64,000 bases of DNA, from contig NW_005434648.1 of the NCBI RefSeq assembly GCF_000315625.1, positions 410,974-474,973 of the forward strand, read 5' to 3'. The translations under genes and the position numbers were made by a program. Of the stretch, positions 1 through 64,000 are shown piece by piece (position 1 is the stretch's first letter; each line of letters opens with the position of its first letter). The notes under the pieces are model-generated. The model saw only the letters and a program-made list of their open reading frames with translations. It searched no databases and was not told the origin of the DNA. Source of the DNA: Guillardia theta CCMP2712 (Eukaryota; Protista; Cryptophyta).

Positions 1-3000
1 GAAACAGACGTCTTACAGATCCGCACCTTGATTTGAAAGACTCGCTCGAGATTCAAATTCATCGTTTCAGTTGGCGCCCTTGTCAAATTGAAGAGTTTCT
101 GAACACGTGAGAAGTCCTCAGAGCTTGTGGGCAACTCTTGAATATTTGTTTCAAGAATCTCGTAAAAGGCATCGAGCTTTTTCAAGTCTTCTTGGGAAGA
201 AGGTGACAACTTGACTCTCTTTCTCAAGGAAATCACAGCAGATATGTCTTCAAGGTTCTCAAGCATTTTTCCTTTGTCCTGTTGTGTGTGAGTAATTTTG
301 ACAACAAAAATATAATTGAATGACCTTCAATGCTTCAACTGTCTCAAAGGTCTCCAATTCCACTGCTTCGTTCATAGGAATGATGCTTCGAATCTTTTCT
401 GAATGCTTAGCAAGCTTCCGTATGTCATTTCCTGACTGCTTGCTCCCTTTCTGCAGCAAGAATAAACACGCCCGCAAAAAGTGGGCGAACAAACCTTGAT
501 GATATCTTGAATCAAAGACAGCTCCGCTAAGGCTTCATGTACGGTATGTCGTTTTACACGTTGCAACGGCATTTTCTCAGAATCAAGTTTCATGCTGGTT
601 AGTTCCCCCTCAAGAGAACCCTTGCTGACTATTCTGTTCAACAAGTTTTGGATGTTGGGGTCAAGTTTTGACCGATATGTTTCATCATTTTCAACGTCAG
701 ACTGGTTTCCTTCCTCGTCTTCATCATCGGATAAGTCAACCAAGGTGAATTTTCCTGGGTGCGTACGAAATGACATAGAGCCTGGAATTCCAAAGTCACA
801 CAACACATTCAGAGGCGAAATATGTATATAAACCAGATTGCCAGGAATTCCTTGTACGCTCCCAGAATCTCTTTTCAAACGCGGCAATAGCATCATTTTT
901 GTCGTTGTAATCAACCACATCGCATCCAGGTTTCTGATCGTATCCAATCAACATATGGACGACGAGGCATCGAACCTGTCCTTACCTCCGTTTCCACTTT
1001 GCCCCATTGCGTGACTAAGTGCCATTTCTCCCCTTTCATGAGACCACCCGCTTCAACCTGGCGAGGGGTTTCAGTATTAACTTCACTGCAATAAATATTT
1101 ACCAATTTGATCGAGAAAAACTGCGTTAGTACATCCCCTTCCTCATCAACTTCTGTCTTTGTCAGATACGCATTGTAGGGAATTCCAGAGTCGTTCTTCA
1201 GAAATGTTGCCTTCGGACGCATAAGAAATCCAAGTGAGTAGAGCTTATCATATTTCATCCAATATTACCTCGGGAACGATGGTTTCTTTGACATTGAATT
1301 GCCTTTTCCGAGCTTCTTTGGAGTAATTGAAGCGCATACGGTATTCCTTTTCCCAGTCCAGTTCTTCGCGAGTTTTTCTATCAGAAAATTCAGATATTTT
1401 TGATTGAAGAGAACAGCTCAGACCTAACGGTAGGTTTGCGCTTTGCCCTGACAGGTTCTTCATCATTATCTAGTTCAGTCTCATTCTGATCCTGATTCCC
1501 GTCGGAATTTTTTTTTGATGATTTTCGTGCACTCTGTGGACTTTCAACAGAGCTTTCGAGGAAAGCAGGTTGATATTCTTGCTCAGCAACGAGCGCTTGT
1601 TGTTCAATGCTTGTTGTGAAAAATGTCTCAAGAACAATTTTGGCACCATGCTTTCTTGCTGATTTCACACGTGAATCCAGGGTTTTCCGTGCTTTCTCTC
1701 TGGCAGAAGATAAAATGTAAGTGTTGCAGAAGGGCCTGGAAAGACTCACTTTTGTGAAAATACTAGATGTGTAACCTTCTTGGTGACTGCAGTTTGCACC
1801 TTGTCAAAAGCAATGAGAACTTGACACGATCACACATCAATCACAACCTTTCCGCCATTCAAGGTGATAAGATCCTGCAATTCCGTTGAAGCTGCTTTGT
1901 TGTTCGCAAAGTAATTCCCTGGATCATGTCAAGGTAAATCAAGACATCTGATCAGATAAATCCACACCAGCAAGTACGACAACACAATCAACAAACAGTC
2001 CACTGTTTTGCTTTCCCTTGCTTTTCTTCATTTTCTTTTTCGGAGTAATCATGTCGTCAGAGTCAGAGTCTGAAGACTCTGTTGGAGGTGTCAAACAAAG
2101 ATTGAATATCAAATTCTTGCTTACCAGAACTTGAAGCAGGTTGTTCGCTCTCACTCTCGTTTGAACCTTGCTTCAATTCTTCGATGTCTTGTGCAGAGAC
2201 ATATTCTAAGGAATTGTGCAATTCCTCAACCTCTTCAGCAGAGATACTTTGGCAGTGCATTACAATCGATGCCACTTGTTCATTGATGTATCCTTTGAAT
2301 TCTTCCACCATCTCATCCCCGAATATCTCCATTAGTTTGTCACGACAAGTTCTCTTGGTGAGGGTGGTGTCCTTCTCTATCACAGCTTTGGAGATGATTT
2401 TCTTCAGCTGCTGTTGCAGTAGTTGCACAGCTCTGTCTTCAAAGCTTTCCTCTTTTGAAGCTTTCTTCTTTTTTGATTTTGACTTGCTCTTGCTTCGACT
2501 CTTGCGCTTTTCATCTTTCTTTCGCTTCCCAGCTGACTTTTGAGCCGGCGATGCTCCCTTTGAAGCTGGCGATGAACGTTTTGAAGGCGGCGATGAGCCT
2601 TTCGAGGATGGCGATTCAAGACTCTTCGTTCGCTTGGTCTTCCTAGACTCGCTTTGCTCCTTTCGCTGTTTGGCAGCTCTGGCAAGCATTTCCAGGCTTC
2701 GTTTCTTGTCGTTGTTTTCAGATATATTCTTCTCAGATGCATCGTCATCTGAGCCCTGATGCATGCTACTTGCACCCTGTTCCTCAGTCGAGCCAGTTCT
2801 TCCGTACTCTTCGGACTCCTCGTTTCCTTCTTTCTGATTCCTCGAGGGCTGTTCGTCCTCCGAGTTGTCGGAGTCAGCTTGCTGAACCAACCGTCCCTTG
2901 CGTTTAGGGGTGCGAGGCTTCTCATCAGTCACAGCATCAGAGTTGAGAGGGGCGTCAGAAGTCTTTGGGTTTTCAACCTCAACATCGGAATCTGATCCTG

Positions 3001-3361
3001 TGTCGTCATTGAGTTGAACCCGCCTACACTTCCCTGTTAGGAACGACTGGGATACATCAACGCAAGGTTCTCACCGTTTGCCATAGCGAGCTTTGTTTAC
3101 AGGCGCATCTTCAGATCCCTTCCCTGCATTTTCAATTCTCTTCTTGACCTGCTTCAAGAACGCTGGCTCTTCATCCTCAACATCGTCTTGGCTGTCTTTG
3201 TCATTATCCCGAGTTGGGTCCGCTGCTCCATCAGCGTCTGCAGCCTCTTGCTCACTCTCCTTGGCACTCGTCCCGTGTTCCTCTTCCTCCTCTCGCTTCT
3301 CCTCCTCTACCTCCTCTCGCCTCTCCTGCCGCTCACCCTCCGACTCAGTGTCGGAAGCCAT
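1..3361 (-). CDS. Poly(ADP-ribose) polymerase-like protein (acidic/basic N-terminus, DEK_C-like, BRCT, WGR, PARP regulatory domain, start of catalytic domain); multi-exon, runs off the window's left end
   Basis: ORF pieces: BRCT-like GLFVDCVVVLAG...VKSARKHGAKIVLETFF; WGR-like YNAYLTKTEV...QFFSIKL...WHLVTQWGKV (911-1258); PARP_reg-like SKLDPNIQNLLNRI...MKLDSEKMPL (372-947); short GT-AG introns between them. Confidence 0.8.
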
Positions 3362-3690
3362 TGCCACTGGTGGGTTTTGGCGGGAATCAGAAGTTTGCGT
3401 GAAAGTTCGGTGGTCTCTTTGAAAGTTTCAAACTTCCTTGAGCAAAAACTTGATGGAATTGTTCTTCAAAGTTCAGCAGCTCGAAGTTACATATTTCAGT
3501 CGAAAATCTTGTATATTCCGAATAATTGGAGTAAATTTCAAAAAATAATCAAAATATTTCGCACATGACCCAGGAACTTTCCAGCAAAGCCACGAATTCT
3601 CTCATGCGCCAATGGCGGGGCAATGAAGTAAATGGAGGGGCGGCGAAGCTGCCCCGGTGATGGCGGTTGCGAAGTCTCGCAGGAAAAATG

Positions 3691-3750
3691 CATGGAAGTA
3701 AGGACAGCAACATGCCACCCATGGAAATAAGGACAGGAACATGCCACCCC
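3691..3750. repeat. Two-copy ~30-bp tandem repeat in divergent intergenic region
   Basis: catggaagtaaggacagcaacatgccaccc followed directly by atggaaataaggacaggaacatgccacccc. Confidence 0.75.
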
Positions 3751-3886
3751 CCTTGGTAGGTTAAGGCAGATTCGTGGAGGGACCGCGACAGGAACCATTT
3801 GGTGTTTGGATCTGCGATGGAATTTGCCGGGGGGTCTGATAGCAACAGCTCTTACCTTCAAGAGTGTAAGAACCATCTCTACAGGT

Positions 3887-6800
3887 ATGGAACCGTTAGA
3901 TGTTGCACGTCGTCCATGTCCTGACTTGTTCGGAAGTGCATACGATGGTACCCAGAAGAGCATTCAGGTTCCATCTGACCTGTCGATATGGCGCGATGCC
4001 TTGACCATGCCTGTCATTCGCAGATGGCTGCCTCGTTCGTCGCATCTCACCCTGACATGAAGAGAACATTCGCTCAGATCTGGAAGACGTATATGCAATG
4101 TGTTTGGATGGTGTTGTAGTGACTTCCTGGACTCAGCTGCTTGGAAAGATGCTTCATGGACACGTCAGTGTCGCAAGCGCTGTCCTTGATCTACGTCTCC
4201 AACGAGCTGCTTCAAGTCTCCTGCCCCTTTCTGACAAGCTGCAAGTCTCCTCACTAGCTCCAGGTCTATGGCAACAATCCGGAGTGGCACCACCTATTCG
4301 CGGAGCTACTGCCCCAGTACTTGCCGAGGTTGTACTCGATCTGTATCAGTATTGGAGGTGATTTCACGATGGTGGGTGTTGAGGCATCTCATTGCTTGTT
4401 CAGAGAACATCATTGCAGCAAAAGTCATGAACCTTCCCAAGATCGTATGGAGGAGCAGAATGGTGTTCTCCGACCCTTTCTGTGAGAAGCTCGTCAACGA
4501 TTGTTTGTTCGGATTCAACGGGGTACATGCTCCTCAACCTTGTGGGGAGTATGTCGCACAATCTTCAGTAACGACTCCTGTATGATCTGCAAAAATAGTT
4601 TCTTTGCATCTTCTGATATTGAAGCACAGATGTCAAACGTCCACTGTCCCACACAAAGGTAAATTCCTCCTGCATGAACATTCGTTTTGCTGTGCTGAAG
4701 AATGCCCTTTTTTAACAGCGAGAACTTGAATATGTTCTCGGGGGGAGCGAGCAATGGCCATCAGATACATATTGTAGAACTATTTTGTCGTTTTCTCTCC
4801 TGTCTTCTATGCTCATTTCTTGCCCTGCAGGGTGATCATGAAATGTTCCGTGTGAAATGGGTTGGGCTCTTTCCAGTTAGCTTGCATTCTGTGGATTTCC
4901 ACAGTATAGAAAACAATCTTCCTCAGCAACCTCAGAACTTCGAGGTGAGAGATCATTTCAATCATTTTGCTTCTAACATAGTTGAAAGATCTCCAAAGCA
5001 ATTCAAACCATTATCAAACAGGTAGGAAATGGTGGATTTTAAGTAGAAATCATGAATGATTTTATCTTCTTTGCTCGTTTCAATTCAAACAGTCTGGTGA
5101 GCATATGTCATCCACTGTCGTCAGCAAGGAAGTAGTTTTGAGGACTTTGGCGAACATCGGCCAGAAGGTGCATGAGCGGTCTGGCACATAATTGTTTCGT
5201 CAAACTCAACCTTGGAGCAGGCAGCGGACACTTGTCACAACAGTCTGCAGGAGATGGCGCGATTTATGCACGATAAGTGAGATTGATCGTTTGACTGTGC
5301 CTCGTTTGATCTCGAGGATCAGAGCAAGGAAAGACAGCGAGCAAAGACTTCTCCTTGCACTCTCTGGCGTTCAGGTAGTTTGTTTGCAAGAACTTCACCT
5401 TTGCTTGTCTGAGTTTTCGATCTCTCCTCCTATCTTGTCATCTTTGTTGTACGCTATCTCTCACCGTCTTGCCCCGTAGGCATTGCAAACTGTGGCTGTG
5501 CAAAACGCAGAGACTGAGAAGAACCTGATGATCGCAATTCAGAACATCCAGAACTTATTTCAGTACGATTGAATGACCTTCTTCATGCTTGTACCTTACA
5601 TCAAACCACAGGATGCGATGGACAGATGATCTCGCGGCTTGGAATTTAGCGATCGATCAATTTGGTTGGGTTTCAACTCCTTTCATTTCGGTTTACATCC
5701 CTCTCCTTGAGGTGAGCTTGTTCTATTCATACTGGTTGTGTCATCTGGACTGTTTGTTCCGCTCGTCAAAACTTCTGTATGCTGACGTGTCTGATCAGAA
5801 CTTGGCTGAAAGACTTTTGACGGACAACTCCGAGAGGATCGAGCCATCACCTGTGAGCTCTTGCTCAAGTTTGTTGAGATGATCGTTTAATGTTCTTACT
5901 GTAACAGGTGAATAACGGCTCTTCATCTTCATCTTTTCAACAGCCTGGCTCCCTTACCGACGATCTCTTGTTATCTGTACGACCTCGTCCTCCTCCCAAT
6001 CTGTTGTGATCATGCTTGCAGATCTTTGCTCAATTTGTGGAGCATCAATCGTCCAATGCCCTCCCTGCCTCAGACGGCCTCACTTCCTATCCTTTCCCGA
6101 GCCTCCAAACGCAGTCGCCGCTTGCTCTCCCAGCCGCCTCTCACGTGGCTGCCCCTTCAAACCCTCCCGCTGTTCCATCCGTTCCTCCTACTGATCCCCG
6201 TGTACTGTTTACCTCCAGCAGCGGGCCACTGCAGCAAACCCACTCAGGAGACAAGGAGAAGAACTGGTCGCCTCCTACGGACCCTCGTCTTGCTCTCCGT
6301 CGGCCGAAGATTGGGGAGGCGAAGCTCGAAGACCATGGTGGCAAGAGCCCTCCTCTGAGCGAGAGAGAAGAGCAGGAGGAGGGGAGCAGGAGGGATCTGG
6401 AGCAGGAGGAGAAGAGGAACGAAAAGAATGAAGCTGGGCAAGCAGAAGGAGAGGAGCACAAGGGCTCGAATGGAAACATTTCGAAGATGGATGCTCCCTC
6501 CCGATCAGGTGACGAGGAGGCGGTCAAGGACGGCGGAGGTGCAGGGAGCAAGAGGAGCATCCAGTCCTCCGGGCCCGCGGGGCATGCAGAGGACGACATC
6601 ATCCTGGAGAAGCAGGAGCTCTCCCTCCTTTGTCCGCTCTCACTCGTCCGAATGCGAGTGCCTGTCCGGGGTGACTGCTGTGAGCACATTCAGGTCCTTC
6701 TTCCGCTCATCCCCTCTCCTTGCTTTCCATCCTCTCCCTGCTACTTCTCCTTGCCTTCCTGTTTGTTTCCGCTCCTTTGTCCTTCCCCTTCTTCTCTCAT

Positions 6801-7278
6801 TGCGCTGCTCCCTTTCCGAGTCTTACTCTCCCTTATCTCATCCGACTCTCCTTCACCTGACTGTCTCCCAGTGCTTCGACCAGGACGCCTGGCACTCCTT
6901 CGTCTCCAAGCAGAACTCCAACAGACCCCCCCACTGTCCAATCTGCAAGAAACCCGTCACAACGACATCTGAGGATCCTCGCTTCGCCCGACTGCTCGAG
7001 CTTGTGCCCAAGGAGACGAGCAAAGTTTGGGTGGACGAGGAGGTGAGAAGAGGAGGAGAATGAACGAGGGGCTGAGTGTCTTGCAGTGGCAGCCGGTGAT
7101 TGAAGAGGACGATCAAGTATCTAAGAAGGTGAGGGAGGAGGAGGAGGAGGAGGACGGAAAGGAGGAGGAGGAGAAGGACGGGGAGGAGAGGAAGAGGAGG
7201 AGAAGGGTTGATTTCATATGTTGCAGGCGAGATATGAAGATTTGCAGAACGATTCAGATTCAGATGTCATCGTGCTAG
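3887..7278 (+). CDS. Multi-exon locus encoding an SP-RING (MIZ/PIAS-type) zinc finger, with upstream CID-like and F-box-like segments (may be more than one gene)
   Basis: LSLLCPLSLVRMRVPVRGDCCEHIQ|CFDQDAW...HCPICKK (~6620-6950) matches SP-RING; TQKSIQ|MAASFVASHP and VWRSRMVFSDPFCEKL resemble a CTD-interacting domain; KEVVLRTLANIGQK|RTLVTTVCRRWRDL resembles an F-box. Confidence 0.6.
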
Positions 7279-7714
7279 ATTGAAGGGGAGCTCGGTCATT
7301 ATCAAAAGCTGATATACCATGATAGGACAGGGAGGCGGAAAGGGAGGAGAACTTGTAATTTTATGTAGTTGTATTTGTTCAGCAAGCTAGCAGGTAGGGT
7401 GGAGACTACTGAGGGAGAAATTGATAGAAATCAGGACATACAAGCGCGAGTGATTAGAGACATGTATTCGGTAAATAGAGGAACGATACCCTAAACCACT
7501 TGCTCTATCGTTGAATGGAGATGTTGTGGAGGGAGCAGCCGTGGAAACAGTGAAAAGAAGTTGCACGTCTTGTCAAGTCAGTGCAAACCAAGTTTCTCTC
7601 TTGCATTCACATCTTTATGGTAAAATCAGACCTCAACAGTCTATATCGATTAAGATTCCACCCGGCCCCTAACAATCACCGCCAACAACGTGGCCGCTAT
7701 CACCATCACGTTCT

Positions 7715-10700
7715 TTCATATCAAGTCAACATCTCAGAGTCTTGTACTTCCACATCGACATCTTCCTTCTTGGTCACCTTGGCCTGTACGTAGATGCGAG
7801 CAGCCTTGAGCTTCTTGTAAAATCGCGGATTCTCAATCTGAAGCGCGACGGGCTCGTCGGGGAAGGTGGAGGTGAGTTTTGAGATGTCGAGGTAAGCAGT
7901 GCCGATGAGGTCGTCTTTGGTTATCTATGAACAGCTGAGAAAGAGGAGAAAACGAGAGAAAGGAGCGAAAGGGGGAGGGCAGGGCAGGGCAGGGCAGGGC
8001 AGGGCAGGGCAGGGCAGGGCAGGGCAGGGCAGGGCAGGGCAGGGCAGGGCAGGGCAGGGCAGGGCAGGGCAGGGCAGGGCAGGGAAGAAGAAAAAGGATA
8101 GAGTAAGGAAAGGAAAGAAATGAAGATAGCACAGAGAGAGAAGAAAGTGTAGGTAGGAGCTGAAAAGAGGAAAGTCCTTCGGGGAAGAAAAGAACATAAA
8201 GAGGATGAAGATGAACAGAAGTCACGTTGGATATCACGGCAGATGATTATGATGAGTTAGAGGTAGTGGAAAGGGGGATCGGGGTTGGGGGGGGGGGAGG
8301 GCGGGGGAAGGAGAGATGGAGGAGAAAGAGGAGAACGGGGAGGAGGATGAGGAGGAGGAGGATGAGCAGCAGCAGCAGCAGCAGCAGCTCGACTCACATT
8401 GTCCTTATCCCACACGGAGATAGTGACTATGGTGCTGTTGCTGTACACCTTCCACTCGAACGCCTCGTCCCACGTCGGGTTGACCTGCTTCCTGATGATC
8501 TTGCTCATGTACGAGTCCCTGCTGCCCTCCCCGTCCAGAAAGAGGATGCAGTACGGGTCGCAGCTCCTTACGAGATCCATCCTGGGGAGATGCTCTGCCC
8601 GGACGAGCCGGAGGGTTAGAGTCCCTAGAGCACCTGCTCCTCTACCCTGATCCTCCTCCTCCTCCTCCTCCTGGATGGTGACCGAGCTCTTCTGCGCTAT
8701 CCCCTCCATCACTTGCACGATCCTCTTCTGCTGAGCCACCAGCTGATTCTGCAGCGCGTTCATGGAGAGAAGCCGCCTGCATGAGGAGTTATGTGATACC
8801 CCTTCCTCCTCCTTCTCTACCTCCTCCACCTCCTCTATCTCCCCCTATACCCGCTTCATCGCCTTCGCTCCTAGTTCTCCCCCGTCCCCCGTCCTTCTTC
8901 CTTCACCACCTCTTCGTTCTCTACATCTTCCTCTTCCATCCCTACCTTCCTCTTCTTCTCCACCTTCCCTCCTCACCCTCCTTCCCTCCTCACCTCATGT
9001 TCTCTATCTCGAGGATGAGCTTGAAGTCCTGGTTCTTCCTATCCTGCAACTCGGACAGGTCTTCCCCGTAACGATCCAGCAAGTTGTGAATCGCCTCGCT
9101 GTCCTCCATCCCCCCGACCTCTTCCCCATCCTCCTGCCCCTCAGCCTGCCCTTCCACAGGATGCACCCTTGGTCCTCCCGTCTTCCCCAGGAACAGCTCG
9201 AGATCCTGGTAGTCGACTTTGATTCCTCCTCGGATCAGGATGGCGCGCTGGTAGGCCATGCGCTTGCTGATGTCGAGCTTCACCTTGTGCATCTGCTGCA
9301 TCCTCTCCTTCTCCTCCAGCAGCCTCTGCTTCAGCCTTTGGTTTGAGATGAAGGAGCTCCCGGGCAGCACCAGCCGCTTCACCTCGTGCGCTACCACAGA
9401 GGAGAAGTCGCTGATGAGGCCGGTGGAGCCGTCGGTGTGGCTCTTGACGTTGGCGTACGCGTCGACGAGGATGGCGAGGAAGATGTTAAAGAGGATGAAG
9501 AAGACGATGAAGAGGTAGGACCAGAGAAAGATGTGGAAGGCCGCAAAGTCCGAAGCATGCGACATCTGCGAGAGGAGCAGGTCAGGGAGGAGGACGGGAA
9601 GGGGAAGATCTTACGGAGGAGAAGAACTGAGTCGTGTCGAAGTTGAGGAGGAATATGGTGAGGGTGATGCAGGAGCTCGAAAGGTTCTTCATGCCCTGCA
9701 CCATGCTCGTCAGCTATCGCAGGGAGGGGAGGAGGGGAGGGAGGGGAGCGGGATAGCAGGGGAGAGGAGAGGGTGAGGAGAGGGAGAGCAGTGTCGGAGA
9801 GAGTCAGAGAGGGGAGGAAGAGGAGGCGACAGACCTCAAACTGATGACCGAAGAGCAGGACGCCGACGATGGCGTAGCCCATGAAGACGATGAGGAAGAG
9901 GAGGATGAAGTGCCAGAGATCGCTCGCAGCGTTAGAGATCGTCCTTGTCACCATCCCCATCCTCTCCTGGAAGTCGAGGGACTTGAGCATTCTGAGCACG
10001 AAGAGGACGACGCTGACCCCCGCGAAGAAGGAGAACACCTGCATCGTGCTGGAGATGCGCTGCATGGTGTGGATCAGGCTCAGGAAGTCGAACTCTGCCT
10101 GGTTGTTGGTTCGAAACATCCTCGCGCTCGCTGGTTTCGTAGCCGAGAGCGGAGCCTCGAAGGTCCTCGCTGCCCCGTACCTCCTCGACGTGCTGTTGTC
10201 GTACTTGGGTCCGTAGAAGAGGATGGGATAGTTGGGGAGGAGGGTCAAGCCCTGCACCTCAGCTCTGTGCACGAACCAGGTGACGACAGTTCCCCACATG
10301 AAGACAAAGTGAAGGAGGTCAACCCAGTTGAACAGGTCGGCGAAGTACTCGTGGAGGGCAAACTTCCTAGCCTGCACCATGATGTCCATGATTTCCAGTA
10401 TGCAGTTGATAGCGAGGAAGAGGATCACGAGGAGCATCAGGACGGCCTGAACGACGCTGGGGTAGAGGATGCGGTCGAAGGAGATGGTCTTGATATTGTA
10501 GTTCCAAGGGATCTTCCCGCTGGTCTCCCACTTGAACGAGATGTCGAGGTAGAGGAAGAGGTTCTTCACAGCGTTGAACGTCACCACCTCCACGTGCAGC
10601 TCTTGCGTCTGAGCGTCAAGGAACTTCCCGTCCTTGGCAAACGCCACCATGGCCTGCGCCTGCTTCTGCGTCAGCCGCTCGTCGAAGAAGAGCTTGAAGC

Positions 10701-13700
10701 TGTTTCTGTCCTCCCCATGAACAACCTTCGCATCCTTCTCATGCACCGTCTCGTAGCTCTTGTCCATCGCCAGCTCCTCTAGCGACAGGGTCCCGTCCAG
10801 GTTCGCGTCCAGCCAGTTGGCGTCGTACTCGTGAGGAAAGAAGCCCTTGGGGAAGGAGAGGGTGGAGGAGCCGTCGGTGCCGTTGACCGCGTGCCGTTCG
10901 CTGGGCCCGTAGAACATCTCGGGCCGGAGCTTCCCGTTGTAGATGGAGCTGAAGGGCATGAAAGTCGCGTCGTAGCCGAAGGGCTTCGGGTCAAACTGCT
11001 GCTCCGAGGGGCACAGGACTCCCTCCTTGGCGGACTGAGTGAAGGCCTTCACGTCAGGCTTCTGGATGCCCTGGGAGCAATCTTCTCCCTTCCTCCTCCT
11101 CTGCGAGATCACGATCCCTCCCACCATCCGGTTGTACGGCGTCAGCTCTCGCACCTTGGGCTGGAACTGGGGGATGACGGTGGGGGTCTTGCCACGGGCG
11201 TTGAACTTCCAGACCTCGAACTCGTGGTTGTCCTTGCAGTTCGTGTCCAAGTAGGACAAGATCTTGCTGGCGTCGATGCACTCCGGGTAGCCTCCTGACC
11301 CAGGGCACTTGTCTTGCGGGCAGTGACCGGTGTAAGAGTCCCTGCTGTCTACGATGCAGAACGAGCACTCGAGACAAACTCCAAAGTCATACCCGGCATC
11401 AGGGACTCGGTAGCAGAAGGCTGAGTCCGGACAGTCGTAGTGGGTCACACAAGCCTCGTAGAAGCCAGACGTCTGCAGCTGAGAGGAGATGGAGGAGGAC
11501 CGCAGGGAGAGGCTGGTGTGAGGGAAGGCAGCGGGGTAGCCGGTGAGGAGGGAAGCGAGCGCGGCCTTGAAGCTCGTGTCGACCGCCACCACCTCAAGGT
11601 TGGAGGACGTGAAGACTTTGACCGTGACGTCAGCGACGGAGAGGCTAGAGGCGTCAGCCGACTGGGACAAGACAGCCGAGCCGAGGGCTATCCTGCTCTT
11701 GTCCTCGTTGAGAGCCGTCGAGAGAGCAGACTGGAGCCAAGTGAAGCTCGCGTTAGCGTCGAAGGTCTGGTTGTTGAGCTCCACCACGCGGAAGGTCGCG
11801 GAGAGAAAGGGAGGAGGGAAGACGCAGATATGAAAGGGAGTGCCCATGGCACTCGGCAGAGTCCCCGAGCAGGCGATGGCGAGGACGGAGACATCGGTAC
11901 CTTCGACATCGGCGGTCTCAAGGAACACATTCGCGTACGTCGGGTTGGAGTAGAAGGGCCCGGTAGTGCAACTTGGCTGCATCAGGCAGACGTTCTGACT
12001 GTCGCACAGCGTGACTACGTAGGCGATCTTGGCGCTGGTGGTAGTGGACTTGATCTCAAAGTCCACGAAGAAGTTCTCTCCGTCGCAGGAGGTTGTCACA
12101 GTCTGGTCGACCAGCTTCACCGTCGCTGCTGTTGGTCTCGTCGGACATGCCTGCCCCCCCCAAGTCGCGCAGATGGAAGCGAGCGAGTCAGGGAGGATGA
12201 CTTGCACGCGAGCTCGCCACGAAGGGATGGAGATCGTAGGCGTCGGCTCTCCCGGCCGGGCACCGTTGCAGACGGTCACGTCAGAGGACGAGCACTCTGT
12301 GCTGCAGGCGTCGTCAGTGCAGGCACAGGCCGTGATGCCGTAGGAGCAGGTGGAGGATGAGGGCGGGCCCAGGTTGACGACGCCGACGGTGAAGGTGAGG
12401 TTGTTCTGATAGTTGGCTAGCGACACGATGTAGCAGGCCTCAGTCCCTTGGCTCCCTATGCTGTAAACATATCCAGCGTCCTGATCAGCAATCTCAGTGC
12501 AGCTTGAGCTCCTGAGCGCTACTTGTCTCTTCGTCTGCCTCTGCTTCGGTCGGAAAGCTCTTAGTGACTTGCTGCGTGACTGCAGCGTCGGAAAGCGTGA
12601 CTTCACCGTTGGGGAGAGCTCCTTCAGCCCGACATCCTTCTGCCTCGAATGTGCGGAAGTCATCGAGCCCTCGTACTTTCTTCTCATCTTCTCTGCTTGC
12701 TCGGAGTGATGCTCCCACAGGACAACCTGTTGTTGTCTGGCTCTCCTTGATACCTTCGCAGGGCAGGTTGTTTCAGCCTGTCCGAAGAAGGCCATGTTTT
12801 CAGCAGAGTCGATCCCTCCTGTTCTGTTGGGGACCGACGTGCAGAACAAAACCTGGATGGAGCGTCAAGGTGAGTTTGACCTTCCGACTCAACGATTACC
12901 TCAGCAACTGTGTCGAAAGAGTTTGTAGATGTCTTGCTCGTAATACTCCCATTCAAGCCATAGCTTGCCATGACTCGGAAAAGCACATCTTCAAACAGGA
13001 CAGCAAAGATCAGTCATCGTCGTCGAAGTGAAGATCTTTCGAAAGAATACCTGGAATGTTTAGGTTTGAACACTTCGGATCCAGGAACATGGCCTCTGAA
13101 GAGAAGCAGTAATCTATGATTCCTGATAGCAACAAATATGATGCAGTGATGAACTCCTTCTTGTCGCCATAAGAGAAATCGTTCAAACTGTTCCGCTCTG
13201 GGATTGTGCTGAAAGCAAAACAAGCATCAGTCAAACTCATCAAGAAACACACATCAATTCCGTTCAACACCTCGGAACAATCCCAAGGTCTTTAAGAGCT
13301 GCGTTGTCCACAAGCTCGCTGGTCTTGACCGTCTGATAAAGCACAAGGTTGAACTTGCCGTCAGGCACGTCCACGACAAGCTTCGAATCATTTCTATCGG
13401 TCTCGAACAAGAAGTTTCCCATGGTCTGACTGTAGATGTTGTACTTGAACCCGCCCTTCCTCGCATCCTGAATCATGCTCTGAGTCGAAAGATCCCAGTT
13501 GAGGCTCTTGGCACTTGTTTGCACCACGTCTTCCAGGTTGATAGAGAGCGATGTCACATTCAAGTAATTCCCACAGTCGATGATGCAGCCAAACCGACCA
13601 AACCCAGGGTATTCATCCGGACTATCACACTTGCCGTCCCCACAGACAGGATCGTTGAACACTTGTTTGATCAGAGCGTCGTTCAACCAGGTGTAAAATT

Positions 13701-14160
13701 CGTCCACGTTGCTGAGAAAGCCGTTGGCACCAACACCCGAGTTCGTGTACCCACCTGATCCTGTGGTCGGCAGCTTACCAACAATCAGGTTCATGACCGA
13801 GCTCTCAATCGCGTAGCAGGCTTCGTAGTCTCGCTGCATGAACAACAGCACGATGTACAAGATGAAGAACGTCGTCGTGCCCATCAACTTCTTGTATGAG
13901 TCTGACCTGTTGATTTTCGCTTCTGCCATCTCTATCAAACCATCCACCATGAACTCTTTTGATGTCTCAGGATCCTTTTCAGAAGGGTTGAAAAGGATTT
14001 TCGACTCGATGTCTTCAAGGACATCTTGAATGGCTAGAACTCGTTCTTGGAAGACCCTCTTGTCCTCTACCAGCAAGGGCTCGTCTTGCCTCTCGTTGAT
14101 CCCTGCCCTTTGCCGTCTGTTCCTAACTGCAGCGATCAACCCCCCGGAAGGGAGGGGCAT
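7715..14160 (-). CDS. Polycystin-2/TRPP-like cation channel with large extracellular insert and C-terminal C2 domain (copy A)
   Basis: S1 LMGTTTFFILYIVLLF; TOP-domain motifs FYTWL and KFLDAQTQELHVEVVTFN; S2-S6 incl. DLFNWVD, VLRMLKSLDF, GYAIVGVLLFG, ILFNIFLAILVDAY; C2 LVRAEHLPRMD..SCDPYC...NPTWDE.FEW..VWDKD. Confidence 0.9.
7976..8080. repeat. (AGGGC)21 microsatellite in the last intron of polycystin copy A
   Basis: Perfect pentamer tandem repeat. Confidence 0.95.
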
Positions 14161-15011
14161 TTTGTATTAGCTGACCAACACCAGTGATACTGAACCTGTA
14201 CATCGTAAGGATCAGTGATAACATGAACAATGAGATATCAGGAATTCTTGTTCTTTCAACTTTCATCTTCTCTTCTAATCGCTTCACCCATCATGATGTC
14301 CTGCTCTCGGAGACTCCTTACACTATGATCACAGTATCCCTCCATCTCTCATCCCTCCATCGATCTCGTTCAATCTTCTCTTCCTGTCCTGTTTTCCCTC
14401 TTCTCTTAGTCCTAGTCTTCCCACCCGTTGTCACCATCTCCTTTCAGCGGTGTATTAAAATCTTGTCAACTGCCCACTGACCTGCCCAACCACCCCCGAA
14501 CGAAAACTCATCAACTACACTACCCCACCCCAGAATGAAAGTCAAAATGACAAGGACGAGTAGAAAAGGACCCCCATCAGATCGGCCAAAGACGACCCCT
14601 ACCCAACCACGGCCAAGAATTCTTTTTGATTTTATTGGTCATCATACCGCGTGACTGCAGTGCCGCGTGACTGAAGTCAGCACAGTTGAGTAAAACAAAA
14701 AGTTTGTGGGTGCATATAGTGTCTTCCCGCGCAAATGCAGCTGTTCTCCTCCGATCTGATCTCCTTGCCGCCCCTCTCCTTCCCCTCCTGCACTTGATCC
14801 ACAATTGCTAATCTCGTTCTGTATCTGATCCTGTCTCAATTCACGTCTTGGTTCTAGAGCCCTTGTAATCGCTGTTTTGCATCACGGTCTAGGTACCCAG
14901 GACCAAATTTTTACAAATCTCCCTCCTTCCTCTACGTGTCTTCTTTCTCTGAAAAAGACGACTGCCCTGTCCTTTGCTCTTACTAGTTTGATCTTTTGTG
15001 TTGTCTTCTGA

Positions 15012-18000
15012 ATGCCGAGTAGAGTCCGTCTGAAGAACAACAGCATTCACGACGAGCAAAGTGAAAATATGATAGAAGATTCACACACTTGCCTTGAATC
15101 GGACAATCTATCCTGTCGGAAAACAGTAACAAAGAAAAGACAGAAGGAAAATAAAGACGATTCTATAGCAGAAGAATTATCTCTACTTCTTAACTTCGAG
15201 ACAGAAGCAAAAATGTATTCGCGAGATCACAAAGTAGCTGGAAGTCGGAAAAAGTCTAAGAAAATCCAATCTATCGACATGCCAGCCATTCTGCAAGCAT
15301 GGAATTCAATCTTTGGAGATGACAAGCAAATCTTGAAGATGAAAAAGCTATCGCAGTTGATTCAACAATTTCCGAATGAATCCCTCCGTCATTTATTGCA
15401 TTCCGATGGAACAGGCCATAAAGTTAATCTCAGCGTCCTACCTTACCTCAACGATATCCTCTCCAGCGCAAATCTTAATACGTATAAGGATTATTTGGCA
15501 AAAGGCTTGTTTGATGAGTATCTCAATATTTTGCTCATGATGTGCTCGGTGTTGAGTTGCGATTCCTTTCAAACACAACACGATCATTCCCATGCCACGC
15601 ACAAAACTCATTTCTTCTCAATTTTGCTGGATTGGACAGAAGAATTCATAAAAGCATTGTTCAACATGAAAAACTCTGAATCAAGAAAAAGAAATGGATT
15701 GCTCAATTTGATGGAAATTCAGGCTTTTGAGGAATACATCAAATCATGTTTAGACTTGACCTTCACCGCGTACAAAAATCTTTTCAAGGGGTCTGAGGAA
15801 TTTCTCTTCAAATTAATCAGGAATGGTACTGATTGCTTGCTGTTCAACGGAAGTCGAGGTCTGCAAGACATAGGGATGCATATTCTCATTGAATTGTACT
15901 CAGAAAAAGACTCCAACAAAAAAATTGTGTTGGAAGAAATATTTCACATGATGGATGATGATCGTTTGAAAACTGGAATGAAGAAAATTCAAGTTTTGAA
16001 TTTGGAATCTTTGCCCAGTGTACACATACAATCTCTGATACTGGTTCAACTTTTTCAGTCTTGCTCCAGCGAAAATGAACTTGACGGTCAAGTGAAAGTC
16101 TTCCAACAACCCATTGAAGGGTTCATGAACTTGTGAGTGTAAAACTTGACATTATCTTCGAACTAACCAATTGTTTTAAAGATTTGAACAACGATTTCTC
16201 GCAAATTCTTCTAATCCAAAAAGTGATTCTTTCAAGGATTTACCGTGTAAATTATTTTTGTCACAGTTAATGGAAGACTTTTGTAATTTGCTGACATGCA
16301 ATTACCTTCCAGTGGTTCATCTCATCATTGAAATCTTTTTGGAACGTCTTGATCTTGTTGTGCAGCAAAGCTTTCATAGGGCTCATTACAAACTTCATGA
16401 ATTTTATCGAATGATGATCGTTGACATCCTGGGAATCCTTATTTGCAGAATTGCCAAAATGATCAAGGACTATAATTCCGAAAAATCTGAGTTCAATCTT
16501 GCCAAGTGCTTTGATTCCGACGAGCGAGATCATCTGTACAAAACCAGAAACCAGCAGATCCAATTCTGTTCTCTCAATCACGGCAAAACGAAGTTGAATG
16601 CGCCATTGCAGATTTTGGAAAAGACAGGCGACGAAGAACAATTGATCTGTGAAGAATCAAAACAGCTTTTGCTTAATTGGTTGTGTTCAAATCAAGGTGA
16701 AATGAAAGAATTGTCTCGTTCAGCCTATTACTATCTCTTGGCTCTTTGGTGCACACCGAAAGATAGCGGCCATGAAGTTGGATCTTTGTATTGGGAATCA
16801 GTAAGAAAAACTTCAGCTTTTCTTGATCGAAACCGCGAAAACTTGCAACCTACAAAACAAATTGGTATGATTGTTCGACGCATACTGCATGAAGGCTCAT
16901 TTTATACCAAATTTTCGTCTCGTGCAAATCGTATTCTCATCAACTTGATAAATGAAGGCAAGAATGCCGAAAAAGTCAAGGTTTTGAAAGTTTTGAACGA
17001 GATCTTGTCCATTGATCCTGAACTCCCGCATCCAATCTTTGTTCAGAAAATCGAACAATCCTTGCTCTTGGATCCAGACAATGCAAACATGAGGGCAGCT
17101 GCAATTGAAGTGTATTGCAAGATGGCAGTCCAGAAATTTCAAAAAAATAGAAAATCCTCAGAATTCCAAAATTACTTTGGCATAATTTGTGGGCGAAGCT
17201 TTGACACTTCTATTCGAGTACGACAGGCTATAATTGGGTTCCTCAGGGAAATTGCGTTTTCTTCAAGATTCTACATACATGGTTCTGTTGAGGAACACGC
17301 TGAAAAACTTGTTGGGTCAACAATCCAGAAGGTGAAGGAGGATCTAAGTTTGTCTTATGGCAAGATTGAAGGATACAGCAGAAATGAGAAAGTATTTCAT
17401 GTAAGATACGGTGTCAACGACCTGCAAGAATCGATCAATTTCTCAGACATTCTTTATCACTTAATTCCTAGTTGTATTGAAGAGTTGGGAATTCATGGGC
17501 AGCACTCTGAACTGCTGATTGAATGTTGTGATCAAATGTCCGAAATTCTGCAAAGACAGGAAGATGATAGCATTCGGGAGCTGTGCATGTCTTTCTTTAT
17601 GGATCTGTGGTTTTCGAACACATCTCATGCACCTCTTCAATTTTGTGTCGAGGAATTACTACGATTCTTAAGTCATGACGGGAATGAGCGGGACGAAAAT
17701 AGTAATAGATCATGCTTAGAAGCAATTTTGCAATTCTTACTCAAAGATAAGATGCAGGCACGAGTCGGACATTTATATGTCGAATTGATATTCTCGAGAA
17801 TCAAACATTGCAAATACAAGTCATCAAGCACAGATACAGATGAAGGAGAAATTTCAAAGTCATTCTGTGAGTCAAATTGTACGAAGGTGCTTGCACTCGT
17901 GAAATTGATGATCCCTTGGTCCAAAACTTTCACGCAATCCTTTGCAACACACGTGGTAGATTTGATACCATTGTTTCACATTGCAGATGATGCAAAGGGG

Positions 18001-19911
18001 CAGACAACGATAATCAGTCACCTACTCGATCTGGTGATCACACTTTCGTCTAAATTGAATTGCCTGCCATTGGATTTCGAAACTTTCATCTTGCGAGCTT
18101 ACGGCACTGGTTCCTTGAGGTTGAGCGATCCAAAGCGATGGACCAATGTGGAAGATCTCAAGAGAGCAGTCAAATGCTTGTGCTATTTGATCAAGTGCAA
18201 CAGGACCAAAAGTTCTGTAGACTTTCTCCTCAGGTGCATGAAACAGTACTTGGCTTTTCTGCAAAGGTATATTTCAAGCCCTAAGCAGGAAGATAATGCA
18301 TGGGTTGCCCGCGCTCTAATTCTCTGTGGTTCTATCGTTAGATATTCATCGATTTGGTCGAGTGATAGAGAAAGTATCGAAATTTTAAGGCAGTCAAGGG
18401 ACGAGCTATACTGTATTTGCATATCCCGTTTTTCAAATCATTCAGATGAATCTGTAAAGCGTTGTGCAATTAATTCCATCGGCGCAATTTGTTTGAATGA
18501 TCCATGCAAACTGCTTCAAAACGCATGCATGAAGCTGATGATGAAACATCTATCTGTCGATGCAGTGCCTGTACTGCAAATCCAGATTCTCAAGAACTTC
18601 GTTGATCTCTTTGAAGCTGAAGAAAATGAACTTGCAAGCTTATCCAACAATTACGGTCTATTGCAAAACAAGACCGAAGCACCACATTTGATCCGTATAT
18701 CAGATACATCTACAACGGTGATGCATAAGTTTCATGGGATGATCCTCGAATTATCACTTTCCACTCACTTTGGCGTGAGATTTGAAGCTATCAAATTGAT
18801 ATCCGTCATAATTAGGCGCGGTCTTACAGCCTCGTATATATGCTTACCTTTCCTTTTGGCACAACAGGCAACGTCAGATAAGGCATCTTCATTGGCCTTG
18901 AAGCTTCTCAACTCTATCTATGAAAAGGATTCTCTTCACTTTACTGCTCACATGTTCTGGGATGGAATATGTAAATCTTACAAGCTCTGTGAAACTTCCC
19001 AAAACTTATCTTCCGATGCATTTTGTGCTGCTTTCAAGTTGATAACCGCTTCAGGAAGGGAAAATGCCTGCAAGTTCGTTAGGCAACTTTTACATATCTT
19101 AATATCAAAAATTTACGTTGTACCGGAATCCTTCGAGAAAGATTCAGGATCTTTGGGGACATCTTATTCGTTCAAGCTCTATCTCGCTGTGATTATTTCA
19201 CAATTTCCATACTTTACAATGGACGGACCACTTTATCTCCTTTCCTTGACGCATCAGAGCATATCAAACTTATCAGAACCGTGCTTGTCAGTCATCAAAT
19301 CAGATCAATCAAGGCATGGTGACGAAAGGCTTCGAACAAATTTAGAGTATCAAAGCGTTGCTTTGCTTGCAGAATTGCATGTGTTTGTTCAGAGCAAGTA
19401 TGGGATCAAACCTGATAAACTGAAAAAGTTTCTAGATTCAAAGTGCATTGAAAAGTCTCCAATTAAGTCAGAGATGAAACCAGACAAGGTTTTCAAATCG
19501 CGGATGCTCTTCCATCAGAAAGATGATTGCTTTTCTGAATATATGCAGGAATTGCAAGATTTGCTATGCTTGACATTCTGCAATGAACAGAAGAGAGTCC
19601 CTGATAAAACTCCGAATCAAGAGGACACTAGAAGCCAGACTCGTGTTCAGGATTCGATGGTGTTGTCAAAAGTAACTCAATCAGAAGCTCCTACTTCGCT
19701 TCTGCATCAGGGAAATTGCAGGACACATCAACAGACAGAAGATGTATACGCAAGAGGTATGCGGGTTGAGCTTCTTTTTACAGACGGTGTGTGGTACCCT
19801 GGAACAGTAACAAAAGCAACCAAAACGAAAGTATATGTGGAGTTTGACGATGGAGATAGATACCATATCTTGATTCCGTGCAACGAATTTCGAAAAATCA
19901 AGGCAGATTAG
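15012..19911 (+). CDS. SCC2: Cohesin loader SCC2/Nipped-B-like HEAT-repeat protein with Tudor-like domains; one intron 16133-16181
   Basis: NIPBL-like motifs MRAAAIEV, GRSFDTSIRVRQAII, EDDSIRELCMSFFMDLWF, IQILKNFVDLFEAEE, IIRRGL...CLPFLLA; a 49-nt GT-AG intron joins the 374- and 1217-aa ORFs in frame. Confidence 0.8.
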
Positions 19912-20029
19912 ATTTGTAGTAGAGTCTGATGGTACAGATGACAGGAAAATGCAAAAGTAGACATGGAGAAATTGCCAAATACCAAGAAAAATTCCAGCAG
20001 CACAGTATTATCTCGATTATGGATTTTGG

Positions 20030-22711
20030 TAGTAAAGCTTTATTGTATCTCTCCCGTTCTCGTTGATATTCGCTTGTATGGAAACTCTACGTTTCCTGAA
20101 TCACCACCGTAGGTACGACTGACACCGAAAGCATCTGAACTTGTTGCCACTGCTCTTCCACTTGCATCAAATCTTTCAACTTGTTTTCCTGTTGTCGCAG
20201 CAAGCAGCTAAACGAAAGGATTCGTCAGGTAATCGAAATAATCATTGATGAGAATGTGGTGACAGAGGGATAGAAGATGAGAGAGAAGTGAACGAAGTGA
20301 GTCAGAGATGATGATTGTGCAGAGAAGAAGGAGAAAGTTCAACGCAACCTGTTCAAGCCTTGCAGTCTCTCGCTGTGCTTCAACTGCGATCATTCGTGCG
20401 TCATAGGCCTGCATTGCAAACGTGAGAGAACGTGGAGGATGAAACAGCTCGAGACCTCTGCTTCTGCTTGTGCGGCCCTGCGGAGTAATCTTGATTGCTC
20501 TTCCATCTGCCAAACAAACATTAACTTCTGCTTAAAAGAACTGGACAACAAAACAAAGAAAAGAAGAGAGAGCGAACAAGGAGAATAAGGAGAACAGGGA
20601 GAAGGAAAAGGATAAGGAGGATATGGAGAATCAAGGTGAAAAAGAGAACAAGGTGAACAGGCAGAATAAGGAGAATGAGAGTACATGAACGAGAGAGGGG
20701 GAAAATTCGATCAACGTACCATTTCTATCTGTTTCTTTGCTTCCTTCCGCATCTCCTCAGCCTTTTTTTTGTATTGAGTCGTCGATGCGTTCTCAAGCAA
20801 AGCAACAAGACCTGCTTCTCGAGGGTCAAAGCTTCCTCCTCCAGCTGTTTGTTGAAAAATCGATTCTCGTCTGCCCATGGCAGGTAAGTGACAGAACACT
20901 GAGAATATGAAGCATCACTCTGAGAAGATCCAGCAGCTGCAGATGATGTTGGATAAGCAAACTTGCGACTGGAGTCAAACTCAATAGTTCGCGTTGCAAA
21001 CTTGCTGTTGAAGCCGATGGTGGAGACGACACTCTGAACTCCCTCACTCGGCATAGGATGTCGGATCTTGTCTTTCTTGTTGTCGTTCTTCTCTGCTTCA
21101 AACATCTTGTCCTTTAACCAAGGTGTCGAATAGAGTTGAATGAGATCCAACAGGATCAGGGGAGAACTCTTATGAACCATCCTAGACTGGTTCTGTAACG
21201 AGATGGTAGGAAGCTGGAGGGAGTTGGCAAGGTCTGGATTTGACTGCAAACAAAGGAAGAGATCTTGATAGCGCAACTTGTCCCCCCTGGCACGAAACAT
21301 AAGGTTCTCAACTCATATACAATCCTCTTTCTCTCACCGACTCAGCTCTTCATTGCGGGATCCAATGCCGCTCTTCACCGCCATTTCCAACACCATCAGC
21401 AAGCTTGCCAGCTTGTCCTCTGTCAAGATCGGGCGCATGTCAGCATTTGCAGGCGGCTGATTCCAGGAGTAGAAGGAACGGACGATTCCGTCCTTGAGGA
21501 AGAAACCACGGAAGCACAGAGAGTCTCTCCCCCTGGTCAGAACAAACTCTCCAATCTCGTTGTTCATGCTCCAGGCTCCCTGCACATTCTTGCCGCCGTC
21601 CGTCACGAAACAGCTAAGCTTCCCGTTCTTCCACTGCCCCAGCACATGATTGTTCCTCTTCACGAAACGAAACTCTATCGGGGACTGATCGACACTTTCG
21701 TACCACCGGAGCTCAACGAGTTGCTGTATCGTAGCCTTCACTCCTACATCATTCTGCACACTTGTGATGGCTTTTGCCCACAACTCTTCGCTGGTCTTGT
21801 TGGATCCACTGGTAGCAGAGTTGATCTTCTTCTCTATCGACTTCTTCCTCTCTTCATCTGTCATAGCCATGAAGCTCTTGATGTTCTTAGTCGTCGCGGG
21901 TGTTCCGAGCAACCTGTTTGTCTGGGCCTTGGGCTTGCTGTCCTCCTCCTTTGCCTCCTTCCTTCCCGTTTTTCCTTCCATTAGGTTTCTGGCCTTCAAC
22001 ATCTCTATCTCTTCTTCAGTGGACATGAACGCATCTTTGACTCTGTTCAGAGTCTGCAGTTCTGCTCGCTTCTTTTCTTGTTCAGCTGCGACTCGCTCCT
22101 GCATGCTCTGCTGAGCCTGCAGGAACTGAGCTTCTTGCTGAATCAGTGCTTGCTCCTGCAGAAACTTGAGCTGCGTCCTGAGCATTTGCTGCTCCTTCAC
22201 TAGAAGGTCGTGCTCATGTAGCTGGATCTGAGCTTGAGCTGCTCGAATCTCATCTGAGTCTTTGGGGTCACAATCGAGTTTATCTTTCTCTTCCGCCAGG
22301 TCATACTCCTCCACGATCGAATTTTCCCAGTTCTTGATAAATCCTTCGGAAACGTGTCAGCTCGAGCAGAACACAACTAGCGCTACCTAAGAAGCCCACG
22401 GCAAGAAGACCCTGCCTCCTCCTCTTCTTCTGCATTTCTTCGTCTCTGCGTCCTTTCCTTCCCCCGCGGAGTATGACTTTGTCTTCCTGCTGCCGCTTTG
22501 CACTTACATACTCGAAATCAGCCTGTAGGACGCGCGACTCTCCTGTGCTCTTCCTCGGCTTCACTTCATGGACGCCTGAGGAGACCCAACGATGCTGCCA
22601 CATGTCCTCTTCCTCGGACTCCTCCGACTCGCTGAAGCCCAGCCCGGGAGCAGGTTCGAAGTAAGAGGCGACGCTTCTCCTCCCCTCGACAAGGTTGAAT
22701 CGCTGCGACAT
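20030..22711 (-). CDS. Hypothetical multi-exon coiled-coil protein (ends approximate)
   Basis: Consecutive minus-strand ORFs (136, 326, 191 aa) with a Q/E-rich coiled coil; no family recognised. Confidence 0.5.
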
Positions 22712-22879
22712 CCTTGCCTGCCAACATTAAAGTCGTTAGATCCTCCCGACTGACTCAGTACTCGTCTCTCAGCACTTCCTCCTCCCTCTCCCTCTCCTCC
22801 CTCTCTCTCAGTGCTGTCAAGCTGCGTTCAGAGCCTCCTCCCGCATTTTCAACGGCTCTGTCTACAAAAAAGTTGAAAA

Positions 22880-23700
22880 AAAGTCGACTCACTGTCACTG
22901 GGTGACTCCCGAGGGCCGCTTGCCCCACGCCGTTGAAGCTTCAACGGTCACGAGTCTAACGACTCAGTCCGGATCCGAGTGACGCCTCAACTGAGTCAGT
23001 TCTGCGAGTCCTGCGAGTCCTGAAAGCTTCAAGGCCCGGCCGGGCCGCTGTCACTCGGAAGCACTCGGCACTGGGCCCGGCCAGTGCTGCCGGGGCCGAA
23101 GCATGACTCGTGTGATGATCTGAGAGGCCAAAGAGGAGGGGTCCTCAAGTAGGTCCGAAGGAGGGGTCACCTCCTCATCATGCCGGGTATGTCTACAGTT
23201 CATCCACCCGGTGACCCTCCCATCCCCAAGGGTTTCTGGGAATGAACCCGGTGGTGTCATATCCCCGGTGGTACGGTCGTATCTCGACTACCACTGACGA
23301 TTGTTGAATGACCCTACCCCCCCTTCCCAAGTCTCGCTATGATAGCCACACTACCCCCCATTACACAGTAGGACAAATTACTTACAATTGAGGGGTGAGG
23401 GGTGAGGGGGGGGTTCTGTATTGTAGTAGGGGTGGGTCCCATGAATTACTGCTACCCCTTCAATGGTCTGATATGTCATCCTCAGAAAGTGACGGGGTCG
23501 GCAAAAGACAGGGGGTAGAATTAGTGGGGGTGGTAGTTAAGGGGGGTAGATGGCAGAGACAAAGGGGGTAGGGGTAGCATCAAGGATACTACCAGTGTGC
23601 CGTATCTTAGGGCCCCCCACCCCCACCCTTATTTTTCCCCTAAACCCTGTTCCTCAGTACCCACCACCCCATTCACCGTCTCTTTTAGTAGAAAACCTCT
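22880..23700. promoter_or_regulatory. Intergenic module: CCGG/palindrome block (22880-23110) plus GGGGT/ACCCC block (23120-23700) between divergent genes
   Basis: Perfect palindromes ccgttgaagcttcaacgg (22930-22947) and ggcccggccgggcc (23033-23046); dense G4-7 and C4-7 runs. Confidence 0.45.
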
Positions 23701-24066
23701 TCCATCATGGCAGCTCCCCCGGCACTGCGATGGTACGCGAACAATGTGACTCGTCTACCATGCTCTCACTGCGATCTATGCGAAACCTTTAACAAAATGT
23801 ATACTTCTTGACATGTCTGACAAGAACTTGCTCACTTGAGCTCGTTTTGTTCAATCTTCATCAAAACCCCTTGTTCTCCCCTGTGATACTCGCAGCAACA
23901 TCCTCATACATGTCCCCTTATCCCTGTCTCACATGACAGTGCTTGTCATCTTCGATGATGCATCATTTCAACGTTAGATGCTGAGCACCAAGATTTCTTT
24001 GCATGAATTCTCATTATTGTGCCGATATGACTCGTTGATTTCTTTCAGAGTGAAAGAACGCGCTAG

Positions 24067-25977
24067 ATGTCCAAGCACGAGGAGAGGAAGGGAAGTGTTT
24101 CTCCTACTCGAGGATCAGTAGCTTCTGCCTCGAAGCCCTCATTCCGTGCATCCTCGCCGAATAGAAATCGTTCAGAATCGTTACCTCAATCCAAGCTTTC
24201 CTCGGATGACTTCATCTCTCAATATCACTCGTTGGAAAAATTCAAGAAGAAGGTGAAGAAGACGGAGGCTCAAGATGCGAAGCCGACGGACTCAAAGCGT
24301 GCGCTGTCTCCTGCAAGAGAGCGTGCAAAGAATTCTTTTGTGCACAACTCAAGCGTCAAACTCTCACAAAAATCCTTCATTTCCAAGTATGAAATTCTTT
24401 CTATGGCAGCGCCACCAAAACCAGTGCCTTGTAGCAGCGGATGTGTAGGAAACGATAATTTATCAACCCATCATTGCGAAGAGTGCAGCAAAGATCTCTG
24501 TCGGTTTTGTGTCCTCGAACACAGTCAGAATGATTGGTCCGCCACACACACCCTCATCCCTCTGGCAGAATATCGGCTGACTGATCTGAAGAAGGCCGGA
24601 TGGAATACTCGCGGAATTCAGGGGCTTGGAATTGCCGAGGACGATGAAACTATCGATAATCTTTCCAAGGTCTTTGGGAAGTCACATTCGCAGCCAGTAA
24701 CCACATTGATGCTCCCCAGGATTGGGAGCCGAGGGTACGATTCAACGAAAGGGTCGGAGGATGCTTTCTTTCAATTCAATCGGGTCTCTTCTTTCGACTC
24801 TTCTTTGTCGCGAGACCATTTGAGATCATCGCCCAAGCATTCAAGCTCATTCTTCAATCGACCATCAAGCTCACATCGCACAGAACGTGATAAATTATCC
24901 TCGGATACCATCCTTGAAAACCTGCCGGAAGAAACAGAAGCCTTGAACGTTGAAGAAAACCATGACAAGCACCATGAAGAGTTTGTCAACTTCTTTGACA
25001 CGCTAGAACCTCCACCTGTCCCAAAGCTTAGGGCTCGTTCTCCGGATTTGCGTGGGTCCAACAGAGCTATGTTTACATCCAACTTCAATGCTGAACAGAA
25101 GCAGAAACATGCCGAGGAACAAAATGGTCGCCTTTCTGGGAATCGTGCTCAGCGTCGTAACAGCCCTGAAAAATTGAGAGACTTCAACAATGACGTTGAT
25201 TCCAAGTCTCCTCTAGAATCCCCCGTCGGCGCGTTCTCGCGGGCTACCACTTTCAGGATGATATCAACGATGACGGGCTATGGGTTTAAGGGTTTCCTCG
25301 AGCTGAAAGCAGACCTCTCACCTCGGTCAGCTCCAGAGAAAGTGTTTTGTGAGGTCACAGAGAAACATTTCTTGATCTCTCGTGCTGCAGACCTCGAGAG
25401 GCCCCTGTTCAGACTGCACCTGCTGGAACTTTTGTGCAAGATCCCAGCTGACATGCCAGACACTCTCCTCCTTGTCACTGTCGAAGCTGACGCAGCGAAC
25501 GAGACCGGATGCCAACGATCACTCCCAGGAGGGAAAACTTTCATCGTCAGCAAAGACAAGAATGAGGCCAAGGCCTGGTACTCGCAGATCCAGGAGAACC
25601 TCAAACTTCTGGAGACTCTGCCTGAAAAGGAGCAGTATGACCTAGAGGACCTGGAGACTGACGCCAAACTGACCGTCGGCTCTAAAGTGAGGCTACAGGG
25701 GTTCAAGCCGACAGGATCGTTTGCTCAGTACAACGGGATGGAGGGATGCATTGATGACATAGACCCGACGACAGATAAGTTCTACGTTGATGTCGACGGC
25801 AAGACGATCAAAGCAAAGCTCGAGAACCTGAGGGGGATACGAGAGCTGTTGACCCCTTTCAAGCGCAGAGAGATGCAGAAGAAAGCGTCTGCCCTCCTTG
25901 ATGAGATATCGCAAAAGAACAAGAAAGATGAGAAGTTCCTGGCTCAAGCTCGGAAAAAACTTTCGAGTATCAAATAA
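24067..25977 (+). CDS. Intronless 636-aa protein with B-box zinc finger, PH-like domain and C-terminal KOW/SH3-like segment
   Basis: CSSGC...HCEECSKDLCRFCVLEH...THTL (B-box); FKGFLEL...FIVSKDKNEAKAWYSQIQ (PH-like); VGSKVRLQG...YNGMEGCI...KAKLENL. Confidence 0.7.
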   Translation: MSKHEERKGSVSPTRGSVASASKPSFRASSPNRNRSESLPQSKLSSDDFISQYHSLEKFKKKVKKTEAQDAKPTDSKRALSPARERAKNSFVHNSSVKLSQKSFISKYEILSMAAPPKPVPCSSGCVGNDNLSTHHCEECSKDLCRFCVLEHSQNDWSATHTLIPLAEYRLTDLKKAGWNTRGIQGLGIAEDDETIDNLSKVFGKSHSQPVTTLMLPRIGSRGYDSTKGSEDAFFQFNRVSSFDSSLSRDHLRSSPKHSSSFFNRPSSSHRTERDKLSSDTILENLPEETEALNVEENHDKHHEEFVNFFDTLEPPPVPKLRARSPDLRGSNRAMFTSNFNAEQKQKHAEEQNGRLSGNRAQRRNSPEKLRDFNNDVDSKSPLESPVGAFSRATTFRMISTMTGYGFKGFLELKADLSPRSAPEKVFCEVTEKHFLISRAADLERPLFRLHLLELLCKIPADMPDTLLLVTVEADAANETGCQRSLPGGKTFIVSKDKNEAKAWYSQIQENLKLLETLPEKEQYDLEDLETDAKLTVGSKVRLQGFKPTGSFAQYNGMEGCIDDIDPTTDKFYVDVDGKTIKAKLENLRGIRELLTPFKRREMQKKASALLDEISQKNKKDEKFLAQARKKLSSIK

Positions 25978-26233
25978 ACTTCATTGATAACATAGTTCGA
26001 AAGGATGAAATGTTCTTCTTACAATTACATTCTATTGATATTCAATCACCTTCTTTAGTTTACAAGCTGTTACTTTTCAATCCTCGACTTGTCGACATAT
26101 TCACAAACATTTGCAAATCGTTAGATACATCCAGCAAATTTTCTACCGAGCGACTGATAATCTGCCGTGGGGAAAATAACAAACACACGAATGTCAGGTC
26201 GAATTACATTCTCATGAACATGACTGACATGCA

Positions 26234-29200
26234 TCACTTGGGTGGAACGCGTTGAATCTTCTTCGCAGTTCTGCATCATTGCAACCAAAACCTGTTGAAC
26301 ATCAGACTTCCTTCTTGTCTGTTGAATTCGATCTCACCATCTCGATCACATCAAAAAGATTCTTCACTTCATTCTTGATTGTATTTTCTGCGATGGCGTC
26401 GTTCAAGGTCAAAAATCTTACCACTTGTCTCACCTTCAGTGACAGTCTTGGGTTGATCCACAGCATTGAACTGGTTCTTCACAAGTCAGACCAACACGAG
26501 AGCGAGTGCAGGCGCTACCGTGAAGTCTTGCAGCAGAAGCAGGTCATTCTTACCATCTCTCTTCAGCCCTCGCATCTGTTCGTTCACGGAAGAAAACTCT
26601 CGCGTGAGTTTCCTGATGTTTCCTTGAAGATCCGCACTCGAGCACAAGACGGCTGAATCGAGCTTATCGATGGGGTGAAACAAGTCCGTCACAGTCTGAA
26701 TGATCCTCCTCAGCTTGGACAAGACCCTTGCCGCCTCCTCCTCGCTCGTTTGCCCCTCAACCTTGGCCTCTGGCTTCTTTGCCGGCACAGCTGGGAGCCT
26801 CTTGGAGGAGGCGAGAGCGCGAACTTGAGCCTCGTGCTCTTTGCAGACGACAATCCCATCGAAGATCGGGAGGATGCGACCCGACCTCACGACCTTGTCC
26901 ACCAGCGCAGGAGCATGGTCCACCTGCTTGCCGACCCCGTCACTTGTGCTCGGGCCGCCGTCCCACCTCCTCCCCGACCTTCAAGCGCCGAGCAGCCAGA
27001 GCAGCTGTCGGAAGGTCGATGTAGCTGCAGCCCTGCGGGAGGTGGTGAGGAGACAGCAGCTCGACGTGCCCTTTCTCGTTCTTGGGCACTTTGCCATCCC
27101 GAGCCCTTCCCGGCTGCTCAGCAAGGTCAACGGATCTCTCGAGGAAAGAGACTGAGCTACCTCAAACGGCTCCACCTGCCACTCCCCGAAGAGCTCGCAG
27201 GCAGAGAGTCGATGGAGCTGCGCCAGGGGCGTCTCCCCCCCTTGGGTCTGTCGCAACATGCTGTTGTGAAGGTCTTCCAGCATCTGATCGCCATGTTGTC
27301 AACCTGCCGTTGCGTCCTCTCCTCCCCTACCTTGACTGGAGCTTCGCCTTCCCGCACGCTGTAGAGGATCTTCTTCCACTCGTCCCTCGTCCTCAACGTC
27401 GAAACGTCTTCCCTCCTGTAGATCTTCTTCATCGCATCCTTCACTGCGATCGTTCCTATCGGTGCCGGCCTCTTTCCTGGCCGGAATACCTACAGCAGTG
27501 TCAATGTCCTGCTGCAGCAGCTGCAGCAGCTGCTTCCTATCCCCTTTCTGGTCCTACTCCCTCCTCCTCTTCGTCATTCGATCTTCCTGTTCTTCCTCTG
27601 CTCACCTCATTCTCAGCCAAACCGTCTTCAAGCACAAAGTAAGGATGCTTGCGATAGGCATCCGGGTTGGTTGGAAGCTCCTCCTGCCTTCCTGCCTCTT
27701 GCCGTCATCTTGTCGCTCCTTCCGAGCAGGAGCAAGACCTTGCTGCACGAACTCATGCTCCTCGAGTAACTGGCTGACGTCGTGCTCCTGCGATGAGCTT
27801 CGAGGAGTCAGATGCGACAAGTGTGAGGAGGAGATTCGACCTGCTCCGCATCATGTCAAGTACATCCCTAGCGATCGCCTCTCCTCTCCCCCGGGCGGCG
27901 TTGACTTGCGAGAACCTCCGCACGTACCTCCTGGTCACGTCAACGAGCCGCTGCCTCTCCACAGCAAAGACGTAAGAGACGGGGGCCTGGGAGGAGCGAT
28001 GGAGCTCCCCGTCCATGGCGTCCGGCGAGTTGATGGCGCCGGTAAGGGGGTCGCAGTGGATCCATCTCATGTCCGGGAGCAAGACTTCGTTCCAGCATCT
28101 GTGCGCTCCTGCTGGGTCGCTGCTGGACTCGGGCTGGAGCGGGTGGAGGCAGAAGACGAGGCGGCACCTGAGGCCGACTCGTCTGGAGGAGGAGCATGTC
28201 AGCGAAGCGAGGGAGGAGGACCGCGCGATCGACCTGCAATGTGCAGCGAACAGGACGGGGAGGAAGGAGGGGTCTGGGTGGTTCAACAAAGTCACTCTAC
28301 AGCGGGTTAGGGAAGTAGTCCACCTCCTCTCAAGTTGGGGATCTCTTCCTCCAGCTGCTTCCTTGCCTCCTGCTTCATCTCCCTCCAGCAGCAAGCTAGG
28401 AACGACTTCCTCCTCGACTTGTCCATTCCTGTCTTCAGCCACTCCTGATGGACCTGGCACAGAGAAGAGTTCCGCGCTGGAGGCCCCATAGAGACTGAGG
28501 GACCCGCCGCGTGTTCCCTATGAAGGCTGCTAGCACGCCTCTCCGCATCGTTCCTCAGGTGGGAGATGTAGCGGGAAAGAGAAAGTTCGAAGCTCTCGGG
28601 CTGGAACGTCAAGTTCTGTAGGGCCTCGACGTCAAGCGCGTCCACTAGTTCATCACATGCCAGCAGGTGCGAGCACAAGTTGGCGAGTTCGCACATGTAC
28701 CTGACCATAGAAGGTTCAGTGGAGGAGGAGGAGGAGGAGTTGGTGGTGGAGCAGAGCAGGAGGAGGAGGAGGAGGGTGATGATGATGGTGATGGTGATGA
28801 TGGTGATCATGATCATAATGATGATGGTGAGGATGATGATGATGAGAGGACGAGGACGAGGAGGAGGAGGAGGAGGAGGACGAGGACGAGGACGAGGAGG
28901 AGGAGCAGGAGGAGGAGAGATAATGAGGAAGAAAAGGATGAGAAGGGGGAGGGGAGAAAGAAACCTCTGAGCATTGAGGACGTTTGCGAACCAAGAGCGA
29001 TCAAGGGCACGGGACGGGAACTCGTCTCCTTGCAGAGCCTCTCCGTGCCCTCCTACAACGACGGGGTTGACTTGAGCCACCAGCATCGACGTGGCCCTGC
29101 CTCCACCCTCTCACTGCTTATCCTATCCTCCTTCAGACAAGTTACCTTCGTTTCTGAGGGACCTCGGTGCACTCCTTCCCCTCCTCCACCAGCGGGAACT

Positions 29201-29322
29201 CTTCCCTCGTGACATTCACAGCCTCGCCGAAGTTTTCTTTCGCACATTTCTCACAGATCTGTGGGATCCTGCCAACGGGGCGCTATGAGCATGCGAACGA
29301 GACAAGGAGGTGATGCTGGTAC

Positions 29323-29379
<57 letters not shown>

Positions 29380-29667
29380 GAGCAGGTGTGGAGCAGGTGG
29401 AGCAAGAGTAGGAGGGGTAGCGCAAGAGACTTGGCGTGGGTCCAGAGGGAGGATCGTGTGTGGGGTTCACCTGTTTGAGATGATTTGCTTCAAGGAGACG
29501 ACTCTCCCTGCACAGCTCGCCTTGTGTTGACAGCAGAACTGAGGGGATCCTCTTGCGACCTTGCTCGCCCTCCTGTCTTGGCCAGCAGCTTGGTGCACAT
29601 GGGCTCGTTCAATGCAGACAAAGAGCAGCAGGGCATGTACAAGCCCGACTCTCATTCGCCGCGGCAT
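26234..29667 (-). CDS. XPC/Rad4-like DNA damage recognition protein (transglutaminase-like + BHD1-3), multi-exon, with signal-peptide-like N-terminus
   Basis: CWNEVLLPDMRWIHCDP...SYVFAV..LVDVTRRY (Rad4 TG fold); IYRREDVSTLRTRDEWKK; ELFGEWQVEPF (BHD2); DHAPAL...RILPIFDGIVVCKEH (BHD3). Confidence 0.8.
28720..28930. repeat. Compound GAG/GAT/GAC trinucleotide low-complexity tract (intronic)
   Basis: Runs of gga, gat and gac inside the XPC-like gene. Confidence 0.85.
29323..29376. repeat. (AGCAGG)9 microsatellite, intronic
   Basis: Perfect hexamer repeat. Confidence 0.9.
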
Positions 29668-30238
29668 GGCGCTGGAAGTTCCTGCTCGATCGCTGACCCC
29701 TCTCTCATCTCCAACTCCTCTCTTCTACCTCCATGTTCCTCCATGCACCCTCCCCTCCCCCCTCCCCTCCCCCCTCCCTCCTCCCTCACGCTCATTTTCG
29801 TTTCCGTAAACCCTCCAGCAAACCTTGTAATTTCAGTGTGGTTGTACCCTCGCTCAGCTCCTGCCGCGCTACCCCTATCCCCAGATCGCTACCGCTTCCT
29901 CCCAGACCTTCGCTTCTGCTTCCTCTCCACTACCTCGAAGTTAGACAGAAGATTTTGAGCTCTCAGATACCAATACAGCGCACACTCCGAGACAAGTGGT
30001 AGGTAGACCGACATCACTCACTAACATGTTTCCAAAGATCAATGAAATCATAATACTGGATACAAGCAAACTGCACAAGACGGCTGTCCACTTGCTCCAT
30101 AGAGGCAGCAGACATACAAGATTCGCCTCTCCTTCGATCGGTTTATTCACTCGAAGAAATCAGCATCCCCCGCTCGGACATGATAATCTATTTCTTGTAA
30201 TAATTTACTTAGGGCAAGATCCTGCACCACAAGTCAGA

Positions 30239-31535
30239 TCACAGACTGCCAGCTGTTGGCACTGTGACAGGAGGAGGAGGAGGAGGGCGAGAGAAGCGAA
30301 CAGGAGGAGAGAGAAGAGTGTGCGAAAGAAACCCAGCAGGGTGGCAGGGTGCTCTCGAACAGAGCAGGAGGGAGCATCTCACCATCTTGGCAGTAGATCT
30401 GGAAATCGCTGAGGATAGAGGCAGCAAGGTTGGTGTTGGCAGGGATGGCCTTGGCCTTGACGGAGACGCACATGGCATCGTCCTCAGTTCCGACCTTGGC
30501 GCCAGTGTACTCGGCGCGGGGCGGAGGCAGCCACGCTCGTCGTGGACCTGGATCTGCAGAGGCGTCACGAAGATGACAAACTCCTTCACATCGCATAAGC
30601 CACGGACAGGGTGATGTCACTGAATTAAAAAAGACCGATCGACAACACACGTGTCAACTACAAAATCACCTCAAGCACATGCTATCATATGAAACAAGAT
30701 ACAGCAGGACACAGATGACAACATCATGAAGAGGTGGGAGACAGAAGCTACACCAAGAGAAGAGGTATCCGCGGCAAACTTACCACAGGAGCAATGTTGA
30801 GGAGCTGGCCCTTGCGGTAGCTCTGGTAGGACTGGGGGGCAAGGAAGCCCTTCTCAGCTCCGGCAGTGTCACGAGCCTCAGCGAACTTGGGGGCAGTGAG
30901 GGCAGCAGCTCCAGCGATGGCAGCTCCTCCGAGGACGCTGCGGCGGGACACGTCAGACTCCGCAACCATGGAGACGGAGGTGGCGCGGGCCTGGCATTAA
31001 CGTCAGCACAAAGCCACCAGCGTGAGTTGATCGCACGCACAAGTTCAAGACAACACAAGGACGATTTGAGGGAAAGACATAGATAGCAATTGATGCACAT
31101 GATCATCAGTGAAAGTCATGTGGACATGGTCACAGAATCAGAAGAGAGATCTGACAGCCAAATGCGACACGAGGGATCAAAATGAAGCCAGTAAGACCAC
31201 GTCTTAACAAATTGATGCGTGGATGCCATGAATGGCCTTCCAAACATTCTTTTCAAGTAACCAACAAGAAAACATTAAATTGAGAAAATAAACAACAAAG
31301 AATGATCAAGTCATCTATGGGAAGAAGGGAAGAAAAACGAGCCAGATCTTGAGCAGCCCTTGGTGAAAATGGCAGCTCTGGTGACAGCAAGGGGTACAAA
31401 CACAAGAGATCCAGCCGTCTAAGTCAAGGCAAACAAAGATCATACCGCTGGGGCGCGGAGAGGGAGGGCTGGGCCAGCAGAGAAGGCGGAAGCAGCGGCG
31501 ACAGAGGCGGCAGCGAGCGTGAGCTTGGCGAGCAT
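30239..31535 (-). CDS. cpeA: Cryptophyte phycobiliprotein (phycoerythrin) alpha subunit with tripartite leader; exons 31535-31446, 30990-30784, 30553-30383, ~30261-30239; 1-nt frameshift at ~30520 in this assembly
   Basis: Signal MLAKLTLAAASVAAASA-F; transit peptide; twin-Arg lumen signal SRRSVLGGAAIAGAAALTAPKFAEA; mature APV|IQVHDERGC...EYTGAKVGTEDDAMCVSV matches the family motif AP.I..FD.RGC....EYTG..G..DDEM.V.V. Confidence 0.9.
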
Positions 31536-31559
31536 GGCGTTCGGGGGGCGAGTGACTTT

Positions 31560-32230
31560 CTGACAGGTTTCAATGGGCTCTAATAGGGGGGTGGGGTAGC
31601 AACAAACCATGGGGTAGGGTAATCACCCCACCCCCAAGACGGTACAAAGTGTGAGATCAGACGGGTATAGTGATGTGTCATTGACTAAATATATAGTACG
31701 AGGAAATCGATAGTACGGGTTTAGGGGTCGGGGGTAGTGGGAAATTAGGTGGTAGGGTAAGCCCAAAAGAGGGGTAGGGGTGAGAAAACTTGAGGATTTT
31801 GAAACTTCGCTGCGGTGGGCAAATCGAAAGTTCAAACCAACCTTGAAAGTTCTTACTGAAAGTTTTCGAACTTCCGACTCAGTTCAAGTTCCAAGTTCCG
31901 CCGACTCGGTCACTGTACGGTCACCGTTCCGATCCGGCGCCGCGCCGGCACTGCAGCCGGGCCCGGCGTGTCGGAGCCTGAGCCACTGAGTGCTGCGAAC
32001 TGGCACCGACGGTTGTGTACCGTACTGTGTTACCCGCCGAGGCTGCCGGGGCCGCCGGCTGCCGCGGAATTGAGTCAGACTGATGTTGAACTCAGTGGAA
32101 ATCAGTATTTACAAGTGAAAGTCACAAGGGATAGAACTACAGCCCACTACGCTTCAGTTCGTCAGAGAGGGGCAAACTATTCGGGAGTCTAGCTTCCGAA
32201 GTTCAAGGGATTCGAGCTGACAACAGTCTC
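31560..32230. promoter_or_regulatory. Intergenic module upstream of cpeA: GGGGT block, AAGTT/TTCAAG block, CCGG palindrome block
   Basis: G-run block 31585-31785; aagtt repeats 31790-31900; CGGTCAC twice (31907, 31918); palindrome gccgggcccggc 31956-31967. Confidence 0.45.
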
Positions 32231-32252
32231 AAGTTTCCGACACTGCATAACT

Positions 32253-33261
32253 TCATGTGGCCGCCGCATTCAGGTACTCATGAGACGCGTTTCTGTGGAG
32301 GGAGCAGAACTTGCGTATTCTATCTGAGAGAGAAGGGATCATCAGAGACAGATAAGAGATAAAGCCCCTTATCACCTTCTGGAGAGCCATAGATTGCCCT
32401 TCGGGTGCAGCGAAATGACTGGAAAAGTCCGTCCTGGCTGCCCCAGGAAGAGAAGTGACCTTCGCAGATTCGATTGTGGAGGTCGAAATCGATGCTACTC
32501 CTGTGATTGGCGCACCATCGTCTCGACTTATCAGCCATGTTTCCATAATGCGCCACCTGGGATATCACGCATGAGTACTGCACGGGATCTTGTGGATGAA
32601 TTGTAGGTCACCTTGCTGCAGCCCTCGTGATCACAGATCCTGAGGCCAAATGTAGAGTTGGTGCCCGAAAGCTTGTGGAACCTGCAGAACCAAAGTCGCG
32701 ATCCTGGGATGGAGTAGGACGCTCGTTTCCGACAACCTCCAAACTTGCACATCCTGTTCTTCACATCCACAAAATCTGCAATGCAAATCAGCATCCATTA
32801 CGAAATCTTGCGCCAGCACCATCTGGCTTGTGATCCTTGCAGAACATGTTTTGATCGGTCATTGACAGTTCTAGACTCGACCTCTCCTGACCAAAAGTAG
32901 CATACTTCAAGCATCCCTTGAATGAACAGATTTTCTTCTTGTTCGAAAGGTCCCTGTGATCCGGGCACCTATGCATCTTGCAGAATCGGGTATCGTTGTC
33001 GAGAAAGCCGTACACCACTCTGGTAGAAGCTTCATCGCACCCTTCAGGGTGTGCGCATTTTCTCCCCAATCTTGTTCTTGACTTCATGGGTTGCCCCAAC
33101 GACTTGTTGTGTGAAAGCAAGTGCGGCTGAGTTGAGACGCTTGCGGGCAAGGGAGGGGCAACGCTTCCATCTGCATCAAACTGATATTGCGAGCTTGCAG
33201 TGGGATGATCGAAGAGGAGGAGGCTGCATAGCAACAGCGGCAGCCGACAGCATGCATGCAT
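32253..33261 (-). CDS. EsV-1-7 cysteine-rich repeat protein with signal peptide, multi-exon
   Basis: Repeats CAHPEGC...YG...FCKMH, CSFKGCLKYATFG...FCKDHK, DVKNRMCKFGGCRKRASY...FCRFHK, ICDHEGCSK; N-terminus MHACCRLPLLLCSLLLF. Confidence 0.8.
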
Positions 33262-33299
33262 CAGCCATGCGACCGTTCCATTTCCATTATCATTGTTTA

Positions 33300-33342
33300 T
33301 GATTGTCCTCGTACTGATTTTTAACTTAAATTTGAGTAAAGA
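33300..33342 (-). repeat. Conserved ~42-bp motif, copy 1
   Basis: Minus strand reads TCTTTACTCAAATTTAAGTTAAAAATCAGTACGAGGACAATCA; near-identical to 61865-61906. Confidence 0.85.
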
Positions 33343-33727
33343 AGTGTTTATCACTTGCACAGGCTCCTTGATAGCGCCGGACTCCGGGAGTCCGGGCCGA
33401 ACCCCCCGGCCCCGGGCCCGCCGGTGACCCGGACTCCGGTCCGACACTTGAGTCACCGACCTCACCGACCTAGTTTTGGAAAAAAAATTAGCCGGGTGAG
33501 TTAACTTTGACAAGGGGGTAGTAGGGCAGGTAGTAACCGGTGGAGCGAACTAAAAACCCTTACAGAAAGTTAACTGAGGGCAGAGAGGCGCCGAGATGGA
33601 GGGATGCCGGACGGTGATCATGGTGTAATCAGGAAGCAACCAGCGAGGATGGGGAGTTTCACGGAAGATGTAAGAAGAAAGACAAGGATTCCTGATATCT
33701 CATTGTTCGGTTCAGCATAACTGGTGT

Positions 33728-36700
33728 ATGGCCCTTCCTTCCGGGGGGTTGATCGCTGCGGTTAGGAACAGACGGCGAAGGGAAGAAATCGATGAATGGC
33801 AAGATGAGCCCTTGCTGGTAGAGGACAAGAGGGTCTTCCGAGAACGAGTTCTGGCCATCCAAGATGTCCTTGAAGATATCGAGTCGAAAATCCTTTTCAA
33901 CCCCTCTGAAAAGGATCCTGAGACATCAAAAGAGTTCATGGTGGATGGTTTGATAGAGATGGCAGAAGCGAAAATCAACAGGTCAGACTCATACAAGAAG
34001 TTGATGGGCACGACGACGTTCTTCATCTTGTACATCGTGCTGTTGTTCATGCAGCGAGACTACGAAGCCTGCTACGCGATTGAGAGCTCGGTCATGAACC
34101 TGATTGTTGGTAAGCTGCCAACAACAGGATCAGGTGGGTACACGAACTCGGGTGTTGGTGCCAACGGCTTTCTCAGCAACGTGGACGAATTTTACACCTG
34201 GTTGAACGACGCTCTGATCAAACAAGTGTTCAACGATCCTGTCTGTGGGGACGGCAAGTGTGATAGTCCGGATGAATACCCTGGGTTTGGTCGGTTTGGC
34301 TGCATCATCGACTGTGGGAATTACTTGAATGTGACATCGCTCTCTATCAACCTGGAAGACGTGGTGCAAACAAGTGCCAAGAGCCTCAACTGGGATCTTT
34401 CGACTCAGAGCATGATTCAGGATGCGAGGAAGGGCGGGTTCAAGTACAACATCTACAGTCAGACCATGGGAAACTTCTTGTTCGAGACCGATAGAAATGA
34501 TTCGAAGCTTGTCGTGGACGTGCCTGACGGCAAGTTCAACCTTGTGCTTTATCAGACGGTCAAGACCAGCGAGCTTGTGGACAACACAGCTCTTAAAGAC
34601 CTTGGGATTGTTCCGAGGTGTTGAACGGAATTGATGTGTGTTTCTTGATGAGTTTGACTGATGCTTGTTTTGCTTTCAGCACAGTCCCAAAGCGGAACAG
34701 TTCGAACGATTTCTCTTATGGCGACAAGAAGGAGTTCATCACTGCATCATATTTGTTGCTATCAGGAATCATAGATTACTGCTTCTCTTCAGAGGCCATG
34801 TTCCTGGATCCGAAGTGTTCAAACCTAAACATTCCAGGTATTCTTTCGAATGATCTTCACTTCGACGACGATGACTGATCTTTGCTGTCCTGTTTGAAGA
34901 TGTGCTTTTCCGAGTCATGGCAAGCTATGGCTTGAATGGGAGTATTACGAGCAAGACATCTACAAACTCTTTCGACACAGTTGCTGAGGTAATCGTTGAG
35001 TCGGAAGGTCAAACTCACCTTGACGCTCCTTCCAGGTTTTGTTCTGCATGTCGGTCCCCAACAGAACAGGAGGGATCGACTCTGCTGAAAACATGGCCTT
35101 CTTCGGACAGGCTGAAACAACCTGCCCTGCGAAGGTATCAAGGAGAGCCAGACAACAACAGGTTGTCCTGTGGGAGCATCACTCCGAGCAAGCAGAGAAG
35201 ATGAGAAGAAAGTACGAGGGCTCGATGACTTCCGCACATTCGAGGCAGAAGGATGTCGGGCTGAAGGAGCTCTCCCCAACGGTGAAGTCACGCTTTCCGA
35301 CGCTGCAGTCACGCAGCAAGTCACTACGAGCTTTCCGACCGAAGCAGAGGCAGACGAAGAGACAAGTAGCGCTCAGGAGCTCAAGCTGCACTGAGATTGC
35401 TGATCAGGACGCTGGATATGTTTACAGCATAGGGAGCCAAGGGACTGAGGCCTGCTACATCGTGTCGCTTGCCAACTATCAGAACAACCTCACCTTCACC
35501 GCCGGCGTCGTCAACCTGGGTCCGCCCTCATCCTCTACCTGCTCCTACGGCATCACGGCCTGTGCCTGCACTGACGACGCCTGCAGCACAGAGTGCTCGT
35601 CCTCTCACGTGACCGTCTGCAACGGTGCCCGGCCGGGAGAGCCGACGCCTACGATCTCCATCCCTTCGTGGCGAGCTCGCGTGCAAGTCATCCTCCCTGA
35701 CTCGCTCGCTTCCATCTGCGCGACTTGGGGGGGCCAGGCGTGTCCGACGAGACCAACAGCAGCGACGGTGAAGCTGGTCGACCAGACTGTGACAACCTCC
35801 TGCGACGGAGAGAACTTCTTCGTGGACTTTGAGATCAAGTCCACTACCACCAGCGCCAAGATCGCCTACGTAGTCACGCTGTGCGACAGTCAGAACGTCT
35901 GCCTGATGCAGCCAAGTTGCACTACCGGGCCCTTCTACTCCAACCCGACGTACGCGAATGTGTTCCTTGAGACCGCCGATGTCGAAGGTACCGATGTCTC
36001 CGTCCTCGCCATCGCCTGCTCGGGGACTCTGCCGAGTGCCATGGGCACTCCCTTCCATATCTGCGTCTTCCCTCCTCCCTTTCTCTCCGCGACCTTCCGC
36101 GTGGTGGAGCTCAACAACCAGACCTTTGACGCGAGCGCGAGCTTCACTTGGCTCCAGTCTGCTCTCTCGACGGCTCTCAACGAGGACAAGAGCAGGATAG
36201 CCCTCGGCTCGGCTGTCTTGTCCCAGTCGGCTAACGCCTCTAGCCTCTCCGTCGCTGACGTCACGGTCAAAGTCTTCACGTCCTCCAACCTTGAGGTGGT
36301 GGTGGTCGACACGAGCTTCAAGGCCGCGCTCGCTTCCCTCCTCACCGGCTACCCCGCTGCCTTCCCTCACACCAGCCTCTCCCTGCGGTCCTCCTCCATC
36401 TCCTCTCAGCTGCAGACGTCTGGCTTCTACGAGGCTTGTGTGACCCACTACGACTGTCCGGACTCAGCCTTCTGCTACCGAGTCCCTGATGCCGGGTATG
36501 ACTTTGGAGTTTGTCTCGAGTGCTCGTTCTGCATCGTAGACAGCAGGGACTCTTACACCGGTCACTGCCCGCAAGACAAGTGCCCTGGGTCAGGAGGCTA
36601 CCCGGAGTGCATCGACGCCAGCAAGATCTTGTCCTACTTGGACACGAACTGCAAGGACAACCACGAGTTCGAGGTCTGGAAGTTCAACGCCCGTGGCAAG

Positions 36701-39700
36701 ACCCCCACCGTCATCCCCCAGTTCCAGCCCAAGGTGCGAGAGCTGACGCCGTACAACCGGATGGTGGGAGGGATCGTGATCTCGCAGAGGAGGAGGAAGG
36801 GAGAAGATTGCTCCCAGGGCATCCAGAAGCCTGACGTGAAGGCCTTCACTCAGTCCGCCAAGGAGGGAGTCCTGTGCCCCTCGGAGCAGCAGTTTGACTC
36901 GAAGCCCTTCGGCTACGACGCGACTTTCATGCCCTTCAGCTCCATCTACAACGGAAAGCTCCGGCCCGAGATGTTCTACGGGCCCAGCGAACGGCACGCG
37001 GTCAACGGCACCGACGGCTCCTCCACCCTCTCCTTCCCCAAGGGCTTCTTTCCTCACGAGTACGACGCCAACTGGCTGGACGCGAACCTGGACGGGACCC
37101 TGTCGCTAGAGGAGCTGGCGATGGACAAGAGCTACGAGACGGTGCATGAGAAGGATGCGAAGGTTGTTCATGGGGAGGACAGAAACAGCTTCAAGCTCTT
37201 CTTCGACGAGCGGCTGACGCAGAAGCAGGCGCAGGCCATGGTGGCGTTTGCCAAGGACGGGAAGTTCCTTGACGCTCAGACGCAAGAGCTGCACGTGGAG
37301 GTGGTGACGTTCAACGCTGTGAAGAACATCTTCCTCTACCTCGACATCTCGTTCAAGTGGGAGACCAGCGGGAAGATCCCTTGGAACTACAACATCAAGA
37401 CCATCTCCTTCGACCGCATCCTCTACCCAAGCGTCGTTCAGGCCGTCCTGATGCTCCTCGTGATCCTCTTCCTCGCTATCAACTGCATACTGGAAATCAT
37501 GGACATCATGGTGCAGGCTAGGAAGTTTGCCCTCCACGAGTACTTCGCCGACCTGTTCAACTGGGTTGACCTCCTTCACTTTGTCTTCATGTGGGGAACT
37601 GTCGTCACCTGGTTCGTGCACAGAGCTGAGGTGCAGGGCCTGACCCTCCTCCCCAACTATCCCATCCTCTTCTACGGACCCAACTACGACAACAGCACGT
37701 CGAGGAGGTACGGGGCAGCGAGGACCTTCGAGGCTCCGCTCTCGGCTACGAAACCAGCGAGCGCGAGGATGTTTCGAACCAACAACCAGGCAGAGTTCGA
37801 CTTCCTGAGCCTGATCCACACCATGCAGCGCATCTCCAGCACGATGCAGGTGTTCTCCTTCTTCGCGGGGGTCAGCGTCGTCCTCTTCGTACTCAGAATG
37901 CTCAAGTCCCTCGACTTCCAGGAGAGGATGGGGATGGTGACAAGGACGATCTCTAACGCTGCGAGCGATCTCTGGCACTTCATCCTCCTCTTCCTCATCG
38001 TCTTCATGGGCTACGCCATCGTCGGCGTCCTGCTCTTCGGTCATCAGTTTGAGGTCTGTCGCCTCCTCTTCCTCCCCTCTCTGACTCTCCCCGACACTGC
38101 TCTCCCTCTCCTCACCCTCTCCTCTCCCCTGCTATCCCGCTCCCCTCCCTCCCCTCCTCCCCTCCCTGCTCATGCTGACGAGCATGGTGCAGGGCATGAA
38201 GAACCTTTCGAGCTCCTGCATCACCCTGGCCATCTTCATCCTCAACTTCGACACGTTTTATTTCTTCTCCTCCGTAAGATCTTCCCCTTCCCGTCCTCCT
38301 CCCTGACCTGCTCCTCTCGCAGATGTCGCATGCTTCGGACTTTGCGGCCTTCCACATCTTTCTCTGGTCCTACCTCTTCATCGTCTTCTTCATCCTCTTC
38401 AACATCTTCCTCGCCATCCTCGTCGACGCGTACGCCAACGTCAAGAGCCACACCGACGGCTCCACCGGCCTCATCAGCGACTTCTCCTCTGTGGTAGCGC
38501 ACGAGGTGAAGCGGCTGGTGCTGCCCGGGAGCTCCTTCATCTCAAACCAGAGGCTGAAGCAGAGGCTGCTGGAGGAGAAGGAGAGGATGCAGCAGATGCA
38601 CAAGGTGAAGCTCGACATCAGCAAGCGCATGGCCTACCAGCGCGCCATCCTGATCCGAGGAGGAATCAAAGTCGACTACCAGGATCTCGAGCTGTTCCTG
38701 GGGAGGACGGGAGGAGCAAGGGCGCATCCTGTGGAAGAGCAGGCTGAGGGGCAGGAGGATGGAGAAGAGGTCGGGGGGGTGGAGGACAGCGAGGCGATTC
38801 ACAACTTGCTGGATCGTTACGGGGAAGACCTGTCCGAGTTGCAGGATAGGAAGAACCAGGACTTCAAGCTCATCCTCGAGATAGAGAACATGAGGTGAGG
38901 AGGGAAGGAGGGTGAGGAGGGAAGTTGGAGAAGAGGAGGAAGGTAGAGAAGCAGGAGGAAGATGTAGAGAGAGAAGAGGTGGTGAAGGAAGAAGGAGGGG
39001 GAACGGGGGAGAACTAGGAGCGAAGGCGATGGAGCGGGTATAGGGGGAGATAGAAGAGGTGGAGGAGGTAGAGAAGGAGGAGGAGGGGGTATCACATAAC
39101 TCCTCATGCAGGCGACTTCTCTCCATGAACGCGCTGCAGAATCAGCTGGTGGCTCAGCAGAAGAGGATCGTGCAAGTGATGGAGGGGATAGCGCAGAAGA
39201 GCTCGGTCACCATCCAGGAGGAGGAGGAGGAGGAGGATCAGGGTAGAGGAGCAGGTGCTCTAGGGACTCTAACCCTCCGGCTCGTCCGGGCAGAGCATCT
39301 CCCCAGGATGGATCTCCTAAGAAGCTGCGACCCGTACTGCATCCTCTTTCTGGACGGGGAGGGCAGCAGGGACTCGTACATGAGCAAGATCATCAGGAAG
39401 CAGGTCAACCCGACGTGGGACGAGACGTTCGAGTGGAAGGTGTACAGCAACAGCACCACAGTCATCATCTCCGTGTGGGACAAGGACAATGTGAGTCGAG
39501 CTGCTGCTGCTGCTGCTGCTCATCCTCCTCCTCCTTCTCCTTCTCACCCCTCCCCTCCCCCCGACCCCCCTTTACATTACCTCTAACTCATCATAATCAT
39601 CTGCCGTGATATCCAACGTGACTTCTGTTCATCTTCAGCTCTATCCTTTTTCTACTGCCCTGCCCTGCCCTGCCCTGCCCTGCCCTGCCCTGCCCTGCCC

Positions 39701-39999
39701 TGCCCTGCCCTGCCCTGCCCTGCCCTGCCCTGCCCTGCCCTGCTCCTCTCGCTCCTTTCTCTCGTTTTCTCCTCTTTCTCAGCTGTTCATAGATAACCAA
39801 AGACGACCTCATCGGCACTGCTTACCTCGACATCTCAAAACTTACCTCCACCTTCCCCGACGAGCCCGTCGCGCTTCAGATTGAGAATCCGCGATTTTAC
39901 AAGAAGCTCAAGGCTGCTCGCATCTACGTACAGGCCAAGGTGACCAAGAAGGAAGATGTCGATGTGAAAGTACAACACTTGGATGTCGACTTGATATGA
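33728..39999 (+). CDS. Polycystin-2/TRPP-like cation channel with C-terminal C2 domain (copy B)
   Basis: Same exons and motifs as copy A; introns at e.g. 34618-34679; pore exon 38193-38273. Confidence 0.9.
39656..39740. repeat. (TGCCC)17 microsatellite in the last intron of polycystin copy B
   Basis: Counterpart of the 21-unit tract in copy A. Confidence 0.95.
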
Positions 40000-40059
40000 A
40001 AGAACGTGATGTTGATAGCGGCAATCGATCAGTTTGTTTATGAAGAGCAACAAGGATCG

Positions 40060-40430
40060 GCGCCGCCTGCCAGGCTGCCAGCCTTAGCTGCCAGCACTCC
40101 CAAGTTGGACCCACCGGGCCCGCCACGTAGAATGCCAGTCGGAACTTCCCAGTCCCCCGGCCCGGCCGCCCGGTCACCGGGTTCAACGGTTGATCATCGG
40201 ATCATCGGATGCCGGGCGCGACTCAGGGGGCACTGATTTACTCGATTATATGCGCCACTAATCAAATTTTGCTGCCTCCGCACGTGCCGATGGGGGTGGT
40301 GGAGGTAGTATCAGGGGGTGGGGGTGGAGGAGTTCTGCCAAACGGCGGGTGAAATGGGGGTCCTTTTTGGATAAAAAGGGGGGTGACACATGGGGTGCAC
40401 TAGGGTAGTCAACGGCCCCCTGAAAAATGG
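40060..40430. promoter_or_regulatory. Intergenic module: CCGG block followed by GGGGT block upstream of the RbgA-like gene
   Basis: cccggcccggccgcccggtcaccggg (CGGTCAC at 40171); G-runs 40290-40400. Confidence 0.4.
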
Positions 40431-40675
40431 GCTACCGCAGAGGAGGCAGGCATCGCTATGCACAAGCATGCGCTGGCTCCTCTTGGTTCAAATCTCTTGC
40501 TTTATCATTCTCTCCTTCTCATTCCTTTTTATCTTCATTCTTCTTCTCCTCTGCTTCCTCCTGCTGGACGTCCATCTCTTCATCGTCAAGGTTGAGTTTT
40601 CCTCATCCAAAGTTTTCCTGCGATATGCCCAGCCAAAAGGACAAGACAGATCAAGCAGGAGGAAGGAGGCTGATC

Positions 40676-42491
40676 ATGAACAGACCATATTCTCTCCTTC
40701 TTTCCTTCATTGCCATCGTTTCTCTGCGGGCCGTAGATGGGTATCTTCAGGTTTGTCCTGCAAAGCTGATACAATCCTCCTCCAATTGTCCCTTCGCAAG
40801 GAATGTCTTTGATCAGACAAGTTTGAGTCTACCTAAGGTTCCAGGGAAAAGAGTTCAGAATATTCTCAGCGTTCAGATGTCGAAGAAGGACAAGCGCTAC
40901 AAGTTGGCCAAGAGAGGAGCAAACGAGGATGAGCTGCTGTTGACTGTCGCGGAGCAGTTTAGGAGGAGGGAGGGTCAAGCACAAATCTCCTGGTATCCTG
41001 GGCACATTGCGAAAGCTGAGAAAGTTCTTCAGGATGTTCTCAGCGCTGTTGATGTCGTTGTGGAGGTGAGGGATGCAAGGATACCCATTTCCACGTCGCA
41101 TCCGATGATTGACAATTGGCTGAAGAACAGAAAAGCTACCAGAATCATTTGCATGAGCAAGGTAGACATGGTCCCGGCATCATCCATCAGCATGTGGAAA
41201 GCATTCTTGGAGAACAGCATGAATACGTCTGTCGTTTTCATGAACTGCAAGGAGGGGGGAGACGGTCTCATACACCTCAAACGAGCCATCAAGAAGGAGA
41301 GGGAAAAGGTTAACACTCGCCGAGAGGAACGAGGAATAGCTCCGCGCAATGTGAAGGTAGCAGTGATTGGTTACCCCAATGTTGGAAAGTCCGCCCTGTT
41401 AAATCGTCTGGCGGGAATGAAGAAGGCGAAGTCAGAAAACAGAGCAGGAGTGACGAAATCGTTGCAATGGTCGAGGGTGGAAGGATACGACCTTTTGGAC
41501 TCTCCCGGGATTATTCCTGCCAAGTTGTTGACGCAAGAGATTGCGTTGCATCTTGCAATCTGCGATGACATCGGCAAGGCATCCTACGACACCATCCTCG
41601 TTGCTGCACATCTGGTCGATGAGATTCGCAAGGTTGGTTTTTCTCTTCCCTCCTATGTGGATCTCGGAGGGTTTCAGCGGCGGTACAACCTTCCCATCGG
41701 GACAATGAGTGGAGAAGAGTACATCTTCAGACTTGCTCACACTAAATTCTTCGGCCTGGAACTGCCAGCGGCTGAAAGAATCTTGGATGACTTCAGGGGA
41801 GGAAGGCTTGGGGTGTTCGCACTCGAGCCTCCTCCGACGATCCCCTATCACACTGGCTATTATCGCACTCTCGGGCTGAAACCCAAGTGCACTGCAGAAG
41901 ACATCAAGAAAGCCTACCGTGAGAAAGCTAGAGTTCTTCATCCTGATTTCGGTGGCGATCCGTCTGCTTGGCAGAAGCTGCTCAAGTCATATGAGGTGGA
42001 CGTTTTGTTGATGTCAATTGTTAGTTCTGATTATGTTGAAGATTTTGTCGGAGCCGGAAAGCAGGAAAATGTACGACGAGCATGGACTTGTGTGGGACAT
42101 TGCAATGTGAGCACGAGATCTTTTGCCTTCCGAACGACTGACAGGTTTGCAGCGGGAATTATCGTGTCCTGCAGCCTGGCGAGGTTAAACCGACTATGGA
42201 GACTGTATTCTGGCAAACTGTTAGTCTCAATAGTTGTTTGGAGTTCCTTCTGATTCTTCCTCTCTCCTATTCTCTCAGGGACAAAAATTGCTAAGAGGCT
42301 CACCGACTGCAACACTTCGCACTGCCAAGATGCGCAAGGGATTGTTGAGGTACCCTAAATCGTTGTCTCCCTCTCCATTGACGCCCATATGCAGGCTTTC
42401 AATTGCTTCAAACTCTGCTTCAAAATCTGTACTCTACACCAAACCACCACCAGGCCGCCCACCAATGAGGCAGCCAGAGGCTAACGTGTGA
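40676..42491 (+). CDS. RbgA/YlqF-family circularly permuted GTPase fused to a C-terminal J-domain; bipartite (plastid-type) leader
   Basis: ISWYPGHIAKA, DVVVEVRDARIP, GYPNVGKS, GVTK, LLDSPGI, ILDDFRGGRLG; J-domain YYRTLGL...IKKAYREKARVLHPD; leader MNRPYSLLLSFIAIVSLRAVDG-Y. Confidence 0.85.
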
Positions 42492-42729
42492 TCGAAAAAC
42501 GCTGAGGGCGACTTTGTAAGGATATATGAGAACACAATGAAGTTTTTTTTCCTGTATCTGTTTTGTGCCAACCCATGGTTGAAAGACAAGTGACATGAGA
42601 AGCTTTCAAAGAGAAGAAAATTTTACTGTAACAAAACCGGGGTCGCAAAGACCTTCATAGCGTTACTGACGACACATGCAAGAAGACCGCTTGCAGCAAT
42701 AGGAATCATTCTCGTAATCGAGTTTCCGT

Positions 42730-44223
42730 TTACTTGAACAATTTGCGCAGCGACATGTTCTTCTCGTTATCCTTGTTCATGACCTGGAGATAGAGTCAAC
42801 CATTCACGTCCCTCTACAAGAAGACAAAAAAAACCTTAGCCACAGCCATCTCGAAGTCCTCCTGTGTCACGTGAACACGGCGCTCTCTCAATGCATACAT
42901 TCCTGCCTCTGTACAAACTGCCTTGATTTCAGCACCACTTGCTCCAGGCAGCTTCTCAGCAATCTTTGAAAGATCAATTCCTCTCATCCTAAGGGCAACA
43001 CGTCACTACATGTAAGCATGTTAATGTCTGAGGAGATAATACTCACAAGTTCATCTTGCGGGAGTGGATTCTAAGAATGTCAGCACGAGCACCCTCATTA
43101 GGGTTAGGGAATTCTATCTTCCTGTCTATTCTTCCAGGACGGATCAAAGCATCGTCCAAAATATCCAAACGATTTGTGGCCATAAGAACCTGCATAGAGA
43201 ATATGTTTGAGAAGGTAAAGTGCAGATCATTCCAAGAGTAACATACCTTGATATTCGATGAGGATTCAAAACCATCCAGCTGGTTGAGAAGCTCAAGCAT
43301 AGTACGCTGCACCTCAGAATCTCCACCCTCAGAACCTTCGATTCTGCTGCTACCGATGGAGTCCACCTCATCCATGAAAATGATAGAGGGGGCGTGCTCT
43401 CGAGCCATCACGAACAATTCACGAACCATCCTAGATCCTTCACCGATGTACTTCTGGACAAGCTCTGAGCCAGAGACACGAATGAAGCAGCAATCAGTGT
43501 GGTGAGCCACAGCTCTTGCCAAAAGAGTCTTCCCAGTCCCCGGAGGACCATAAAGCAAAACTCCCTTGGGCTGTGCAATACCCAAGCTCTCGAAAATCTC
43601 TGGATGCTTGATTGGAAGTTCAATAACCTCTTTGATCTCTTTCACTTGCTTGTCAAGTCCTCCAATTGTCTCATACGTGGAATCTGGAACCTTCTCCACC
43701 CTCATGAGGGATACAAGAGGATCAACCTTGCTGGGCAGAATCTGCACAAAGCAAATCAATCGCCTTGGAAATCATAACGCCTCCACTGTACAACCTTGTG
43801 CAGAACATAGCTGTCATTCCTAAGAGCGACACGAATATTTGGCTTGATCTCGCTAACGTCGATACTGCTATCCAGGTCCACAACATACTTGCCATCCGGA
43901 TTCACCTGTCGTGGGCAGAGAAGCAGTGAGAAAATTTTCAATGTAACAGTTCAACAGCAGTTTCTCACCTTCACGAGCACTTTGTTCTTTCCCATCGCTT
44001 TTACAACTTCACCGACGTAAGAACTTGGTTCTTGCAAAAGCAGCAGCTCCTCTCGCAAAAGGCGAACTTTGGTGTTCAACTCATTCCTCTGAGCTTCCAA
44101 ACGACGCAAGTTCTGTGCTTTCTCCCTGTACACTGCTTCCAGCTCCTCTATCTTCCCCTGATAGTAGGAGTGAATCCCCGCACTGAACTGCGGGTTTGCT
44201 GCCTGGGCCTTACAAGATGCCAT
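42730..44223 (-). CDS. RPT6: 26S proteasome AAA-ATPase subunit RPT6/PSMC5, multi-exon
   Basis: [72 protein letters not shown]-terminal MSLRKLFK. Confidence 0.97.
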
Positions 44224-45139
44224 GTCTGCGCTTTAAAATCTAGTCAGTGCAACATGCAGGGTTGGAAGTAAAGCAAGCTTTGAAAACGTTACTTCCACTC
44301 ATTTGCTACTTGAAATACAAAGCCATGCCGCAACCAGTACATTTTGACTTTAAATCATTCTTTCTTTTCTCGAATATCAGATCAAGTTATCTACCAGGAT
44401 ACCACTTCATACAAAATTTTTCTCTCCTTCTATGAGTTGTCTCTCCAGAAACACAGGCGTGCTTAATTTTGGTCCCATACATCGAATCTCAGGAGCCTTG
44501 GAGCGTCTCATGCTTTCTTGTCATCTCATATCATCGCATCGTTCTCACTTTCTCTCCATACCGCCTTCCTCCTCCCTTCCACATCCAATCTTCCTCTGCC
44601 GCTCCTCACTCGGCGCTCGCGACATGCCAGGGAGCATGGAGGACAGCTGTCGAGTTGACTAATCTGGATTACTTGGTGTCCGCAAATGTTGGTTGACCAG
44701 AGTGAACAATTTTACCTAAATGGAATGACCTAATTGAGTTTTGAAATTATGGGTTTACCTTATTGCGTTGTGATGATGATGGCTGTTCGACAATTATGTG
44801 GGAGGGGAGGAGGAGGGCAGGAGGGCGGGGGGAGCTGAGGAGGGAGAGAGGATTCAGGGGGAAGAGAAGGGATACTAGGAAAGAGGGAGGAAAGGAGGGA
44901 GAAGAGACGAGACAAGACGAGAGAGGAGAGAGAGGGAAGGGCCGGGGGAAACGAGGAAGGAAAGTTGATGACATAGGCAGGGTCGGGCGAGAGAAGAGGA
45001 GGGCGAAGAGGAGAGGACAGACAGTCGAGTGGGTGAGAGAAGATGGGAGAGCCGTGTGATGCGACACATCAGGAGGACGGTCCTTGAAGGGGGAACTTTG
45101 ATCGTTTCTTCATGACAGGGTCACAAGGTGCAAGAGAGA

Positions 45140-47110
45140 ATGTTGAATGGCAAGCTGACCTGCATTGCTCTCTTCGCCGTCGCCTCTCTCCTTGCTGTCA
45201 TATACTCTTCATGGTTGCCAGGACGGCCTGAGATGCTCGAGGAATCTGTGAGTGATTCTGCTGAAGCTTCCCCGTTGGCAGCGCGTGACATGTTGGATGC
45301 AGGCGAAGAAGCAGCTGACCATGGGATCCAAAGGCGACAAGATGCTGGGGTTGAAGAGCATGTTCTCCAAGGTGAGACGCCCTGGTATGTCCTGGGCATC
45401 CCTTGATCGGGCTTCCTTGTAGGTTGAGAACAATCCCAATGTGAAGATGGTAAAGGGCCAGTACAAGGCGTTAGAGGCGATAGGTTTGCACTCCCAAGTA
45501 GCCCACGTCCTGTGTCTGACAGCGACGTCTTCAACCCACAGACGACTTGGGCTCAGTTTCCAACAAGAGACTGTTCCTTCACAAAGGTCCTACTTCTGCC
45601 TTGGGGGATGGGAGATGAGGTCTAAGGCTGAAACGACTTTCAGCACACAGCAAGAAGAGGAATGTGCTTCATGCCATCGCAGATGTCGCCAAGAAAGCTG
45701 GTGTCAAGGTCAACCCATCAGCTGATGTTGCGCTTGCTGACTGAGCTTCAGATCTCCGTGGGCAAGATATCCGCAACTGAGAAGGAGAAAGCAGGTTGGT
45801 GCTGTCTGGGAGTATTGCACGCCCTGCGTTTCTCAGTTTCCTTCCTTTCAATCAGCCAACATGGTGGAGGAATTGCTCAAGTCAGCAAGCAAGCAAATCA
45901 AGATGAAGGCAGCCAGCCCTCGAGAAGTTTTCAAGTCCAAGATGAAGAAGGTGAGGAACAAGGTTAAGTGTGGAGATGTTAGATGACCTCCGACCTGACA
46001 GGCTATGTTCAACTACAAGTTGTACAAGGGGCAGCATCGACCGGGGGTCCATGACAGTGCGATCGATAGAATCTTTAAGTATTATGTCTGATTGGTTTCC
46101 TTTCAGCGAAACCCATCCAGCAATCCCTTCCAGAGAAAAATCCAAGTTGGAAATCTAAGTATTGCCTTGATCCTAGAGAAACAAGCACCTTCTTTGACAT
46201 CTCTTACAAGGTTGGAATATCGCAACCCCAATTTTCACGACAAGATGGCGAAGGTTTGGTGGTTGGAACAAAAAGTCAAAGATGGATTGATTTGCTTCCA
46301 GGCCCTCTTGTACTATCAGGCTTACAGAACGGGCGGGGGCAGTAGGACCAAACCGATGAAACCTGACATCCCCACGGTCTTTCTTCGTTGGAAACTTCCG
46401 AGTTTTGTGAATGATTCCGCAGGCTGCTGATGAGGCTTCGAAGCCCGAGTATGTGATGAATGACAGCGTCTCGAGCATGCATCGAAGGCATGGCAGCGTT
46501 CAGAGCTCGCATGCGAACCATCGGTACAAGTGTGACCTCACTGGGTAAAGACTCAAAGATGAACTACGATCATGATCTCCTGATGTTAGTGTTGTAGATG
46601 CCATGTGATAGAGGCAACTGAAGAATTCAGGCCCAACGGCCTCTACATAGGGCTGAAAGAAGTGAAGGATTACTCCCCTGTTCACCGCAAGGCTTCTCTG
46701 CGACCTTCCAGCAGGATAAACGCGCTTGATGGGCAGGCGAGTCTTTCACGCTTCGTCTTTGTCGTCACTTTGTGACAGCCTTGCAGGAGCTTGCACAGAT
46801 GTCAAAGTCACATGTACACACAAGTTCTAGAGTTGCGGGCATGAGTCCAACCTTGTCAAGACCGAGCGACCATGCCGCCGCTCTGCGTCGCCTACAGAAG
46901 AAATCTCAACAGTACAACGATGCGATGCCTCTGAACCCCCTGGTAAAGTTCCTCCTCCCCTTATTGTCTCCTCAACGTATGCGACAGAATGGAATCCCGG
47001 GCTATACGCCGAGGCATAGAAGCAAGGAGACTGAGGTACCTGATGACGTCATCGGTGAGCCTGAACTGATCTTTCGCTGCAGGCGGAGGCTCCTGTCACC
47101 TCTCTCTTAA
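45140..47110 (+). CDS. Hypothetical multi-exon protein with N-terminal signal/anchor (3' end approximate)
   Basis: MLNGKLTCIALFAVASLLAVIYSSW followed by short exons with GT-AG introns; no family recognised. Confidence 0.4.
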
Positions 47111-47927
47111 ACCGCATGCCAGTCCCGGACTCTCCCAAGGTTGTTCCGCTCTTCCTGCTGCTGCTGCTGCTGTGCGATTGTGTCGTTTCTTCATTCTGAC
47201 TGCCCTGATGTCAGAAACTGCTTGAGACCAAGGCTTACATGCAGCAACTCTCGCAAGGGCAAGGACATGACTCAGCCCCTGCCTTCGATGACGCGGCGCC
47301 CAAGGTAATTCTAGAGGCTCAGGGGGTCGACCGGCCACTTATGCGCTTGTGAAGATGTTCCGATAGCGAAGTCTTGCAACCCCACCGGCTCTGAGCATCA
47401 GCCGGAGGAGGCACCGTTGACAGTTTATTCTTTGTGTTTATACATCGTTTACCGCTATCACGTCCTCAGTCGCCGTGTGTTTCCTCGCTTTCCGTTACCC
47501 CCCCTCGCCCCCGCGTCCCTTTTCTGTCCTTCACCTCCTCCTCCTCCTTGTCTTCTCCCTCCTCCCTCTTGTTGCTCAATTATTTCACTTCCTCCTCTGT
47601 TTCACCTACTTTTCTTCATCAGCTGCATTTTTCCACATCATTGTCGTGTATGACGAGACTTGTTGCTGCTTGTTTCAGCGGACAACCTGACAAGCAGGGG
47701 AGCCGGCTCAATCTTTCCCCTCCTAGACAGAGGGGTCAAAGATAGAGAAGAGGGAGAGCGAGTGCAGGAGCAAGAGACAGAAATCTCGTTGGTGTCTTCG
47801 TGTACAACATGGCAACCAACAGTCGATATGCAGCGGATTGATATGAAAGCAGATATGAAGCAAAGCTCTGTTAATCACGTTCATTGTCCAAGGGATTCAA
47901 AAACTTCAACTAGGAGTTTCAGTTATC

Positions 47928-50690
47928 TCATTGGCTTCCCTTCACGTTGGCCCTCTGACCCTGCGCGCTCGGTGGAGCTGAAGGAGGTCTGGAGGAGGAG
48001 ACAACTGGTCGTGAGCTGGACGTGAAGGGCATCCGAGAGTCTCTACCCCTCCCTCCCCTCCCGCCCCCCCTGCCTCCTCTTCCTCCTCTTCCTCCTCTTC
48101 CTCCGCTTCCTCCCTCCTCCTGCCCCTCCATCGGACGCACAGGCTTCCTCGAGGCCTCAGGAGGGTTGAAGTCTCCGACCTCAAGGCCCGGGAAGGCGCC
48201 GCATGCAGGAGCAGGAGCAGGAGCGAAGCATCCTCGGAGGTCCTCTGGGATCCCCAGGTCACTTGTAACTGTTCCCTTGATGTCTCCCACGATCGCCTCC
48301 GCCATGGCCAGCCCGCTCAGCGCGGCTCCTTGCACGCTCGGCTCGATGAGCCAGTCACCGCAGATTCCTGAAGCCGTGGCTGCGATTGAGGTGAGGAAGA
48401 CAGATGAGGTAGCAGGGACAAGGGGTAGGAGAAAGTGAAGACGATGTAGGTGGAGGGGCGGGAAGTAGAAGGTGAAAGTTGGCAGCGGGAAGGGAGGAGG
48501 CACAGGAGAGGCGAGGAGGAGGGGGAAGGGCAAGGGCAGCAAGGCTAGTCTGCTCACCCCGGTCGAGGACGCAGGGCCCCCCTGTGAAGGCGTTCATAGG
48601 TACCCCTGCTCCCCAGAGCTGGACCCTCCTAGCGATGGGGCGAATGGATCCGTTCTTTAGCCCCGCGCTGCTCTCGAAGGCACGCAGCAGCTCGTCGACG
48701 ATTCTCTCCTCAACGTCCTCAGGGATTGCTTCTTGGGGAACCTGGGCGGTGCAGGGTGAGGAGGAGCCGACAAAGAAAGGATGGGGGGGGAGGAGAGCAG
48801 GAGAAGAGCAGAGGAGGCAGAGGATAGAAGGGGAGGGGACGGGGAAAGTTCGATAAAATGGGGAGCTGGGAACTGGGTATGAGAAAGGGAGGAACGAGGG
48901 CAGCGCAAGACAGAGGAGGAGCGTCGAAGTGTCGGTGTTGAGGAGGTGAAATCAAAGATCAGGAGCACAGAAGTAGAGGGAGGAGGTGAGGAGGAGGAGG
49001 AGGAGAGATTGGAGAAGGTAGGGAGGTTGAGGATGGTAAGTAGGAGGAGGAAGGTCACCTTGTTGCGAGTGCCGTAATTGCGTGAGGATATGACAGTCCA
49101 GGTCTCATAGCCGCCTTCAGCCACCTTCTCCCTCTGTGCTGGGGTCGCCAGTTTACGGGTGTTATCTAGAGCACGCGGGTGAGGACGGGAGGCGTCGGAG
49201 GGTAGGGTAGTTGCCCACCTGAGACCCAGCAGAGGTCCGGGTGGTTCTTCACGAACGCTCCTTCGAACGGAAGGCCAAGGGTCCCTTCGACAGCAAACGC
49301 GAGGACCCACAGGGAGGAGAGCTGGGAAGGGAGTGAGGAGGAGACGTGGAAGGGAACGCGGAACCTGCATGAGGTCCTTGGGTGGAGCTGCGTTGCTGAA
49401 CTTGCACTTGAGGAGTCGGTGCCTGCACCGAGGAAAATTTCAGAATGATTGGCAACGATGGCTGAGGGTGGGGGAGGAGGGATGTGGAAGAAGGAAGGAG
49501 CGAGAGGGAGAAGGAGGCAGGAGTATTGGGCAGGAGAACAAAGGAACAGAGGAGGAGGAGGAGGAGGAGGATGAGGATGAGGATGAGGATGAGGATGAGG
49601 ATGAGGAGGAGGGGGAGGAGGAGGAGGAAGGTGATCTTACAGCGCTGGAACCTCCGCATCTCGCATCAGTCTCTCCGCGCACTTGCCGTTGTGAGCGACG
49701 ACGATGTAGTCGAAGTCAGACTGTCTGCCCACCTGCCATGGCATGTCAGCAGTCCTCTTCAGCAGTCACCAGCAACCTCCGAGCTGAGCCTCCTCCTCCT
49801 CATGTTGTCACGGAACAGCCGCCACTTCCCGTCCTCCTGCCTCTCCACCACAGCCACCCACGTGTCAAGCTCAACCCGAAGGCTCTTTGACAGGTGACGG
49901 GCGATCGCGTCTATTCCCCCGACCCCAACCCAAAGCTTCGAGCTCGCTGCCAGCCCAGTGAAACTTCCCTTGTCGAGCACCCCAACCGGTCCCTTCCACT
50001 CCTGAACTACCCCGTTCTTCTCCCACTCCTCCACCAAGGCAGTGAACTTGGGATCGGTTGCCGTGAAGAACTGTGTGCTGTGATCAACCTGAACAACACG
50101 TGAGAAGATGTAAAAGTGAGAGTTGAATAAGCGGCAGAATACAAAAGACACGCATTATGATGAGATGAGTAGACAAAAACAACACATGTGTTATGATGAC
50201 AAATTATGCAAGGTATGCGTGATGTTGATATAAGTATGCAAGACATGTATGATAATCAGGAGGGTATAAAGGACATGTCTCGTTCTACCTTGGCGTTCTT
50301 GGCCTTCCCTGCCGCAAACTTCATGTTCAAGATCCTGCTTGACATTCTTCCTCCCGCTGCATGCTTTCCTGTATCAAAGATCGTGACTGAGCATCCGAGC
50401 TCGGCCAGTCTCTTTCCGCACACCAGGCCAGACATTCCTCCTCCTATGATCGCTACTCTTCCATTCTCTAGTCCCTGGCCGCTGCGTCCGGGTGTCGGAC
50501 GGGCCCAAGGAGCTGGTGATGCCATGGCAAGTGTACTGACTCCGACCTTGTGCAGACGTCCGCGGGAAGGGGAGCAGGTGAGGGAAAAACTTTGTGTAGA
50601 GGCGAATCGGAGGGATCGCAGGGCAACAGGAGGAGTCAGGAAGCTTGAAACCCTAGTGACACACAGGACAAGCGCAATCCATGCACGCAT
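47928..50690 (-). CDS. Renalase-like FAD-dependent oxidoreductase with plastid-type leader, multi-exon
   Basis: RVAIIGGGMSGL...IFDTGK..AGGRMSSR; DHSTQFFTA; WVGVGGIDAIARHL; ICGDWLIEPSVQGAALSG; leader MRAWIALVLCVTRVSS-F. Confidence 0.85.
49549..49630. repeat. GAG/GATGAG compound microsatellite, intronic
   Basis: Direct inspection. Confidence 0.85.
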
Positions 50691-51057
50691 GTGCGATATG
50701 CTCCTGTTCACACCGAGCACGAATACAGGAGAAGGGAGAAGGGAGGAGGAGGAGGAGGAGGAGGAGGAGGAGGAGAAAGCGTCTCGTCCTTATATCAGAG
50801 TGATAATGAGTACCCGTACTCTCAGAGGACAAAATCTGGTCAGAAAGGGGGTGGGGTATCCCACACAGTAGTGCAAGAACCACAAGTGCGAAAATGGTTT
50901 GAGGATTATCGGAAGCAGGTGGGGCGAGTGGCGGGCGAAGAGGATGGAGGAGAGGAGAGCAGGGGGGCATGAAGACACTGGCAGCAAGGCACCAACAGCA
51001 GGATGAGGCCAACAACATTGCGCTTCAGCATCGTTAGCTGAAAGATCTCCACTCCAA

Positions 51058-51319
51058 ATGTCCCGATACCGGATACGCTCTCCCATGCTCGACTGTCTTA
51101 TGTGCTCCAAGACCCTCCACGTCCTCATCTTGCTCCTCCTCTGCCCTACCTTGCAGTCAGGGTCAGAGCGAGCGACGAGCTCTGCTACGGACATGCTGCT
51201 GAGGTTCACGAGGTTGAGGGGTTGTGTGCTCACCTGTCGAGGAGGAAGTGACTGGGATACCTCCGAGGATTCTAGAGGTAGCTCGGATCCCTCCCTGCAC
51301 TCTCCCTTTCTTCTACTTG

Positions 51320-51390
<71 letters not shown>

Positions 51391-52104
51391 ATGTCACTCT
51401 CAGCTTTCACTTGCCTACCAGCTCATCTCCTTCCTTCCCCATTGTCCTTGCCACTGCCCGCCCAACGATGGTGTATCAGAATCCATTCATGGCGATCGGG
51501 GGTGGAAGGTTTCGCGGCTAATGGAGATGGGAGCAAACAGGGAGCAGGCAGAGGTCAGTGCGACCCTTGCCCTCCTCCCCAGCTCCTCTCTTGGTCCCCT
51601 GCCACTGACGCAGCTCCTGCTAGCGGGCTGTCGACCAAGATCCACAAGGGGACGTGGAGGACGCTGTCAGGCATGCCTGACTCTCCTCCAGCGGCCTCTG
51701 AGCCAGCCCGCAGGTGGATCATCAACAACCTCGAGGAGGAGGAGGAGGAGGGGGATGGAGGAGGAGCGCGACCTACCAGCATCATGCAGAACTACAACAT
51801 CGAGCGGGGGCGGCGGACACGTGCGACCTGTGAAGCATGTAGCAGTGAGTAGAAGGCTGTGAAGAGAGCTGCTGTGTGAATGGTGTGAAATCCAGGCTTC
51901 ATCAATGATGGTAGCATCGGGGTGAGTGTGAAGAAACAAATTGGCGCCGTTTCCTCCGTGTAAGTTTCCTGGTCTTGTCGTGTCTGAGATGTTTGCCGTT
52001 CATGTTTGTTGGTGCTTGTGCTGTTATTGTTGTTTTGTTGGTGGTGGTGATGAAGCAACCATAACAATGATGATGAAATTGAGGTTGAAGTTGAGGTTGT
52101 GAGC

Positions 52105-52154
<50 letters not shown>

Positions 52155-55100
52155 ACTACTGAGAGACATCTCTCTCATCAGGAGCTGGTACCACTTGCAT
52201 CACCTCGAAATCCCATCGTACGCCGTCGGGCGAGCGAGTGAGATCAGGGGCTACGAGTGAGCAGCGAGATCGAGGTTGAGAGGAGTGGCTGATGTTTGAA
52301 TGCGCAGGAACCTTGATGCTGCTGCCAAGGTGGACGCCTGTCATGCTTTCTCTGCAGTGCGGGGGCCCTGGAGCGGATTCCGACCGTCCTCGGTTCTTTA
52401 CAGAGGTTGCTCTTTCCTTTTCTCTCCTTCTTTCTCTCCCACCCTCTTCCCCCTTCCGTCTCCCTCTGCCTCCATCTTCCTCTCGCTTCCTCTCGCTTCC
52501 TCTCGCTTCCTCTCTCTTCCTCTCTCTTTCCCCCTTCCTGCTTACCGGACTCTCTCTTCTGCTGTTCATTGCTCCTTCTCCTCTTGCATCCACCTAAAGC
52601 CTCTTTCTCTTCCTCTGCCTCCTCTTGCTCCTCTGCCTCCTCTTGCCCCTCTTGCATTCAGGATTCGAGTCTCTGGTGAAAAGTTTCCGTGGGAAACCTT
52701 TCCGCAACGTGGGGAGGAAGAAGAGGGTCGAGAAGAATTTCCAGCTGCCGATCATGACGCACATTGCGAGCATGAATGCTACTTGCGTGTTTATCAAGAA
52801 GATTCGCAACTTGCGATCAAACTGTCAATTCACTCTGAGTCCTGTTGGAGATCTGTGCCGGGTGAGATGCTGTGACTATGACAAATACATGTTTTCGCGA
52901 GGAATGTATGAATGATTACGTGTGAATACTCAGCCTGAATGTTTCTGAGGACATATTTCCAATTTTTATAACTTGCTGCATGTCCTCCTTTCTTTGTCTC
53001 CCTGAGATCTGTGAATTTCACGATGCTTCAGTGTTTATTTCTGCAAGTCATTTCTACCCGGTTTGCTCATGATTACAGTTCATAATCATTGTCATGTCCG
53101 TAGTTGATCATGATTCGTTTTGGAAGACGATGATGTTTGTGATTCATCATCATTACACTGGCTCATTGCAACTCTCTTGTTGGCAGATCAGCGACGGCTC
53201 CCTCATCGTCGGGTTCGTCGAAGGAAACGCCGCGCGCGTCATCTGCCAACTCATCGCATGTCATGAGCACACCAGGTACTATCAAGCCAAGATGCTCACT
53301 CACGAGCGCATCCAAGACGACCAGCACCCTCAGGCACCAGCACAAGAGGAGGACGGGGAGGACGAGGAGACGACAGATGCCTGGACTTGCGAGGTCCGGA
53401 TCGCCGGGCACTCTAGCGTAAGGAGCAGGTCACTGAAGATCCTCCGGCAGTCAACCGTCTCCTTCTCCACCCTCCCCCCCCTCCAAGTGCCCTCGGGCCC
53501 CTCCGGCACGTCAGTCGTCATCAACCGAACGTCGGCGGCGCTGCTGAACTCCCAGGAGGCACTTGAGAGTGTCATCGACGACCTTGAGAACGTCACCAGC
53601 TCCGTTGACGTGTCGCTGGTCGATATGGCGGCTCTGCACGCGCTCGGGGTTCGCTCCTCCCTGTATGACCACCAGCTGCGAGGGGTCAACTGGATGCTGA
53701 GCAGGGAGTGTCGGCAGGGAGAGGGAGGTGATGAAGGTAACAACTCGAGCATGGAGGGAAGTGCGGCACGGGAGGAGGGCGACAGAGAGGGAGAATGTCC
53801 TGAGGGGATGCTTAATGGAAATGACGGTGGGGATGGGGGAGAGTGCGGGAGAAGGTCGGATGAGGAGGAGGGGAAGGCGAACAAGGAGACTTGGAGGAAA
53901 CTCTTGAGAGATGATGTCGAAGACGGCAAGAGCAAACACAATCGCAAGGAAGTCATCTCCTCCAACAACCACTCCAAGATTGACGAACTGGTTCATTCCG
54001 CCCTCTGGAAGAAAATCACCGAGGACGACGGGACGTGTTACTACGACAGTGTCATAGCAAATATCCGCCGGCCTTCAAGGCCCCACCCTGTCTACGGGGG
54101 GATCCTGGCGGACGACATGGGGTTGGGTGAGTACCTGGTGAAGTCAAGATGCCTTGTAGCAACATGACGAACTTGAGCAGGCAAGACCATTCAAATCCTC
54201 TCCCTCATCCTCAGCAACGATGCTGCTCGATCCGTCGCCGGTAAAGAGCAAGGCAGCGAAGTGACGAGCAGGACTTTGATCGTCTGCCCTGTCTCCGTCA
54301 TCACAAGCTGGGAGTCGCAGATTGTCAAGCATGTTGAGAGCGGGAGGATGAAGACGATGGTGCTGCATGCCAAATACCTGCAGAGACCAGCAAACAGCTC
54401 GTCCTCTTGCCGTCTTGCAGAACATGACGTCGTTCTCACGAGCTACGAGACACTGAGGAACTTGCATCAGAGATGGCTGCGACGACAGAACTTGACTCAC
54501 GTGAAGAAGATGGGTGAGTTGTGAAGATCCTTCGCAACTCCCATCTCATCCTTTGTGCAGTGCGTCAATCAGTGCAGCAAGACGCCATCGACGATGAAAA
54601 CTTGAAAGTCTTCGAGATGAGATGGTGGCGAGTGATCTTGGATGAGGCTCATGCGATCAAGAACAGGAAGACAAGAAGCCACAAGGCTTGTCTGCAGCTC
54701 ATGGCGACAAATCGCTGGTGTCTCACCGCAACGCCCTTGCAGAACGACGTCGATGACATCCAATCTCTCCTGCAGTTTCTTCGCGTTGAGCCTCTCGATA
54801 CTTATTCCACATGGCTGCAGCATGTCAAAAAGTGAGAAGCTGCTGCAGCTCCTCCTCTTCCTCCTTCTCCTCCCTCCCTCCCTCCCTCCCTCCCTCCCTC
54901 CTCCTCGAGCACACTCCTCTGCTCATCCTCTTCCTGCGCACTTTTTGCTCCTCCTCCTCCTCCTCTGACTGACTTGCTTGCTTCGACCTCTCAGGCTCAT
55001 CAAGTCTCGAAGTTCCCTGGGGATCACCCGCCTGAGAGTCGTCATGCAAGCTTTCTGCCTCAGGAGGACCAAGGCCATCCTCTCCTCCTCCCTCCCCCCG

Positions 55101-56478
55101 CTCTCCATCCAGACTCACACAGTCCGTCTCCACAGCCATCACCTGGACGCGTACAACCTGCTCTTCGAGTCCGCCAGCTCCGCTTTCTTCGCACTCGACG
55201 AGCATGGGGGGGCAGCGGTCCTCAGGAGGTACTCCTCCGTCCTCGAGTGTATCCTCCGCCTGCGCCAGACCTGCTGCTCCTCCCGCGGGGTCCCGCAGCA
55301 GAGGATAGAGAGGGCAAGACAGGTGATGAGGTACATAGAGGAGAGGAGGATGAGGCAGCAGGGGGAAGGAGAGCAGCCCGCCGCGAAGCTCCTCACGCAG
55401 GAGGAGGCGAACAGCATGCTGGAGAAGCTGGTGGGCAAAGAGGACGACATGGAGTGTGTGGTCTGCCTGGAGGACCTGGAGGAGGAGACGAAGCGAGTCA
55501 TTCGCTCTTGCCTCCACTGCTTCTGCGAGGACTGCATCCAGAAACTCCTTGAGCTCTCCTCCGACGGCCGCGCTGTGTGCCCGCTCTGCCGACAGTCGTT
55601 CTCGAGGAGCGAAGTGTTCTCCATGAACCAGACGCGGGAGGCCCAACAGACCCTCGCTCGCAACATGTCCGAGACAGGGCAGGAGGAGGAGGAGGAGGAG
55701 GAGGCTCAGGGTGAGTTTCAGCAAGGACGGGAGGGAGGGGCTGGAGAGGAGGAGAAGACGTTGAGCCCTAAGATCCATGCTCTCCTCCTCGACGTGCAAG
55801 AGGCTCTGCAAGCGGACAGCTCAGTGAAGTCTGTGGTCTTCTCCAACTTTCTCTCCTGTCTGGACGAGACGGAAGGCGCCATGCTCTCTGCCGGCATCCC
55901 GATCTACCGCATCGATGGCAGAACCAGCATCCTCCAGCGCCGAAGGTTGATACAGGACTTTGAAGCTGCTCCTCACGGCGCCGTCCTCCTCCTCAGCACC
56001 AAGGTCAAGTTGCTTCCCTTTCTGCTCCTCGTTCTTCCCTTGCCCCCCAACCCCAACCCCAACCCCATCCGGCCGTTGCCCCTCTCTCCCGACTATCTCT
56101 CCTTGTCGCCTCTTCTCGTGTCTGCTCTTCCATGCTCTCCCTTCCTCCTCTGCTGTCCTCTCCTCTTCCTCCCTCCCGCTGATCCGCACGCAGGTCGGAG
56201 GCGTCGGCCTTTCTCTCACCATGGCCTCGAGAGGCTACATGATGGAGCCATGGTGGAACGCCGCGGTAGACGAGCAGGCGATGCATCGGCTCCACCGCAT
56301 CGGGCAGACGCGTCCTGTGACCATCATCCGCTACATCTGCGAGGGAACCATAGAGCAGAGGATCATGGACATGCAGGAGAGGAAGGATTGGTTGGGGAAG
56401 GCGGCGATGATGAGGATGGAGGCAAGCGAGCTGCAGGAGATGCGGCTGCGGCAGTTCAGAACGCTGTTCATGAGGTAG
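51058..56478 (+). CDS. RAD5/HLTF-like SNF2 helicase with RING finger; N-terminal zf-PARP and HIRAN-like segments; multi-exon (5' end tentative)
   Basis: LYDHQLRGVNWML, GGILADDMGLG|KT, TLIVCPVSVITSW, VILDEAHAIKN, CLTATPLQN; RING CVVC...CLHCFCEDCI...CPLCR; EPWWNAAVDEQAMHRLHRIGQ; spliced zf-PARP at ~51790-52330. Confidence 0.85.
51318..51389. repeat. (TGCC)18 microsatellite, probably intronic
   Basis: Perfect tetramer repeat. Confidence 0.9.
52106..52154. repeat. (CTG)~16 microsatellite in the intron splitting the zf-PARP domain
   Basis: Direct inspection. Confidence 0.9.
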
Positions 56479-57340
56479 AGGAGCTGCAGGAGGAGCGGGA
56501 AGGAAGAAAGCGTGGAGGAGGGAGGGGATGAGAACGGAATAGAGACTCTGCTTCCTTTGCCCCGATGTTGGTAAATCCCTTCATTTCGAACATTTACATC
56601 TTGCAACGTGAATGCTCTGGTATCATTCTTCCGCCTCCTTCCCTGCCTCCCTCTGCTCCTCATCCTCCCTGCTTTCCTCTCTTGCTCACCCTTCCTCTCT
56701 CCCTCCTACTGTCTCTTCCCAACGCTCCCCCCATCTTCCCATCTCCCCAAATCCCTCTCTTCCTCATTATCTCAGCCTCTCCCTTCCTCCCTCCCTCCCT
56801 CCCTCCTCCCTCCATACCGCTCTTGCTCTCGCATTCTCTTTCTACCTCCCTTCTTGCTATCTTATCTGCTGTTCTATTCTGTTCTGTGCTGTGCTGTGCT
56901 GTGCTCTTCCCCTCCCCTCCCTTCACGTCCCCTCCCTTCACCTGCTCTGCTCTTCTCTGCTCTCACCTCGTCCTTGAGTGCGTACTGACATGGAAGGTGA
57001 ACATTTACAATAGAAGTAGGTAGGGTACACACCCCTACCCCCCTTCTCACCTTGAAGTACCCACAGATTGTCTGCCTAAATATCTTTGAAAACCCTCCAA
57101 TGACGGGGTGGTGAACGTACTTGAAACGCACATGCAAATGTTGACAGGCAGGGAAGGGGGAGAAGAGGGAAGGGAGGGAAGAAGGAGCGAGAAGAGAGAG
57201 GAGGAGGTGCTACACTCATAAGGAGGACAAGAGCAGGAGGATCAAGCAACTTTCCATCTCAGCATTCTTGACATACTGACTTGACACGTAGGGTTGGAAT
57301 GGAATAAGGAAGCAGGGGCAGGAAAAGTTCTCGTGTCAGC

Positions 57341-59060
57341 ATGGTCAGATACCGCTCGGTTATCTCTTTCTTATGCGTCCTCCTCGTTCTTCTTGCCAGT
57401 CAGCATCAGGCTTCAGCGTTTGTTCACCAAGATCCTGCATATTCATTCGTGGAAACTCAAACGCAACCAAGGGCGTTCAGCAATGTTCGCAACATTTTCC
57501 ATAGAATGGGCGGGAGCATCACACACAAGCTTGCGGCTCTCTCTGCCTTCCAGCTGGCTCCTGGTCAGTTTCCTTACCTGCCCATGGACCGTCTGGATGA
57601 AGCGAGGAGTCATATCAACTCGAGGATTCGCCATGCGCATTGGCAGCTCAAGAGCTTTGTTGAGACGATCCCGGACACGTTGCAAACGGCGCACAGCCAT
57701 GGCATCCTTGGCCTTCTGAGGGAGAAGCTCAAGAAGTCAAGCCATCTGCCTTGTCTTGATGTGACCTTCCTCGACTCCTCTCCCTGACCTCACTCCTTAC
57801 CATCATCCAGGTTGCTGGCAGTAAACCAGACCACCTGAAAGGCTTCGAGTCGCACAGATGCATCAAGTCTGGCCCGCTAGCACAGCAGGTGGACAAGGTG
57901 AATGCAGAGCTGACATCGAAGGTGTGCAGATGAGTTGAGAGGAAGAGGAGGAGCTGACGACGAGAGGCAGATCTTGAACGCCTTTTCGAAGCCTGGGTGG
58001 GTGCCCGTGACTCAAAAGGATGGTATCGAAGTTTGGAAGAGAGATGCTTCGGACATCGAGACGGGAAGCTTTCCTCAAGGTTCCCTTACATCATCTCAAT
58101 GCTGTACATTTGCTCCTCATCGCTTCTCTCACAAGGTGTCGGGCCGAGGAAATCTGGCAAGGGAAAGTTCCTTTGTGTCCGCGCGCGGGGTATCATTGAC
58201 GCTAACATCAACGAAGTGTACCGGTGAGCCTCCTTGCTTGCAAGTTGTATGCCCAATGACAAATGTTTGCAGATTGTTTCAGACAAATGATTACGTTCTC
58301 GAGTACAACTCGATGTGTCAGGTCTCCTAACACTGCTCACCTTTCCTTCTCGACTGTTTGTGGTTGTCATTCTGAACATATCATGTCATGTCAGGAGTGC
58401 ATTGACGTCGGGTGGTTGGATCCTTCCACGAAGTTGACATGGGTGGATTCTCGCATGCAGCCCCGTCCTGAGCTCGTTCTGACTTCAAGAGTTCCAGGCG
58501 TCTAGCAAGCGCATCGGACCGATTCTTCCAAGGGACTTCGTGACGAGGTGCCACTACAGGCGGTTGAGAGATGGAACCATCGTAAACTGAGCAACAGCCT
58601 CCCTCAGCTCGCTCTGACATGTCTTAGGTGCTTGCAACCATGAGCGAACCTCTGCCCTGCGAGGAGTTCCGTCAGGTAACTCAGGTCCAAGGAGGAAGCG
58701 ACATGGCTGATTCTGTTGTTCAAGGGCGGTGAATATTGCCGTATGGATGTCACTCTCGGAGGGTACCTCCTGAGACCCATCGATCACGGAACCAGGACTG
58801 AGTTCTCCATGTGAGTTTGTCTTCTCCCTCCCGAAGACTTTCTGCATGTGACGCAAGGAAGGCTCTCGCTCGCCAACCCTGGAGGAGTGCTGGATAGTCA
58901 GGTCGGTGCGATGATCTCCAACATGGTCTGTGCCACAGGTGAGCGAGTACCGTCGACTTGTCAGAATCTTTGCAGATGTTGATGTTGGGAGTGCAGGACC
59001 CATCACATTCATATCAAGCGTTCGTTCTCTGACAGCAAGACTAAAAGGAGAAATCGCGTA
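57341..59060 (+). CDS. START/polyketide-cyclase-fold lipid-binding protein with ASAF plastid leader, multi-exon (3' end approximate)
   Basis: Leader ...LLASQHQASA-FVHQ; GWVPVTQKDGIEVWKR, FLCVRARGIIDANINEVY, ILPRDFVTRCHYRRLRDG, ADVDVG. Confidence 0.7.
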
Positions 59061-59329
59061 GACCCGGCTACCTTTCCGGGTTGTATCCGATACGAGATGG
59101 CAACCTCAAGTCATCGATACGTGTATAGTTTTTATCATCACTCTTTTATATTTCATTAGTTCTCCATGAGTACATGCCGACAACATCTCAGAACACTTTG
59201 TGCTGGCTCAAATTCACTTCCTTCTTCTCGATTTCTAAAATGTAAGCCAACCAATTCTTGCAATAGTCGGGGATGATGCTTGCATCCTTGAGCTCTTTGC
59301 GGAATTCTGCGAGGCAACAGATGAGGAGC

Positions 59330-60524
59330 TGCTGCAATAAAGCTTTTACAACGCACCTTGATCATCCGTCATCATCTTGTTCAGCCAATCGTTTTTGCCC
59401 TCAGCTGCCTGCATCATTTCATCAATACCGTCACTCAACATCACCCATTGACTCTTCCGTACATCTGCCAGCTTGTGCTTGCAATGAACATAACGATCAT
59501 GTACTTCGACATGGGAACCCTCAATGGAAGGTTTGGCATAGAATGCATCAAAAAGCTTGAATCTGATCAGCAGACGATTTCAGCAACTTGAAATTCCTTT
59601 CCGCCTGTCATTCTTTGTTTTCTTACCTCCACTTTGAACCCCAGAACGCCTTGCCGAATCCCTTGCCCTCCCTCTCCAACTTCTGATGTGCGCGCATGAA
59701 TCCCTGTATGACTATACTTCGCTCAACCTGCAAATGCATGAGATCATTCACAAGGAAACGGACAAGCTTCACCTTCGCATCGTTGAGGATGGTATTGAAA
59801 GCCTCCTTCATCAAATCGTCGATGTCCATCGTGCCCGTTCCCGAAGAGGAGGCTCTTCTCACAATCATCGGCTCGAACAAACGACAGAATTCGTCATAGC
59901 AGATGAGACCATTGTGATCATTGTCCAGAGAATCTGCATTTCAAGAATGAACCCAAGCACTTGGAGGAAACACTATATACCGAAAATAATCTCCAAGTCG
60001 TTGACTGGATCGGACAGTTGAATCTGCAGGTTGTTTCGCAAAACTATGCTAAGCTCTTCCTTCGAGATTTTCCCACTCTGGTCTTTATCCGCATCCTATG
60101 GAGTCACATCAATCAATATGGCCAAACATCAACAGGCGCTACCTCAAAAGCTCGAAGAAGCTGTGCTCTCGCCTGATCTGCTGTTGTATTGGAACAGGCA
60201 GAAGATCTTCGGCGAAAGAACATGCTCTGTTCAGCTTCAGAAGCCATGATGGATCCGGTTGGGGGAGGCATGATTGATAGAAAGAGAAAGAGACTTTCAC
60301 AAATTTCTCCTTGTTCCTTCCTGTTCAACACAAACAAAAGATATCAGAAGTTTCGCTCAAGTAATCACTCCTCTCATCAGTCTGTGAACATTTTTTCAAT
60401 TCATCGCCTGATTTGTTGCAGGTACAGAAACGAAAGCAGCAGCAGAGGGTGAAGACACAACATCCGAGGCGAGAACAGGGCTAGACAAGTGCGCCACCGC
60501 GTCTTCGCACAACGATTGAACCAT
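59330..60524 (-). CDS. EF-hand calcium-binding protein, multi-exon (ends approximate)
   Basis: DADKDQSGKISKEEL (~60050-60097) and LDNDHNGLISYDEF (~59890-59930). Confidence 0.6.
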
Positions 60525-60639
60525 GTCGTGAGGTGGGAGGCTGGAGAGGAAGGATTGCGAGAAGGAAGAGAAGGTGTATCAGAGCATAACGAGTTTGCGA
60601 TGAGCTCTCATCGCCCCATTGGGCCAGCACGGGACTCCG

Positions 60640-62720
60640 AGCATGTTGTGCGAGGGGTGGTGACTTAATCCGTAGGGCCCTGTATAGTCCTCCTAGACAA
60701 CCTACCCTACCTTTGCCCTCAAACCACCCCCCTATCGCCCTTGGAAAGAGGGGTAAAGGTGCAACCAGTAGGTCATTAGCACTAGCCATGTAACCACCCA
60801 CCCCCTTGCTTGGCAAGGCAAAGTCAAGGAGGCAGAAGGAATCGTGACAATACAGCACTTTGAAGAAAGCTTATTGAAGTTTTGTACCTATATTTCAAAC
60901 TCAAGAATTGTAATTTCAGTTTTCAAGAACTTGATTCACAATTGTGACCGGGTACGGTATGAACAGCAGGGCCTACAAGACAATTCAAGGCTACTGGCAC
61001 CCACCAACCTGAATTTGGCTTTGAGTACCCCTACCTATTCGTCATACAGAAAATCACCCCACCCTTTCATAGTGTGACCATGGCTTCGACCCACCCCAGC
61101 CGTCACTGGTTGTAAGGAGAAATTCCGGGCCTACCCCTTGTTTCACAGGAGTACCCACCCCTGATTGCCAAGGTACGGTACCATGAGCAACCCTACAAAT
61201 AATGATTCTACTTGGACCACCCAGTGACCCCCTGGTTTCATATCTGAAAGTACCCCACCTCGAATACATCTGACTCTCACAATACCCCCGACCTTTTTGA
61301 TGAAAAAGGTGAAGCGGGTGGCGACCACGATTCGAAAGAGAGGTCGCAACATGCCAAAATCTTTCTGAAACATTTGAAAATAAAAGTCAACTTTCTATTT
61401 GAGAATGTCAACGTTGGAAAACGACGAACTCTACTGGGGTGGGGTGGGATCAACTTTCCATCTCTTCTGTCTCTGATTTACTTTGAAAACACCTCTTTTC
61501 AGTCAAATTTCTCTAAACTTACTACCTACCCTACACACTATCCTGCGTTTTCTTGGTGTTCGGACCCCTCCTTGTCGAACCCCAATGACCCCTGCAGTAC
61601 CCCCCATTCTCCCTCAGTCAGCTGGGTCCCCGGTCAACCCGTTGTCTCTTCTACTCTTTTCAGTTAACTTGAATAATTTTGGATCCGGAGATGCCGTCGG
61701 GCCCCCGGGCCCGCCCCGTCAGTGTCGGGGGCAACAACAGGCGCAGCTGCGGGCGCAACTTCGATTCGGTGACTTCGAGTACCGTTACCAACCGTTACTT
61801 GAGCTCAAAGGGCGGAACCGTACTGGCCCGGTGTGGTCAGGCCCGGGCCTCCCGGACTAACTAGTCTTTACTCAAAGTTAAGTTAAAATCAGTACGAGGA
61901 CAATCAGACCCAGAGAGACGGTGACTCTCACTATCGCAGGCTCGATTTCCGGAATGTTCACTGACTTGAACTCACTGTCGAAGCTTTTCAGAGCGAGAGG
62001 TAAGACTCCTCCTCCTCCTCCTCCTCCTCTGCATGCTCTTGTTCGCGTGACGATGCTCTTGACGCTGCCAACAAGGGTCGCAGAAGTCAGCAGGTGAACT
62101 CAGTAGGAGGAGGCGACTCACGAGTTTGCGGGGCTGAGGGAGGAGCATAGCGTTGCTTTTCCGGCCGGGCGCTCATAGGAAAAATTGGCAATATTTTTTT
62201 TTTTCGAAGGACCTGAGGGGTCCCTTCATTCCATGCCAATTGGGAGTACCCTCCTTTGAGAAGTCATGTGGGAGGGTAGTCGCTCTCATGAAAATCCGAT
62301 CATCGTTGCTGTGCAGGGCCAAAGAGGGGTAGGGTGATTTGAATTTGGTGGCGTGGACACCTCACCACGCCAAACCAATGTAAAAGTACGCATTTTAGGA
62401 GTATCTGTGGTACCAACTTAAAATTGCAGCTCTTACATGGTACAAAATGAGGGCCAAACTGGTCGGAACTTCGACTTCCGAGAACCCCTCCATTTGACTG
62501 TTGTTGGGGGGTAGGGTAGGCATGGAGCACCCTCAACCACCCACCTTTGAAAGAATTTGAAACTGTGTAATAGGGGGTGGGGGGTAGCCCCCTTTTCTCA
62601 TTCCCCAAGCCCCCTCTCCCTGGACGAGCAAGAGGCGATGAAATGGTGCCTTCCTGACTCGCGAGGATGAACCTTGATATTGAGGGACTTCGAATCCAAC
62701 CCAACTGAGATAGGAATGAG
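60640..62720. promoter_or_regulatory. Long intergenic module: ACCCC block, CCGG palindrome block (61680-61860), 42-bp motif, second GGGGT block
   Basis: Dense acccc/ggggt; cgggccc-cc-gggcccg at 61698-61713. Confidence 0.4.
61865..61906 (+). repeat. Conserved ~42-bp motif, copy 2
   Basis: TCTTTACTCAAAGTTAAGTTAAAATCAGTACGAGGACAATCA. Confidence 0.85.
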
Positions 62721-64000
62721 ATGAAGATCTCATATCACATCTGTAAGAGATGATCGAGCTTCTTTCTCAACTCTGCAGGTTGGGCCAAGGTTTGAATCAT
62801 CCAGCGTGTAATGTAATATGTGCCCTTGGTTCATACAATCCGCGAGTGTACTTGCAAATATGCTTCGAAGACATGATGACATTTTTATGAACAGGTAAGG
62901 AACTAATAATGGATACACCATTGAACAGAATCAACTCTGATTGACCCTTCTTTCAAATTGCAGTGCGTTGCACGTTGCGCTCAAATGCATGATTTATGAG
63001 AAATTTGTATTCAACTGTACCTTGAGCGACTTTTCTGTCTAACAATATGTTCTCATGTCATCGCTCACTTTCAATTCTTCTAGTCTTACGGTCAGGATTC
63101 ATGCACTTCACTTTTCTACAGAGGACAGGCTCACACGCACTCAACCGTTCAACGGTGCATGAAGAGACGTTTGCAAAAAGGATGACTTCACCTGCTCGCA
63201 TAGATTACTGTAGAGAATTGTTGTTGATCATGAATCACTATATCCATGATCAAGTGCATTGACCATTGCATTTCCATGTTTCATGACGTAGGATGATTTT
63301 TCTGCACTTGGATTTCTTCCTCAGTCATGATGTTTCCACAACGCTTCAGAAACCTAGTCAGAAATGAAACAATGTGCAGATAAATTTGAGCATCAATAAA
63401 AATAAATGAGATGTTCTTCGAATCAATCCTGCCTTGTTTTGACGGTTCGCAATGCTGCCGTGCAGTTGTAGAGTTCTTGTCGCATGTGGCACTACAGAGG
63501 AGTGCCTTGTTCAACAGAACAAGCACTCGGTGATTGTAAAAGGATCACAAACGCTGTGAATCAATAAATAGAATTCCACATCCAGGGTATCACATCTTTA
63601 TTAGAAGAGTTTCAATCAGGGTAAAAGCACAACCGACCTCCTTGTAATCAAGAACACGTTCCATCTTTTGCCTTGCGAAGGTGTATCTATGTGAACCAAG
63701 AAGCATGTGACATGTGGCCACATCATACATGCTCTACGGCCTGGAATATTGGCATCTTCAAAAGTGCTCATGTTTGCGTTGAGATCATCTGCTTGGCAGC
63801 GGCTCATTGATGAACAAAATCCGATGCAAGTTCACACCAGTAATATTTAGATGATGCATCATGTGATCAAATGGCATAGACCTTGGTGATTTGCAAAATG
63901 TTTCATCGTTCAAACACGTCCTTGAAAATCAGATGAAGAATCCTTCACGAACCACGGGACTTGCTTGTCCGACATCATTCGACAGCACTGCGGATCATGG

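What the first reader, a model, noticed from the sequence alone, without database searches (positions are those of the whole stretch)
38193..38273. The twin TRPP channels differ most densely in the pore-loop exon
Seen: the 81-nt exon between S5 and S6 reads GMKNLSSSCITLAIFILNFDTFYFFSS in copy B and GMKNLSSSCITLTIFLLNFDTTQFFSS in copy A (9615-9695). That is 8 nucleotide and 4 amino-acid differences within 12 codons, whereas the flanking S2-S5 and S6 segments are essentially identical in protein. Known: this segment is the pore helix and selectivity filter of PKD2 (FRIILGD), here replaced by LNFD. Inference: selection keeps two pore variants despite homogenisation, giving channels or heterotetramers with different selectivity or gating.
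Basis: partly seen in the sequence, partly recalled or inferred. Interest (0 to 1): 0.8.

Follow-up and report, generated by a model that had tools for sequence, protein, structure and literature searches.

The report
Twin algal channel genes, different pores
Two near-identical, head-to-head polycystin-type ion-channel genes of the alga Guillardia theta are kept alike by copying between them, yet a 92-base patch at the ion-selecting pore of one copy has stayed different, a pattern that fits selection for two pore types but does not prove it.

Summary
Copy B (plus strand, pore exon 38193-38273) and copy A (minus strand, 9615-9695) differ at 8 nt and 4 aa within 12 codons. S2-S5 differs by 1 aa and S6 by none. 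The genes are GUITHDRAFT_106834 (A) and GUITHDRAFT_106840 (B) of Guillardia theta, polycystin-2-like channels with a C-terminal C2 domain.

The exon maps to pore helix 1, the filter Asp and pore helix 2. The FY/TQ difference lies 2 and 3 residues after the invariant Asp. The +2 position corresponds to PKD2L1 D525, a known Ca2+-permeation determinant.

Copy B is the derived one. Sixteen other paralogs and the Hanusia phi orthologue carry the A-type state.

A Guillardia relative about 2% diverged (ENA metagenome contig) already has the B-type patch. Outside the patch, A and B are closer to each other (0.8%) than either is to that relative (2.2%). So the flanks were homogenised after the patch arose.

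This supports "two pore variants persist despite homogenisation". Selection, expression of both copies and any difference in selectivity remain inferred.

Caveats:
- The first 81 nt of the coding sequence are denser still (12 differences).
- If adjacent changes are counted as single events, the clustering is only marginal.

A second head-to-head pair (contig C231) also has a homogenised S2-S5 region and a divergent pore.

The parts
33728..39990 (+). Copy B gene (GUITHDRAFT_106840, protein P0022, 1780 aa): polycystin-2-like channel with a giant S1-S2 ectodomain and a C-terminal C2 domain
   Evidence: Exon blocks from tblastn of paralog models; Pfam PKD_channel, Ion_trans and C2; public model retrieved by id and compared with A
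7724..14160 (-). Copy A gene (GUITHDRAFT_106834, protein P0013, 1779 aa), the head-to-head twin of B, 19.5 kb away
   Evidence: P0013 matches 14160-13273 and 7924-7724 at 100%; inverted repeat
38193..38273 (+). Pore exon of copy B (27 codons): pore helix 1, the N-F-D loop, pore helix 2. Derived residues are A1398, I1401, F1407 and Y1408
9615..9695 (-). Pore exon of copy A, with the ancestral-type residues T, L, T, Q
38170..38261 (+). Divergence patch in B: 12 of 92 nt differ from A. The nearest other differences are at 38090 and 38400. Its counterpart in A is 9627-9718
38170..38173 (+). 4-nt block substitution in the intron (B tcat, A gata) just upstream of a CTGAC branch-point-like motif. The B type is shared by the relative M
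33728..33904 (+). Divergent 5' edge of the repeat (17 differences, 7 aa in the first 38 codons). Homology stops at the start codon and the promoters are unrelated
37391..38053 (+). S2-S5 coding segment, homogenised (1 aa difference)
38323..38893 (+). Exon for S6 and the proximal C-terminus; the S6 part is identical in protein
39113..39499 (+). C2-domain exon
36127..36135 (+). Second small cluster (3 differences in 9 nt, N746S) whose B-type state is also shared by the relative M

Best explanation
A and B are duplicated, divergently oriented polycystin-2-like channel genes that evolve in concert through gene conversion between the inverted arms. Before the reference strain split from a relative about 2% diverged, copy B acquired a remodelled pore loop. 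The changes are T>A and L>I in pore helix 1, and T>F and Q>Y in the first turn of pore helix 2, at positions +2 and +3 after the invariant filter Asp. Later conversion homogenised the sequence on both sides, to within about 80-140 nt, but never erased the patch. I consider the most likely reason to be that conversions covering the patch are removed by selection, because the cell benefits from having two pore types. Those types would act either as separate homotetramers under unrelated promoters or as A/B heteromers whose remaining interfaces are kept identical by conversion. Shown: the anatomy, the polarity of the changes, the concerted evolution, and the age of the patch relative to its flanks. 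Inferred: selection, expression of both copies, and a functional difference between the pores.
For: Mapping: HMMER aligns the paralog's pore exon to the pore helix and LGD region of PKD2L1 and PKD2. The AF2 model of P0022:1093-1483 gives S5, helix 298-311, loop F312-D313, helix 314-321 and S6. Its best structural matches are PKD2 and PKD2L1. D313 is invariant in 17 family members. Polarity: 15 of 16 other G. theta paralogs have T-Q after the Asp. Thr at +2 is present in 18 of 19 other family proteins. Codon inference from the Hanusia phi read-through transcript is compatible with A at 8 of 8 differing sites and incompatible with B at 7 of 8. Concerted evolution with an old patch: in exon 4, dAB=0.0078, dAM=0.0215 and dBM=0.0233. 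In the patch, dAB=12, dAM=11 and dBM=1. At 38266-38700, dAB=2, dAM=10 and dBM=8 (Fisher p=5e-6). The relative also has an orthologue of copy A with A's unique upstream flank, so the duplication predates the split. Copy B is not decaying: of its lineage-specific changes in exon 4, 5 are nonsynonymous and 8 synonymous (omega 0.19, p=0.003 against neutrality), and all exons are open. The B-type pore protein is identical in the relative. Functional relevance of the site: in PKD2L1, D525N (+2 after D523) lowers Ca2+ permeability 9-fold and changes Ca2+ block, and swapping pore helix 1, filter and pore helix 2 transfers permeability (PMC6056229). Recurrence: the C231 head-to-head pair has a 1582-nt tract at 99% identity that ends at the S5 exon end, with the pore exon at 58% nt identity. 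Other close paralog pairs show no excess divergence in the pore exon.
Against: The nonsynonymous-to-synonymous ratio in the exon (6:2) is not significantly above the gene background (30:33; p=0.14). The four sub-clusters look like multi-nucleotide events. One is a neutral-looking intron block, which suggests a mutational burst rather than stepwise adaptive substitution. With events collapsed, the clustering is marginal. A dense mismatch patch can itself hinder conversion without any selection. No copy-specific expression data were obtained; only 4 RNA reads were laid. An A-type pore was not directly recovered from the relative; there is only a half-depth hint in X6. The T>F change at an almost invariant position could equally mark a crippled pore.
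Confidence: 0.5

Rival explanations
1. Neutral relic. One or a few complex mutational events (error-prone repair synthesis or multi-nucleotide substitutions) hit copy B shortly after duplication. The resulting 13%-mismatch patch then survived by chance, or because dense mismatches terminate or reject heteroduplex, with no benefit from two pore types. B may be a slightly impaired or equivalent channel.
For: The differences fall into tight blocks (4 nt in the intron; 2+1+1 and 4 within 6 nt in the exon), and with events collapsed p is about 0.06-0.12. The intron block is unlikely to be selected. The dN/dS contrast is not significant. Another tiny shared cluster exists at 36127-36135. In the C231 pair the tract ends where intron homology ends, which is a mechanical boundary.
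Against: The patch sits in the 1.5% of the coding sequence that forms the selectivity filter, and it replaces a near-invariant Thr. Both flanks were converted after it arose, with tract ends within about 80 and 140 nt. The B-type pore protein is unchanged in a relative about 2% diverged, and the rest of B is under purifying selection.
Confidence: 0.3
2. Imported patch. The B-type 92 nt were copied in by a short ectopic conversion from a third, diverged paralog or a foreign haplotype.
For: This would explain, in one step, a block of clustered differences that includes intron positions.
Against: The pore exon has no DNA match in the 87-Mb genome other than A and B. None of the 16 other paralogs, nor any of 19 family proteins, carries F-Y. 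Scans with B-specific k-mers found no template in the window.
Confidence: 0.07
3. Young duplication without conversion. The copies are simply recent, and the pore cluster is a recent burst in B.
For: Overall identity is 98.3%, and the interior introns are nearly identical.
Against: The relative has both an A-flanked copy and the B-type patch, so the duplication and the patch predate a 2.2% split, while the interior A-B divergence is only 0.8%. Neutral divergence is strongly heterogeneous, with pS 0.005 to 0.064 between segments and 9% at the 5' edge.
Confidence: 0.05
4. Assembly or sequencing artefact.
For: Near-identical inverted repeats are prone to mis-assembly.
Against: The B-type contig is exact in X1, the A-type contig is in X5 from another study, and the B type is in X6 and in ENA contig L032. 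The A-specific upstream flank is seen in an X1 contig and in L033. Both 5'-edge variants appear at about half depth each in X5.
Confidence: 0.02

Closest known systems
Polycystin-2 / PKD2L1 (TRPP) cation channels
   Same: There is a Pfam PKD_channel hit (47.5 bits). The layout is S5, pore helix 1, filter Asp, pore helix 2, S6. The best structural matches are PKD2 and PKD2L1. The differing +2 position corresponds to PKD2L1 D525, which tunes Ca2+ permeation (PMC6056229).
   Different: The filter reads L-N-F-D (family consensus L-S-L-D-T-T-Q-F-Y) instead of L-G-D. The S1-S2 ectodomain is about 1000 residues. A C2 domain follows the channel. The family has expanded to at least 18 genes in G. theta.
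Divergence islands maintained against interlocus gene conversion (for example RHD/RHCE; the models of Innan 2003 and Teshima & Innan 2008). Cited from my own knowledge, not checked here
   Same: The paralogs are more alike than the orthologues. There is a sharp peak of divergence at functional residues inside homogenised flanks, and the peak is older than the flanks.
   Different: Here the island is only about 92 nt, lies in an ion-channel selectivity filter, and all of its changes are on one copy. Selection is inferred, not measured.
Arm-to-arm conversion in inverted repeats or palindromes (for example Y-chromosome palindromes; PMC3403216 appeared, not read)
   Same: The arms are inverted with a unique spacer, identity is very high in the interior, and identity decays at the arm edges.
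   Different: The arms are 6.3 kb and hold a single gene each. Homology ends exactly at the start codon, so each copy has its own promoter.
Heteromeric polycystin complexes with an asymmetric pore (PKD1/PKD2, PKD1L3/PKD2L1; PDB 6a70 and 7d7e)
   Same: They show the idea that subunits with different pore loops can share one tetramer.
   Different: In those complexes the partners are very different proteins. Here the partners would be 97.7% identical and differ mainly in the pore. Co-assembly has not been tested.

Membership tests
TRPP / polycystin-2-like channel (Pfam PF08016) | Sequence match to PKD_channel above Pfam's gathering score | tested here: met
   47.5 bits against a cutoff of 22.4 on the S3-S5 part of exon 4. 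phmmer E-values of 4e-16 to 1e-12 to PKD2L1 and PKD2 chains for the paralog P0003
TRPP / polycystin-2-like channel (Pfam PF08016) | Fold: S5, pore helix 1, filter loop, pore helix 2, S6, preceded by a beta-rich ectodomain before S2 | tested here: met
   AF2 model with pLDDT 71 and helices at 250-288, 298-311, 314-321 and 327-365. Foldseek top hits are PKD2 and PKD2L1, probability 1.00, TM about 0.58
TRPP / polycystin-2-like channel (Pfam PF08016) | L-G-D selectivity-filter motif | tested here: not met
   The motif is L-N-F-D in A and B and L-S-L-D in most paralogs; only the Asp is conserved. The alignment register to LGD is uncertain by one residue in HMMER. The gap-free register puts Asp on Asp
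TRPP / polycystin-2-like channel (Pfam PF08016) | Cation conductance | not testable with these tools
   Requires electrophysiology
Concerted evolution with a protected divergence island | Paralogs within a genome are closer to each other than to orthologues in a relative | tested here: met
   dAB 0.0078 against dAM 0.0215 and dBM 0.0233 over 2700 nt
Concerted evolution with a protected divergence island | The island is older than the flanks (shared with the relative) | tested here: met
   L032 carries 11 of 12 B-type patch states, and X6 carries 7 of 8 exon states
Concerted evolution with a protected divergence island | Both variants are retained in the relative | tested here: inconclusive
   The relative has an A-flanked copy (L033) and a B-type pore (L032). 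Its A-type pore was not recovered. The X6 pore contig has about half the depth of its flanks (9.3 against 17-18)
Concerted evolution with a protected divergence island | Selection on the island (excess replacement, or a functional difference) | tested here: inconclusive
   Replacement density is high (P=1e-5 as sites, 8e-4 as codons), but the nonsynonymous-to-synonymous ratio against background gives p=0.14

The most novel reading that the evidence does not exclude
Head-to-head twin polycystin genes in Guillardia may be a design for obligate heteromeric channels. Gene conversion would keep the ectodomain, voltage-sensor-like domain and assembly surfaces of the two subunits identical, while selection holds their pore loops apart and so produces an asymmetric selectivity filter. 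The second pair on C231, with a 99% identical tract ending at S5 and a divergent pore in which one partner also departs from the T-Q motif, would be an older instance of the same arrangement.
Probability: 0.2. Interest if true: 0.75.

Novelty: new variant of a known kind. Interest (0 to 1): 0.55.

Why it matters
If selection is confirmed, this would be a compact natural experiment on ion-channel pores. The two proteins are 97.7% identical, and apart from the cytoplasmic N- and C-terminal ends their differences are concentrated in the pore exon: four residues around the selectivity filter, including the position that tunes Ca2+ permeation in PKD2L1. Nature has done the pore swap, and conversion has held the background constant. 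It also gives a clear, datable example of a divergence island surviving concerted evolution. And it points to an uncharacterised family of polycystin-C2 channels in cryptophytes, with at least 18 members. If the patch is a neutral relic, the case is an ordinary pair of converting duplicates with a mutational cluster.

Tried and rejected
1. Donor paralog for the patch. A whole-genome DNA search with the pore exon found only A and B, and no paralog has F-Y. I rejected this.
2. Local template switching. B-specific k-mers have no convincing template in the window. Only a common codon-usage 11-mer recurs, and the intron block merely lengthens a 2-bp hairpin stem to 5 bp (reading). This is unsupported.
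3. JGI metagenome scans with two pore-exon patterns both returned nothing.
4. Copy-specific expression. The one RNA run with raw reads laid only 4 reads on 5.8 kb, which is uninformative.
5. Recovering the relative's A-type pore. The 90% cluster holds only P0023 and P0024 from ENA, so it was not found.
6. Literature. I found no paper on Guillardia polycystin twins, and the project PRJEB17505 is not mentioned in the library.
7. Earlier scan notes on polycystins in this genome concern other loci.
Per-exon statistics were computed exon by exon. Full-length proteins were used only as the public models P0013 and P0022, returned by the tools and referenced by id.
9. I did not run the large representative-protein search, because the family was not in question.

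Full report
**What is in the sequence.** The window holds an inverted repeat with arms at 7693-14160 and 33728-40022. It aligns without gaps over 5823 nt, with 98 differences (98.3% identity). Eight differences lie at 38228-38261, spanning 12 codons. Two are synonymous. Six nucleotides make four replacements, written A>B: T>A, L>I, T>F and Q>Y. A 4-nt block at 38170-38173 in the upstream intron also differs. The nearest other differences are at 38090 and 38400, so the patch is 12 differences in 92 nt.

S2-S5 (221 codons) has one replacement and S6 has none. Per exon the pore exon is clearly the most divergent, with pN 0.095 and pS 0.113 against 0.0076 and 0.029 for the rest of the coding sequence. 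However, the first 81 nt of the coding sequence, at the edge of the repeat, hold 12 differences and 7 replacements. Intron 38896-39112 is 6% divergent.

A permutation scan over the interior (33910-38700) gives p<=5e-5 for 12 differences in 92 nt if sites are independent. If differences 3 nt or less apart are collapsed into single events, p is only about 0.06-0.12.

**Identity of the genes.** The genome is Guillardia theta CCMP2712 (names). Copy A is GUITHDRAFT_106834 (P0013, 1779 aa) and copy B is GUITHDRAFT_106840 (P0022, 1780 aa).

Pfam finds PKD_channel, Ion_trans and C2. Homology between the arms stops exactly at the start codon. The genes are head to head, 19.5 kb apart, and have unrelated upstream regions.

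Per-exon statistics were computed exon by exon, and full-length proteins were used only as public models by id.

**Mapping to the pore.** HMMER aligns the equivalent exon of paralog P0003 to the pore-helix and LGD region of PKD2L1 and PKD2, with a register uncertainty of one residue. I built an AlphaFold2 model of P0022:1093-1483 with a 17-sequence family alignment (pLDDT 71). It gives:
- S5 at model positions 250-288
- a helix at 298-311 (pore helix 1)
- a two-residue loop, F312-D313
- a helix at 314-321 (pore helix 2)
- S6 at 327-365

Its best structural matches are PKD2 and PKD2L1. D313 is invariant in the family.

The A/T and I/L differences therefore lie in pore helix 1. F/T and Y/Q are positions +2 and +3 after the filter Asp. 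In PKD2L1 the +2 residue is D525. D525N lowers Ca2+ permeability 9-fold and changes Ca2+ block, and swapping the segment from pore helix 1 through the filter to pore helix 2 transfers permeability between polycystins (PMC6056229).

**Which copy changed.** G. theta has at least 18 paralogs of this channel. In 15 of the 16 others the Asp is followed by x-T-Q-F-Y, and none has F-Y. Thr at +2 is present in 18 of 19 other family proteins, including non-Guillardia ones.

The closest orthologue, from Hanusia phi (P0001, 86% identical), is an intron-retaining transcript that reads the pore exon in a shifted frame. Enumerating its possible codons shows it is compatible with A at all 8 differing sites and incompatible with B at 7 of them. 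The minimum number of differences over the exon is 9 to A and 16 to B. So all the changes are derived in B.

**Age of the patch relative to its flanks.** Two ENA metagenome contigs (project PRJEB17505) come from a relative, M, that is about 2% diverged.
- L033 carries A's unique upstream flank (94% identity) and mostly A-type states at the 5' edge.
- L032 covers the end of exon 4, the pore, S6 and the C2 exon. It carries the B-type state at 11 of the 12 patch sites, including the intron block. Only the synonymous site 38228 is A-like.

The distances are as follows:

| Segment | dAB | dAM | dBM |
|---|---|---|---|
| Exon 4 (2700 nt) | 0.0078 | 0.0215 | 0.0233 |
| 38266-38700 | 2 | 10 | 8 |
| Patch | 12 | 11 | 1 |

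The contrast between the patch and exon 4 gives Fisher p=5e-6.

Outside the patch, M matches A at some differing sites and B at others, interleaved. That is what is expected if those differences arose after a homogenisation event more recent than the split. Since the A type is ancestral (Hanusia and the paralogs) and M has the B type, both pore types must predate the split. The duplication is therefore older than the split, the flanks were converted afterwards, and the patch survived.

**Read support.** X1 (2011) has an exact B-type contig at 37912-38406, and a copy-A contig whose loose end matches A's unique flank. X5 (2021, another study) has an A-type contig over the pore, and both 5'-edge variants at about half depth each. 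X6 (a 2023 metagenome) has a B-type pore with 38228=C, like M, at 9.3x depth against 17-18x in its flanks. That hints at a second pore variant there. Logan contigs pop bubbles, so the absence of the other branch in a run means nothing. The RNA run X11 laid only 4 reads, so expression is unresolved.

**Selection or not.** Copy B is not decaying. Using M to polarise changes, its lineage-specific changes in exon 4 are 5 nonsynonymous to 8 synonymous (omega 0.19; p=0.003 against neutrality). This is similar to A, with 3 to 5. All exons are open in both copies. The B-type pore protein is identical in M.

The density of replacements in the pore exon is far above background (P=1e-5 as sites, 8e-4 as codons). 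The nonsynonymous-to-synonymous ratio, 6:2 against 30:33, is not significantly different (p=0.14).

The block-like form of the changes (ACT CAG > TTT TAT, and gata > tcat in the intron) points to multi-nucleotide mutational events as the origin. A dense mismatch patch may also resist conversion mechanically. I therefore put the selection-maintained reading at about 0.5 and a neutral relic at about 0.3.

I largely reject three other readings: a donor paralog, a young unconverted duplication and an artefact.

**A second pair.** On contig C231, GUITHDRAFT_121487 and GUITHDRAFT_121488 are head to head, with start codons about 1 kb apart. They share a 1582-nt tract at 99.05% identity that ends 4 nt past the S5 exon. 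Their pore exons are 58% identical in nucleotides and their S6 segments 63%. One partner is the only paralog with S-T-L instead of T-T-Q. Other recently duplicated members (the C91, C209, C162 and C189 group) show no excess divergence in the pore exon. This recurrence is suggestive. But in C231 the whole 3' part of the gene is diverged, and the tract may simply stop where intron homology stops.

**Verdict.** The causal claim (selection for two channel types or for heteromers) is plausible, matches the classical signature of a divergence island under gene conversion, and is testable, but it is not demonstrated.

Noticed in passing
G000:C231:21875-32621 (loci L036, L035): A second head-to-head polycystin-C2 pair (GUITHDRAFT_121487 and GUITHDRAFT_121488), with start codons about 1 kb apart. 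It has a 1582-nt tract at 99.05% identity covering the ectodomain end through S5 and stopping at the S5 exon end. The pore exon and S6 are only about 60% identical.
   Followed up: partly
window 36127-36135: Three A/B differences lie within 9 nt in the ectodomain exon (including N746S). Their B-type state is also present in the related strain's contig L032, making this a second small old island.
   Followed up: partly
window 38085-38161 versus L032: The CT-rich intron between S5 and the pore exon is 77 nt shorter in the related strain, but has the same length in copies A and B of the reference. This is consistent with homogenisation of the intron after the split.
   Followed up: no
proteins P0001 and P0002 (Hanusia phi, EukProt): Both Hanusia orthologue models end by reading through the donor site after S5 into the intron. 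The source transcripts therefore retain this intron, and the models are truncated before the pore.
   Followed up: partly
window 39230-39290 (C2 exon); P0013 and P0022 near residue 1640: The public models of A and B splice out about 17 codons (G-R-G-A-G-A-L-G-T-L-T-L-R-L-V-R-A). These align with the first C2 strand of the paralogs, so this is probably a spurious annotated intron.
   Followed up: no
window 33664-33708 and L033:644-689: A 46-nt stretch upstream of copy B's start codon is 91% identical to the region upstream of the copy-A orthologue in the related strain. Otherwise the two upstream regions are unrelated. It may be a shared 5' element.
   Followed up: no
G000:C91:163483-166515 (loci L026, L031): Two convergently oriented family members have identical S5 and pore segments and a 99% identical S6 segment. 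One appears truncated after S6. Four members of this subfamily lie on C91.
   Followed up: no
proteins P0014, P0015, P0016: Some G. theta members of this channel family carry extra ectodomain modules in the precomputed Pfam list (CUB, PF00431; PF07699). The family's giant S1-S2 loop is therefore modular.
   Followed up: no
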